NCBI GenBank assembly: GCA_000934665.2
Contig: KZ538121.1
Coordinates: 1-64,000, forward strand
Origin: Catajapyx aquilonaris
Lineage: Eukaryota
Direction of reading: 5' to 3'
Length of the DNA: 64,000 bases
In this document: positions 1 through 64,000 of the stretch, one piece after another
Numbering within the stretch: position 1 is the first letter of the stretch
Layout of the letters: every line of letters begins with the position of its first letter
The notes under the pieces: generated by a model
The model's input: the letters and a program-made list of their open reading frames with translations, nothing else
Told to the model about the DNA's origin: nothing
Databases searched by the model: none
Program-made: the position numbers and the translations under genes

Positions 1-186
1 ACACGCCTCCACATCACACTGCAACGTCAGGAGATGATCCATTCCACTCACACTTCCGTCAAAAGCTTCAAGCTTGCACTTGACAGTCCTCCTCCTCTGG
101 AATTTGACTTGGTCATCGATGCAGACAAGCGACCACAAGGCGAGCATCGTGGTCGATTCAATCAACCTTCTTGCAATGAGATTGCT
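1..186 (+). mobile_element. Helitron RepHel fragment
   Basis: Frame 1 reads QEMIHSTHTSVKSFKLALD...LVIDADKRPQGEHRGRFNQPSCNEIA, like the RepHel N-terminal 'ADKRPxGEHxxRFNxPxxNEVA' motif; ends abruptly at the palindrome. Confidence 0.75.
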
Positions 187-546
187 GATCAAACTTTTTT
201 GTCGTTTTAGTTATTGACAAATTCAGCCTAAGCTGCTTATATTGTAGCCCGTTACCTGGCAACCCCGTCCGGCGGGCCTATTCGAACATCGGCCCATGGA
301 GAGCGCTTCCATTGTTGCCACTGTTTACAAATCGAGTGAGTGAGTGCGCAGGCAGAAGAGACCCGTCGCTGGGTCGTCCGCGTCACTCACTCGATTTGTA
401 AACAGTGGCAACAATGGAAGCGCTCTCCATGGGCTGATGTTCGAATAGGCCCGCCGGACGGGGTTGCCAGGTAACGGGCTACAATATAAGCAGCTTATGC
501 TGAATTTGTCAATAACTAAAACGACAAAAAAAGTTTGATCACCCTG
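186..546. mobile_element. Palindromic MITE/foldback element, Tc1/mariner-type end
   Basis: Near-perfect ~157-bp inverted arms 186-343 and 383-541; right end CACCCTG followed by a TA run; left terminus missing. Confidence 0.8.
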
Positions 547-1032
547 TATATGTATGTATATATATATATATTTGTATCATGGGGCGGCAAAAACCTAAAT
601 ACGCCACTGGGTGGTGACGAGTATACTCACGCATCTCTTTGTACCTCTTCTTCTTTACAGTCTGTGACACCCTCTGCAAAGATGACTGTGCAGTGCTTGT
701 AATATGTAGGGATGATTGCCCTGATCAATGCCCGGGGGAGTAGCACTCAAACGAGACCACCCGCGAGTCCATCACCACTGACTATACGATCATCGGACGG
801 ACTGCCGTATGTAGTGCCCAAGACCAAGCCATCCACTGATGATGGCTGATGATGACGGTGAAGACCCATCCCCCACCAACACCAATCGTCCCATGATGGT
901 CCTCATCCAGTGATGGCCTCCACAATGCAGCAGCAGCAAGGAAATAATAATAAAAAGTCTACTGCTTATTGCAACCGAATGAACCCTGATGTTTCATTTA
1001 TTAATTAGCCAGCAAAATTAGACGATAAGGGG

Positions 1033-1199
1033 AAGAAATTCCTGCGTGGCCAGCGTATCTCCAGCGATGAAGAACTCCAGGCTGTAGTCACAGGGTGGTC
1101 ATTTGCAGACCAACAGGAAACTGTGTTTTTTTTTTTACGGCCTTTGAGACAAAGCGGAAGAAGTGTGTAGAGCTCAAGGGGGGTACTCAGGTAGATAAG
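1033..1199 (+). pseudogene. Degenerate mariner transposase C-terminus
   Basis: KKFLRGQRISSDEELQAVVTGW...(frameshift)...KRKKCVELKGG resembles the mariner tail 'LxGxRFxSxEE...W...RWxKCVxxxGxY'. Confidence 0.7.
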
Positions 1200-1209
1200 A
1201 ACCACCCTC

Positions 1210-1470
1210 GTATGTGGTGTAATCAGGCCTGGAGAGACTGTAGGGCCTTTCGTTTGAAGGCGTGTTTCCACCTGCAGCTGCGGTGTCTTTACCTGATGGC
1301 CACCATCACATGGCTTTGGACCTTACTTCGAACTAGCAGATGTTCTCTCGGGGAGGCAATGTGATGACCTGGTAAAGACACCGCAGCTGCAGGAGGAAAC
1401 ATATAATTATGCCTTCAAACAAAAGGTCCTATACCCGACCTCCTCCAGACCCGATTGCCACATACAAGGC
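1210..1470. mobile_element. Degenerate inverted-repeat element
   Basis: ctgcagctgcggtgtctttacc / ggtaaagacaccgcagctgcag arms with decayed outer homology. Confidence 0.55.
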
Positions 1471-1828
1471 CGACATATTCTGAAAGCCCACGTTTTCAAC
1501 TTTCCGAATAACTCACGTGCTGGTTTTTAGCCATCGTCCCATATACGTTTCTTTGGGAGTCAATAATGACCAAAATGAGGTTTCTTCAAAATGTGAAGCT
1601 GTTCTAATAGAGACCACATGTTGCAAGCTTGACCTGGCCTGGTCTAGAAATAATGTCACGTTGGCACCCCTCGTGCCACCAGGTCAACCAAGATGCATGA
1701 AAAAGGGTTCTACAGTATTAGCCTGGGAGCCAGGGTATCTCGGCAGGTCAATTCATGTGGCTGCTCTCCCAGGATATGACCGGCACAAGTTGACAGAATA
1801 ACAATACGCAACCATTTTGTAATAAGAT

Positions 1829-1834
1829 TTTATT
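1829..1834 (-). terminator. Candidate shot polyadenylation signal AATAAA (~900-nt 3' UTR)
   Basis: tttatt on + strand at the end of the AT-rich tract after the stop; another candidate at 2381-2386. Confidence 0.5.
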
Positions 1835-2731
1835 AAGCAAGCAGTATTGTTAAGGTAAGTGTGGCTACAAATATTCAACATAATTAGTCTCCTACGTAAT
1901 AATTATCTCTTTTCTTTTTAAATCCTCGACACAACCTCGTACCAAAATACAGGGGGCAGGCATAATGGGTGGCACTCGCTCATTGGAAATAATATATTGC
2001 AGCTCATTCAAGTCGCCTACACGATAATAATTATATCGTATATCCAAAGAAAGGCGATTTCAGATTGCACGATTCGCACCGTCGCTTCTTTTCACAAGCT
2101 CCAAAAAAGAATTGAACAGTCGTTTAAAATTGGGTAGGCACTAGTACAGTTAGTGTGAATGTCTCCCTCCGCAAAAAAAAAACGTGCGTTTTGGAGGGGG
2201 AAAAAATAGGAAGAAACATTATTTTATCATCTCGAATCCTTCCTTTTCGACTTAAAACACTCACACGCACACTCACGCACATATTATGTACACATTTCAT
2301 CCGAGTTCCGCATGCAAAAAAAGAAAAGCAGTTTCTTTCCCCTGCGAGCGTCTGTAGAAAAAGCTGCGATGGCACTTTTTTTTATTCAAATCCCAATAAA
2401 ACCTGCTGAACTTCCAGCGATCCGATTTTCGCAAAGGTGCTTCGGCTGTGCGACGACCAAAAAAAAAGAAGTGGCTTGTAATACCCGGTTAATCATACTG
2501 TTAGTTGTTTAGACGCGTAAATTCCTGGTCCCTCTTTTATCCTTTTTAGTCGTGCGGTTAAGGAGTTAAAAAAACTGATTCTTTAGAAACTCCTCAACGT
2601 CCAAATCCACTCTTAATATCACAGTTAGAAGGGTAAAAATGTGTGCACGGCTCTTCCCGTGTCGACATTAGCTGTGTTTTTTGGGGGGTTAGTCGTTTAA
2701 TCGTTTAGTTGAATCCGTCGTCTTCGCCTGT

Positions 2732-4178
2732 TCATTTGGATGACCCGCCCTTCCTGGACGACGCGGCGGCTGAATCCGATGCCCCGGACGTCTTCCTGGT
2801 GAGTCTGGTTCCGCTGCTTGGGGTTCCAGACCTTCGGAAATAAAACCACGATGTTAACGAACAATACATTGCTAATGATCATGCCCATAGGACACTACGG
2901 TTGGTCGACTAATTTCGCACACAACACACCAGTTCTTACCTGGAGGTCGGGATATTTGAGGTCGAAGTTGCGGACCTGCAATCCAGGCACCGTCATTAGT
3001 AAGTGTAATCAACATGCATTAACTACTTGAAAAAGGGACTACCACAAAAGAGAGAGAGAGATTTACCCGGTTAAAAGGACAGGGATGCTTTGAGTCGAGA
3101 GATTCTGAGGACGCACCGATCTGGAGGTGGAAGAGATAAAAGACAACCAATAGACACACGCATGCAACGAAAGGAGTCGTCTATACTAAGTACTCGGAAG
3201 GACGGGGGGAAGTGACGTGCAACGGAAAACACGCACCACACGGATTACATGTATAGTTACTGTACCTAGGCGAGACCGAACTGGACCCCACAAAAACTGG
3301 AATCCGTGACGCGCTGCAAAGCGTGAGGTTCACAGCGAGAAGAGTTGGGGAAAGAAAAAAAGAGCCAAGTTCAGAGAGAGAGAAAGGTAACGAGGAGAGA
3401 GAGAGAGACTTAATTAACACCTTGTTACGCTTAGTGCCAACACCAAATTGTGTTAATTGGCAACACCAGTCAGGTGATTGACATTTAAATAAGTAGGTGG
3501 CCATGCGCTTTGCGAATGGGTTAACCAAAATTAGTTACCTATCTCTTGCGGCTGCCAGTGCGGGGATGCTGGACGCTGAGGTAGCTCGGTGAATGGGACA
3601 AGGGCTAGCAAAAGAATCAGTGAGAAAGCGGCGGTCGATTAAACGACATGCATGTTAAAATTAATATGCGCAAAGCGAAATTAAATATTGCGGCGTAATT
3701 AGTGAGTGAGTAAGAGCTGCCGAGGGACTTACCGGTCGGATCCGCTTGGTGTTCGCACCCGTGTGGCCGTCCCGTTTACGCCTTTTGCACCCGGGGTGCC
3801 TCCGCGGGACGTCCGGGTTACCGTCTGTCCCGCTCTCCTCACTGGGATGCGGCTGGGAGTGCTGCCGTCATCTGCAAATGGACATGGTTACGACACATGT
3901 CACGTGTCTGCAACGGACAGGACATTACCTGTACTGTCAAGCGACATGTTGGATCCATGCCTGCTGACAGGTCGGCTGGGTGGCCGTGAGCCGGGTCGTG
4001 ACCCAGGCAGACTCCCAGGCGACAGGGTGCTGCGTCCGGCCCCGGAGCTGCCCAGGGGCGAGCGGCGGGGGGTCAGGCGGGAGAAGGAACCCTCGGTGTC
4101 GCTCAAGCTGTCCGGCGTTCCAGCCGAAGCCGCCCTGCCTTTCCCCATGGGAAGGCTGCGAGTACTTCGCTCGCGGAC
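2732..4178 (-). CDS. shot: shot C-terminal GSR/SxIP tail: exons 3929-4178, 3733-3871, 3539-3604, 3266-3313, 3067-3120, 2940-2975, 2732-2831 (TGA at 2734-2732)
   Basis: [11 protein letters not shown]...[30 protein letters not shown] motifs; consistent phases to the stop. Confidence 0.8.
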
Positions 4179-7100
4179 CTACGCAACGAAAGGTGTCAGT
4201 TCGGCCCAAACAACAGGTACAGCAGAATCCGCACGATGCAACGAGGATCCTACTGTACGCACGTGACACTCAACACGTGTTAGTAACAACGTTCCAGAGA
4301 TTAGCACTCACCGTCGGCAGGGCAGGTCGTACTACGGGCAAGGGCATCTCTAACCCTACTACTCATTCCAGGTCGGCACAGAAAAAAAAGGGGGGAGACA
4401 TTTATTCAACACATGCACACACGGGGTTCGACTACTACGCTAGATGGTCACGAGCAACTCTCATTACAGGGGTCACGAGCACTGTCAAAGGGTCACACGA
4501 TGCGACATATGATTAAGATCGAACCTCCGGGACCCATCTGAAGTGCGGCCCCCCAACGTGCAATGGGTACGAGCATGGGAGCTCCTGCTGGCTACGGAGC
4601 GACTCAAAGATTGGCATCAGCTGGGACAGGAAGAACTCCGCTGGAAACCCCAATTCGTAGTTGAAAGAAAATAAGTCAAAGAACGAGGGGGTGCACTATG
4701 GACAAGCTCTCTTCATTTACACTTAAGTCGTACCCCGGTACTTACGGTTTCCGGTGCGTGGGACGTACTTGCGCGTGTAATTAGGAAGTGACGTACCTTT
4801 GTGATTGGGCCGGCTCCTGGGACGGACTGTGCGGACCTGGCTCCGGATTGACTGGAGACGGAGCTGTTCGGACTGGCCTTGGACTTGAACGGGGTCATGC
4901 TCTGGGACATTCCCTCGGCCAGGATAAACTGCTCTCGCAACTCGATGTTGGTGCGACCCTTGGCTGATTCATTGTGCCAGGAAAAGGGGTCAAACGGGAA
5001 AGCAAAAAAAAAAAAAAGGTCGCCAGGCACAAACAAAAAAAAAAAAGAAGAGACGAGACACAGTTAAAAATTATGCAAACAATGGTTATGTCAAATAAGT
5101 GCAATCTACTGTCCGTTCAGCCTGGAAATCGCGCTGGAATGAAAGATGTTCCGAGCTGCACGGACAAACAAATGTGCAGTGCAATCCGAGCAAGTTTGCC
5201 TCGTCATGTTTGTCGAAAAGGCACGCTTGCCGCAACAAAAATTAAAGCGACACTCGTCAAGCCCCTTCACATATCGGGGGCAAATATGTCAAAACTACTT
5301 CATGCTTCGGAAAAATATAACACACTCCCACACTCCATGCGAGCAAAAACAGAAACGTATAAGGTACACCAATTTTTTTTTCGGAAGAATTAGTGTGAGA
5401 AAAAGCGATTGAGTCGGGAGAATAAAACCACAACACACATCAATCGTACAGGTGGAAACGACTCACAATAGAGGGCTGCTCCGAGAGGGCAACCACTCTC
5501 ATGTTCCTCCGGAGTCTCTAGGTCTGGGATTTGAGGAAGAACGACTGGTCCGCGTGTGAAATTGTCATGCGTGTCAAAACAGAAATCGATGGGGGAAGTC
5601 GACATAAAGAACGTTAAATGAACAGGTCATTAACAGGGAACGGGGAAGTGAGAAAAAAAAAAAGAAGCAAAAATCGGTTCATTAGTCTCAAGTCGAACTA
5701 CTTTCCTCGTTAATTAATCACAGAAAGATTCTCCGCATGCTTAAGAAATAAAAGTCACGTACTCCAACTTTCTGAACCCGTCGACCCCCAAAAAAACCTG
5801 AAATTTTTCCCCCCGCCACAATTCGCATTGTCCAAAGTGCACACTTTTTTTTCCTGAAACAATCCCTTTCCAATGGTAATTAACGGACGGGACAACGAAC
5901 TGACCTCTGCACGGATCGTTCTTAACCAGGAATTCATCCAGGGCGACCCATCCTCCGCCCACTCGGACCATGACGGTCGATCGCAAGATGCGGACCAGTC
6001 GCAACTTCTGGCTGTCGCCGAACTGAAAGCGGAAAAAAGGACATGTTACGTGAAGTGTAATGGCAGCGATTATAGCGGCGGACTCACCCTGTATTTCCCT
6101 TCGCCGACTTGGAACACCCGGAACTTCTGCCTGCAGGTGCACTGCATGACCTGGCGTTTGACCTCGTCGTGAATCTTCTCCGAGTCGGTCGCAGGCTGTT
6201 GCTTCCAGTCGGGGCGAAGAGCTGCGATGAACTCCATGTAGTCGATGTATCCATTAGAACGGTCGAACATGTCCGCAACCGCATTCATTTCCAGTCTGCT
6301 CGTGTCAAACTCTGAAACGGAATCGGACGTCACCAACCGTGCACAGCCGCCGACTAGTTCATGACTTACTGGTCTTCATGATTCCGTCGATGAAGTCGTC
6401 CCGCGAGATGAACCCGTCGTTGTTCTTGTCGATCTTACGGAACAGGTCGGTCACCCTGGACTTCTTGTAGTTCATGAACTTGACGAACCGTTGCCTCCAG
6501 TCGTCCCAGCTGAAGTTCTTGACCTTCTCCAGCTCCTGCAGGTAGTTCAGCTTGTCCTGGAGCCGCCTCTGCCGCTCCCATGCCATCATCCAGACGTGAC
6601 GCCACTTGTCCCACAGCAGCTTCACCCTCGCATTCCTGAACTGCGGCTCCGTACCCGGTTTGCTACACGAGAGTAAAAACGGGTAAGCGTCCGGCACGAC
6701 CAAATTGCGGGTGTGAGTCGGTGTGATCGTTAGCGTGTGACAGACAACGGAAGATGGTCGGGGGGTGAACATAAAAACATGCTAACCTTCCTTTACGGAT
6801 AAACTTTGGTCCGATGTGCGGCCACGGGTCGGGAGATCGCTCTCTATCGGGGCTAATACGACTACACAGCACACATGAAGAAGGGCGGATAGAAAAGAGA
6901 AAAAACACCATTAAAAACGACTGTCGACAAGAAGTGCGTAAAAGCCAAAAGCGCACAGTGCAAATGATACGTCAAAAAAAGGGCATGTACCTTCCCTTCC
7001 TGGACTGCGGACCAGGCGTGGATTCCCTGGAACCCGGCCTTCCGCTGGACAAAACAAAGAAGCGGTGGATCAGACAAACAAAGCGGACGACACAGAGCGA

Positions 7101-10100
7101 TAAATCTGCCTGCTTATCAAGGGATCGGCAAACTGAGGATCGCTCATTTTGTCCCCATTATTAAAATTAGCTCCCTTGTGAAATTAACGAAGCAGAGCAG
7201 ATTAATCGAAGAGAGGAAAACATAAAAAAGGGTCATGCACCTCGTTTCCAGCCAGGGCTTCGGGTAGTCCCGTGCGGGAGATATTGTGTCCCTGTAGTCT
7301 GTTGGATGAAGGCTGCTGCCGGAAATCATAAAACGTGTGTAAGTGTATACCAATTTGTTCTGAAAATTTGTTTAAGTCGGTTAGTGGCCCACACCATGTG
7401 AATGTACGACTCTCACGTGCGGCTTAAAGAGCGTGCGGGTTAAAACGGAAGACGTGCAATGATTTTTTAGTGTAATTATTATGTAATGTAAGACAATGCC
7501 TTCGGGCTACGTTCTAATTAAATTAATGATCGCTACAGTTTGTGTTGTAAACTAATTACAAAGATGCAGTGCAATGCTAGAAGCAAATTCATGCGATAAT
7601 TGCGGCGGACAAACCTGGATCGCTTGGAGCTTGGAGTTGGAGACACTTCGCGATCCGGAGACATGCGGCTACAAGACAATTTGCAAAATTAACAAAAATG
7701 CGAAACAAATCATGCGGCGGCAAGACCAAAACTTGTTGTACACACCTTCCTTTACGAGACATGTCATGCTCTGGGGAAGTTTCGCGGGAGCTACAATTTG
7801 GGGGGAAAAAAAGAAACATGCCACAGTACATATTGAAAAAAGTACGGATGGATTTGCAATGTCCGACTTACTAGGAGCGTGGCTTGCTTCCTTTCCGTCC
7901 CGGTGCGACGACCGGCTTGGGCTTCGTTGGCTTGCAGACCCGGTCGACGTCCGGCTGCTTCTTGGACATGTCCTGCATGAAGTCCTCGTGCTCTTTGATC
8001 AGTACCTTGATGACGTCCAGGTCGTCCGGAAGCGGCTCGGCCTCCAAGGTGGACAGTGTGTTCTCGCATCGTTGCAGCCAGGCCAACAGCTCCTCCAGCA
8101 TGTCGCCCAGGTCCTGGAGCGACCTCTGGTGGTTGTCCAGCCGCTGCTGCCGCTGCTTAGCCCAGGTGGACACCTCGTCCCACCTGGACTGGATGATGGT
8201 GATCCAATGCTTTATGACGGGTATGGCGTCCGGATGCGCTTTGGCCAAGATGCGCTGGGCCAGCTGGACGGTGTTGTCCTTCTCAATTTCCTTCCGCGCC
8301 ATTTCCGTCATGAATCGGTCGTGGTCCGCCACCTGCTTCCTGGCTTCCTCCTCGTCTTCCGGGAGAGGTCCGGCGAACCGCAGCTTCATCTCCGCATCCG
8401 AGAGCCACTCCAGGAGCATATGGACCGCCTTGTGCAGCTCCTCCGCTTCCTTCAGCGCTCCTTCCAGCTGTCCGCTCTTATGTCGGCTGGCCTTGCTCAC
8501 CCGTTCCCATAGCGTCGTCAGGGTCTGAACCTGAGAGCGGATAGTCGCAGCGTCCGCATCGGCCGCTTTGGACAGCAGCTCGTCCGATGTCCGCTTGAGC
8601 TGCTCGACCTGCGCCGCTCGGCTGTTCAGATCCTCCTCGAATGTCCGGTGTTGCTCAACCAGCGCCATGACAGTGTCCAAGTCGCCGTGGACCGGCCCGC
8701 CTTGTGCCAGCAGCCTATCCGCACGCTGCAGCCACTCCAGCAGCACCTGGAGAGCCTCCTGGAACTGCCCGGAGAACAGCAAAGCCTCCTCCAGCTTCCT
8801 CTGCCGATCGACCGACTTGTTGCAAACAGCATTCCACTTGGACTTCAAATCGGACAGCATCTGGCGCAAAACGGGGTCGTCCGACTTGGGCGCTTTCTCC
8901 CGCAGGTTCTTACCCATCCGCAATGTGCCGTCATACTGCGGCTGCTTCCCGCCCAACGACTTCTGGAACTCCTTATGCTTCGCCAGTTGCGCTTTGATCC
9001 GATCCGGGTCGTTCCCAGCGTGGACAGCCAGATCCTCAAGCGACTTGGCCGCAGTGTCCAGCCAGTTGCATAGTTCAAACCAGGAGTCGTGGAACTCCTT
9101 CGCTTCCTTCAGACCGTGGTCCAAAGCACGCGTCCGCTCAGCCGACTTGGAGACGACCCGTTCCCACCGATGCTGGACGCTAACCAGCAAGTTCTTAATC
9201 AGAATGACGTCCTGCTTCTGGCTGAAGTACTTCAGATGCGTCCCCTTCTTATCCAGATTCAGCATGACCTCCCGATGAGCCGCAACGTCCTTCTGGAAGG
9301 CCTTGTGGTCCTCAACCTGCTCCAGGATTGAATCCATGATGCGGCTCACAGGCTTCAGGTTGGTCAGATGCTTCTCGGCTCCAGTCAGCCAATCGACGAA
9401 CGACTGGAGCGCTTCATGGAATTCAGTGGCTTCCTTCAGCGCGATCTCCAGCTTGATCTTCTTGTCGTTGGCGCGGTTCGTCACGTTGTCCCATCGCTGC
9501 TTCAGGGTGCGGAGCGAGTGCTGCAGGTTGGTCGCAGCCCCTTCAGTCGACCGGCGGAGGTACTCCTGCCCTTGCTGCATTGTCGCCTCGACCTTCGGAC
9601 GGTTCTGCTCCAGCTCATTGTACACGTCCATGAACCGCTCCAGTTGTTCCGTCGCAGTTTCGGGCAGCCCGCCCACTGGTTTGGACGTGGACATTGCGCC
9701 ATCCACGTCGTTGAGCCAACCGAGAAGATCTTGCACCTCGTTACCAAACGCCTGCGCCTCTCGCAAGGCGTCCTCCAGCTCCTTCTGGCGGTCGCCCGCT
9801 TTGGACAGCAGGTCCGTCCACTTCTTATTCAGCTGCCGCAACTTATCCTGCGTCTGGCTTCCAGTCTCCGATCCACGTTCGGACTCAATCAGCTGCCGTC
9901 CGGCGTCGTTCAGGGTGTCCACACTGTTCTGATGTGCCTGTATGTCGTTAACCAGCACTTTCAACTTGGCCAGCTCCACCTCGATGACTTGCGGGTCGCC
10001 AAACACAGGTCGCAGGTCGTCCAGGGTCGCATTGGTGCGGTCGATCCAAACCAGGAACTCGTTGAGAGCGTGCTGGAACTGTCCCAGCCGCAGCAAGGCC

Positions 10101-13100
10101 TGCTCCAGCTCCCTCTGCCGCTCGACCATCCGCCGGAGAAGGTCGTCCCATCTGCGGTTGACTTCAGACAGCGGCTCTTTGATCGCAGTTGCTTGGTCCG
10201 GGGACGTCCGCTCCGTCAGCTCTTGCGCTTGCCTGCGAAATGAACCAAAGTCAGTCTGGAATTCATCGCTGGAAAGGCCAGCTGGACACGATGCGACATG
10301 CGACATGCACAGGCAACACTTGCCTCCTGAGGCTCCTGGTTGATTGTTGTCCGCATTTAAAGATAACGGATTAATATTACCACCACCAACAATGTCTGAA
10401 TGTTCAACAATCCCTCACCTGTTCAGCGCTTCGACTTTAACCATCTGCGGGTCCACGTCGTCCTTGAACTCCTTCAGCTGCTGGATCTGCCCTTTGACCT
10501 CGTCAATGTCCGCTCCGAGAGGACCCAAGGAGCCCATCCGCTTCTCCGCTCGGTCCAGGAACTTCAGAAGGTTCTGAAGCGTGTCGTGGAATTCCATCGC
10601 CTTCTCCATTGCGTCCAGAAGGTTCTCCTCTCGCCTTGCGTACAACGCGGTCACGTTGTCCCAAGCGTGGTCCAGATCCTCGATCTGCTTCTTCACTTCC
10701 GGACGGTCCTGCTCGCCGCATACCTTAATCAGCTTCTGTCCGGTTTGTCGGCACTGCTCCACTTCCGGTTTGGTCTGGTCCATCTCCAGCCGGATCTCCT
10801 GGAGAACCTGCCGCTGCTTCTCGATCGCCTTCGGCTGGACGGCCGGCGGCTCTTGTGTGCTCAGGATGGCCTGAAGCTCCTTCAGCGTGCCCATGACGCT
10901 CTGAAGTTCCTCCCAGAATCGTTCAGACAAAGCCAGCGCTTCGTCCAGGCTGCGGCTGCGGTCTTTCGTTGCGGCCTGGACAGCCTCCCACAGCCCGGTC
11001 AGTCGCTCCAGTTTCTGTTGGATGTCCTTAACGGCTGGATCCAGCCGATCTGGAGCCTTCCGGATCACCTCGTCCGCTGCCGCCTGGACAGCTTGGTACG
11101 CAGACCGTCTGTCCTGCAGGTCGTCAATGACGGCCGAGTTGTCGTCAATCTGGTCGCGTATTCGGTCCGGATGAGCCGAGATGGCTTCGGCATTCCGGAC
11201 TTGGTCTGCCGTCGACGCGAGCGCCTGAAGCATTCCGTCCAGCTTATCACGGAAGAGGCTGGAATCCTGGAGAGCCTGCTCCAGTGCCCGTTGCCTCTCA
11301 CGCAGGATTGCTCTAAGCGCTTCGTACCTCGCCGCATCCGACTCGTACGCCTCACGGACACGTTCGCCTTCATCCGGAGCGCACAGCTTCTCCAGCGCCG
11401 CCGCGGTCTTGGCCAGTTTGTCCAGAAGCGGTCGGTGTTCGGTGACGGACTGGAGGAAATGCCTGGTTCGCTCCTGCAGACGTGTTATTTGGTCTGGACG
11501 TATCGCAGGCGAGCCTTCCAGCACCTGCGTTTCCACCTCCATCTCGTCCAGCCAACGGTTCAGATCGGCATGTGTCTCCAGGAAGTGTTCAGCCAGCGGA
11601 AGAGCCTGCTCTAGGATACTGAGCCGCTCTGAGCTGAGCCGGCAGACCGACTCAGCCGTTTCACGCAAGTCGTCCGACTTCTCACGAACGGCCCTGATGC
11701 TCTCATCTTGGACTCCGGCAGCCTCCCGGACGGCCTTCTTGGCTGCGGACAGCGCATCTCGGACACGCCCACGCTGTCCGGACACCTCTTCGTTCAGACT
11801 GCGATGCTCCTTCAGCTGCACACGTACCAGTTCAGGGTCGCAACTGGGCGGATCTGCATCCTTCAGTTGCGCCTCAACTTCTCTGAACCAGTCGAGAAGC
11901 TCGTCCAGATCAGTCACAGCCTCCAGGGTACGCTGCCTGGACAGCTGGAGTCGCTCGCACCGACGCTGAACCTGCTCAGCGATGGCGTCGTACCTACGGT
12001 TATCTCTGGTGACCAATGCTTCGATTGCGGACGCTCCGTCCCCAGGGGACAGCTGGCACAGTTGGGGTCCGGCCAGGTTGATCTGCTCCAGCAACGGACG
12101 GTGTCTGGACAGCTCGTCCTGGAGGCGGGCAACCTCCTGCTCCTGCAGTCCGCCTCCGAGCGAATCAAGCGACTGCAGCTGCTGCTCCACGCCCATCATC
12201 CAATCGCACAGCTCCTGATGCGCTCCATGGAACTGCTGGACCAACGGCAACGCCTCTTGAGCGTGCCGCAGCGACTCAGCCGCCTTACCGGTCAGATCGT
12301 CAAACCGGCGCTGGAGAGAATCCAGCTTATCCTTCAACTGGAGCGCATCTTCGCCCGAAATGTGCTTCATCAGCTCCACACCCGAGTCCACCGTTTCGTC
12401 GACCTGTCGCTGGTGGTTCGCAACCTCCTGAGTCAGCTCCAGCAGCTGGTCCATTTGCTCCAGCAGCTTGTCCACGTGGACGGACAGCACCTTGTAGCCT
12501 GACAGCCGCCTGTCCGTCTCCTCCATCCAGGCCTGGAGATCCTCGTAGTTCAGCACCAGGTGGCGCAAACCGGCCCGCGCTTCCTGGAGAAGACGGCCAA
12601 CATGCTCCGAGTCCTCGACAAGTGCGGCGTACCGGTCCGTTGCGCCTTGAAGTCTGTCCGCTAGCATATGCGCCTCTTCCTCGCCCACCAGCTGCATTAG
12701 CGAACCGGCAGTGTCCGCAAGTCTGGAGAACGCCGGCCGCTTCGATAGTATTCCAGCGTGCAATTGCTCGTGCTCTTTGAGCCGCTGTTGGATCCGCTTC
12801 TCATCAGTCGGAACCACTTCCATGTCCTTAACCTGCCGCTCCGACTTATCCAGCCACTCCAGCAACGGCACCAGTTGGTCCTGGAACTCCTTAGCCACCC
12901 GCATCGCCTCCTCCAGGCTTCCCATTCTGGACTGGGCCGAACCGCACAGCGACTCAAACCGCTCCATCAGATCCCGCAGCTGACCTTCCACCTGCGCCCT
13001 CTCGGACGGAGACGCCTCAGCCGCAATCTCCTTCCCCATCGTGACCAACGAGGACACCGAATTCTGTCTGTCCAGCAGCATCTTCTTCAGGAACTTCTGC

Positions 13101-16100
13101 TCCTGCAGCTGCGCCTTAACCACCTTGAAATCGGCGGACGGCGGCTTCTGGTTCGCCACCATTTCTTCCATGTCGTCCAGCCATTTGTTCAGACCGTCCA
13201 GCGCCTCCTGGAAGCGTCCGGACTGCAGAAGGCCAACGTCCAGCCGGCGCTCTCTGTCGCCGCATCGTTCCTTCAGCTGGTTCCATTTGTCGTTGAGCCG
13301 TTCCAGATCACGCTCCAGTCCCGTGGTGTCCACGCCACTGGAAGCGGACTGGATCAGGCCCTGTCCAGACTTGTTGCAGTCATCCACCTGCCTGGACAGG
13401 CCGTCCAGGTGGCGTTGACGGAACTCCCTGAACTCCTGCTGTTGTCCGCGGATGGCATCGACGTCCCCTCCGACCGCCTTGAAGGACCGCTCTTCAGCCG
13501 CAACCGCATCCAGTTCTCCAGACACGGCACGATACACCTCGTAGAAAGTCTCCAGGCGCCTCCGGACCTTATCAAGCTCGTTGTCTCGCTGTCTGGCCCG
13601 TTCCTCCAGGCGTCCCAGTTGTCTGTGGACACCCTCAAGCTGCTCCTGTGCCGCCTTTGCGTCCGCTATGAACCCTTGCGACCGCAAGTCGTCCGCCTCT
13701 TGCCCTACGGACTCGGCTTCAGATCGTTTGTGCGCCAGCTTCCGCTCGAAGGCCTCAACCTCACGGGACTGCGCCTCGACAGTCTTCATGTCGCGTCCGA
13801 TTGGCTTCATATTGTCCAGCTCCGTCTCCAGGTTGCCCAATTCCATACTCAGGCTCTTCACATGTTCCTGTGGATTAAGAACACGGTTAAATGTAACGAA
13901 GAATTTAAAAGGAAATTAGACTTACATTGAATTGTCCGACGACCCTGGAGGCAGACTCCAGCGCACTGCAGCGGTCGTCCAGCTTGGCTCGGAGGTCGTC
14001 GTATCTGTCCAGTAGGTTGTCCACACTTGTTTGGACGTGCGAGGCGTCACATCCTTGCGAGGCAGCCTCGTTGATCAGCTCGTGCGCGAAGGACCTAACC
14101 GCATTCAGCGGTTTCTCCAGCCGGATCGCATCTTCTCGCAGCGCCTTGATTCGTTCCAGTAGCTTCGGATCCCTGGAGGCATCGCCCAGTGCATCGTGCG
14201 ATGCGAGACGGTCCTCGCATCGCTGCATGGAATGCTGCAGGTCACGCAGCGATTCGTTGAGTTCGGACAGTCGGCGATTGCAGTCGTCCAGCGCCTGGCT
14301 GCGTTCCAGGACAGCGCTGTTGAGGTCATCCCATCGCTGCTTCACAACGGCCATTTCTCCCTTAACCACGTCCTTATCCAGGTCGCAAGCAGCGACGAAG
14401 GTTTCTCCAGCATTCTTGTTGGATTCGTACTCGCCAGACCGACGCCACAGGTCGTTCTTGAACGCCTGGAGCTCCTTCACCTGCCTGTCCAGGTCCGACT
14501 TCTTGAAGCTGGACGGCCGCATCTTCTCCAGTCGCTCCTCCGCACTGGTCAGCCAGGGAAGGAACGAGTCCTGGAGGCGGTAGTACTTGCGGCAGTGCTC
14601 CATGCAGGTCTGGAGTCGGGTGTGCTTCTCCAGGACGTCCTTCCGCAGCTTGTCCCACTGCTGCTGGATCTTCTCCAGGGCACGCTGGACATTGCGCATG
14701 TCCGTCTTGCGAGTGGACTTGGACAGCATGTCCCTGCCCTTGTTCAGGGTCATGATGACCTCGTGTTCTTTGCCCATCACGTCCTTGTAGACAGCCTGTC
14801 GAAATGGAACAGTTAACATCCAGGATTCCAGTCAACAGTTTGCGTAACGTACCTCAAAGTCCTGGAGCTGTCTGGAGAGAATGTTCCTGTCCGCTGACAC
14901 CAGCAGCTTCTCCGTCAGGTGTCCCAGATGGTCGTTGAGCCACCCTGCCATCTGCAGGCAGGACGCTTCGAACTCTCTGTTGTCCCTAAGCGACACTTCC
15001 AGTTCGGCCTTCATGTTGTCCAGCTTCTTCTGGAGCTGGTTGTACATCCGGCCAATCTGTCCCAGCTTATGCTTGATGTCCGATCGCGAACCCGGGTCGT
15101 CCAGAACCTCGCACAGATGTTCACCGGTGCTTTCAGCGTCCGCTAGCACCGGTCGCAGGCTCTCCAGCTGTTTATCCAGCCCCTGGAAACAACAGGACAT
15201 TATATAAGTATTCAACGGACAATCGCATTCAACTTGGACAACAATACTTACTTCAAGTCTCTTCAGCTTGTCGTCCGGTTCAATCTTGGACAGAGCAAGG
15301 TCGTCCAGGTCGTCCCCAACCTTCTGAAGATGTTCCTGGAGAACGTTCAGCTGGTTGTAGAAGTCCTTGCTGACTCCAGAGGCAGCGTCCAGACTCTTCT
15401 CGCGGTCGTCCAGCTGTCCCAGAAGCTCGTCCCATCGCCTGTTGACCACTCCGACTTTCTCCGCAACTCTTCTTGCGTCCGGACTGCTCGGTTCAGCCCT
15501 GTCCACAATGGCCTGTCCAGCCCGGTTCAGGCTGTCCAACTGCGGCCGCTGCGACCTGAACTCCTCCCGAAGCACCTGAACCTGCTGGAGCTGGGTCTGG
15601 ACAAGGCGGGGGTCAGATGTTATCGGACCCAACACGGCCATCATCTTCGCCTTAGCGGACAGCCAGCCTGAGAGCGAGTCGTGGGCATCGTAGAATTCTT
15701 TGGCGTTTTCCATTGCGGACATTCGCAACTTGCAGGACTCCAGCAGTCGTCTCCAGCGGTCGGCCACGTCTTGCACCTGGTCCTGGAGTGTGCTGGAGCC
15801 TGGCACGCCCTGCTTGCGGCGCAGAAGGTCGTTCGCCTGCGTCCTAGTTGCGTCCAGTACGCCCTGCTTGTCGTACATCTCCTCCAGTACCGCCTTCAAC
15901 TGCCGCAGCTGCTTCTCCGCATCGTCCTTAGTCTGCGGGACAGCCTCGCGCGGCATGGACCGCTCTGTCTTATCCAGGAAAGTCTGCAGGGCCTTCAGGT
16001 TGTCCAGATGCCGCCTGACCTCCTCCCGCAAGGTGTCCAGCTCGGACTGGCGATCGGACAGCTTCATGCCCAGCAGCTGGTAGCGATGGTTGATCTCGTT

Positions 16101-19100
16101 CAGTTGCTGCTGAACAGGACTCATATCTGGGACGAGAAAGGGTTCGCATGAAGCGTACGTCACACCGGTACGGATCCATGCACCGAACTAGCACGTGCCC
16201 ATGCAGCCAACGAATGCGGACGTACCTTCCAGCAATGGGAATCCGTCCTGGGAGGATCGCCTTGAACCGAACCCGCTGGATGTGGCGGGAGACAGTGGCG
16301 ATTGGGAGAACGGTGAGGATCGGTTGGTGGTTGGAGAGGAAGGGCTGCGGGCCTCCTGCGACGTGCGACGTACTGTGTGCGTGTGTGTTAACAATGCGTC
16401 ACACACAGACAAACCGGGAAGAAGCAAAGAACGTGCACAAAATGCAGCTATTCATCACTAGAGTTAGAAACCCACACTAATACTGTTAGCCGTTCCCACC
16501 TAATGTGCACTTGAAAATGTACGAGATACTCACATGGGCTGGTCGGGATGGACGTCCGCTTCGGTGGGCTGGAGCCGCGTCGTCTTGGGCTCTCCGGACG
16601 CTGCTCGCCGCGAACCAGCGCATCGTACGCAACTCCAAGATCGTTCACTTTGTCCACAGTCGACGCGTAGTCACGATGCTCTTTCGCTACGGGCTAATGG
16701 AACACTCGGTTTATTAAATCGGACACAACCAGTGAGCGTACAAACCTTGAGTTCGTCCCCTTGCTTCTTGATGATGTCCAGGTCCACAGCGACCGGGTTC
16801 ATCCCATTCACTCTGGCTTCCATGTGAGTCAACCAGTTCACAACCTGGTCCCTCAGCCGCTCGTACGCGTTCAGCTGTTCCGCCCTGGCTTTCGTCAACT
16901 TCAGCCGTTCCTCCAGCAGCGAGTGCAGCTCCTTCCATTGCCCTTCGATCGCCTTCACCTTCTCACGAGTCGGAACTGTGTCCGTTACGTCCTTCTTTCC
17001 GATCAAGTCACGTCCGGTTAGCAGCAAGTCGTCAACTTCCGGCTGCTTCTGCGACTTGCGACGGATGCACTCGTCGATGCGGACAGTGAACTCCTCCACG
17101 TCCGTCTTGCTGCAAGCCTCGATTGACTCAACCATGTCAGCGAACCATTGGTCGAACAGTTGCCCTCCAGTGTTGAAAGCGTCCAGTGAAGCCGAAACGT
17201 CATCCAAGAACACCCCGCGATGGACCATCTTCTCACACAGCTTCTCAAACCGGTCCTGGACGTCCCGCAGCTTCGCGTCCACCTTCTTGGCCAGTCGCGG
17301 GTTGCTGGCGGAGTTGACCAGCTCCATTGCGGATCTAATGACGCTCTGGATGCTAGGTCGGTGCGTCTCAATGTCCGCCTGCAGCATCCGGAACTCCCGA
17401 GTCTGTTCGTCCAGCCGTTCGCGGTTCAAGCTTGCCGGACGCATCACCGCCCGCAGCTGACCCTCGGCTTGGGCCAGCCAGTTGGCCAGTCCGTCCAGTG
17501 CGTCCTGGACACCCTGGCTCTGCACCAACGCAACGTCCAGCTCCCGGACACGCTCCGAAAGTGCGTCGGCCATGCGTCCATACCGCTCCTCAAGCTCGAT
17601 GGGAGCGTCCCGAATGGCAGCCAGTTCGGACGCAGGCGTATCGTCCGGCAGGACCTGCAGAAGCGCCATCGCCGTCTGCCTGCACATCTCAACCAGCCGT
17701 CCCTGCAAACGTAACCGTTAGCAACCGTATGTAAACAACCCTTGGGAAGAAGCCGTACCTGGGACAACACTTCGTTGTGGAGCAGCTTCGCCCTGGCCAG
17801 TTGGTCCTCCACGGTCTTAGGGTCGGCCCCCAGTGGCTCGCCCAGCAGTTTGGCCGCCTTGGGCTCAACCTCCCTGAGCCAGGCCCTGGCCCGCTCCAGT
17901 GCGTCCCTGAACTCCCGCTGCTTCGACCCGACCGAACTCAGCCGGTCGCTTAGCTTGTTCGCTCTCGACAGCAGCTCGTGATAAGCCGATCCGACAGCGG
18001 ACACCTCCTGAGTTATCAGCGACTCCTTGGGCTCAACATGCGAGAGACGCTGAGGTAGTGTGGTCCGGAATTCATTCAGGCACATCAGATATTCCTGCGG
18101 ACAAACGCAATGTATCATACCGCTTAAAGGTTACAATGAATGTGCCGGTCTTACTCGTGATTCGTCGACAAACTTCTGGACGGCCATGGTGAGGAAGCGA
18201 AGGTCGGCCTGGTGAGCGATGACGTCGCTCACAAACTCCTTCGTGCTCTCGACGGCTCCTGGGACGCGGCTCAGGTTGCCAACCGTCCGCTCCTTCTCCT
18301 CCAGTGTGCGTACAGCCTTCTCCAGCCAGATGCGGAATGCGTTTGTCTCCGTCCTGCAAACCCAACCGGTTAGGTCCCGCCCACATCAAAATTAATCCAG
18401 ATCGTACCTGTACTTCTTGAGCTCGTCCAGAGCGGACGTGAGCTTCCGAAGCAGCTTGTCCGTCTCATCCGAACAGCGATCGAATCTGGTTTTGAGCTGC
18501 TTTGCGTTCTTCTCCAGCTGCGCAATCTCCTCGGTGGACAGCACCTCAGCTCCTTGGGACACCAGCGTCCGTATGTGGTCCATGCAAGTGCCAATGGGAC
18601 GTGTGTTGTCATCCAGCTCGTCACGTACTTGCTGCAAAAATTAACATTACGTCCAACATCACCTTTCAAGTAAGTGTAAGTAAAGTTGTAAGTGTAAGTA
18701 AAGTTGTAAGTAAAGTTGTAAGTGTAAGTAAAGTGTAAGTAAAGTTGTAAGTGTAAGTAAAGTTGTAAGTGTAAGTAAAGTTGTAAGTGTAAGTAACGTG
18801 TAAGTGTAAGTAACGTGTAAGTGTAAGTGTAGTGGTAAGTGTAAGTGTAGTGGTAAGTGTAAGTGTAGTGGTAAGTGTAAGTGTAGTGGTAAGTGTAAGT
18901 AAAGTGTAAGTAAAGTTGTAAGTGTAAGTAAAGTGTAAGTAAAGTTGTAAGTGTAAGTAAAGTGTAAGTAAAGTTGTAAGTGTAAGTAAAGTGTAAGTGT
19001 AAGTAAAGTTGTAAGTGTAAGTAAAGTGGTAAGTGTAAGTAAAGTGCTAAGTGTAGTGTAAGTGTAGTGGTAAGTGTAAGTGTAGTGGTAAGTGTAAGTA

Positions 19101-22100
19101 AAGTGGTAAGTGTAAGTGTAGTGGTAAGTGTAAGTAAAGTTGTAAGTGTAAGTAAAGTTGTAAGTGTAGTGTAAGTGTAAGTGTAGTGGTAAGTGTAAGT
19201 GTAGTGGTAAGTGTAAGTAAAGTTGTAAGTGTAAGTAAAGTTGTAAGTGTAAGTAAAGTTGTAAGTGTAAGTAAAGTTGTAAGTGTAAGTAAAGTTGTAA
19301 GTAAAGTTGTAAGTGTAAGTAAAGTTGTAAGTAAAGTTGTAAGTGTAAGCCACGTGTACCTTCATAATGTTGGTCTGATTCTTCAGCTCGTCCACGTCCT
19401 CCTTCAGGATCTCCTGGGACGCAATCTTCTTCTCCATGACCGCGATCCAGTCCAGGAAGGTGGACACCATGTCGTAGCACTGCCTGTACTTCTCCTCAAT
19501 CGCTTGCTACAATTACCGATGAGAAACATCGCAATTAATTCCCAACCACTCCCGACAAATCGATTCAATAAATTTTGCTCATTTCCAGAAATTGTCCGCA
19601 ACTAATTCATCTGCATTTTAATTGCATGTTGCCAATTATTTTGCAGGCAAAGGTGTGTCGACTACATGTCTACACTTGTGAGTGACGATAAAAAGTGTGG
19701 CATGCTTCTTGCACAAAAAACCGTGTATGAAACAACACTGATTACGAGGATGCAATGTAATCGAAGGGTTGCAAGCAGAGTAATTACAGTAATTACCCCC
19801 AGGGTGTGCAGCCCTTCAATTTATCTAATTTCCATATGTAATTACAGTCATGAACGAGCCAACGAGAGGTCAACATGTTGTCTGCTGACCTCTGGTCCGC
19901 AGAGGAAACTATAAAAAAAAGAGTACTTAGCATCCCAACAATCAAAAACATGCAAGCGTATGATGTGCTCTAATGAACGATGAGGGGGAAAAAAATAGGC
20001 GTCGACGCTGTAAAAAGGAAAAACAATGAGCGCATATCCCAACTATGAAGCCAAACATGTTGAGATAAGACGAAATAAAAATGATGACAAAAATATTTCC
20101 CACACAAGTGATCCACATTTCAACAATCACACAGACACACTTTCGAGAGACATTTCACACCCTTTTAGTGAGCATCCCCATAATTAGTAGCGGCCAATTA
20201 GTAAAGCCGTCCAGAAAAAATGAGTGGATCTAGTTAGTGCGGATGGAAAATAAAATGCCGGTTACTACAAAAGCAGCCATCGGATGTCCATTTCTTTTTT
20301 TTGGATAAAAGCGGTACTAACAAAGAGAGCCAGCGGTTTGTGTCCCATGCTTTTAGACGGACATGCCACAACAGTTTGGGGACATGTCCGGCTTACCCTA
20401 GCTTCTGCGGGCATGATAAGACCTCGCCTTCTGGCCTCGAGGAGGTCAAGCTCCTGTCCGGCAGCAGTGTCCAGCAGGACCCCTGCATCGTCCCGGATAA
20501 CCCCAGAGCGGACAGCCTCGGTGGCGGCCATGATGTTGCCAGATCCGGTGTCCTTTGCGACCACCGAGGTTATGTCCACTAGACCGCCGGACACGGCTTC
20601 CCTCAAGGTGATATGGTGGCCAGGACGGAACGGATCGTGCACAAGCTTGGAATCGACGCTGTACAGGTTGAACTCCAGGACTTCCAGTAGGGACAGGCTG
20701 TCCGGTTGGGCCACAACCAGACCGGTGTCCAACGCTTTAGCTAGGGTCACGGAATGACCCGACGCAACGTCCACGACCATTGACCTGTCCCCTTCCAACA
20801 ACCCCGCTTCGAACGATTCACCCAACAGTACAAACCGCCTGTTGCCCGTGTCCTTAACTATTGCGGACTCCGGATCGACCAGCCCACATTGGACAGCCTC
20901 GTGCAGCGTGGACACCTCCTTCGACGTTGGGTCGGTGAATCGACCTGTCTGGACATTCAGATGACCTCGTTCGACAGCGACCGCAAACGACAGCGGCTCT
21001 CTCAAGAACACCACAGTCCCTTGCTCGAATATGATACACAGCGTCTTCGCCTTTCCGGTGAATGGGTCAAACATGGCCCGCTTCTTAAGGTCAATCAGGC
21101 CGTCCGATATGGCCCGCTTAAGTGTCCGGAATGAGCCGGTGTCCGGATCTTTAACCACTGCGGACTCGGGGTCGATCAGCTCGTGGCGGATTGCGGCTTC
21201 TAGGGTACACTCCTTGCGGGTTCGCGGGTCGTGGAATGTGCCACGGTCAAAGTCGATGGAGCCGCGTCTGACCGCCTGTTGGAAGGTCAAAGGTCGCTCT
21301 AGGGTGACCAGCAGCTTGTTCTGGAAAGCCACTTCCAGGGTGTGGTACCGCTTGGTTTTGCGATCCAGCACTTTCCCTCGTGGGACGTCAACGTCGCCAT
21401 CTTCAACAGCCGCATTGATGCTCTTCACCTGTCCGCTAGTGGTGTCCGTTAGAGCGGTCGTATCGCCATCAACCAACCCATGCTGGATGGCCTGCACAAG
21501 GTCAAGCTTGTCCCCAACAAGCGGGTCAACAAACCGACCTGACTCGGGGTCAAACAACCTGGCAGCCACGGCCTCCTCGATGCCCATCGGCCGCTTCGCA
21601 GTCACAATCAGCGACCGGTCAAGCGCCTCCTTCAGCGTTATTGTCGTGCCAGTGTCCGGCATAACATACACGCCTGCCAGGTCGTCCACAATTCCAGCGA
21701 CCACAGCCGGGGTCAGCTTCAGGAACATACCGGTACGCGCATGTCGCAGGATGGATCTGTCCGCAACGACCAGCTCCTGCTTGGTCGCATCGTGAAGGGT
21801 CAAGTGTCGTCCGCTGGCCGGATGGACAATGCGGCCAGTGTCCGGTTGGTACAATCCGATGGAGACGGCCTCGTGAAGGGTCAGCCCGCTCTCGACGTCA
21901 ATGATGAGCTGTCTTTCCAGTGCTTCGGACACCGGTATGTGCGTACCGGCATCGTTGAACGTGCCCTGCCGCCTGTCGATTATACCTTCCCGGCATGTCT
22001 CAACAAGTGTCAACAGCCGACCTTCTGACCCGTGCCAGTAGCATGGCAGGTCAGGGTTGATCACATACCGCCGCATGGCCTCGTGCAAGGTGACCTTCCT

Positions 22101-25100
22101 GCCGGTGGCCGGATCAGTGAAGCGGCCGGATTGGTCATCGAACAGCCCTTGGTGTATGGCTCGTTGGATGGACACAGGCGCTTTGCTGTCGACGATCAAC
22201 CGCATTTCGATGGCTTCGATGAGCATGACTTCCCGGATGGTGCCGCTGGAGTAGTCACGCACAACCGCAGTCTCGCCGTCCACCAGCCCCATCTGGACGC
22301 CCTCGGAGAGCGACACTTTCTTCCAGAATCCGCTCTGGGTGTCCTTAACGTGGACCGAATCGGGGTCGACCACACTGCAGCTGAGCGCTTCCTTCAGCGT
22401 CAGCCGGTCGCCGGTCGCTGGATTCAGAAACCGGCCGTCACCCGGGCTGAACACGCCCTTCAGCACAGCCTCACCCAGCGACAAGGGCCGCCGCACTTCG
22501 ATCAACAAGCCGCGTTCAAACGCTTCCTGGAAATCCAACGACTTAAACTTGGTCTGCACTTGACCAGCCGTTGAGTCGACCACGCCTTCAGTAACGGCCT
22601 GAAGGAACGGCAGCAGCTCCTGTCCGCTCTTCACCAACGTTGTGGTTGGGTCTATAACACCCGAGCGAATGGCCGCACTTGTGGTGACCCTCTCGCGTGT
22701 CTCCGGATTGGTGAACGTCCCGCTCTTCGGATCGTACAGCCCTTTGTAGACAGCCTCGGGTAGGGACAGTTTGCTGGTTGCGGGTATGATAAGTCCGCGG
22801 TCCATCGCGTCCAACAGGTGCATCTCGGCGCCGTTGGTCGGATCGGTCGCCATACCCGACTTCATGTTGATAATGCCAACCTTGGTGGCTTCCGAGAGCG
22901 CGATGATCTCGCCCGACCGTGGATCTTTAACGGTCAGTGCTCGCTGGTTGACCTCTCCCTTTTTGACCGCCTCCTCCAGCGTGACCCGGTCGGTGTCCAC
23001 TATCATCAGGCCAGTGTCCGGTTCGTACATGCCACGAGCCAGCGCTTCCTGCAGCGAGTATGGCTTCAGGGTGGTGAACAAGTAGCCTCGCTTGACCGCC
23101 ACGTCTAGGGTCATCCGCACCGGGTAGGTCATGACCCCGTCGGTCGCATCAACCAGCTCGGTCGCAATCGCATTGGGCACCGTCACATTACTGTTCGTAT
23201 GGTCGTCCTTAACACGTGCATGCGAGCAGTCAAGTACGCCCCGGTTCATACCTTCCTGTAGCGTAACATCATCGCCGGTTGCTACGTCCAGGAACAATCC
23301 GGTTGCACGGTCGTACACATGCTCAGTCACAGCTTCGATTAGCGGAATGGATGTGCGCTTGGTACGTATCAGCCCCTTGGCGACGCCGATGTCCAGCGTC
23401 ACCGGCTTGTCCGCGGTTTGGATCTTGCCCGTCTTCGGGTCGACCACTTTCGGTATGGCAGCCGATAGCGGCTGGTACCTTCCGGATTTCGGTTCCTTGC
23501 ATTCGGTGATGTCGGCGTCGACTATTCCGCGACGGACCGCCTCGTGGATGTCCACTCCTTGCTTCGTGACAGTGTCCATCACCAGCCCGGACTTGGGACT
23601 GTACAACTTCTTCTTAACGACAGCCTCGATGGACATTGCTTTCCGCCTTGGCACGATCATACCTTTTGTGAACGCAACGTGGAACAGCACTTCCTTCTTG
23701 GTCTTAACGTGGATGATAACGCCACGTCGGATGTCCACCATGCCCATTTGGACCGCTTCAGTCATCGGCACCGTACTGTCGGGAAGGCAAATCTGAACCG
23801 ACTTGGGGTCGATAACGCCGGATCGGATTGCTTCAGACAACGAAGCAGGCTGCCCTGTCTGCGGATCAGTCACCTGACCTGTCTCCATGTCGTACAACCC
23901 ATTCGCAACCGCTTCCTGCAAACTGAGCGGCTCAGTCTGCAGCGGCGCCAACACAGCGGGAGCGGCTTCAGACGGCTTGATCCATCCCATTTCAACGGCC
24001 TGGTAGAAGGTCACCGGCTGACCTGCGGGGTCAGACATCTTCCCCGTATCCGGATCGACCAGCCGCTTCTGAATGGCCTCACCCAGCGGCATGAAGTGTT
24101 CGGGCCGTCCCAAATCCTTCACCAAAACCAGCTGGGTGCTGAACACCCCCATGCTGATCACCTCGTCCAACGTGATCACCTCACGAGACTGCGGGTGAAC
24201 AAAGCTGCCCAACGCCTCATCGTAAAACCCGTCACTAACGGCCATCTCCGTCGTCAAATACTTGGTGACAATAACCTTATGGTAAATCTCCTCCTCGACA
24301 ACTATAATCTCCTGGTTGTTCCGGATCTCGATGGTTTGTGTCGGCTTAACCTTGCCCTGGTCCAACGCTTCAGACAGCAGCATCTTCTCGCGTCTGGACG
24401 GAATCGTAACGTAGCAACTCTGCGGCTTCAGCACGTTCTGCATTATGGCCAGACCCAACGGGAGCTTATCGCCAGGCTTCGGCTCTGAATCCGGCGGCTT
24501 CAGCTGCGGCGCTGAATCCGCAACCAGAGTGAACTCGACAGGCTCTTTCGTTGGTGACTTTTCAATCTCTTTAGTTGGCAATTTCGAGAGCGGAGCCACT
24601 TTTTCCTCTTTTGTTGGTGACTTTGGTGCCGCTTTTTCAGGCAATTTCGTTGGTGACTTTGGTGCCTTTGGCTGCTCATCTTTCGGTTCAGACTTGAACA
24701 CCGGTGCAGCTTTCTCCTTCGTTGGTGACTTTGGTGCCTTCGTTTGTGACTTGGACACCGGAGCTACCTCCTCTTTCGTTGGTGACTTTTTCGGAGCGGT
24801 CTTAGTCGGAGCCGGTTTCTTGTCTTTCCGTGACTTTTTGATGGCGTCCGCAATGGCCATTCCGGCCAGAACCGGCGCGCCGATAACGGCCAGAGGAGCA
24901 CCGATCACGGCCATTAGCCCCATTTTGGCAGCGTCCGCTACCGACACTGTCCGGCCCGTTTTGGTGTCCTTGTACTGACCTGTCTTTGGCTCGATCACAC
25001 CTCGTTGGATGGCCTCGACGGTCTTCATCGGCTTGGATGTGGCCACGTCGTATATGACCGACTCACCATCGACAATCCCGCGTTCGATGGCCTGCGACAG

Positions 25101-28100
25101 AGTGTGAAGCTGTCCCGATTGCGGATCCCTGAACCGCTGCGTCTCCTCGTCGTATATGAGCTCGTAGGCTTCGATCACGTTCAGCTTCTTGACCACACGT
25201 GTCTTTTTAGTCTTTTCGGCCGACGGCGGCTCGTCCGGTTCTAGCAGACCTTCCTGGATTGCTTGTGCGACCGGAATCGGGCGTGAAGTGACCGGGTCGT
25301 TGAACATACCGGTTGTGAGATCGACCATTTGTTGCGTCACGGCTTCAGCGAACGACAGCTTCTGCTCGGCCGCAATTGTACGCTCAGAGTCGCTTTCGTC
25401 TTTAACCACGCCTTTGTCTCTCGCTTCCGGAAGACTCATGACCTCACCGGTTCGGACATTGCGGACCTCATCTGGGCTTAACAGTATGTACCCGCTTTGC
25501 AGCTCGACCGTCCGGGTGGTTATTGTCCGGTACGACGTCAGCGTCACCATTTCCGTCACCGTCTCGGACGGAATTGAGAGCAGCGGAACCGGCTTCACCA
25601 CCAGCAGACCTTGCTGTACCGCACTCTCGATGGGCAGCTCCGCACCCGACTTTGGATCCGTGAACGTCCCTTTATCCGGATCGATCAAGTTGCACTCCAA
25701 GGCCTGCTGAACCTGGACGCTCTCTGGAGCCACGGAGCATGGAAGGGCCATTATGAAGTCCTGTTCAATGGCCTGCTGAAGCGGGATACGCTCGCCTGTG
25801 ACCGGATGCGTGACCTGCTGCGTCTCGGGGTCAATCAAGCCCCGCTCCAGGGCAACCGGGAAGGTCATTCCAAGCGGTGGAAGCTGCTGACCTTCCTGTG
25901 CCGGCCTGTCGAACACATCCATTTCGGACGCCTTCACTAACGAGATGCTTCCGGTCGGCGTCTTAACCTCGGCGGTTGTTGGGTCGATTATGCCTTGCTG
26001 AATGGCAGCGTCCAGAGTCAGCTTGGCTCCAGACGCAGGCTCCAGGACAGGCGAGGTGGGATCCAGAATCTCGCATAACACCGACTCTTGTATGGTCAGC
26101 GGCGTCCCACTCTCCGGATGAATAATCCGTCCGCTTTGAGGCTCAAACAAGCCTTGCTGGATAGCCTCTGGAACGGTCAGGCTCCGAGCGACTGGAACCA
26201 GCACCTTTCCAGTCTCATCCAGTATTCCTCGCTGGACCGCCTCACCGATTGTGAGTATAACGCCCTTCTGCGGATCATGTATCGCGCCAGAGTTGGCGTC
26301 TATCTTCTTCGACTCAATGGCCTGCTCTAAGGTCAGCTGGGTTCCGTCCCCGAGCTTCTCCAGCTCCGTCGCTGTGGTCTCGTCCAGCATTCCAGTGTGG
26401 ACCGCATCTCTTGGAGTGAACACCTTCTTCCGCACCTTCTGGAGCACAACAGGCTTCGGTTCCCTCTCCGGACTCTGAGTGAACGACCTGGCTCGTCCGA
26501 TTGTGACGCAATATTTGGGCTCGGTCGTGACCCGACCTCGGGTCAGCTGCCCTGGAGATTCCTCCTCCTCATGCTTTGATTCGGGCTTATCACGGACCGT
26601 TTCCTCCTGACCTGACTTGACCTTTGACTTGATCGCATCGTAGGCCAGCTTCCCGGCAATGACCGGTGCGCCCAGAATAGTGACCACACCGAACTTGACC
26701 GCATCGGCCAGCGGAATGCGACGGCCCGACTTATCCTTGTAGCTTCCAGTCTTCTTGTCCACAATGCCCTTCCGAAGAGCCTCGTTAATGTTGAGGTCAC
26801 GGCCTGAGTACGGGTCCTTCACTTTGACCTGTCGTGGCTCAACTTCCTTGCTTGTTACGGCGCTCATAAGGTCTGTTTCACGACCGGCCATGACTACCGT
26901 CGCGGTTTCAGGGATGAACATGATTCCAGGAGCCATCTGGAGCGGCTCGGTTATGAAGGACACTTGGCTGCTGATCTCGACAGCCACCGGCTTGTCACTT
27001 TTGGTGTCCAGCAACTCGACTCGGTCGGGCTTCCCTTCCTCTCTCGTGACGCAAATGACACGAGGCGACTCGGGCGTCGTCGCCGGGGACATCTCCTCAA
27101 CAACCTCCATCCGATCGGCCAACACGACCTGTTTGGCGTCAACGGCTTCCTTCATGGTCACCTTCTTCCCACCCTTGCTCACGTAGTGTCCGGTCGCATC
27201 CAGGACGCCCTTCTCCAGGCTACGAAGCAGCGGAATGTCCCGTCCGTTATCAGAGTCCACCACTGTTGCGGACACGGGGTTGACAATCTCCAGTTTGGCA
27301 CATTCCTCCAGCGACACCAGACGGTCTGTTCCAGGAATGGTGAACAAGCCGGTGACTGGATCGAACAGCTTTTGGTCGATGGCTTCCCGCAGGTAGTACC
27401 CGCCGGGAGGAAGCTCGACGGTATGTCGTTGGAGCGACATTGACTTGACAACGGTTGCGGTCGTTGCCGTGAAAGCCGTTGCTTCCTCCGTGTCCATCGT
27501 TTCAGTCTTTGCCGTCCGCAGTCTGGTCGGACGTGTCGGCTCATCCTGCCCGACTTTGATCTTTATTGATGTGACTGTCCGCTGCGGATCTTCCTTCCGA
27601 CGTGGAACCTTCGGTGGCGACTTGGGTGGCGACTTTGTCCTGGACGGCCTCTTCGGCTTTTCCTCAACCTTCTTGGGCGTCGCTCCAGTTGCTTCCCAGC
27701 TGCTGGTCAGCTCTTTCTCCGCCGACACTTGGACGCTCACCGGAACGTTAGATGGCCACTCCGATGTCAGTCCGAGCAGTCCCTGGTTTATGGCGTCCTC
27801 AAGGGTCAGCACCCGGCCGGACTGTGCGTCCGTAAAAGTGCCTCTGGCTTCGTCGATCAGCCCTTGCTGCATGGCCTCCTGGAAGGTCATCTTCATCTCG
27901 ATTCCGGCCATTCCGCTGGTGGTGACAGTCACATACCGCTTGATCGTCCGCGTGACAGTCGCTGTGGTCACGGTGATGTTCAACAGGCTCTTCAGCATGG
28001 CAGCCCCTTCAGTCGGGATCAGCCCGGAGCGAACCGCATCTTCCAGCGAGACAACCTTCCCCGTTTTCAGATCCACGACCTGACCCGACTTGGGGTCAAG

Positions 28101-31100
28101 CCGGCCCTTGAACACAGCCTCCATCACAGTCAACTCCTTCCCAGATTCGTCCCGAATGCCGACAATCTTGTTCAGCATCTCCAGTATCTGCGGCTGGATC
28201 AGGTTCTCCTCAGCGGCCGCCGCCATCGAAATAGTCCGTCCTGACTTCTTGTCAACAAACCGTCCGTTAGCATCGATTAGTCCGCTGGCTAGTGCATCGT
28301 TGAAGCTGATGTAATCGCCGGTCTCCGGATCCTTGATGCCGTCGATGTCGAAGATGGTCTTGCGTGACACGGACGTTATCAGGCCCTTATTGACCGCCTC
28401 TGGAATGGTGTAGAACTCGTGGTTCAAAGGGTCCTTAAAGCGTCCGTCCGGCATGATTATGCCTTCGACCAGCGCTTCCGAGAGAGAGATCAGTTCGTTA
28501 GTGCGAGTGTCAGTAATGCATTTGACTTCCGCGTCGAGCACGCCTCTTGCGATGGCTTCCAGCACGGTGATTCCCTCGCCGGTGTACGGCGACACGATGT
28601 GTCCGTCCGCTTGCACCATTTCGCGGTCGAAGCAGTCCTTCAGAGTCAGCGGTTTCATCACCAGTTGGCGACCATGCGCTTCGTCCAGTGGCATCGCCTC
28701 GTTAGTGCGCATGTCCACGTACCGGCCATCCACTAAGATCCCCTTGTCCAGTGCGGACATGACCGTCAGCTTCTTCCAAGAGCGTGTGTCCACGACTTCC
28801 TTAGCGTCCGGGTTGAGTATCCCCCGCCGGACAGCCTGGTCCAATGCGAACCGTTCCCCGGAGTCCCGATCCGCAACTTTCCCATCCCCGTCCAGCAAGC
28901 CTTGGTCCAGCGCATCGCTGAGCGTAAGCCCGCCGGACGCGGGATGAGCAGATCCAACTTCCAGCAATCCACGTCGGACAGCCTCCTGCAGGCTGACCCG
29001 CTCCGACCCTAGTAACTCCCCGGTGACCAAGTCGACCCGACCCATCTCGAGGGCCTGGCTCAGAGTCAACCTCCCACGCAAATCCTCCAGGACGCTTACC
29101 TTCTCCTGGAGCAGAATTCCAGAGCGGACGGCCTCTTCGACGCTGATGGGTCGTCCGGATGTCGGGTCGATGACATCGCCTGACTCGGGGTCGTACAGGC
29201 CGCGTTGCAGTGCCTCCATGACGGTCAAGGTCGCCTTAGGTCGCTTCGGGTCGGATATTCCGCTGGGAGCAGTGAGACACTCCGCCATCCAACCCGATAC
29301 CAACCCGATGGTCACCGCCTCACGGAGGCTGACCCGACGTGACCCATCCCGCACTTGCCCCGTCCGCAGATCCAGAATCCCGCGCGTCACAGCCTGCGAC
29401 AGGGTCAGCGTCTGACCCGTGCTCCTGTCCAGAAACCCACCATCATCGGTGGACACTCCGCCGTCCGTCCGCTCCACCCTCCGACTGGATCGAATCTCGG
29501 TGAACCTCATGCTCCCCGCAGTGCTGATCCCCGACCCAGCCTGACCTGCCTCCTCGCCATTCTCGCCCCCCACGTCGACCTGTCCAAACGACCCATTCTG
29601 GACAGTAATAGACCGCTTGATGGGCGACCCTTCCCGGCTGGAGATTGTCACCGTCGCAATCGACGTCCGCTGCTGCTGTTCCAACGGCGCCTCGCGGTTG
29701 CTGCTGACTCGCCTGGAATAACACAACAGTTGTAATCTCCACACCAATTATGGTTACTAATAAGAACGCTGGTTATCTACAAGTGACAGGATGATACCGA
29801 AATAGCTCCACAGGCACTGGAACGAATGTTGGTCATAATACGAACCAAGGTCAACTCTTGTCAGCACATCCTTGCCCTTGTCCTCTCCCACTTGACGCCC
29901 ACACGATGCATCTATGCACTTCCAAAGCCTGCCTTTCAGCTTCTCCCACCCGATTCCGCCCGATACGGGCATATAAGGTTTAGGACCCTTTCGTATAATA
30001 ATTTAACCCTGACATTGCTCGGGAAGGACGCCACTTTATATTCCGATGCCAAGTCTTTTCTCATCTATCCGTGCACTCAAGGTCTACCTCCCGATAGATA
30101 CACAAATCTACTATGCTAATAGGCGGCTACAACTTCCTCATAGACTCGGGTCCATTTGCAAACACTTCATCACTTACTGCCGTTACGGCCACTTCCAATA
30201 ATAATATTTGCGGCCCACTTATTCCCCCGCCGGCTAATTACTGCCTCCCTAATTATTTTTGGCTTAACCCGCCCGCAAGGCCAGCCCTACGCAATCTTCG
30301 GCCTGATTTATAATTAGAACCACTTAAAGAAACAAAAACACGGTGGAATTTAGCCGGTCATTTTTTTTTTACAACACACCTGCTCATACCCTGGCTGCAA
30401 TTGAACAAAGTACGTAGAGCTCAAAAAAATAATAATTACACATGTTGAAGTACACACGTAACAAAATTAATAACTAGAAAAATGTAACCGACGCAACGAG
30501 TGCCTACGTAGCACTGTAAGAGTAATTAGTCCTGCCCAAAATTAGGATCAGAAAATAATGTGACCGGTCGCAACATGCGGCAACAGAACAATTAATTACA
30601 ATTGAACATCGTACGTAGCACTGTGAACGGGCCCAAAATTAGTAGCGAGAGAAAAATGCGTCCGACGATTAACGAGGACGGAATGAACTCACCTAGTTTG
30701 TGCAGTGTAAACGGATGTGGTCCTCGCCCCGTCCACTTCGACCCTGGACGTGGACTCGGAGGAGTCAAACTCACTCCGGAATGTTCGGAACGACATTGGT
30801 TCCAACCCGCTGATGTCAAACTGTCAAACAAGGAAACAAGTTAGAAATCGTTGAACCCTGCTTTTATCTCCAGCCGACCGCACCCGTCAAAGATGCAAGT
30901 CCTTCGAGATGCACACTGCGAATAGATAAGTCGGCGAGAGGTGCAACAGATACGATCTCGGGTTGTTGGCTCAGCAGAAAAGGGGCGTATCGAACGCTGC
31001 TCCTCCCACGAAGAGGAGATGGGGGCCCAATGGACAAAAATGGTCAAAAGCGGGGGCCTCCTTAAGTGGTCAAGGACAACCACAGAAAAACCTGCCCACC

Positions 31101-34100
31101 CACACCATATTCCGCTTAAACCCACAATCTCTTTTAAGCTGAACTATTCTCCGCCCACGACCAGCCGTTGTCACACTTCCTTGCAAATCATTATTGGCCG
31201 CGCTCCTCCCCAACATATTCGCATTCTCTTCCAGCCCAGTTTCTCAGAACGTTAAATGAGCCGGACCTTCACCTGAATTGTCGGGGCGGAATATAACGAG
31301 CAATTTTTAAATGATGATGTCATTTGCTACGATGCAATTGTGTAACGCTGCATGATAGACTTTAATGTCAGATTACGCAACACTTTTTTTGTGTGTAATA
31401 AAAATCTGCCAGGGTCGGCTCAACTGTTCCGTAACACTTACGGTGCTAAACGCGATCAGCATACCTGAACACTTGGGTCGTCCTTGGCTTCCAGTTCCAG
31501 CTGCTGAAGCCTGGAGTACAATCGGTCCAGAAGCGATTGATACTTGGCGTTCAGAAGGTCGAGTTCCTGGCAGACGACCTCCGACCCCGGTTGGATCTTG
31601 GCCTTCTTCACAATGCTGCCGTCTAAACTCGGATGAACCTCCTCCAAACTCTCTTTGTAGTGCTTCAGTCTGATGTCATATATCTGGGGGTTAATTTTGT
31701 TAATTGTTAATCGGGTTAATCTAGGCGGACTTGTGGACGTTAACGGGATGAAAGGGCGGACGGTGCTTCGGAAAAGAGTCAGGCAAAAGGAGAAGCGTGC
31801 ATACTTCGGGATATGTAATTTTTTCGGTTAAGGTTATGTTCCCCAATTAGGTCGTATTTACAATTGGGTGGTCATGCCCCAGGAAAATTTTGTTGTCCAT
31901 TCCGTTTTTTGAGTTACCAGATAGAGATGGTAGAAGGTTTCATCATCCGTCTTCACGCATACGCTTAAACCCTAAAAATGTGGATCGCACTCGGAGCACA
32001 CCCGCAATTTGCCTTACCTTCGCTTCACGTATGTAACGTCCTCCGTCCGTGTTGACGTGTTCGATCTGAACCTTCTTTTCCACGACGCTCTTGTACATTC
32101 GCTGCGGGGGAAATCCGAAGTGAGTTACTCCGCCAATTGCGAATGGAACCGAAGCACTTACCAGATGCGGCTCGATCTTCTCGCTCGCATTGGCGGACTC
32201 CATGGCTTCCAGTCGCATCAGCTTCCCGTCCGCTTCGTCCAGCCATCCCATCTCGTTCTGGTACGAGTTGTTGTAAGTCTGCAGAAGTTCGTTAGCAGCC
32301 TCGCAACTCCTCAGCCTGCGAAATTCACATTACGCCACACGTTCTAACCTGCAAATTCTGATTCACACTGACCTCTCAACGACTTGGACACAAGCGTTGC
32401 TCCACCGCTTCGTGATCCTGGTGACGTCGTCTTCAAGTTTGTCCACGTCCAAATGGCGACGTTGCGACGGCCTGGATTTCTCCACGAGGCGACGGACATT
32501 CCGGACGTCCTCGTTCAGCTGGTCGACAACATGCTGCTGCCGCTGGATGCTGTTCTGCACGTTCAGAAGGTCTTCATGCACGCGTCTGACCGTGTCCGGA
32601 TCGGACGACATGCTGTCGTAGCTGGCCAGCTTCATCTCGAACTCGGACACGGCATTGGTGGAATCGTCCAGTCCCGCCAGAACAATCTCCACGCACTTCA
32701 GCCGTTCGATGTACAGATGCGAGAGCGACCAGAGCTTGTCCCACTTCTGCAGAATGTGGTCCAGCTTGGTCTGCATGGCCTGAGATTTCTGCGGCAGGCT
32801 TCGGAATGTCTTCTGGACAGACTCGACGTCAGGCTCGTACGACTGAAGCTTCAGCTCGAACTCCTTGTGCTCGATGACCAGATGCTCCAAGGAATCCAAG
32901 TCCTTCGGGATAACAGCCGTCGTCCTGGACAGCAACGTCCGCTCAACCTCATCCAGAGCGGACTGGAGCGAACTCACTTGCTCGCTGAACAGACGGGACA
33001 CATTCTTGGTCTCTGTAAAAAAGGATATTTGTTAGATCCGGATGTGCCGTGCGATGGTGTAACTCACTTTCGGTGTCCGCAGCTCTTCGCTCGAACTCGT
33101 CAAAGAGGCGGTTCACCTCGTCAATCTCACGCTTCAGTCGTCTCAGCTGCGGATCGTTAGGGTCGCCCTCCTGAAGCAGCTTCTCCGCATCCTCGTTCAG
33201 AGCGCGTCTGATCGCATTGCGCTGGTCTGCTCCCATCGCCAGGAACTGCAATGAGTGCAATGAGTCTACACGTTCCGTATGTTCCGTTTGCGATTTCTTA
33301 CCTGTTCGAGATTCCAGCTTTTGACGACCTTTATCGTGGCGAAGATCATGTTCTGCCTCATTCGAAGCTGCTTCCGCTGCCAGAGGGTGATGCAACGGTC
33401 GTACTGTCGCTTCAGCCGCTCAGCCGTGTCCACGGCTTCTTTGTCCGGCGGGGGAATCAGGAAGCAAACGCCAGGAACCATCCCTTCGTTGCCTGCCGAA
33501 TCAGTCACGCGCCACTTAATGCGCTGGGAGTTGTCGTGAAGTACGCACTGGTCTTCCTTGCTCACGTTGATCTAAAAATCACCGCCCAATTAAAAATATG
33601 CACGGCGAAACAAAATAAGCGGGACTTACGTTCATTTGCTTGTAGGTGCATATGGCAGTGACGTGCATCGGACGAGTCACAGGCTGCCGTCTTTGCTTCA
33701 GCGGCACAATCAGCTGGCTTTGGTCCACCAGGACCTGGACAATGTCTCCGTATCGAGTCAGGTCCTCCCTGAGGTCCTGCATTTCCTTCAGGAGCTGCTC
33801 TCCTTCGTCCAGGCTGAACTCGGATCGGCTGTACACCGTGTTCAGCAGCTCATCTTTGCTGCAAATTAACACGACGTTACAAACACAGTCGGGTATTCCG
33901 AGTCGCAGCAACTTACTTAAGAATCCACTGCTCGCACTCCTTCCCCTCCTGGAAGAACCGGTGGTAGTTGGCCGCATTCTTCAGATGCGTCTCCAGGCAA
34001 AGGGTCAGCTGGAGCAACCAGGACCACTGCGACTGCATAGCAGCCATGTACGCCTCGATGCACTTGGCGGCCGGGTGATGCTGGAGGATCAAGCTCTCTC

Positions 34101-37100
34101 CGCGATCTTGCACAGCGTTGAACTGGATCTCCCGCTTCTCAAGCTCGCTCATCAGCGTCTGGAAACAATCAACGTTAGCTTCAAAACCAAAAGTCAAGTC
34201 CGACCCGCAACTGACCTGATATCCTACTCCGAAATTACGCTGCGTGAAAGTATCAGAGAGAGAGTGAAAGATGAAGGACTAGCTAAATGCGAATGAACAT
34301 GAAAACGAACCTCGTAGTATTGTTCGATCTCGACCAGCTTCAGACTCTTTGCGCTCCAGTCCCTGGAGACCTCCACTTCCTCCTTCTCGTTCAGCCAAAT
34401 CAGCTCGTTCGTAGCGGACTGTATGAAGTCCAGCAGCGTCTCCAAGTCGGACAGCCGCTTCCTGGAGGCGACCTGCAGGTCGGTGTAGGCTTTCTGAAGC
34501 TGGCTCATGTGGGTCGCGTACAGCTGGAGCTCGTCGCCATGGAAGTAGCTCTTGGCGGAAAGGCACTTCTCAACGTTGGTCTGGAACTTCTCGATGACCT
34601 TGTGCTCCCGCTGGTGGCCGTCCAGTTCGCCCTGGACGCTCGGGAGGTCGCTTCCGTACTCCGCGTCACGGAGGTGCTTCTGCTTGTCCTTCACCCACTG
34701 CATACACTCCTGAAGGAATCTGAAGTTCTCGTTGGTCTCAACCAGCCGGAGTTCAAGGACGGTTTTCATCTGTCGGGTGACGGTCTTTTCCTCGACCGGA
34801 AAGGAAATTGAGCTCAGGACGGTCAGAAGGCGGGTGTGCAGCAGCGTGCGGACGTTAACCCATCGCTGGTGCAGCTTGTTAACCCTGCAACGAATCGCAA
34901 TTGATTAATAACGCATCCGGCAGATCGTACCCGGCTGAACTTACATTTTGTGCATGTCCGATGCTTGCGTGTACCTCCCGTCCTTCAGCATCTGGACATC
35001 GCCGAACATGGCTTTGATGGTGTCCTCCAGCATCTCCAGCTCCCGCTCCAGCTGGTCGCAATTGTGCTTTGCGTCCAGCGGATGAAGGCGGTCGATCCGT
35101 TTCGCCTCGTCGTCGATCCGCAGCTCAACCTCGTCTAACCTGGAGTCCGTCTGTTTGGCCTCCCGATGCACCTTCTCCGCGATTCGCTGGAGTCTCTCCA
35201 GCCGCTTGATCTCCTCCTGGATAGACTGATCCCGCTCCTGGTGGGCCGTCATCAGAATGTTCCAGTTCCGCTCAATCACGTTGATGTGCAGCTCAGATTC
35301 CAGCTCCATCTCGATGCTCCGGTAGTGCTTCTCAATGTCCCGATAGAGATGGGACAGCCGCTGCTTGTCCTTCAACCGGATCGGGACGTCCTCAACCCGG
35401 AAGCGGTTCATCTCCGCCGCAAGCTTCCGAGTCTCAATCAGCGTCGTTGGGAAGTGCCGATCCTGCATCACAGCGATGCACTCTCGCATCCAAAGATGCA
35501 CCGAGCTTGCGATCTCACGATATTCCTCCAGTTTCCGCTGGGCGTCCTACAAAGAGTTGCGGTTAACATGTGGCCAATTAGCCGCAATTAAAAGCGTACT
35601 TACCGAGTCATAAAGCGGGTGGAGTCGGGGCGGATCAGGAAACACATCGTACATAGACGAGATGTAGGTGATCAGCGATTTCTCATCCGGTTCCGGTGTG
35701 TCAACATCTAAAATCAAACAAAGGCGTGATCATGTTTGCCGTCTTCCAGCCCAACTTACGCAAACTAAGTTTTTAAATCATAATTTCGCCGCATGTCAAG
35801 TTGCAAAATCATCTTTGCGAGTCAAGCACGCCCTCGACTACTCTTCACATGCAAATTAAGCTCTCCGGCCAATCAGCCAAGGTCTTGTCATCTTCAAGGC
35901 TAACAGGATCTTTCTCTCCCGTACAAATTTATGTGGCGTTCTCTGCTCATTACTTGTGCCGTACTGTCCGTTCACAACAATTGGATAAGCTTTGTAATCT
36001 ACGAAATAAGATCCGCCTCTTCACTTAACCTGAAATGCTTATTCAACTGCTTATTACGTAACGACTCGTTACATTGCAGAAATTGTAATTCCATACAGCG
36101 GATATACAGTTTATGCAATTGCAACATTTCGTCGCCTTGACCCGTTTTTTAAAAAAAAAAGAGATTGAGGTCACGTTATTTACATGAAAATGTAGTTGCA
36201 ATTCAGAGAAAGAAAACATTTACTACCGACTGTTCAACTGGAAAGTAGCACACCTGTCATATGCGGAGATGAATCGTGCTCATGCACGTTTTTTTAAAAA
36301 TATTACCTTCAGGATCGAGAAGGCGAGTGACCCCGCATTCTCTCTCCGCCAATGTGAAGGCCAGCTCCAGTCTTTCCCTGATGGCCCTCCGTTGCAACGA
36401 GCGCCACTCCAGAAGATCCGGTCTGTAAACGCATCGGAACGTAAGCAAAAAGGGACTTGGGTTCGCAACCGAGTAACACAACCGTACCTGTTTCGATGAA
36501 TGAGAGCGTTGAAGGCGAGTCCATCGCGCCAAGATTTGGTGAAGTCCACGACGTTGACGCCAGGGTACTTGTTGGTGGACCTCTGAGCCCATCGCAACAG
36601 AGCTTCCCGAGCGGACAAGTTGTCTTCCAGGCCGACAACAATGTCTGAGATCTGCAACAAAAGAAAGCGGCACATGTTAGTAAACGTCGACCCGGACGAT
36701 CCGGTGCAAAAGTTAAAAATGTCAACCACATGCACTTCCATTATTATTATTAATCACTACAATTTCTTCTTCCTGATCATGGCTTTTTGTTCCCATGCTT
36801 ATCAATCTCCGACAAAACTGTGAAAACAATACTGGAAAATTCTCCCACACCTTTGACCCGCAGCCGCTTAATTAAGCAATTAACGTTTAAGGTGAGATTG
36901 GCAGCACTACACATTAAAAAGGTGGGTACACGTAACAGTGCGGTACACACAAGGTGAAAGTGCACTTATCGTTCACACTGTTCAAACTGCCAATAAAGTT
37001 TTACTGTCAACCCGTCGCACAAATTCCGCAAAAAGGGACAGTTTGCAGTGCAGTTTCGACTAGGAAATTTTGCACACGAACAGCCCCAGTTGTGCGGCAC

Positions 37101-40100
37101 AAACCAAATGGAGCACGACGGTTCCGCTTCCATTCACACGACACATTGTGAACGCACACCGCTACATACTTTTGTGATCAGCAGGAAAAATACTCTTCAC
37201 TATTTTTAAGAACAAAACTTGGTGGGATTATTTGAGCATACAAGAGCCTAGGGAAAGTCACGATCCGGCCAAACCCCCCCAAGGATACAACCGCTCATTT
37301 CACGCTTTATGCTCACACACAAAAATCCGCTCCGATGACCAAACTGGGAGCATAATTATGATCCGCCGTAGCATTGGGTCGCTTAATATTCAAACGTTAC
37401 GCAAGGAGGAAAAAAGCGGCATGACTCTCCGTACAAAACTGGTTCAATAAAATAATTTGGCCGAGGCTTCCCTTTAGAAGTCATTCACACCATTTTTATA
37501 GCTTCCTTTGCAACCGCTTTTAAATACCAAAGTACTGTTGCGGACCTGATGGCTGTCCGCACCCAGCAGAGTGGTGGACACATGCCCACCGCCGGACACC
37601 TTCTGTAGCGTCTGCTCTCCTCGTGTGACTGTGGTTGTCTTCCGGATGACCCTTGTGGTGACGCTCCTTCTGTCCCCTTGCTTCCTGCTCTGCTGCGTCT
37701 CAACCCGGGTGCCACGCACGTTGGTCCCAAGCGTCCGGTGGGTCAGCACTGAGTGCACCTCCTCCTGGTCCAGCAGTCCATCGTCAACACCTGATGCTGC
37801 TGCCGGACTCTCATCGTCCCCTTCCCTGGTGGCCCTGACGAACAAACGTGGTCCCTTGACGAACCGGTACATCTCATCCCACCAGCCGAAGACATGGAGG
37901 AACCTCTCCCTCCACCAAAGCCCAGCAAGTGTTGAGCCCCACCTGCCAACTGCTGGAGGGCAAAACGAGGATGGCCGACCTCCACCGAACGGAAAAACCC
38001 CCCGAGAGTCTCCCAGCCAACAGGATGAATTCGCGAATACACCTGCAGCTAGGTACGTGCAAAAAAAAATTGGCGGGGTCCGTTCCAACCAGAGTCCAAA
38101 AGAAATCGCACGTGCAAAAAATTGGGACAGTCATAAAATTGCAAACGAACTGCAATTATCGCAAAAATTTGCACACAAACATTTTTGTGCAAAAAAACGA
38201 TCATTCAATGTGGTCCAATGTGCAAAAAAAGAGATTATCCAATGTGGTCCAATGTGCAAATGGTGACGCAGCTGTTATATTGAGGGTGACATGCAGGTGA
38301 TGTCATGTTGGAGGTTATGTCACCTGTTGTTGTGTGGGCAATCTCATTGAGTATTCGCAACACGATTTTTTGCGCGCTATTACGCTCAACTTGTAGGTCA
38401 ATTTAACGGGACATTTTTCGCGAAAATTCTTCTTTCAGACAATGCTGCGGAATGGTCCTCAAAGGGTAGGGCATCCCCAAGGCCATTTTTCGCGCATCTT
38501 TCTTGTGCAAATAATCACGCTATGGGATTGCTCCATACGGAAATTAAATGTGTGCATCTTCCCAGTGCCTATTTCGAGCAGGTGATGCAGCGTCTGGCGT
38601 CACGGTTTGGTGATGCGACGTCACTTTTTTGTTGTCAACTTTGGGACAACCTTTCTACAGATTCCAAGGACGCTATGCACGTGTGACTGTTCCTTCCGGT
38701 GTTTGAAGCCGACCTCGATGGGATGCTGCTGGAAATGGACCACCTCTTCCTCTCTATACTACAGATGATGATACTAATTGCTGCTAATTAGTACCAATAA
38801 GTACCTACTACTCCTAGAAGATGCGGTTTGTCCTTATCATGGTCATCGGGACACAACGTTCGTTCCCATCCTGCTGCTGGGGATGCTGGGAAGCTGCTGC
38901 GTCTCTTCTTTCGACGCCCACCGTCGTCGTGTCCACTAGTGGTCAATCCAGCGTCTTTAATCCTCTTAGGACTGGCCCCTCTGGGATGCCTCAACAGCGC
39001 CTGGATTATCTTCCGAGACATTTCACCTACTGCAGCACCCGCAATCTCTAATTGCTTCTCACATTATCTTTTAGATAGCTGCATGATTCCATTCCAGACG
39101 TGCCGATTTCAAGCGAAAAATTTTGCAGGCAACTGCAGAGACTTTTCCTGCAGATCTATCGACTGCATAGTCTTGGCCCCGATCCGCCCACGACCCCCCC
39201 CCCAAAATTCTTCCCAAAAAAAGGAAGTCTGCTCCAAGTCGGACTCGATAATTCATCGGCATCAAATAGGTCATCATATAGAATTGGCAGGTGCGACTCT
39301 GTCCCTATACACGACCTAGGTGCATGTGGTGGAGTGGGAGGAGCCTAATCGCCATCTGGTAGTGGCAAGTCGCACTACGTCCAACTGGGAGGAGCCTAAT
39401 CGCCAACTGGCGGCCATTCGTACGACGTCCAAGTGGGAGGAGCCTACACGCCAACTGGTAGTGGCAAATCACACTACGTCCAGGTGGGAGGAGCCTATAC
39501 GCCAACTGGTAGTGGCAAGTTGCACTACGTCCAACTGGGAGGAGCCTATATAAGCCAACTGGTAGTGGCAAGTCGCACTACGTCCAACTGGGAGGAGCCT
39601 AATCGCCAACTGGTAGTGGCAAATCGCACTACGTCCAACTGGGAGGAGCCTAATCGCCAACTGGTAGCGGCCATTCGTACTACGTCCAAGTGGGAGGAGC
39701 CTAATCGCCAACTGGCAGCCATTCGTACGACGTCCAAGTGGGAGGAGCCTATACGCCAACTGGTAGTGGCAATTCGCACTACGTCCAACTGGGAGGAGCC
39801 TAATCGCCAACTGGCGGCCATTCGTACTACGGCCAATCCGTGCAGTGTTGCCATATTTCCGCTGAATTTGTGCAGCACATTTTCGTGCTGTAACTGTTAA
39901 TTTTTTTTTGTAATGAAGCAGGTAATTAACCGTTGCCAAATCGTTGCGGTGTCCCTGCCCTTGAGTGAGTTTTTTTTTTTTTTAACCCGTTACAAGGCCG
40001 ATTGGTATTATCGGCAAATGTAAGTGACCGAGTGTGGTAGGCCACCTGTACGAGGCTAGCTCAAACAAAAACAACCCAACCGTGGAGGAGGAGGAAGGAG

Positions 40101-43100
40101 GGGAATAAAAGGCTCCAACAGACGCCATCTACCCAACGGAATTTCCACCTCTCTTCAACTACGGGTTTTCAACAATTTAAATGGGGGATGGGGGGGAACA
40201 TCGAACAACAAAGTGAAATTAAAAACTTGGTGGCACAGAGAGAGCGAGCAATAAACGATTGAGGGGGCTTACCTTCCTTCCCTGGCGTCGGCAAAAAATC
40301 GACAGAAACAAGACCAAAAGTTAGAAGATCTTGTCCCCCAACTTTTACTTAATCAATCAACAAAACTCTCTGCCACAACTTAAAACAAATGGACTGTGAC
40401 AGAAATAACAAATAAATAAAAAAAACCATGTGGTTGACATTTCACACCTAACTGAAAGCCCGCGAAAAAATTTTGGCAACTAAAAAAAACCACAACACAC
40501 TGTATAACCTACGCTGGAAAGGTCCAGTCAATTCAGAAAGGTTGTCTAACTTTGCCCTGTTTAAATATGGCGTCCATGACGTCACTGGATCGAAGCTGTG
40601 ACGTCATCTGATCGAAGCTGTGACGTCACTGGATCGAAACTGTGACGTCACCGTTCCAGGTGACGGCAGAGGCGCCATATTCAAACCCCGTTTACATATC
40701 TCGTAATTTTGTGGCCATCCTATAGAGCTCATTGTTAATAATTGATGGCGACATTTTTTTGTTGCAATAATGATGCTACGTCACAGTCGCTAATTAGCGG
40801 TGCATGCACATTAAATAAGCAGGACATGAGCAAGTAAATTTTTCTTACCTGGAAGTGGAGGATGATGGTCCATATGAGTCCAAGGGTCAGCTTTGGGTTG
40901 CCGTCGACTATGTCTTCGGCCCTTATGTTGACCAGCTTTATCTGCGATGAGGACATGGGGGGGTCAAAGGTTGCCACTGGGGAGGGTCAGCCACTATATA
41001 GATATTTACCTTTCTGTATCTAAGAAAATCCAAGGAGATCTGCACGTTCTGCAGCATGTGGAATCGCATCCGACCCCTCTCTCGAGGCTGGCAAAAATAA
41101 ATAATTGCGGAGAAATTAATTAGCACAACTTAATAATTTACAGGTCATATTATAACAGCTCACCAGATGTTCCCCTGAGAGCACTTCCAGCAGAGAGATG
41201 AGGTTGTGTCCATCTCTAAGGTCTTCAAACAGGTCACGAACATGTTTATTTCCCTGAAACGAACAAAGCACATGAAGCTCTGTCAACAATGGCTCAACAA
41301 TGCAAAAGGGGGTGGGAAAAAATAGTGCAGATTCAGCCTCTATAGAAAAAGGCACTCAGCAAAAAGCACATCGAAGCAAAAAGACTACTGTGTACACAGA
41401 CCGGAACTCGATGCAGAACCGGCCCCGGAATGAAGTGGGCCGGTTCCGGATCGGGTGCCTATATTATAATTTGCGTTGACTGGTGAGGAGGCGTTTAATT
41501 GTGCAGGGGAAGGAAAAAAAAAGCATTAGAAATGTGTCATGCAGGCGACACACTTGCGTTATTGTCACACAGCGGCTCCTATAGACAATAAAACATATAT
41601 ATAATCTACGAGCAATAGAAAAGGTGATCATAGTAAAAGCCAACAAATCGTATTTGGTGATGGTGACTTCACAACGTGTGAAGGTAACAACACTGAACTT
41701 ACAATCTGCGAAGAGCAAGTTTCGCAGCCGGTTTCGCACACGTGGAGACATGTATAGGTCTGGAAGGAGCCATAAAAATATATATATAATATAACAATAA
41801 TTGTACCTCATTCCGATTTTTTTTTCGCCCACGATAAGTACTGTAACCGATTCAATTTGAACACAAACATCAGTTTACAGCGTGCGATATAAACATTTGA
41901 AAATGCAACAAAAACCAACCTGCATATAAGTCCAATGCTGCTCCGCATGTAAAGAGACATAAATTTGAAATTACTCAACTTTGCAACTTTTTTTTTAACG
42001 AGTAAGCATGCGACATCTCATGTCGCGAAAAGGGTCACGTGCTTTTTTTTTGCAACAGTGGAGACTTGGCAAAAGTGTGTATACCGCACTGGGATCAATA
42101 TAAGTCTAGACCAGAATCGCAGGTCAAATTAACGCTGGATTTTCCAACCAAATGAGTCACACAGTGTCCACAATGATGTCCCTATTTGGAAACTCGCATC
42201 AGCATATCCTGGACTGTCCCACTTATTTCATCTATTTTTCCTTCACGCACTAGGTCATTAGCATGCATCCCCTAAACAATGAACGGTTATGGAAGAAGCG
42301 CGATGAAGCGAGGCCAGCGGGAGGCCCCCGACTACTTGTATATACCTCCCAATCAATCAATCAATCAATCAATACGCCCTGATCGGACAACAAGGTGCGG
42401 ATTATTACAGCCCCCCAGTCCGTCTCGGGTCAATCACCGTGTCTGTCTAGAGAAAGTACAGGGTGGTTCCCATCCCAGAATTTTTGCAAAGGGCAATAAA
42501 TCCAGCCTGTGACAAAGTGTGTGACTCACAGAATGTGTGTATAGTGATTGGCTTGATGGGTCTCGTAAAGGGCATGCCTTCTTTTACGAGCCACTTGACA
42601 CCCCGCAATGTCAGACTTCTTTCAAGAGAGGATCCCCTCGTATAGGGGCATCGTATAGGGGGAAGAGAACAGGCTTTTTAAAAAACACCCATTACAAATT
42701 CAGCGCATGATGGACCCATTACATATCTACAGCGTAATTCGCGCAATTACCTCAATTATTATGAGTTACTATATACATTGCTCCAGGGAAGAGTGGCACT
42801 GCAGTAACGTACGCGCCCACGGATATTAAAGGTCCCGGGTTCGATCCCCACCCGGGGTTCCCCACCTTTTATCCGTGCAGAGTTGGGTCGTCTCTGGCTT
42901 CACTTCGGGTGGCAGTGCATATTAATTTTCGGGGGGCTCCTTGAGAATTCAGGCAACGTCGCAAGTTTCGCCCTGGAAATTTTTACAGCAGTTTCAATTA
43001 ACCTGGGCACTGGTCCGTGTCACCGTGTGTTCCAGTGTGCTTCCGACAGTGTCACAAAATAAAGCTTCCATTATTATTAGGAACCAGTGGCACCAGGTGA

Positions 43101-46100
43101 GAGGGAAAGTCTCTACACTTTTTTTTTATCTCTAAGAGAGTTACAAGGCCAAAAAGCACAACGATGACTTTCGTTTTTCTAACCCGGCAGCATTGCTTCA
43201 CAGCACATGGGTTCTAATTAATTGCGCGCAAAATGATGTCACTCGGTATACGTCATTCAAATCCAAATATCTCTGTACATATTTTAATCCCAATGCACTT
43301 TCAGCAGCATAACATTTCCGCCAACCACATAGCTACATAATATCCTCTTCCTAAACCAGATAAAGACACATCCTGTCAGATTTGCATCGTGTAGTGTCGC
43401 ACTGGTGGATCCACCAGCCGATGGGGGGGAAAAGAGCGAATCCAAATGTGCCTGAAGTCATTCGGATGCAAATTTCAGATTCGCTCTTTTGCAGCCATTC
43501 GCTCTTTTGCAGCCATCAGCTCGTGGCGCCATTTGACTGTTCATGAACCGTGGATATGGAGGGCAAGGTGAAGGTGGCACGCCCTTTTTTTTTTTGCAAG
43601 ACACCTCAAAATAGCAAAATGGCCGAACAACCTGTCTGGAGGGTGATGTTCAAGCAACACGCGAAACAAACAACGCCCAAATTCAAAATGGCCCTATAAC
43701 AGCTTCTCTCCTTTTTTATTATTGTTGCAAGTAATAATTAATGCACGCGCGCGTTATATGTGCGCAGACACACAAGGTGAGCCGGCTTCTTGCGACAAAC
43801 CGCATTAATTCGCAACTTGCTCATTAAGCTCTTTGCAATCGTGATGTCATCTTTGCAGCAAGTTTGCAGAAAAAAAAATCGCAGAGTAAGACCAACCTGA
43901 CCAGCATTTAAGGTATAATCCGATCTGTGGACAAAAGAGGCATATCCTAAAATGGACAAAGTGAAGAAAGTGGGCGCCAAATCCACTCGACTTCCTGGCG
44001 CCTTGCTGGAGACACATGTCCCACACACACTGTCCAAAACTATCAAGACGCTTCCCCCCCAAAAAATCCGAGCATTTATGGTCATTAGAAGAGGCATAAG
44101 TGGAAGTAATCTCAAGAGTTCGTCCACAATTTTTTTTAAATAATAAATATTTTACATCAGTAACTCTCTCTAGAAAACCCCCTCTTTTTTAAATCTAGTT
44201 ACTGGAAAATTCCAGCCTTTTTAAGGAGAAGCTATTGGAACACCCTGTGCATGGAGGGGGTAGACAACCTCCGCTTAAATTTTTTTTTAAATAAAAATAT
44301 GACACTTGTGGATGATAGGCAGCCACTTTTAGCAAACTGAAAGCCAAGTGTTGTTGGCCGGATGAATGACCAGAGTGTCCATGCCCTTACTTTATACCCT
44401 CAACTCCAAGTACTGAGTAACACACAAGACGTAATCGAGCAACTTGCACTCTCCCTCCTTTTAAGGAAGCCTGAAATCCTTCGAGAAGGAAAAAAAAAAT
44501 CGCAAAATCTGGTTCCGTTATTCAGTCGGCCATATCTTCCCAAAATCTCATATTGTGAAAGTTGGTCGTTTTAGCATATTTTTTCCGCCAATTCGCGCCA
44601 ATTCCAGTCAATAATTCCAGCGACAAATAATTTGTCTATTAATTCATCCATGCAACTTTTGCATATGCCATTAATACGAACAGTATTTTCCGCAAGAAAC
44701 GAAAGTGATTCGCGGTAATTACCGGAGTTGTCCCAATTTTCACTCCGATACGTCAACAATCTATGCTAAAAAATTTATGTCCTGTTGTCTCAGCACCTGT
44801 CGCAGGTGTTGCAGCCAGGGCGTCACCAACTGGAAATTCCTGTATGCAAAAAAAATTTACCCCACCCAAATATTGCAGAGGTGGTCGCAGCATCACACAT
44901 TCTGACACCCACGCTTTGAAAGCTAAATGCATTTGACATTCAATGGATATCAATCATATTTTTTTCTCTCTGAATTGTACTTTTTTGCCATTTTTTTTTG
45001 CATGGCAGTGGAGCGATGTTGCACAGCATGAATCACAAAAAAAAAGGTGGAAATAATAGCCGTGGGTTTCGTGATTGGATTACCTGGGGGCTGTAGGTAA
45101 CTCGCTCAAGGTCTCTGGTCCGCCCTCGTCATTATTCAAGAACTGGCAGACAGGTATGATCAAAAAGGAAAGGAAGCCAAGCCCAAGAGAGCTTCGGAGG
45201 AGACCCATTCCGCTGGACTCTAACCAGCACTTTGCTAATGACCAGTCTTAGGATGCTCAGTGTCCATTAAGCATTTCCTTTTTCCTCTCCCTCGAGAAAG
45301 GGTTTGATCCGCCATTTTTTTTTTTGGCTTCAAAAAAAGACTGGTTTTCTTGATGTGTATGAAAGCGTGGCGGTTTGGGGGTCATAACGTGCTGGAGAAG
45401 GGCGCCGATAATTATTCTCCCGCTCAAATTTTGCACTACTGGTCACAAAACCTGTTCAGGTTTGCAGCTCATTAATTAATCAGCTACCAAATATTTTTTC
45501 CTCAATAACTGTTGGGCAATCAGGAAAATGCTGTCACCACTTTTCAAAAGTTAATCCCCCCTTTTTTGTGACGTTTTCCTCACATTAATCTTGACAGCTG
45601 ATACATCTATCTCCAACTAAGTCACCGGCAAAGATTGCGTAAGATGGTTTTCTTGTAACTTTTTTTATCCCCCTCCCAATGTGCCACCCTGTACACACAA
45701 AAAAAAGACGTGTGTTTGAATCGCTAAGAGGTTGAGTGACCCCATTTGAAAAGGTGTTGTCCAGCATCACACACACGTGGTGGTTTCTCTGGCAACATTG
45801 TAAAGAAAAAAAAGAGAATCCTTCGCCCACATATCATCATCATCATCATTTTTCGATGACGAAACTGCGACCAATCCCACTCTCTGCCCAAAATGGGGCA
45901 CAAACCAAGAGAGGCTACTACCCACTTCATGACATCTTGTGACGCAAGGCAATTGTGACGCTGCGATGGCCACGTGGGTTTTACACTACTCGCAAAAAAA
46001 ATTGCACAACTAAGAGTGGGCACGAGAAAACCCACGCGACCAACAAGCTGATAAATTTGTAATCGAACTGCAATAATATGCAACAAGTACTTTCACCTGC

Positions 46101-49100
46101 CATGATGTTGCCAAGTTCATACATTGTTTGCACTGACGTCACTCACTCGGAATACTAATTTGGACGCTGTTCCGCTCGGTTGAGTACGTGTGAAGAAAAA
46201 AAATTGGACAAAGATTTTTTTAAAAAAACAACCTGTTGGAAGTACAGGATGTATTATCCGCCGAATATGACATATGGCAAGTGTGTGATGCCTCCTCGTG
46301 CGCTCTGTACACTCTTTTCGAGTTCAACATCCTGAGGCTCATCTGCCTGCAATCTATAGATAGCCAGCTGTGTGTGAATGCAAAGGAACAGGGCAAGATG
46401 CCAGAAGTTGGGGGACGCCTAATCTTCCGTCATCAAAAGAAAGCTCATTCCAACCAATCCCAAAACCGAGCAACAAACACAGTGTACAAACACACATTGG
46501 GCTGAGTAAGTCAAACGAGACGACTTCCAAAGACAAAAATGTTGCCGCGAATGCCTCTTCCGGAAGCAACACAGGAAACTGTCCCCCACAAAAAAAAAAA
46601 AATATTGGGGCGAGACTGTAGGGGGGCCACATTTTGAGCCTTGGTCACTAATTAAAAGGCTGATGAAACAAAAGTGACAAATGTAAATAAAGCTAGTGCA
46701 GGTGCTGTGAATGAGCGTTTTCTATAATTATTCCGAGCCCTTGCGAATTGCACAGGTGTCGAAAGAGTTGTACGTCTAAGTCTTCACGTGACAGTCCGGA
46801 CGATGCACCCGAGTGTATACACAGATGGAGCTATGTTTACACTAGTGTATAGCCGACGGTCAAAGGTCAGGGTCTCGCCCAGATCACCCCCCTGGAGTTT
46901 ACTTTTCTAACGTTATGCCGAAGAAATGTTGGCAACAATGTGACGCAAATCATGTCATCCCCATCCTGAATATATAAAGTACGTGATGTGAAGGTCGTAA
47001 ATGCTACAAAAAAATAAGTGTCATCGCGTATTCTTTGGGTGGAGTTGCTCAAGTGCGTCCTGATACGTAATCGAGACGTTGTGACATAATAATGGAGATG
47101 CTGTGCACCACCCTTCCAGATAATGTGCGTGAGTGTAAGTGTGGGTTACATTATAGTCCTTCTAATTGCGCGATAGATCCTCTTTTTTTTCCTGCATCCA
47201 GAATAACAATTGATTGGGGGGTGCTAGGCCTCAACCACATGTTATTTGGCCTGCAAATTATCGCCTCCTCAATTATACGTCCCCAGCAATTGTGACTCAG
47301 CCAATTAAACAACACTTAAAATGGCGAAACTACAAAAAAAAACAGGGTAATTCGCTCCTCTTGGATTGTTGCAAACGAGAGTAACAGACAATTAGACATT
47401 ACCTTCTTGAGATGTTTGTTGACCCACTTGGTGAAGGTCTTTTTCTGGATGGCGTCGCGTTCATCTGGAAAAGTCGTTAAGCACACGGTTAGAAAATAAA
47501 AATGCTAATTAGTGCACATAAAATTTTTGGCAATGATAATAATCCGAGCTGCAGTTTAACGTTACATGGGCTTTAAAAATGTACATCAATGAGAGCACAT
47601 TTCTTTTGACATTTTCCTGCAATTAAAAAATTTCATTGTTAACTTAACACCAGTCCAGTGCTATCCATTTTTATATCAATGTGCAGGATGGTGCATTGCC
47701 CCAAAAAAATCAATCGATTAAATTAATTAATTAAAGGTATGGAAAGCACTGGCATAAATGATTAATATTTAGCTCACCAAAAAAAAAAAATAATCAAACA
47801 GACAATACCACATGAAAACATTACACAACTGTAATCATACAAACACGTCACAGCAAATATGTAAGTACTCACTCGCACGCTACTAAAATTACCGAATCTA
47901 CGTAATGCAATAAAGCGATGGCAAATCAGAAGATAACCGACCCGAGCAAGGTCAACAGGTAAAAAAGATGACCGCAAACCTATATTAATAACACGCTCGT
48001 TTTTAGCTCAGCTCATCCGTGCCTAATAGTCAGTTTGCAAGGGACCGATAGTCTTGAAGGTGTAACGACACCGAGTGCTCGCTCGTTTATTTATTTATTT
48101 ATTTTTATTACCGCGGTGTTGTTCGCGTGACGGCAATTGCGACGAGGAGGTTACAACAATGTCGATGTGGAAACAATTACTTCGGGCCATTAAAAGACGT
48201 GACGACAGGTACTTCAAAGGTGACGCAAAGATAAGCGCGGGCTTATCCTCAAATGCAAAACTGATACGTACAGTAAAGTACTTGAAAATTCGCCAAAAAA
48301 AAATCTGCCCCGCAATTATTATAATGGATGACGCCCCGGTATGGCTTCAAAAACAACGCGAATCGTATCAGACCGATAAGATTAGAATAATGTACGTGCC
48401 ACATTTGGTTGCAAATTTATTTCCAGCACACACAATGTTGCCAAATTTGTTCATTCCCCCGGCCGTACACGAAAGGTGAACGAACCAGATTAAGGCTCAC
48501 ATTACGTGTGATTGAGAGCTAGTTGAATGATGTAAGTGTTTCCAACCCACTGGATGTCCCACAGCAGAAGGTGCCCCTCCCAGTGACCATTTATATGTAC
48601 GGAGGCGGACATTACAGCATGTGATACCAGGGAACCCCCCCTTTATATGGACAAGGCCCCCCCGAAACTTTGCGTGGGATATACTTTTATATAGGTCAAA
48701 ACCTGCGCACAAAAGAAGGTGCTGGAAGCTTCTTTTCCTCTTTTCTCACATTAAAAGAACTTTGGGAAAACTTTACACGACCTCACGCTTGAACTGTACC
48801 GGTCTGTCGGGTACACACAACACGGAAGAATTAGCTCATTCCCCATCCAAACAATGGCCCCCCAAAAAGACCTTGGCCACATGTTCCCTGAAAATAAAGG
48901 TGCACATGCTGTGCATCATGCGTGATGAATAAAGGGTTAGCAGCAAAGTGCACACGTCCAATCAAAGGGGGTAATCACTTCGGTACTCCGGTGTACACCT
49001 GCGAGTGGTACTCCTTGAATTTGGTACTCCATAGTGTACACTTTCCAGTCTAGTGATTACCCCCTTGCATCCAATGGCTCCGTCAGAAGGGGGTGTCATC

Positions 49101-52100
49101 AGCAGGCCAAAAATCCACATAGAGAATTGATATAACGAGAGAGGAAACCGTACCTACAATGTTGATAAAGAACGTCCATAAATCCCACAAACCTTTGAAC
49201 TTGCTAAGGTTTTCTTCGTACCCGTACTGGGTAGGGTCGTAGATTTGCCCGTGGGCAGACTCCGAGGCGTCGTTTGGGTCGAACCCAAGACGGTCCTTGT
49301 AGTAGGACTGGTTCGACATTATTATCTCCTCCTTTTTTTATATATGTGTAGGGAGAGCCCCTGTCACTAATTCCACTCTCCGGAGATTCCACTATTTGGT
49401 CGGTCGCTGGAGGAGATCACTGCACGTCACTTTCTAAGGAATTTCAACACTTTTAAGAAAAGAGATAGCTCAGCCATTCATATCCCCCACTCCAAAGATT
49501 TGGTCCGTTTCACACAACGTACAGGTCAATGCACACGTATATCAAAACTACTGGGAAGTCACGTCATTTCGTCTCAAACTGCCTCCGGATGACCACCTTC
49601 CGAAATTTGCCTCTCCTTGACCACCTACTGAAGGTAGTCAAGGAGGGGCAAATTTCACGGGGGCCGATACCCCGGGGGCGAAATGTCCGGGAGCGAAACG
49701 CCGGGGGCGAAATGTCCGGATTCCTGTGGCGCCACCAGTGCACTGTACGTTGTGAAAAAGGTGATTTAAACGCACCCTGGGGGGGTCAACAAATTTTGGG
49801 GGGGTCAAGAATGGCGAGGATATAGCCTGCAGGCAGGACTAGGGGCAGGGGATCAGCACGCGCCCTGGTCCTTGGGCTGTTGGGGGCAGACTGAGAGAGA
49901 AACCCCCAAGTGGGACAAACCGCCTCTCAAAGGGCTCAAACCAACCAACCAACATTCTCCGCCAACACACAGCCTCCCCAGCCCAGATGGCCTTTTAGGG
50001 AATTCCTCCTATATAACCCCCTCCTACCATCCTCCACCCTTCTTGTCTTTTCTTTTTGTTCTTCGCACTATATTGCCAAAGAGTTAGCCAATCCCCAGTT
50101 GGCAGGGAGATATTTGCACTTTACTGTCCCTTCCGGCAACATCATACCCGAATGTCACCCCCCCTTTCAAGTGGGACGCTGCATTTTTTCGTCGCCTACT
50201 ATACATTTCGTCATCACAAAATCGCGTAATCTAGACCTGCCCACTCTATAGGAAAGATCAGGTGGGAGTCATTCAAAGTCAGTGGCTGGCTGTCCCCAAC
50301 TGAAGCCCTTGCATCAGGTCGGCCCATTCAGTGGGAGGGAAGCGCATGAAAGTGAACCTGACAGAAATGAACATATTCAACTGAAAAATGTGCTACGTAC
50401 AGCACAACGTGAAATGTGCACAGCTGCTGGCATATGAGTCAGATCCAACAGGTGGATCTATAACCACATGTATAGTGGAATTATCGCGAATTTGGTCCTG
50501 CAGTGCCATGACATATTTAACTACGAGATAAGGACCCCTGTGCGCGTCACATTCCTACCCATGAGAGAGATGAATTCTCATTAACAAATCTCTTATCTCT
50601 CAGTCATCCAGTAACAGGGCAAGGACCAGTACAATGTGATGTCACACTCTCATGCGAAATCTTCCCAGAACTTTAGTCATGCGTGCAATACCGCATAATT
50701 CGCACATTTCTAGGTTGCCATGTCACGTTACCAGCAAATCATGCGTTAAAAAATAACGGGGCAGCATCGAGGGAGCTGATTGTCTAACAATAAACGCGCC
50801 TACGTCACCGGAATTAAACGGCTTAATTTAGGCTCAAATTCAATGAGATTGTCTAACAATAAACGCGTCTAAATATTCTGACGTCACCGGAATTAAACGG
50901 GGCCTAATTCAATGAGATTGTCTAACAATAACAGCATCTAAATCTGTGCAAATTTTTGGCCGGATATTTGATCGCAAATTAGTACGATGCCGAATGATAT
51001 TTCAGCCAACAATCGAACACAGGCGCAACTTACTAATCATAATATGCGGCCAGCTGCAAAAAATCATACAGCGTATCGCTTTTCGCACGCATAAAAAACC
51101 GACGCCTTTTACGCTTTATTCCTTCGAGGAGTTTTTGCGAAACTACAGTGTATATCCTCGAGGCGTAACAATTGGGCAAAAATACTCAATTTTTTTTTGG
51201 GCACACCGCCTGAATTTGGCACAATAACAAAGGCTGCCAATTAATCCCCCACAAAACCGTTGGGATGAATACATGATAAGACCATATGTCACGTTGTATT
51301 CCGCAAATGGAAGCCCCCCCCTGGCTCACTGCAAAAATTGATGGGGGGAATCCCCGTGATATTCCGCGAGAGGGACATCGATTGGCTGAGCTTTGTACAT
51401 ACGACATGTGGGTACGACGATCCACATACTCACACGCACTTTCACATACACACAACACGTGTCCGCACCACCGACACCGGTATACAACGCCACATTGTTC
51501 GAGGTCCGGCTCAGGCTGCCGGCCTGCTCACTACTATACTGATGATGGTGCCACACATTCACAGAAGGGGCTTGGAAGGTGTGGTGGGAGAGAGAAAAAA
51601 AGGGGGGTTGAGAGAGAGAGAGTGAACAGGATGTGGAGAGGGGGGGGGGGGGGNNNNNNGGGTGAACTACAGAGGGTGGGGGAATGCACTTCACGCTACT
51701 TCCAACTCCCTCTATCTGCTCGTGCAAAGACCTAGCAACAAACTCTCACAACACACACTCTCTTAATATGAACACAACACACATCAATGTGATGACTATT
51801 TATATGCAAAATCACGATAACTGTAGCGCTCATGCACACTGGCGGCCGAAAGAGCGAATCCAAATTTTCCCCCCAGCTCCAGATCATTTCATCATAAAAA
51901 CCATCATTTCCTGGCTGGTACATAGAATGTTGTGTGTCACATTCACAGCTAATCACTGATTTAGTTAATTAGTGAGAATGCCGTGACAGCATGTGGTCCT
52001 ATAGCTCGAAAGACTACATGACATCGCCGACTAAAAATAAATCAAAAAAGTGGCGTCACAAGTCTTGGGTCTTTGGTGACACAATAGAAAGTGACAACAC

Positions 52101-55100
52101 TCTGAAGGATTTATATATGTCGAGACCGTCCAAAAGAAGGAACACTCTCGCGCCACCTGCTGTCTCATAACGACACTCCACCAAACCAGTTGGCTCCATC
52201 TACCGCTTCTTCAGACACGAAAACACTCGAACCATAACGCGAGTTTCACCATTATTTTCGCGGAAAATCCTTCATTTCGATTGTTGTCAACAATGGTCGC
52301 CATGTTATAACGCGGTTTCTAAATTTTAAACCACAAGTTAAACCCGCAGTTAGCAAACTGCCCGTTAAAAATATTTGGAGAAGATCAGCAATATTCCCCA
52401 TCATGATTCGTCATAATATTTTCCTCCTCGCAGGTTCTTTATTTGTATCTTTTTTTTCTCTACCTCTCCAACGGCCCTAGATTTCTCCTGTGTTGAGCAA
52501 TGGACCTTGATTGCTTCTATATTTTTTTACTGAAATTGGTTACACCTTCGCGATTTTCCGCGCTTCGATACCGATTTCAATTACGCGTGCAAAAAAAAAA
52601 AAAAAGGCCGCTCCATTTTTATTTTATTTTTTCCACCCAGCAGACAATATTTGCAGAATCTATAGATCGAGGACGCCCATGGAAATTGAACAACAATGGA
52701 CCGAAAATCAAGTGAGATAAATCGACAATAAATTCGTTGAAATCGAGTCCATTTTAATTATTGGGAGAAAAAAATTAATCGCATAATCGCGCAGCATTTG
52801 TCCGGTTAATATTGCCCACCCTGTACCACCTGTCTCGTTACGCAAAACGGGCGTGTGAACACAATTCTCATTAGCATCAAGACTCATTAGTTATTATTGT
52901 TATTTGTGATGCACACAGAGGAAGTACTTGTATGTCGTCGGGTGCGGTAGTTGAGACGTTAAAAAGTTTTGATGCAATTCATGTTGGCATGATGCAACGA
53001 GAGAGGCTTCCAAGGACGAACGTTTTGTCTTGATTTATGTACCTTATATTGTGTATGGCTACCGGCGCTTTTCTCATTGCGAAGTCTCGCAAAACTGGAT
53101 GACCGCATGTCTATATACAGGTCAGAGCACGTGACTTGGAATGTCCTCCTTTTCTATACAGAGAGATATCAGCAGGACACGAGACATTGTTCTCTCTCAT
53201 TGCAAAAACGAGTTGCAATTTCTTATGCATGGATATGACCCAACTGACCTCAAGGTCTCTCTCATCACTTTTGAGTGCGTAGGGCGTGAATTGTTTAGAC
53301 AATTGTACCGTTTGGAAGGCGTGACATAACGAGCGATCATTATTATTGCAGATTTTTGCCGACCAAGTGTGTGCCAATTCCATGAGACATTCGCAATGAG
53401 GAAAAAAGGCATGCAAATTGATGGCGGATATTAATTAGTTTTACGCCAAGTGCACACTACATATTTACGTTGTTGTCACTTATGTGTTCAAGATGTATCT
53501 CACGCAGGTGTGACTTCTCAGAAAAAACATACACGTTTTTATCGTGACCATATCTCGACCTTTGTGCTGTTGCGCAATCGATCGATCACATTTCCACGGG
53601 CTAAAAACTATTGATTTTAATTCCACAGGTGTGATTAATCGTTTTTTGCATGTTTTTTCGCTATTTAAATATTCACCCTGACAGCACATGGCCTCAGGGG
53701 GGGGGGGGGGTCGAAATTTTTGCAATCAATAATTGAAATCTGCAAAGGCCAGAAATACATGTGCAAACAGTGCACAAGTGTGTAATCTTACAACCATGTC
53801 GTAAAAATGTTAAGTGTCGCGAAAGAGAAACCACGCCCAACTATTTAGCAAAACAGTGGAAGAGCAGCCGGTCGCAAAATATTGGCGCAATTAGATGCGG
53901 CAGGAAACATTTTTTGATAAAATAATTATCCGAAGAATAAGGCTGCGAAGTTTGCCCCACATGATGCAGTATGACAAGAACCTAGTTGCATGCAGAAATC
54001 TGCACAGTGCAACAATGATAAGAATTATTGCAAAAATAATTCAGCTAATTATCCAGTCGCGTGTGTGCAAAATATTTTGGCCACACTGCATTTTCAGTCG
54101 ACCTTTTGAAGCCAACTGCGACTCACCTAGATTGATTAGAACTTTTCGCACAATTCCTCATTGGCAATGCGAGCTGACCTTGCAAAAACCATCCGGTTAT
54201 GTTAATTGGAACACCCTCCTTTATTACTTCTTTTTCCCGGTTTGTTTTTTTTTTTTGCACACATTTCTTTCTTGCACCACCCTTATTCGAATGATATGCA
54301 TGTCATCAGCATCGCTTTTAACAAACACATTCGCGAATTTTTTCGCACACACATCTGCACTTACAGAGCAGTTGTTGACTCAATCAACCAGTTTGAATGT
54401 GAAGCAACTTGCCAAAAAAAATGCTCTCATCCTTGATTGCTTCGAGCAATTGTTGCATAACTTGCTGCGGTGTATGTACCGATGTACCGAGCCTTTTTTT
54501 TCAATTTAAAAAAAAAAAAAAACGATGTACTGCTAGTAATAACACCCTTTTTGATCGACTAGTCGGTGGCACGAGCTGCAATTATTTTTAAAACGTTTAC
54601 AACGCCTACAATGCATGACACGATGCGTGTTACGGTATGGTTACCGCGTGCACTTAGCCTCACCCTCTCGGTACAAAACCTTGGGAAGTTAAATTGACTC
54701 ATGAATTTCCAATCACGCGGAACAACCATCCCAGGCCATCAACACCCCCACAACTTCCTAATCAAAAAAGATGCTAATGAGAGTCATATGCAAAAATGTC
54801 TCAAGGTGACATGTCACACATTTGATACAATTTTGCTCGGTACAGTAAATGGTGTGGTACTGATGGCGCCACTGGCTAAGTAAAAGAGCGAATCGTTTCG
54901 ATTCACTCTTTTGCTGCCACGGCTTAGTGGCGCCATCAGTACTGTACATTCGAATGGAGCCAGTTTTTTTTTCGGGTTAACGGGAGTACACCCACCCCTA
55001 TACTTCCTGATGGGTGAACACTATAATATCGCACTTCCTGCTCCTCACAAGCCCTTAACGGACCCAACTTTGGAGACCAGCAAAATTTGTCGCACTTTAT

Positions 55101-58100
55101 GTACTGATTATCCGAAATGCAATTGGACATTTGGAGCCAATTAGAATGGACCCAAACGAGATTCAGGTTGTTTTTTTGCCAGACGTACTACAAATGTCTC
55201 CGGATAATAAAAACGACCTCATTTTCTCATTCCTCGTCTTGTTTTATATACATTCCCCTCCAGCCATTTTAATCCGAGCCATCGCCCTCACTGATTTTTT
55301 ATTTCGTGATATGTCCACACCTGTGCACTTTCACTTATTCGGAGGAGGGCCAAATTTTATCAAGGTCGTTAGATTCGCGAAAAATAATTGGCCACGGTCA
55401 TGTCACCGAGATGTGCAAGGTAACAAGGCTTCTTCCCCCAAACACACCTGGAATATACACTACACAGACTAAAAATAGTGTAGCGAAAACTATTTTTAAA
55501 AGTGTCTGAATTTTGCCAAATGTTTCGCTGGAGAACTAATCCCATTTTTTTTTTTAAATGGGGGCAACTGTTGATGTCATGGTGGGGGAAAAAAAGGTGC
55601 TGAATTTAAGTGAAGCGAAATAGCGGATGTGTACCCTTGGAAGGAGACAGGGTGCACAAAAAGGTAAGGTTCATTTGCCACCCTCTGCCGCACTCTCTTC
55701 ATTTGTACCCAACCGAAACGGGTCTTTGCACCGACTTGGAAAAAGAAGCTCTTGTATGGTGTGTGACCACTCGCGTGTGTCTTTGTACGCACACCATTGT
55801 TACCCTCCTCTTGTTTATTATTGCCTCACACCCAACCACAGGTGGAAGAACTTTCTATTACACCTTATTTCCGTGCGCATAATAACAAGATGCGATATTG
55901 AAAACACAGGTAGCAATCACCAATTAAACTGCCCTGTAATTTCATTCCTGATGAGTCAAAGAAGCGAAGGTCGTACACGTTCATGCTTTCATATCAGTGA
56001 TACCACAGGTACAGGGGGCTTAACTTTTTATTAATCGGGCTAGGCCAGAAATAACGGCCTTCAAAAATATTCTCCCTGACAATCAACAATGGCCTTCTCC
56101 CCTTGACAATCATGAAGTCGGACAATGCCAGGTTTTAATCTTTTAAAAAAAGGGGGGACAGTTGGCAAACCTATAAGCTTATCAGCCTTTTTTTAAAGTA
56201 GTAGGCCTATTGTTTTAATGGCTCCCTGCAAACACTTTTTTTCAATTGCTAACTTTGTCGGCGTGTCGAGACATATCGGTCATTTCCTCTGTGTTTCAAC
56301 CTTGATTCAATATCTAAAAATAAGCCTGCACGGAATAAACTGTGAGCTGTTCCTTGGGGCCAACCAATTGGGAATTCCTTAACCTTCCACCACTTTCAAC
56401 AAAATAATATTTTAATAATTATTACAACGTGACAATGGCTGCTGCTGCACTCAGCTTGAACAGATCGATTCCGTGACTCATTCCCGTTCCCATATCTCAC
56501 GTGATATCTACAAAAAAAAAAAGTGTGTTCAATTGAATTCATAGTGTGTGTATCACCGGACATTAGCCCAGGCGTCGGCTCTTTTTAATTTAAAAAGAAA
56601 AAGTGATAGGCTGTATCTTTTTTTTTAAAAAAAAAATCACAAGTTCAAGATTTACACTGGTTTGTACAAAGTCCGGAGATTCCATGAGTAATACAGATTA
56701 CACGATGATATTTCCTTATATTTCAAGTTCAAGAAAAAAATGTAGACAGATCGGAATTCATAGTATATATAATCCGGTGTACCCTTTTCGAGTAAATCCG
56801 TCTGAAAATCCAGATTAAACCAATAGGATTAAACAAGGCCTATAACATGACATCATGACTAGTGCAGCTGCAGTCATGTCGCACTTGATCGGCTCATTAT
56901 TCATAAGCTTCCAGTTTATGAGCATGCCAACTGTGTGACATCTGGCAGTCAATTATCGTGCAACAACAGCAACAATACACTCTTAAGAAATGTCCGGGTT
57001 AAATGTATTTATCCCGGAAAAAGATCACTTTTGTCATGGTTATTTAACCCGGACATTTCTTAGTCATGGTTAACAAATGTCCGGGTTAAATAACCATGAC
57101 AAAAGTGATCTTTTTTCCGGGATAAATACATTTAACCCGGACATTTCTTAAGAGTGTAGACTCTCTGTGTGATCGCGGGGGTTTTCTCGTCGTCGGTTAA
57201 ATCCACCTAATATTATCAGCACTTCAATTGAAACACAGGCTGGTCCTTAATTAATTACAACAACAACCAGTTGAGTCTTCTTTCCCATTTTGTGCGAACA
57301 TGTGCCGATTTGGCATCGCTGTTTGGTTATATGGTTTCTCAGCTTTTTATTATTATTAGCTCTCTCAAGACTTAATCAAGAACCCCGGAAATAACAGAGC
57401 CAGGAATGAACGGAATTTACTCACGATCCGTATCTTGAATCCCACTCTATTAAAACCGGGCTTATTATATACGACCACGTCACTTTTGATTAAGGAACCG
57501 TACAGTCTGGTGCCAAAAAAAAAAAAAATGTGTGCAAAATACTGGATTGAAGCCGAACTTATAGGCGATTTATGGCGAATTATGCTTGAGATAATCGGTG
57601 GTAAAGTTGTACGATAGGGCTCGTCCTGCGCGATATGCAACACAGCTCGTGTTAAGGAAGCCGAAAAATGAAGTTTGGTCTTTAAAATTCGCAACCGTGC
57701 CACCCTGTATTCTGAGATTTATGATCCGGTCTCTCCCCCTGATTTAATTCGCAAATTTACGTCCCCCNCCCCCCCCCCCTAATCAGCAACGTCGATACCA
57801 ATCAGCAATAAGAGGAACAAGAATAATTCCAGTTTCCGTGTCTCTGCTGAACGAGTCCGAAGGGAACCACCCGCATAACCCCTGCAATGCGTGTCTTTTA
57901 AAAGGGCATGGGTGGATGGGGGGCTGTATTTTTGGCAAATCTGTGCCAGGATTCGCGAAATGCCGCAGTTTCAGCGACATGGCAACACTGCCCGGTCCTC
58001 CCGACGAAGTACGTGACGGTCGTTGATAGATGGCGCTTCTCCGCCCCCTATCAATGCACAGTTCTCGATAGATGGCGCACCCTACCTCTCTGCACAGTGC

Positions 58101-58720
58101 TGCCACCAGCAGGTTGGTTTTTTTTAAATGGTTGTTCCTGTCAAAGTTTTCTGTGTCAAGTTCGGGGTCATTTGAGTGATTGGGCATGGCGGTGTGTGAC
58201 CAACGCGAAAGAATAACAGCGTGTGCAAATCCTCATCCTGGGTCGCGCACTTCCTCTGGCAATTCAGTACGGCTGCCAGTCCACACCTCCAGGGGGAAAT
58301 CATTATAATGTGTGTGAGGGACGTGGTACTACCTGAATGTTGCTGCCAACATGGGAATCCCCCCCTTGGGGCCTGGTGTTGTAGGGCACACGTGTGCAGC
58401 ACGGTGCACGTGCACATAGGAATGCACAATAACGAGAGCGTGCAATTTGACCTGCATGTCTGCTGCCGGACGTGTCATAGCGACGACGAGGGAATAACCT
58501 TGTAGGTACGTTACGTACCGGCTATCCGGAGTACGGCCCTGTCTGCCGGGTCCAGCTGCAGGATGCTGAGCGGCTGCTCCCTGGACCACTCCTCCAACGT
58601 CAGCTGGTAGTGCTGCACTTGACACTGCTGTTTATGGTTACTACCACTGTTATTGTTGTGCTGCTGCTGCTGTCCCACCACCGCAGCAGACACGTGCTGC
58701 TGCTGCTCACCACCATCCAT
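2732..58720 (-). CDS. shot: Spectraplakin (short stop / dystonin / MACF1 orthologue), multi-exon gene, full coding span
   Basis: Domain order CH1 ([19 protein letters not shown]...[20 protein letters not shown]...[21 protein letters not shown]), CH2, plakin/SH3, plectin repeats, spectrin repeats, EF-hands, GAS2 ([39 protein letters not shown]), SxIP tail; exon phases join consistently at GT-AG sites. Confidence 0.97.
4312..5544 (-). CDS. shot: shot post-GAS2 alternative exons: cassette 5467-5544; alternatives 4797-4963, 4525/4534-4640, possibly 4312-4355
   Basis: [15 protein letters not shown] (4963) is the canonical continuation; the other exons have compatible phases and open frames. Confidence 0.7.
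5905..6662 (-). CDS. shot: shot EF-hand and GAS2/GAR exons 6370-6662, 6088-6311, 5905-6022
   Basis: [13 protein letters not shown] and [14 protein letters not shown] loops; [15 protein letters not shown]...[34 protein letters not shown] motif. Confidence 0.96.
6787..7790 (-). CDS. shot: shot linker micro-exons 7746-7790, 7615-7668, 7241-7291, 6991-7044, 6787-6861 (all phase 2-2)
   Basis: Each has an AG acceptor, a GT donor, a length divisible by 3, no stop, and Ser-Pro/Arg-rich peptides. Confidence 0.7.
7872..19506 (-). CDS. shot: shot spectrin-repeat rod: exons 19360-19506, 18408-18631, 18155-18353, 17759-18094, 16746-17702, 16534-16693, 16226-16372, 15252-16126, 14853-15182, 13926-14795, 10419-13867, 7872-10232
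   Basis: Recurrent spectrin-repeat signatures (F...L..WL...E; L..RW..L) in long ORFs; phases consistent. Confidence 0.95.
18668..19349. repeat. Intronic low-complexity tandem array of 6-mers (aagtgt/aagtaa/agttgt/agtggt) in 12-18-bp higher-order units
   Basis: Directly visible; almost no C on the + strand; fills most of intron 18632-19359. Confidence 0.97.
20397..29712 (-). CDS. shot: shot giant exon (9,316 nt) encoding the plectin-repeat region
   Basis: 3160-aa ORF full of DPxSG...LxEAxxxGLxD plectin repeats; TTCCAG acceptor and AGG|GTAAGC donor. Confidence 0.95.
30693..30820 (-). CDS. shot: shot 128-nt exon preceding the plectin-repeat exon ([18 protein letters not shown]...)
   Basis: CAG acceptor and AG|GTGAGT donor; phase 0 to 2, needed to enter the giant exon in frame. 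Confidence 0.8.
31465..35546 (-). CDS. shot: shot plakin domain incl. SH3: exons 34945-35546, 34311-34884, 33917-34158, 33630-33858, 33302-33571, 33068-33245, 32373-33012, 32162-32315, 32018-32101, 31465-31683
   Basis: [60 protein letters not shown]3 (AICTYKQ...[10 protein letters not shown]...[12 protein letters not shown]); mostly 55-70 nt GT-AG introns. Confidence 0.93.
35604..36651 (-). CDS. shot: shot CH2 exons 36488-36651, 36307-36422, 35604-35707
   Basis: ISDIVVG...[11 protein letters not shown]...[22 protein letters not shown]...[26 protein letters not shown]. Confidence 0.95.
37546..37872 (-). CDS. shot: shot alternative first coding exon 3 (internal, CH1-less isoform): [16 protein letters not shown]...[15 protein letters not shown]...DSHQ
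   Basis: Lies between CH1 and CH2 exons; phase-0 donor CAG|GTCCGC joins ISDIVVG at 36651; resembles the Drosophila CH1-less Shot N-terminus as I recall it. Confidence 0.8.
39335..39831. repeat. Minisatellite, ~10 copies of a 48-52-bp unit (tgggaggagcctaatcgccaactggtagtggcaagtcgcactacgtccaac)
   Basis: Directly visible tandem copies with two subtypes; no unique spacers. Confidence 0.95.
40577..40650. promoter_or_regulatory. 22-bp tandem repeat carrying four perfect CRE palindromes (TGACGTCA)
   Basis: TGACGTCA at 40577, 40599, 40621, 40643; regulatory role is inferred. Confidence 0.55.
40849..41253 (-). CDS. shot: shot CH1 exons 41164-41253, 41010-41087, 40849-40941
   Basis: [30 protein letters not shown] / [26 protein letters not shown] / [31 protein letters not shown], all phase 0. 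Confidence 0.95.
42784..42925 (+). mobile_element. tRNA-derived SINE-like fragment
   Basis: A-box-like TGGCACTGCAGTAA and B-box GGTTCGATCCC at tRNA-like spacing, but no clean cloverleaf. Confidence 0.55.
47403..47464 (-). CDS. shot: shot CH1 exon ([21 protein letters not shown])
   Basis: 62-nt exon between CAG and GTAATG; canonical actinin-type ABD start. Confidence 0.95.
49193..49319 (-). CDS. shot: shot alternative first coding exon 2: [17 protein letters not shown]...YEENLSKFK
   Basis: ATG 49319; phase-1 donor G|GTTTGT compatible with the 47464 acceptor; [10 protein letters not shown] resembles an insect Shot N-terminus as I recall it. Confidence 0.88.
50778..50943. repeat. ~70-bp tandem repeat, ~2.4 copies
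   Basis: gattgtctaacaataaacgcg...cgtcaccggaattaaacgg...aattcaatga repeated. Confidence 0.85.
51654..51659. other. Undetermined bases (N run) after a poly-G tract; a single N also at 57768
   Basis: nnnnnn in sequence. Confidence 0.99.
54841..54946. mobile_element. Short hairpin MITE; related pieces near 43400-43545 and 51840-51870
   Basis: TACAGTA...TACTGTA ends, gtactgatggcgccact/agtggcgccatcagtac arms, shared aaagagcgaatc core. Confidence 0.6.
56978..57156. mobile_element. Near-perfect palindromic MITE with CACTCTTAAGAAA termini and TA flanks
   Basis: ~80-bp arms with internal AAATGTCCGGGTTAAAT sub-repeats; TA on both sides. Confidence 0.85.
58519..58720 (-). CDS. shot: shot alternative first coding exon 1 (distal): MDGGEQQQ...[26 protein letters not shown]
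   Basis: ATG 58720; phase-1 donor G|GTACGT joins 47464 to give IA-DERDAIQ; the [12 protein letters not shown] motif is typical of plakin/spectraplakin first exons. Confidence 0.9.
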
Positions 58721-59259
58721 TGTTACAAACTAGTACCGCACAACAACAGCAGGGACAAGTGTGGCAACGACGCATCGACGCCGATCGATCCGACGACGGC
58801 GGCGGTGATGACGGGTGGTTGCTGTGTCCGTGGTCCCTGCTGGGCAGCGGCCGTCCTCTCCATCCAACTGTACAGCATGCCGCACACTACTACTACCTAC
58901 TCCAAACGGACCGCACACTCCGACGAACTAGTATTCATGTCAGGCACTCTCCCGTTTCCATCCATCGCCCGAGGCAACCCCCTCCGTCTGCAAAAAGTAA
59001 CCTCACACTGTTAACCAGTCTGCTGCTGCAACTATTAATCTCTCTCACACACAGAAGTAGCATAGCAGCTGACCCAATAACAGCTATCGACGGAACACAC
59101 AGCCCAACAACTAATATAGCAGCTTAAGCGTAGCATTTCAGTAGCTAATGTAACTGTTGGATGGATGTCGCTATTAGCTACTTAGAAGTAATATTTTTGG
59201 AGCTAATGTGTGTAGCAGCTTATAGTAATGCTGGGTAGCTATTGATTGGCCCAATAAAT

Positions 59260-59260
<1 letters not shown>

Positions 59261-59317
<57 letters not shown>
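59261..59317. repeat. (GAT)19 microsatellite within a degenerate AGCT-rich inverted-repeat region (~59040-59550)
   Basis: Directly visible. Confidence 0.95.
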
Positions 59318-59743
59318 AAATACGCGGTGGATTCCAGGCTGGAACTTCCAGCCAGTTCCAGCGCCCGTGGACTGCATACGCAGTTAGCGTAACAGCTACC
59401 CTGACAGAACCCGCCGACTAATATAACCAAATGCTAGCCCAACTGCTAGCGGCTGTTTGGTCGCAACTGCGATATTAGTAGCCGATATAATGCGGGATAG
59501 CTGTTAAACGGCGGTAGCTGATAAATAGCTGTTGGCGTGTAGTGTGTGGCGATTGGCCGCCAGATGGGAGGTGGGTGGTGTCTACGGGGATGACGTCATC
59601 CCAGATATGGACTCAAAATGGCGGCCGCAACAGCTGATCTACAGGAATGGGAGCGGGCTTTTTAAAAAAATTACCTGTAATTATTGACTAGATGATTTTT
59701 ATTGGCGTATGAACACAGAAAGGCATGGACTAAATGGACGGAT

Positions 59744-61145
59744 TTAAAACTGTGGGAGCTCCGGAAGGTCCACGGAGAAGTCTTTCAGATGCGGGACGTC
59801 CGCTGCGGCCACCACGCCCCAGACGGCTTCCAGGTTGCGGTTCAGCTGGCTCTTCTCGGCCTCCAGGGCCACCACCACCTTCTCCTTGTGCCGCAGAAGC
59901 CCCTTCAGTCGCCTGGCCTCCTTCCGGTGTTCGTCCTGACCCCGCTTCACAGCCACCTTCGTCTCCTCCAGCTGGGCTTTCAGCCGCTGCGTCCGCCTTG
60001 TCCACTCCTGCCGCTGCTCCCGCAACTTGCGCCGCATCTTGAACAGCGAGTCCTGAGACAGCCTCAACCCCTTCATGTTCTCACGCTCGTCGTCCAGAAG
60101 CTTCTCCAGGGACGCACGTTCTTCCAGTACATGCTCGGCCAGCTGGACCACATCGGACACGTAATCGGACGCAGCCCACTGGCTCCGTTGGCACTCCTGA
60201 AGCCGGCGGGTCAGCTCACGTATCTGCGCAAAAATCAGATAGTCATTCATGCAATGAGAGTTAAAGTCGTAGACAGCGTACCTCAGACTGGTGCACCTGA
60301 AGCTGCTCAGCGGCCGCTGCCAGTTTGGATTCCGACCGGATCTGCTCGGCGCCAGCTTCAGCCAGCTGGGCGTTCAGCCGCATCTTCTCAGTCTCCGAGG
60401 CAGTCAGCTGCTCCGAAATTCGCTTCCTTTCGCTCCTGTAGTTTATCTTCAGCTCCTCAAACAGCTGCTTGCATTGTTCCACATCATTCTTGTGCTTCAC
60501 TGCAGGTACGGTGTGCTTCAGCTCGGCCTTCAGTCGCTCGTTCTCCGCCCGCAGGAGCGCCATCTCCCGCATGTTGGCCGCAGCATCCTTCTCCAGCGTC
60601 TCCGTGCGGTCCTGCCATATGGCGCTCTCCTGAATCGAATTGCTGGCCAGCTTGTCATACTTTTCCCGCAGCATCTGCAGCTGCTCCTCCAATATCGCGT
60701 TTTCCTCCAGGACCAATCCGGCGCTATCCCGCATCTCGCTCCACTCGTCGTACGATATAGCGCCTTTGGTGCAAGCCGACTTCAGCTTCCGGTGCAGCTC
60801 CTCATTCTCCGCTGACGTCTCACCGCATTTGACCTTCGCTGCCTGGACAGCCGCTTCGTACTCAGCTATTGCTTCGTCCCTATCCGCCAAGCTCTCGTCG
60901 TACGCCTCCAAAAGCGGCATCAACCGCCTCCGCATCTTCAGTATCTCCCACTCTGTTCCAGCCCCTTCAGACGGTGGCGGACCGTACTTATCCCTGTACC
61001 CGCTTAACACGGAGTTAAGCCGGAAGACAAGGTTCTTCATCATATCCGCATCTTCCTTCGCTTCCTTCAGCTGCACCTGCATGCTCCGGGTGTCCTTCCG
61101 ACGAGCCTTTGGAGTCGGTCGGGCTTCCAATTTAGGCGAATCCAT
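59744..61145 (-). CDS. CEP89: Centrosomal protein 89 (CEP89/CCDC123)-like coiled-coil protein; exons 60282-61145 and 59744-60223 (possible short upstream coding exon 61228-61289)
   Basis: VFRLNSVLSGYRDK, LMPLLEAYD, ENEELH...EW....AGLVLEENAILEEQL, LAEHVLEER, LEAVW match recalled CEP89 motifs in order; phase-0 intron; AATAAA at 59698-59703. Confidence 0.8.
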
Positions 61146-62030
61146 CCTACTGTTGGTTTGCTACAAAATAAAATTCCTTGTCACTTTATATTCCAATGCA
61201 TTATATGTCAACCGCCATATTTTCTACCATGCTGTCAGGACCGCTGTTCCAAACGTGCGGGTCAGACACTCCAGCCTTTCCTCCAACATAAACAGCACAC
61301 GAACCTTTCCTTCAGCCAGATTCAGCCGAGATTCAGACCAAAAAGTGATCGGCCATTCGCTTCGATCCGTTTCGTAGCAGCCGCCATTTTTGTTACGTCA
61401 CAAATGCAAAACCCATAGCGTAGCAGCTAGTTGGAACTGTGCTCGGGCCGAAATAAGCAGCTGTTGTCGAATAGCTGCCTGGTCCGTTCCTTGTCTAAAA
61501 GTTGGCCATGTAAATGTATTTAATTAGAAAAAAAAAAAGTTTATGCAAATTTTTAATAATTAGTGTGCGAATTTAATTATTTTCATTGCCCGGTTAATTA
61601 AACTGGAGCTGATCAGTACATTTTACAATACACACATGCTACAAAAATGTACTGAAATATTAATATAAATAATTATTTACTACTTTATACACACCATCTC
61701 TTTTTATTTACCTCAAAAAAAAACAACATTGGGTGATTTTTTTTGTTTAAATACTTGAAAAAAAAAATGATAACCATGGAATGAAAAAAAACTTCCAACA
61801 AATAAACCGAACTACACTTTCGACTCCTACACAACCCTTTGCTTTTTATCTCAAAAAAAGAAAACAAAATTATATCCTGTCATTATCATTAATTGTTATG
61901 AGGTGGTCACATGATCATGGGCACGGCGTACATAAAAACAAGTCTGGCTCCCAACAAAAATTAAATCCTGTGTGTTCAAAGGCAAATTGAAGAAAGTGGC
62001 CTTTCCAAGCAATAAATCGCAGCGCAACGA

Positions 62031-62867
62031 TCAGCGCTTCCCATTGTTGTAGCTCATGGTGCGTATGGGCGCCTTGAAGTTGGCGGCCGCCGCCTGCTGC
62101 ATCTGGTACGCCAAGGGATGGATCTTGAACCCATACAGCCTGGGGAAAAAAGGGAGGTTGGATTTAGTCCCCACCGGTGTGCGGTCCATGGGAGTACCGA
62201 CCTTGGTACGAATTGGTTGGCAGGCCTCTTTGGGCGGTACTCGGGATGAACCATGAAGAGCATGTGGGGGAACCCGGTGCCAAAGTATGACCCGTCTGTG
62301 TGGTGGTGCCGGGAGGACTTGGGGCTGTACACGTCCATGCACTTGGGGCAGTACAGCTTCACCATCGCCTCGCCTGGCACGTCGGACAGGCCTGGAAAAT
62401 GAACCGGTTGCGCAATTGCATCGACGGTTTAACAGGGAAGCGTACCGATAGGCAGCATGGGCTGATTCTCGCAGTAGACCCGCGGGCAGTGTCCGAAGTC
62501 GCCAGCCTGGTACTTCTCAATCATCTGCGCGATGCCACGATTGGTGAGGATGTACCGGGAGTGGATCAGCCCGTAGAGCATCTCCGCCGCCTGCTCAATC
62601 AGGTCGGACTGGTTCGGATTGTCCTCCAGGTCGTCGTCTGCAATGAGCCGGTGAACACACGGTGTGCATGTGCAACGGTGTGCGTACGTTACCTGGCTCC
62701 AAGTCCAGGATCATGTCGAGGGCCTGCCTGTAGTGCGGGACCTGCTCGTTGAGTCCAGTGAGGTTGAACTTGTCCTGTATGTAGTCCTCGTCCACCTCGC
62801 AGAAGAACTCGTTCCCTCTCAACCCGCAGAACCAGGATATCCACGAGACCTCCTCAGAGCTGCTCAT
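62031..62867 (-). CDS. CkIIbeta: Casein kinase II beta subunit; exons 62693-62867, 62446-62637, 62202-62391, 62031-62139
   Basis: [36 protein letters not shown], zinc-finger CPRVYC...[31 protein letters not shown]. Confidence 0.98.
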
Positions 62868-62982
62868 GTCGTCGGCTGCAAAATGAATTTAACCTTTTTT
62901 AGCAGAGTGAAAGAGGCGAGCAAGAGGAAAAGGCTCAGCCTGTAGAGCCCAAGATGTCGGACTAGAGCGAAGGCGAGCTTAC

Positions 62983-63268
62983 ACTGTCCGGCGGGCAGGT
63001 GGCTCTGCTGCTGGATGTGCGGGGATTGGAGGATCCGTCGAGTGGGCGGGGCCAGGGCGTCGGACGCCGACCACGACGCAGACGCCCCCACCGTCGACGA
63101 GCACATGTTGCCGACGCTGGACACTCCGCTGGACGCCGACCGTCGCATCCTTCTCACGTTCCAAAAATGCAACAACAATAGAGCAATACCCAGGGCAACA
63201 ATGGGAGCATTTGTATATTTCGGGGAATGGCAACACTGGGGGCTGGTGGCCACACTGCAAGCGGCCAT
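62983..63268 (-). CDS. CkIIbeta: Upstream CK2 beta exon; open and in frame with the canonical ATG (possible ~98-aa N-terminal extension, otherwise 5' UTR)
   Basis: Donor CAGT|GTAAGC at 62983 and acceptor TTTTGCAG|CCGACGACATG at 62875; AAGATGG start at 63268. Confidence 0.5.
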
Positions 63269-64000
63269 CTTGAATCCAGCAGGAAATTTTCTGTTTTTTT
63301 TTTTTTTTTTGTGTACAGTGTACAGAGTGTTTGCTACATAGCTGCCATTCCAACCAGTAATTTTGTATATTGTCCTCAGGTTTTTGTACTCTATGAATAA
63401 TAAATTGCCAATTGAAGCACACATGCTTCCTGGCTGCTTGGCGTAAAAGCATGATGACGAGGAACTTTTTTCTTGCTTAATGGAGAGGCCTAGAGATGCA
63501 TTTAGGAGAGGAGGGTCCTCCGCTATGCTGAGAAGGGTCACCACTGGTTGGTCACCTGGAGGAGGTCACCAGAAATTAATTTATAGCGGCAAACCCGTAT
63601 GTATAGTGTCAGAAAAATAAGAAGAAGCCTATAGCTACTTTTAGCAGATCATATTATGAACAAGTAATAAAGGGCATTAATGACCCCCTTATTAACCTTG
63701 AAACTGCGCATTTTCTCGACAGTGAGAAATTAATATGGGCAACATACGCAGTATAACTTGAGTGCTCGGATGCGAAGAAGAAGCAGCTGGCATGCTGGCT
63801 ATGCACACGCGTCTATTCGCGAATGATTCCTTTGAGGAGAGTATTATCATAATTTATGCCATGATCTCTCCACCACCTGTCTGGATACATAATTCGATCA
63901 TGGATTCGAACAATTCGAACACGTGACTTCATTATTTTCATGAGACATCATTATGTCTGGAATGAGATGCTGATGGGAACGGAACATACTAATTCGAGAT

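What the first reader, a model, noticed from the sequence alone, without database searches (positions are those of the whole stretch)
62875..63268. CK2 beta with a possible in-frame membrane-anchor N-terminal extension
Seen: exon 62983-63268 starts at AAGATGG, is stop-free and splices (phase 1, CAG T|CC GAC GAC ATG) in frame onto MSSSEEVSW. This adds ~98 aa: MAACSVATSPQCCHSPKYTNAPIVALGIALLLLHFWNVRRMRRSASSGVSS...HLPAGQSDD, with a ~14-17 residue hydrophobic stretch followed by RRMRR and a Ser-rich spacer. Known: CK2 beta normally starts at MSSSEE and is soluble. Inference: a signal-anchor isoform could tether the CK2 holoenzyme to a membrane, with further in-frame ATGs (MRRS, MCSS, MSSS) giving soluble forms.
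Basis: partly seen in the sequence, partly recalled or inferred. Interest (0 to 1): 0.7.

Follow-up and report, generated by a model that had tools for sequence, protein, structure and literature searches.

The report
CK2 beta: extension plausible, anchor unlikely
This is the single gene for the regulatory subunit of the kinase CK2 in an arthropod-like animal; the one RNA data set found shows the normal start, an upstream exon likely adds a soluble 58-residue tail in some transcripts, and the proposed membrane anchor is probably untranslated promoter DNA.

Summary
The open frame is real: ATG 63268 to donor 62983 has no stop and joins MSSSEE in frame through acceptor 62875 (98 codons). It has two unlike halves. 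The 3' 55 codons, from ATG 63148 to the donor, look coding (GC3 48/55, codon score 0.39 like real exons, p about 0.0003-0.003; the change point brackets that ATG). The 5' 40 codons, which hold the hydrophobic stretch, do not (GC3 22/40, score -0.35). The 63268 ATG sits in a YY1-type DNA word inside a 60-bp element duplicated 2.9 kb away at the 5' end of the opposite-strand TRM1-like gene. The only RNA run's CK2 beta contig is spliced at the three coding introns but reads unspliced through acceptor 62875 to 62966, with an in-frame stop before MSSSEE. No homologue of the extension was found and no close relative was available. Best reading: canonical CK2 beta from a proximal start, plus a likely alternative first exon giving a soluble Ser-rich extension. 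Membrane-anchored isoform about 12%.

The parts
62693..62867 (-). CK2 beta first canonical coding segment (ATG 62867, MSSSEEVSW...)
   Evidence: Pfam CK_II_beta; RNA contig; only copy in the genome
62446..62637 (-). CK2 beta coding exon
   Evidence: RNA joints; translation
62202..62391 (-). CK2 beta coding exon
   Evidence: RNA joints; translation
61784..62139 (-). Last exon: coding to the stop at about 62031-62033, then 3' UTR as far as the contig reaches
   Evidence: RNA contig; ORF list
62868..62966 (-). Leader of the RNA-observed transcript, unspliced across 62875/62876; no ATG, in-frame TAA at 62891-62889
   Evidence: contig piece 62693-62966; translation
62950..62958 (-). YY1-type word GACATCTTG, 8 nt inside the contig's 5' end (weak hint of a proximal start site)
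   Evidence: pattern defined after seeing the data; the ACAT variant of the YY1 site is recalled
62876..62982 (-). Proposed intron, 107 nt, GTAAGC...TTTTGCAG; not seen spliced
   Evidence: sequence; 11 RNA-confirmed short introns nearby are 45-70 nt
62983..63148 (-). Coding-like part of the upstream exon (ATG 63148, MRRSASS..., 55 codons; 58-aa soluble extension if spliced; 44 aa from ATG 63106)
   Evidence: GC3 48/55, synonymous-codon score 0.39; change point 63139-63163
63149..63268 (-). Non-coding-like part of the proposed exon, including the hydrophobic stretch and an out-of-frame uORF at 63210
   Evidence: GC3 22/40, score -0.35; periodic Markov score -0.38 for the first 50 codons
63222..63283 (+). 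Element copy A: two TGGCNACACTG words plus GCCATCTTG (the 63268 ATG read on the other strand); 44 of 62 columns identical to copy B at contig 66125-66183, where the TRM1-like RNA contig begins
63282..63576 (+). Interspersed repeat, first piece of a repeat-rich block (contig 63282-66123) that lies between copies A and B
   Evidence: 12 other places at 65-87% identity

Best explanation
The gene is an ordinary single-copy CK2 beta whose RNA-observed leader gives the canonical MSSSEE protein, and it likely has a second, upstream first exon whose translated part begins at ATG 63148 and would add a soluble, Ser-rich 58-residue N-terminal tail, while the hydrophobic stretch further upstream is probably promoter DNA that is not translated. 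Shown: the gene structure, the unspliced leader with an in-frame stop, the codon bias limited to 63148-62983, and the duplicated element that holds the 63268 ATG. Inferred: CK2 beta and the TRM1-like gene once stood head to head around one promoter; a 2.84-kb repeat-rich block came to lie between two copies of the 60-bp element, copy B now marking the TRM1-like 5' end and copy A staying upstream of CK2 beta. The distal CK2 beta start would then lie between copy A and 63148, so the first in-frame ATG on that mRNA is 63148. Inferred function: the tail is disordered, leaves the C-terminal alpha-binding region and zinc finger untouched, and would tune holoenzyme activity, stability or location, as the unrelated plant N-terminal extension does.
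For: RNA contig (1012 nt) is spliced at three coding introns and continuous from 62693 to 62966; that leader has no ATG and an in-frame stop. Codon bias in the extension frame: 63148-62984 GC1/2/3 = 33/36/48 of 55, p = 0.002 (fixed phase) and 0.003 (any phase), synonymous score 0.39-0.40, 1 of 4000 dinucleotide shuffles as high; 21 real exon chunks score -0.11 to 0.58 (first three CK2 beta chunks 0.39-0.46); five neighbouring leader/UTR stretches reach at most 0.05 in any of their three sense frames. The likelihood change point, found without using the ATG, is 63139-63163, and GC3 drops from 13/15 to 8/15 after the donor. 5' 40 codons: GC3 22/40, p = 0.42, score -0.35. Compound pattern TGGCNACACTG-N2-12-GCCATYTTG has 4 matches in 286 Mb, 0 for the control, two of them A and B; A-B local score 59 against a best of 43 in 174 chunks of other held own-genome DNA; copy B read from its matching ATG stops after 5 codons and differs from A by three 1-nt gaps. 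TGGCAACACTGG occurs 290 times against 14 for the control (at least 12 are one tandem array). An acceptor-like YAG lies within 12 nt before the ATG in 7 of 18 intron-bearing CK2 beta loci from other organisms.
Against: The 62983-62875 junction was not seen; only one run was listed, as contigs, which cannot show a start site or rare forms. A plus-strand frame shares the same third codon positions and scores 0.29 in the synonymous test and as well or better in the periodic Markov test (0.02-0.07 against 0.01-0.05 in the 3' part; best of six over the whole exon), so the bias does not by itself fix the strand. GC2 is 0.60 over the exon against 0.36-0.42 in real exons. The proposed intron is 107 nt against 45-70 nt for 11 confirmed short introns. 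No homologue of the extension. Head-to-head ancestry with TRM1-like has no support from other species: no TRM1-like match in 80 metagenome loci, all distant. Training set for the codon tests is small (five coding stretches from this contig).
Confidence: 0.5

Rival explanations
1. Nothing upstream of 62966 is translated today: the whole 62983-63268 stretch is promoter (or a decayed former exon) and the gene makes only canonical CK2 beta.
For: Only the unspliced leader is seen in RNA; 4 of 6 frames are open, so openness is compositional; CpG observed/expected about 1.1 at 63000-63199; no homologue; of 53 metagenome loci with a recognisable start only 2 have an in-frame upstream Met.
Against: Does not explain a 3-periodic, codon-usage-matched segment that starts at an ATG and ends at a donor in the right phase, unless the exon died recently.
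Confidence: 0.3
2. One reading: a transcript starts upstream of 63268 and the 98-aa extension acts as a reverse signal-anchor (N out, basic RRMRR and CK2 beta in the cytosol), tethering CK2 to ER or another membrane.
For: Frame open and in phase; ATG in the best Kozak context; positive charges follow the apolar stretch (sequence; positive-inside rule recalled); the 3' half is coding-like; in human promoters YY1 sites often overlap real start codons (PMC3491394, passages); the neighbouring gene's contig begins at a sense AAAATGGCG word, so such a word can mark a 5' end here. A young, unselected 5' addition would show no codon bias.
Against: No coding signal over the first 40 codons; the first 14 residues are spelled by DNA words shared with copy B; by analogy with B the element marks a plus-strand 5' end near 63253, so a minus-strand start beyond 63268 would overlap it; DNA from 63282 on is a repeat; the apolar core is only 11-15 residues; about 15% of open resamplings and 3 of 21 unrelated annotated CK2 beta extensions are as hydrophobic; the neighbouring gene's AAAATGG ATG opens only a 21-codon uORF.
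Confidence: 0.12
3. The periodic segment is a piece of a plus-strand coding sequence (frame 62946-63341), for example a lost 5' exon of a divergent gene, and its fit to CK2 beta is chance.
For: Shares third positions; best frame of six in the Markov test over the whole exon; synonymous score 0.29.
Against: No Pfam family; only 2 weak hits among 1.84 billion proteins (E 4e-4, 1e-3; the one fetched is a repeat protein); no second copy in the genome; the bias extends upstream of its only early ATG and has no clear splice sites on that strand (sequence).
Confidence: 0.08

Closest known systems
Metazoan CK2 regulatory subunit beta (CSNK2B, Drosophila CkIIbeta; Pfam PF01214)
   Same: Core protein MSSSEE to YNNGKR, about 221 aa, Pfam match over cut-off; C-terminal exon 69-90% identical to 57 database proteins, the named ones mostly arthropod.
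   Different: No extension of this sequence in any relative found; lacks the basic KRK leader that ends 10 of 21 annotated extensions.
Drosophila CK2 beta isoforms
   Same: [quoted passage not shown]
   Different: The five Drosophila proteins differ only in the C-terminal 15-20 residues (same passages); here the variation would be N-terminal.
Plant CK2 beta N-terminal extension (maize CK2beta1)
   Same: About 90-aa extension before the core that lowers holoenzyme activity and stabilises the protein (PMC3137599, abstract): a precedent for a soluble regulatory tail.
   Different: Constitutive and conserved across land plants; here an unconfirmed alternative exon with no conservation shown. Sequence homology to plant tails was not tested directly; the homologue searches with the extension found nothing.
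YY1-type promoter word AANATGGN(C/G)
   Same: CAAGATGGCCG at 63272-63262 fits the consensus quoted in PMC3491394 (passages); TTCAAGATGGCCGC occurs 408 times against 1 control, 15 of 21 oriented copies looked at in one inverted-repeat family and 6 in unrelated contexts.
   Different: Binding not tested; this copy shares no flank with the inverted-repeat family.

Membership tests
CK2 beta (PF01214) | Profile match over the curated cut-off | tested here: met
   67.8 bits for the first segment; 147.5 and 65.6 bits in the genome search
CK2 beta (PF01214) | N-terminal autophosphorylation motif MSSSEE, acidic loop, CxxC...CxxC zinc finger, C-terminal tail | tested here: met
   All present in the spliced translation; feature list recalled
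Signal-anchored (membrane-tethered) isoform | mRNA that includes ATG 63268 and the 62983-62875 junction | tested here: inconclusive
   Only contig is unspliced to 62966; contigs cannot exclude a rare form
Signal-anchored (membrane-tethered) isoform | Apolar segment of about 17-21 residues | tested here: inconclusive
   11-15 residue core, 19-residue mean 1.66; no DeepTMHMM/SignalP available
Signal-anchored (membrane-tethered) isoform | Coding signature over the anchor codons | tested here: not met
   GC3 22/40, score -0.35; 5/13 against 12/13 in a control signal exon
Signal-anchored (membrane-tethered) isoform | Conservation (dN/dS, no stops) in close relatives | not testable with these tools
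   No relatives held for this genome; nearest loci at most 87% identical over the core exon
Alternative coding first exon (soluble extension) | ATG, open frame, donor, in phase with the next exon | tested here: met
Alternative coding first exon (soluble extension) | Codon bias matching the genome's genes between ATG and donor | tested here: met
   strand ambiguity remains
Alternative coding first exon (soluble extension) | Spliced RNA or peptide evidence | tested here: inconclusive
   not seen in the one run
YY1 binding site | Protein binding to the word | not testable with these tools
   sequence match only

The most novel reading that the evidence does not exclude
A promoter duplication and repeat insertion created a new start upstream of an existing coding first exon, so that promoter DNA is now translated into a de novo signal-anchor and one CK2 beta isoform tethers the CK2 holoenzyme to a membrane.
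Probability: 0.12. Interest if true: 0.65.

Novelty: new variant of a known kind. Interest (0 to 1): 0.25.

Why it matters
If the soluble extension is real it is one more lineage-specific N-terminal tail on a very conserved regulatory subunit, of modest interest, and a gene-model correction. If the anchored form were real it would be a built-in way to localise a constitutively active kinase; three literature searches (listings only) showed no membrane-anchored CK2 beta isoform. The case also shows a trap for genome scans: a YY1-type promoter word reads as a perfect Kozak ATG.

Tried and rejected
No run on record as RNA was listed; the single run of unknown kind proved spliced and 99+% alike. 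It has no contig on 62994-64000 at 90% or 80% likeness; absence of cover is not used as evidence. Homologue searches with the extension: none among 587 longer candidates, 7 near-length candidates, 599 metagenome pattern hits, Pfam; Atlas best 0.78 hydrophobin, below the chance range; no alignment to a 60-aa Ser-rich extension of another CK2 beta (E 4.9) or to 21 annotated extensions. Idea that the 63268 ATG is the terminal repeat of a MITE: rejected, flanks differ from that family. Idea that elements A/B are ends of the neighbouring repeat: not supported, they are absent next to the repeat copies fetched from contigs C83 and C159. Trans-splicing at 62962: no loose end on the contig. GC-by-position figures labelled 'ext'/'core' came from a wrong acceptor and were discarded (redone); counts for AANATGG sites and A-B background mixed in other organisms' loci and were redone on own-genome DNA. 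Contig ends versus the strict G[AC]CATYTTG word: 2 of 3 ends tested lie within 16 nt (background 0.5% of bases), the third fits only the looser AANATGGCG; the SMG7-like contig did not reach its word and the secreted-peptide gene shows none, and the pattern was chosen afterwards, so this is only a hint. The bacterial promoter scan does not apply. Searches for a paper naming the TGGCAAC word found nothing relevant; one search gave nothing used; PMC4528330 has no CK2 mention. Earlier-findings look-ups were empty. No structure prediction was run.

Full report
Observation. The gene on the minus strand is CK2 beta (Pfam PF01214), the only copy in a 286-Mb genome. Its last exon is 69-90% identical to 57 database proteins, the named ones mostly insects, a crab, mites and ticks, so the organism is arthropod-like (inference). 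In-frame ATGs also stand at 63148 and 63106 (58 and 44 extra residues), and an out-of-frame ATG at 63210 opens an 18-codon uORF. The apolar stretch has an 11-15 residue core and a 19-residue hydropathy mean of 1.66.

Is openness more than chance? Not much. First-order resampling leaves the frame open in 13-16% of trials, and 15% of those are as hydrophobic. Four of six frames are open over the same 285 nt, against 1-3 in 12 real exon chunks. Among 142 AANATGG[CG] sites in 259 kb of held own-genome DNA, 11 open 95 codons and 2, this one included, are as hydrophobic.

RNA. One run was listed; its contigs are spliced and 99+% alike. The CK2 beta contig (1012 nt) joins the three coding introns but runs without a break from 62693 to 62966, 91 nt into the proposed intron, with no loose end. 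That leader has no ATG and an in-frame TAA eight codons before MSSSEE, so it gives the canonical protein. Contigs cannot show a start site or exclude rare forms. That the contig is not broken at 62875 suggests a spliced form is absent or minor in this sample (inference from how such assemblers prune branches, recalled). A retained first intron is possible, but the contig stops 16 nt short of the donor.

Where the 63268 ATG comes from. It is the CAT of GCCATCTTG on the plus strand, a YY1-type word (consensus quoted in PMC3491394, passages). The pattern TGGCNACACTG-N2-12-GCCATYTTG has four matches in the genome and none for the control; two are 63247-63272 and contig position 66148-66172. These copies (A 63222-63283, B 66125-66183) agree at 44 of 62 columns, score 59 against a best of 43 in 174 chunks of other held DNA, and flank a 2.84-kb block made of pieces repeated elsewhere, including a secreted-peptide gene. 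The contig of the plus-strand TRM1-like gene (Pfam TRM) begins inside copy B (L006:4155). Read from its matching ATG, copy B stops after five codons. So the first 14 residues of the proposed extension are spelled by DNA words kept as DNA. The simplest history is a head-to-head CK2 beta/TRM1-like promoter split by an insertion with duplication of the element (inference; no relative available to test it, and no TRM1-like match in 80 distant loci). Against my reading: YY1 sites do overlap real start codons in human genes, and the neighbouring gene's contig begins at a sense AAAATGGCG word, although that ATG opens only a 21-codon uORF.

The exon has two halves. I first took the whole exon for promoter DNA; corrected codon counts changed that. 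From ATG 63148 to the donor, G/C at codon positions 1, 2, 3 is 33, 36, 48 of 55 (p = 0.002 fixed phase, 0.003 any phase, 4000 dinucleotide shuffles) and the synonymous-codon score is 0.39-0.40 (1 of 4000 shuffles), like the first CK2 beta chunks (0.39-0.46); 21 real chunks range from -0.11 to 0.58 and five nearby leader/UTR stretches reach at most 0.05. The change point found without reference to ATGs is 63139-63163, and the bias drops after the donor. The first 40 codons show nothing (22 of 40, p = 0.42, score -0.35), and the 13 hydrophobic codons end in G/C 5 times against 12 of 13 in the signal-peptide exon of the expressed gene next door. Caveats: a plus-strand frame shares the third positions, scores 0.29, and wins the cruder Markov test over the whole exon; it has no family, no second copy and only two weak hits, and its boundaries do not fit an ATG or splice sites as well. 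The training set is five coding stretches. GC2 is high (0.60) and the intron would be long for this region (107 nt against 45-70 nt). In favour of the acceptor, 7 of 18 intron-bearing CK2 beta loci of other organisms have an acceptor-like YAG within 12 nt before the ATG.

Relatives. The extension has no homologue in the searches run. Of 80 metagenome loci returned (419 confirmed), 53 show the canonical start, 3 being duplicates; 2 have an in-frame upstream Met (26 and 1 residues) and none has an open leader with a 19-residue mean above 1.24; some of these are genomic, where the upstream DNA is intron. Of 57 proteins, 27 show the canonical start and 21 of those are annotated with an extension; 3 have a window of 1.65 or more, none aligns to this one. 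None is close enough to test the orthologous exon.

Mechanism. Most likely (0.5): a proximal start gives canonical CK2 beta; a distal start between element A and 63148 gives an mRNA spliced 62983-62875 that would encode a soluble Ser-rich 58-residue tail, a regulatory addition by analogy with the plant extension (PMC3137599, abstract). Canonical protein only: 0.3. Membrane anchor: 0.12. Plus-strand exon: 0.08.

Comparison with what is known. Drosophila CK2 beta has alternative 5' exons and five proteins that differ at the C-terminus (PMC5374408, passages and one reference title). Searches (listings and abstract starts only) showed no membrane-anchored CK2 beta isoform; the library lacks most subscription papers, and no supplements were read. 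Verdict: observation confirmed, interpretation partly supported, probable new variant of a known kind, interest 0.25.

Noticed in passing
L074, L075, L078, L079, L080, L086 (metagenome CK2 beta loci, 18-21 nt before the ATG); proteins P0017, P0018, P0022, P0029, P0030, P0042, P0045, P0046, P0051, P0059: A short basic leader ending KRK/RRR precedes MSSSEE in many arthropod-type CK2 beta sequences. In six loci it begins with an in-frame ACG with A at -3 and shows synonymous variation; 10 of 21 annotated extensions end in KRK, mostly SVANQxxKRK. Candidate near-cognate start adding an NLS-like leader; one literature search and PMC4528330 passages showed no mention. Absent from this window's gene.
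   Followed up: partly
L071:62-649 and L073:81-485: Two intronless CK2 beta sequences carry 196- and 135-codon open, Met-free, Ser/Asn-rich leaders that share a conserved block (DSSLxNxLKExNL): possible long non-AUG N-terminal extensions in another lineage.
   Followed up: partly
window 63282-64000 and L006:1283-4124 (contig C230:63282-66123): Repeat-rich block flanked by the direct 60-bp copies A and B; holds an expressed member of a multi-copy secreted-peptide gene family (signal-peptide exon L006:2813-2927, second exon 3490-3910; paralogues in RNA). Function not examined.
   Followed up: partly
genome-wide, e.g. L038, L043, L048, L050: MITE-like family with inverted arms about 170-190 bp apart, each holding GGCGGCCATCTTGAA, a YY1-type word.
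   Followed up: no
window 61228-61390 (-): Neighbouring coiled-coil gene (ORF 60261-61160): its first exon begins at AAAATGGCGG and that ATG opens a 21-codon uORF.
   Followed up: no
L006:4155-7752: One 3381-nt RNA contig spans the plus-strand TRM1-like gene and a convergent minus-strand gene (SMG7-like by recall, not tested), suggesting overlapping 3' ends.
   Followed up: no
G000:C53:85289-85638 (L024): Tandem array of a 26-bp unit containing TGGCAACACTGG.
   Followed up: no
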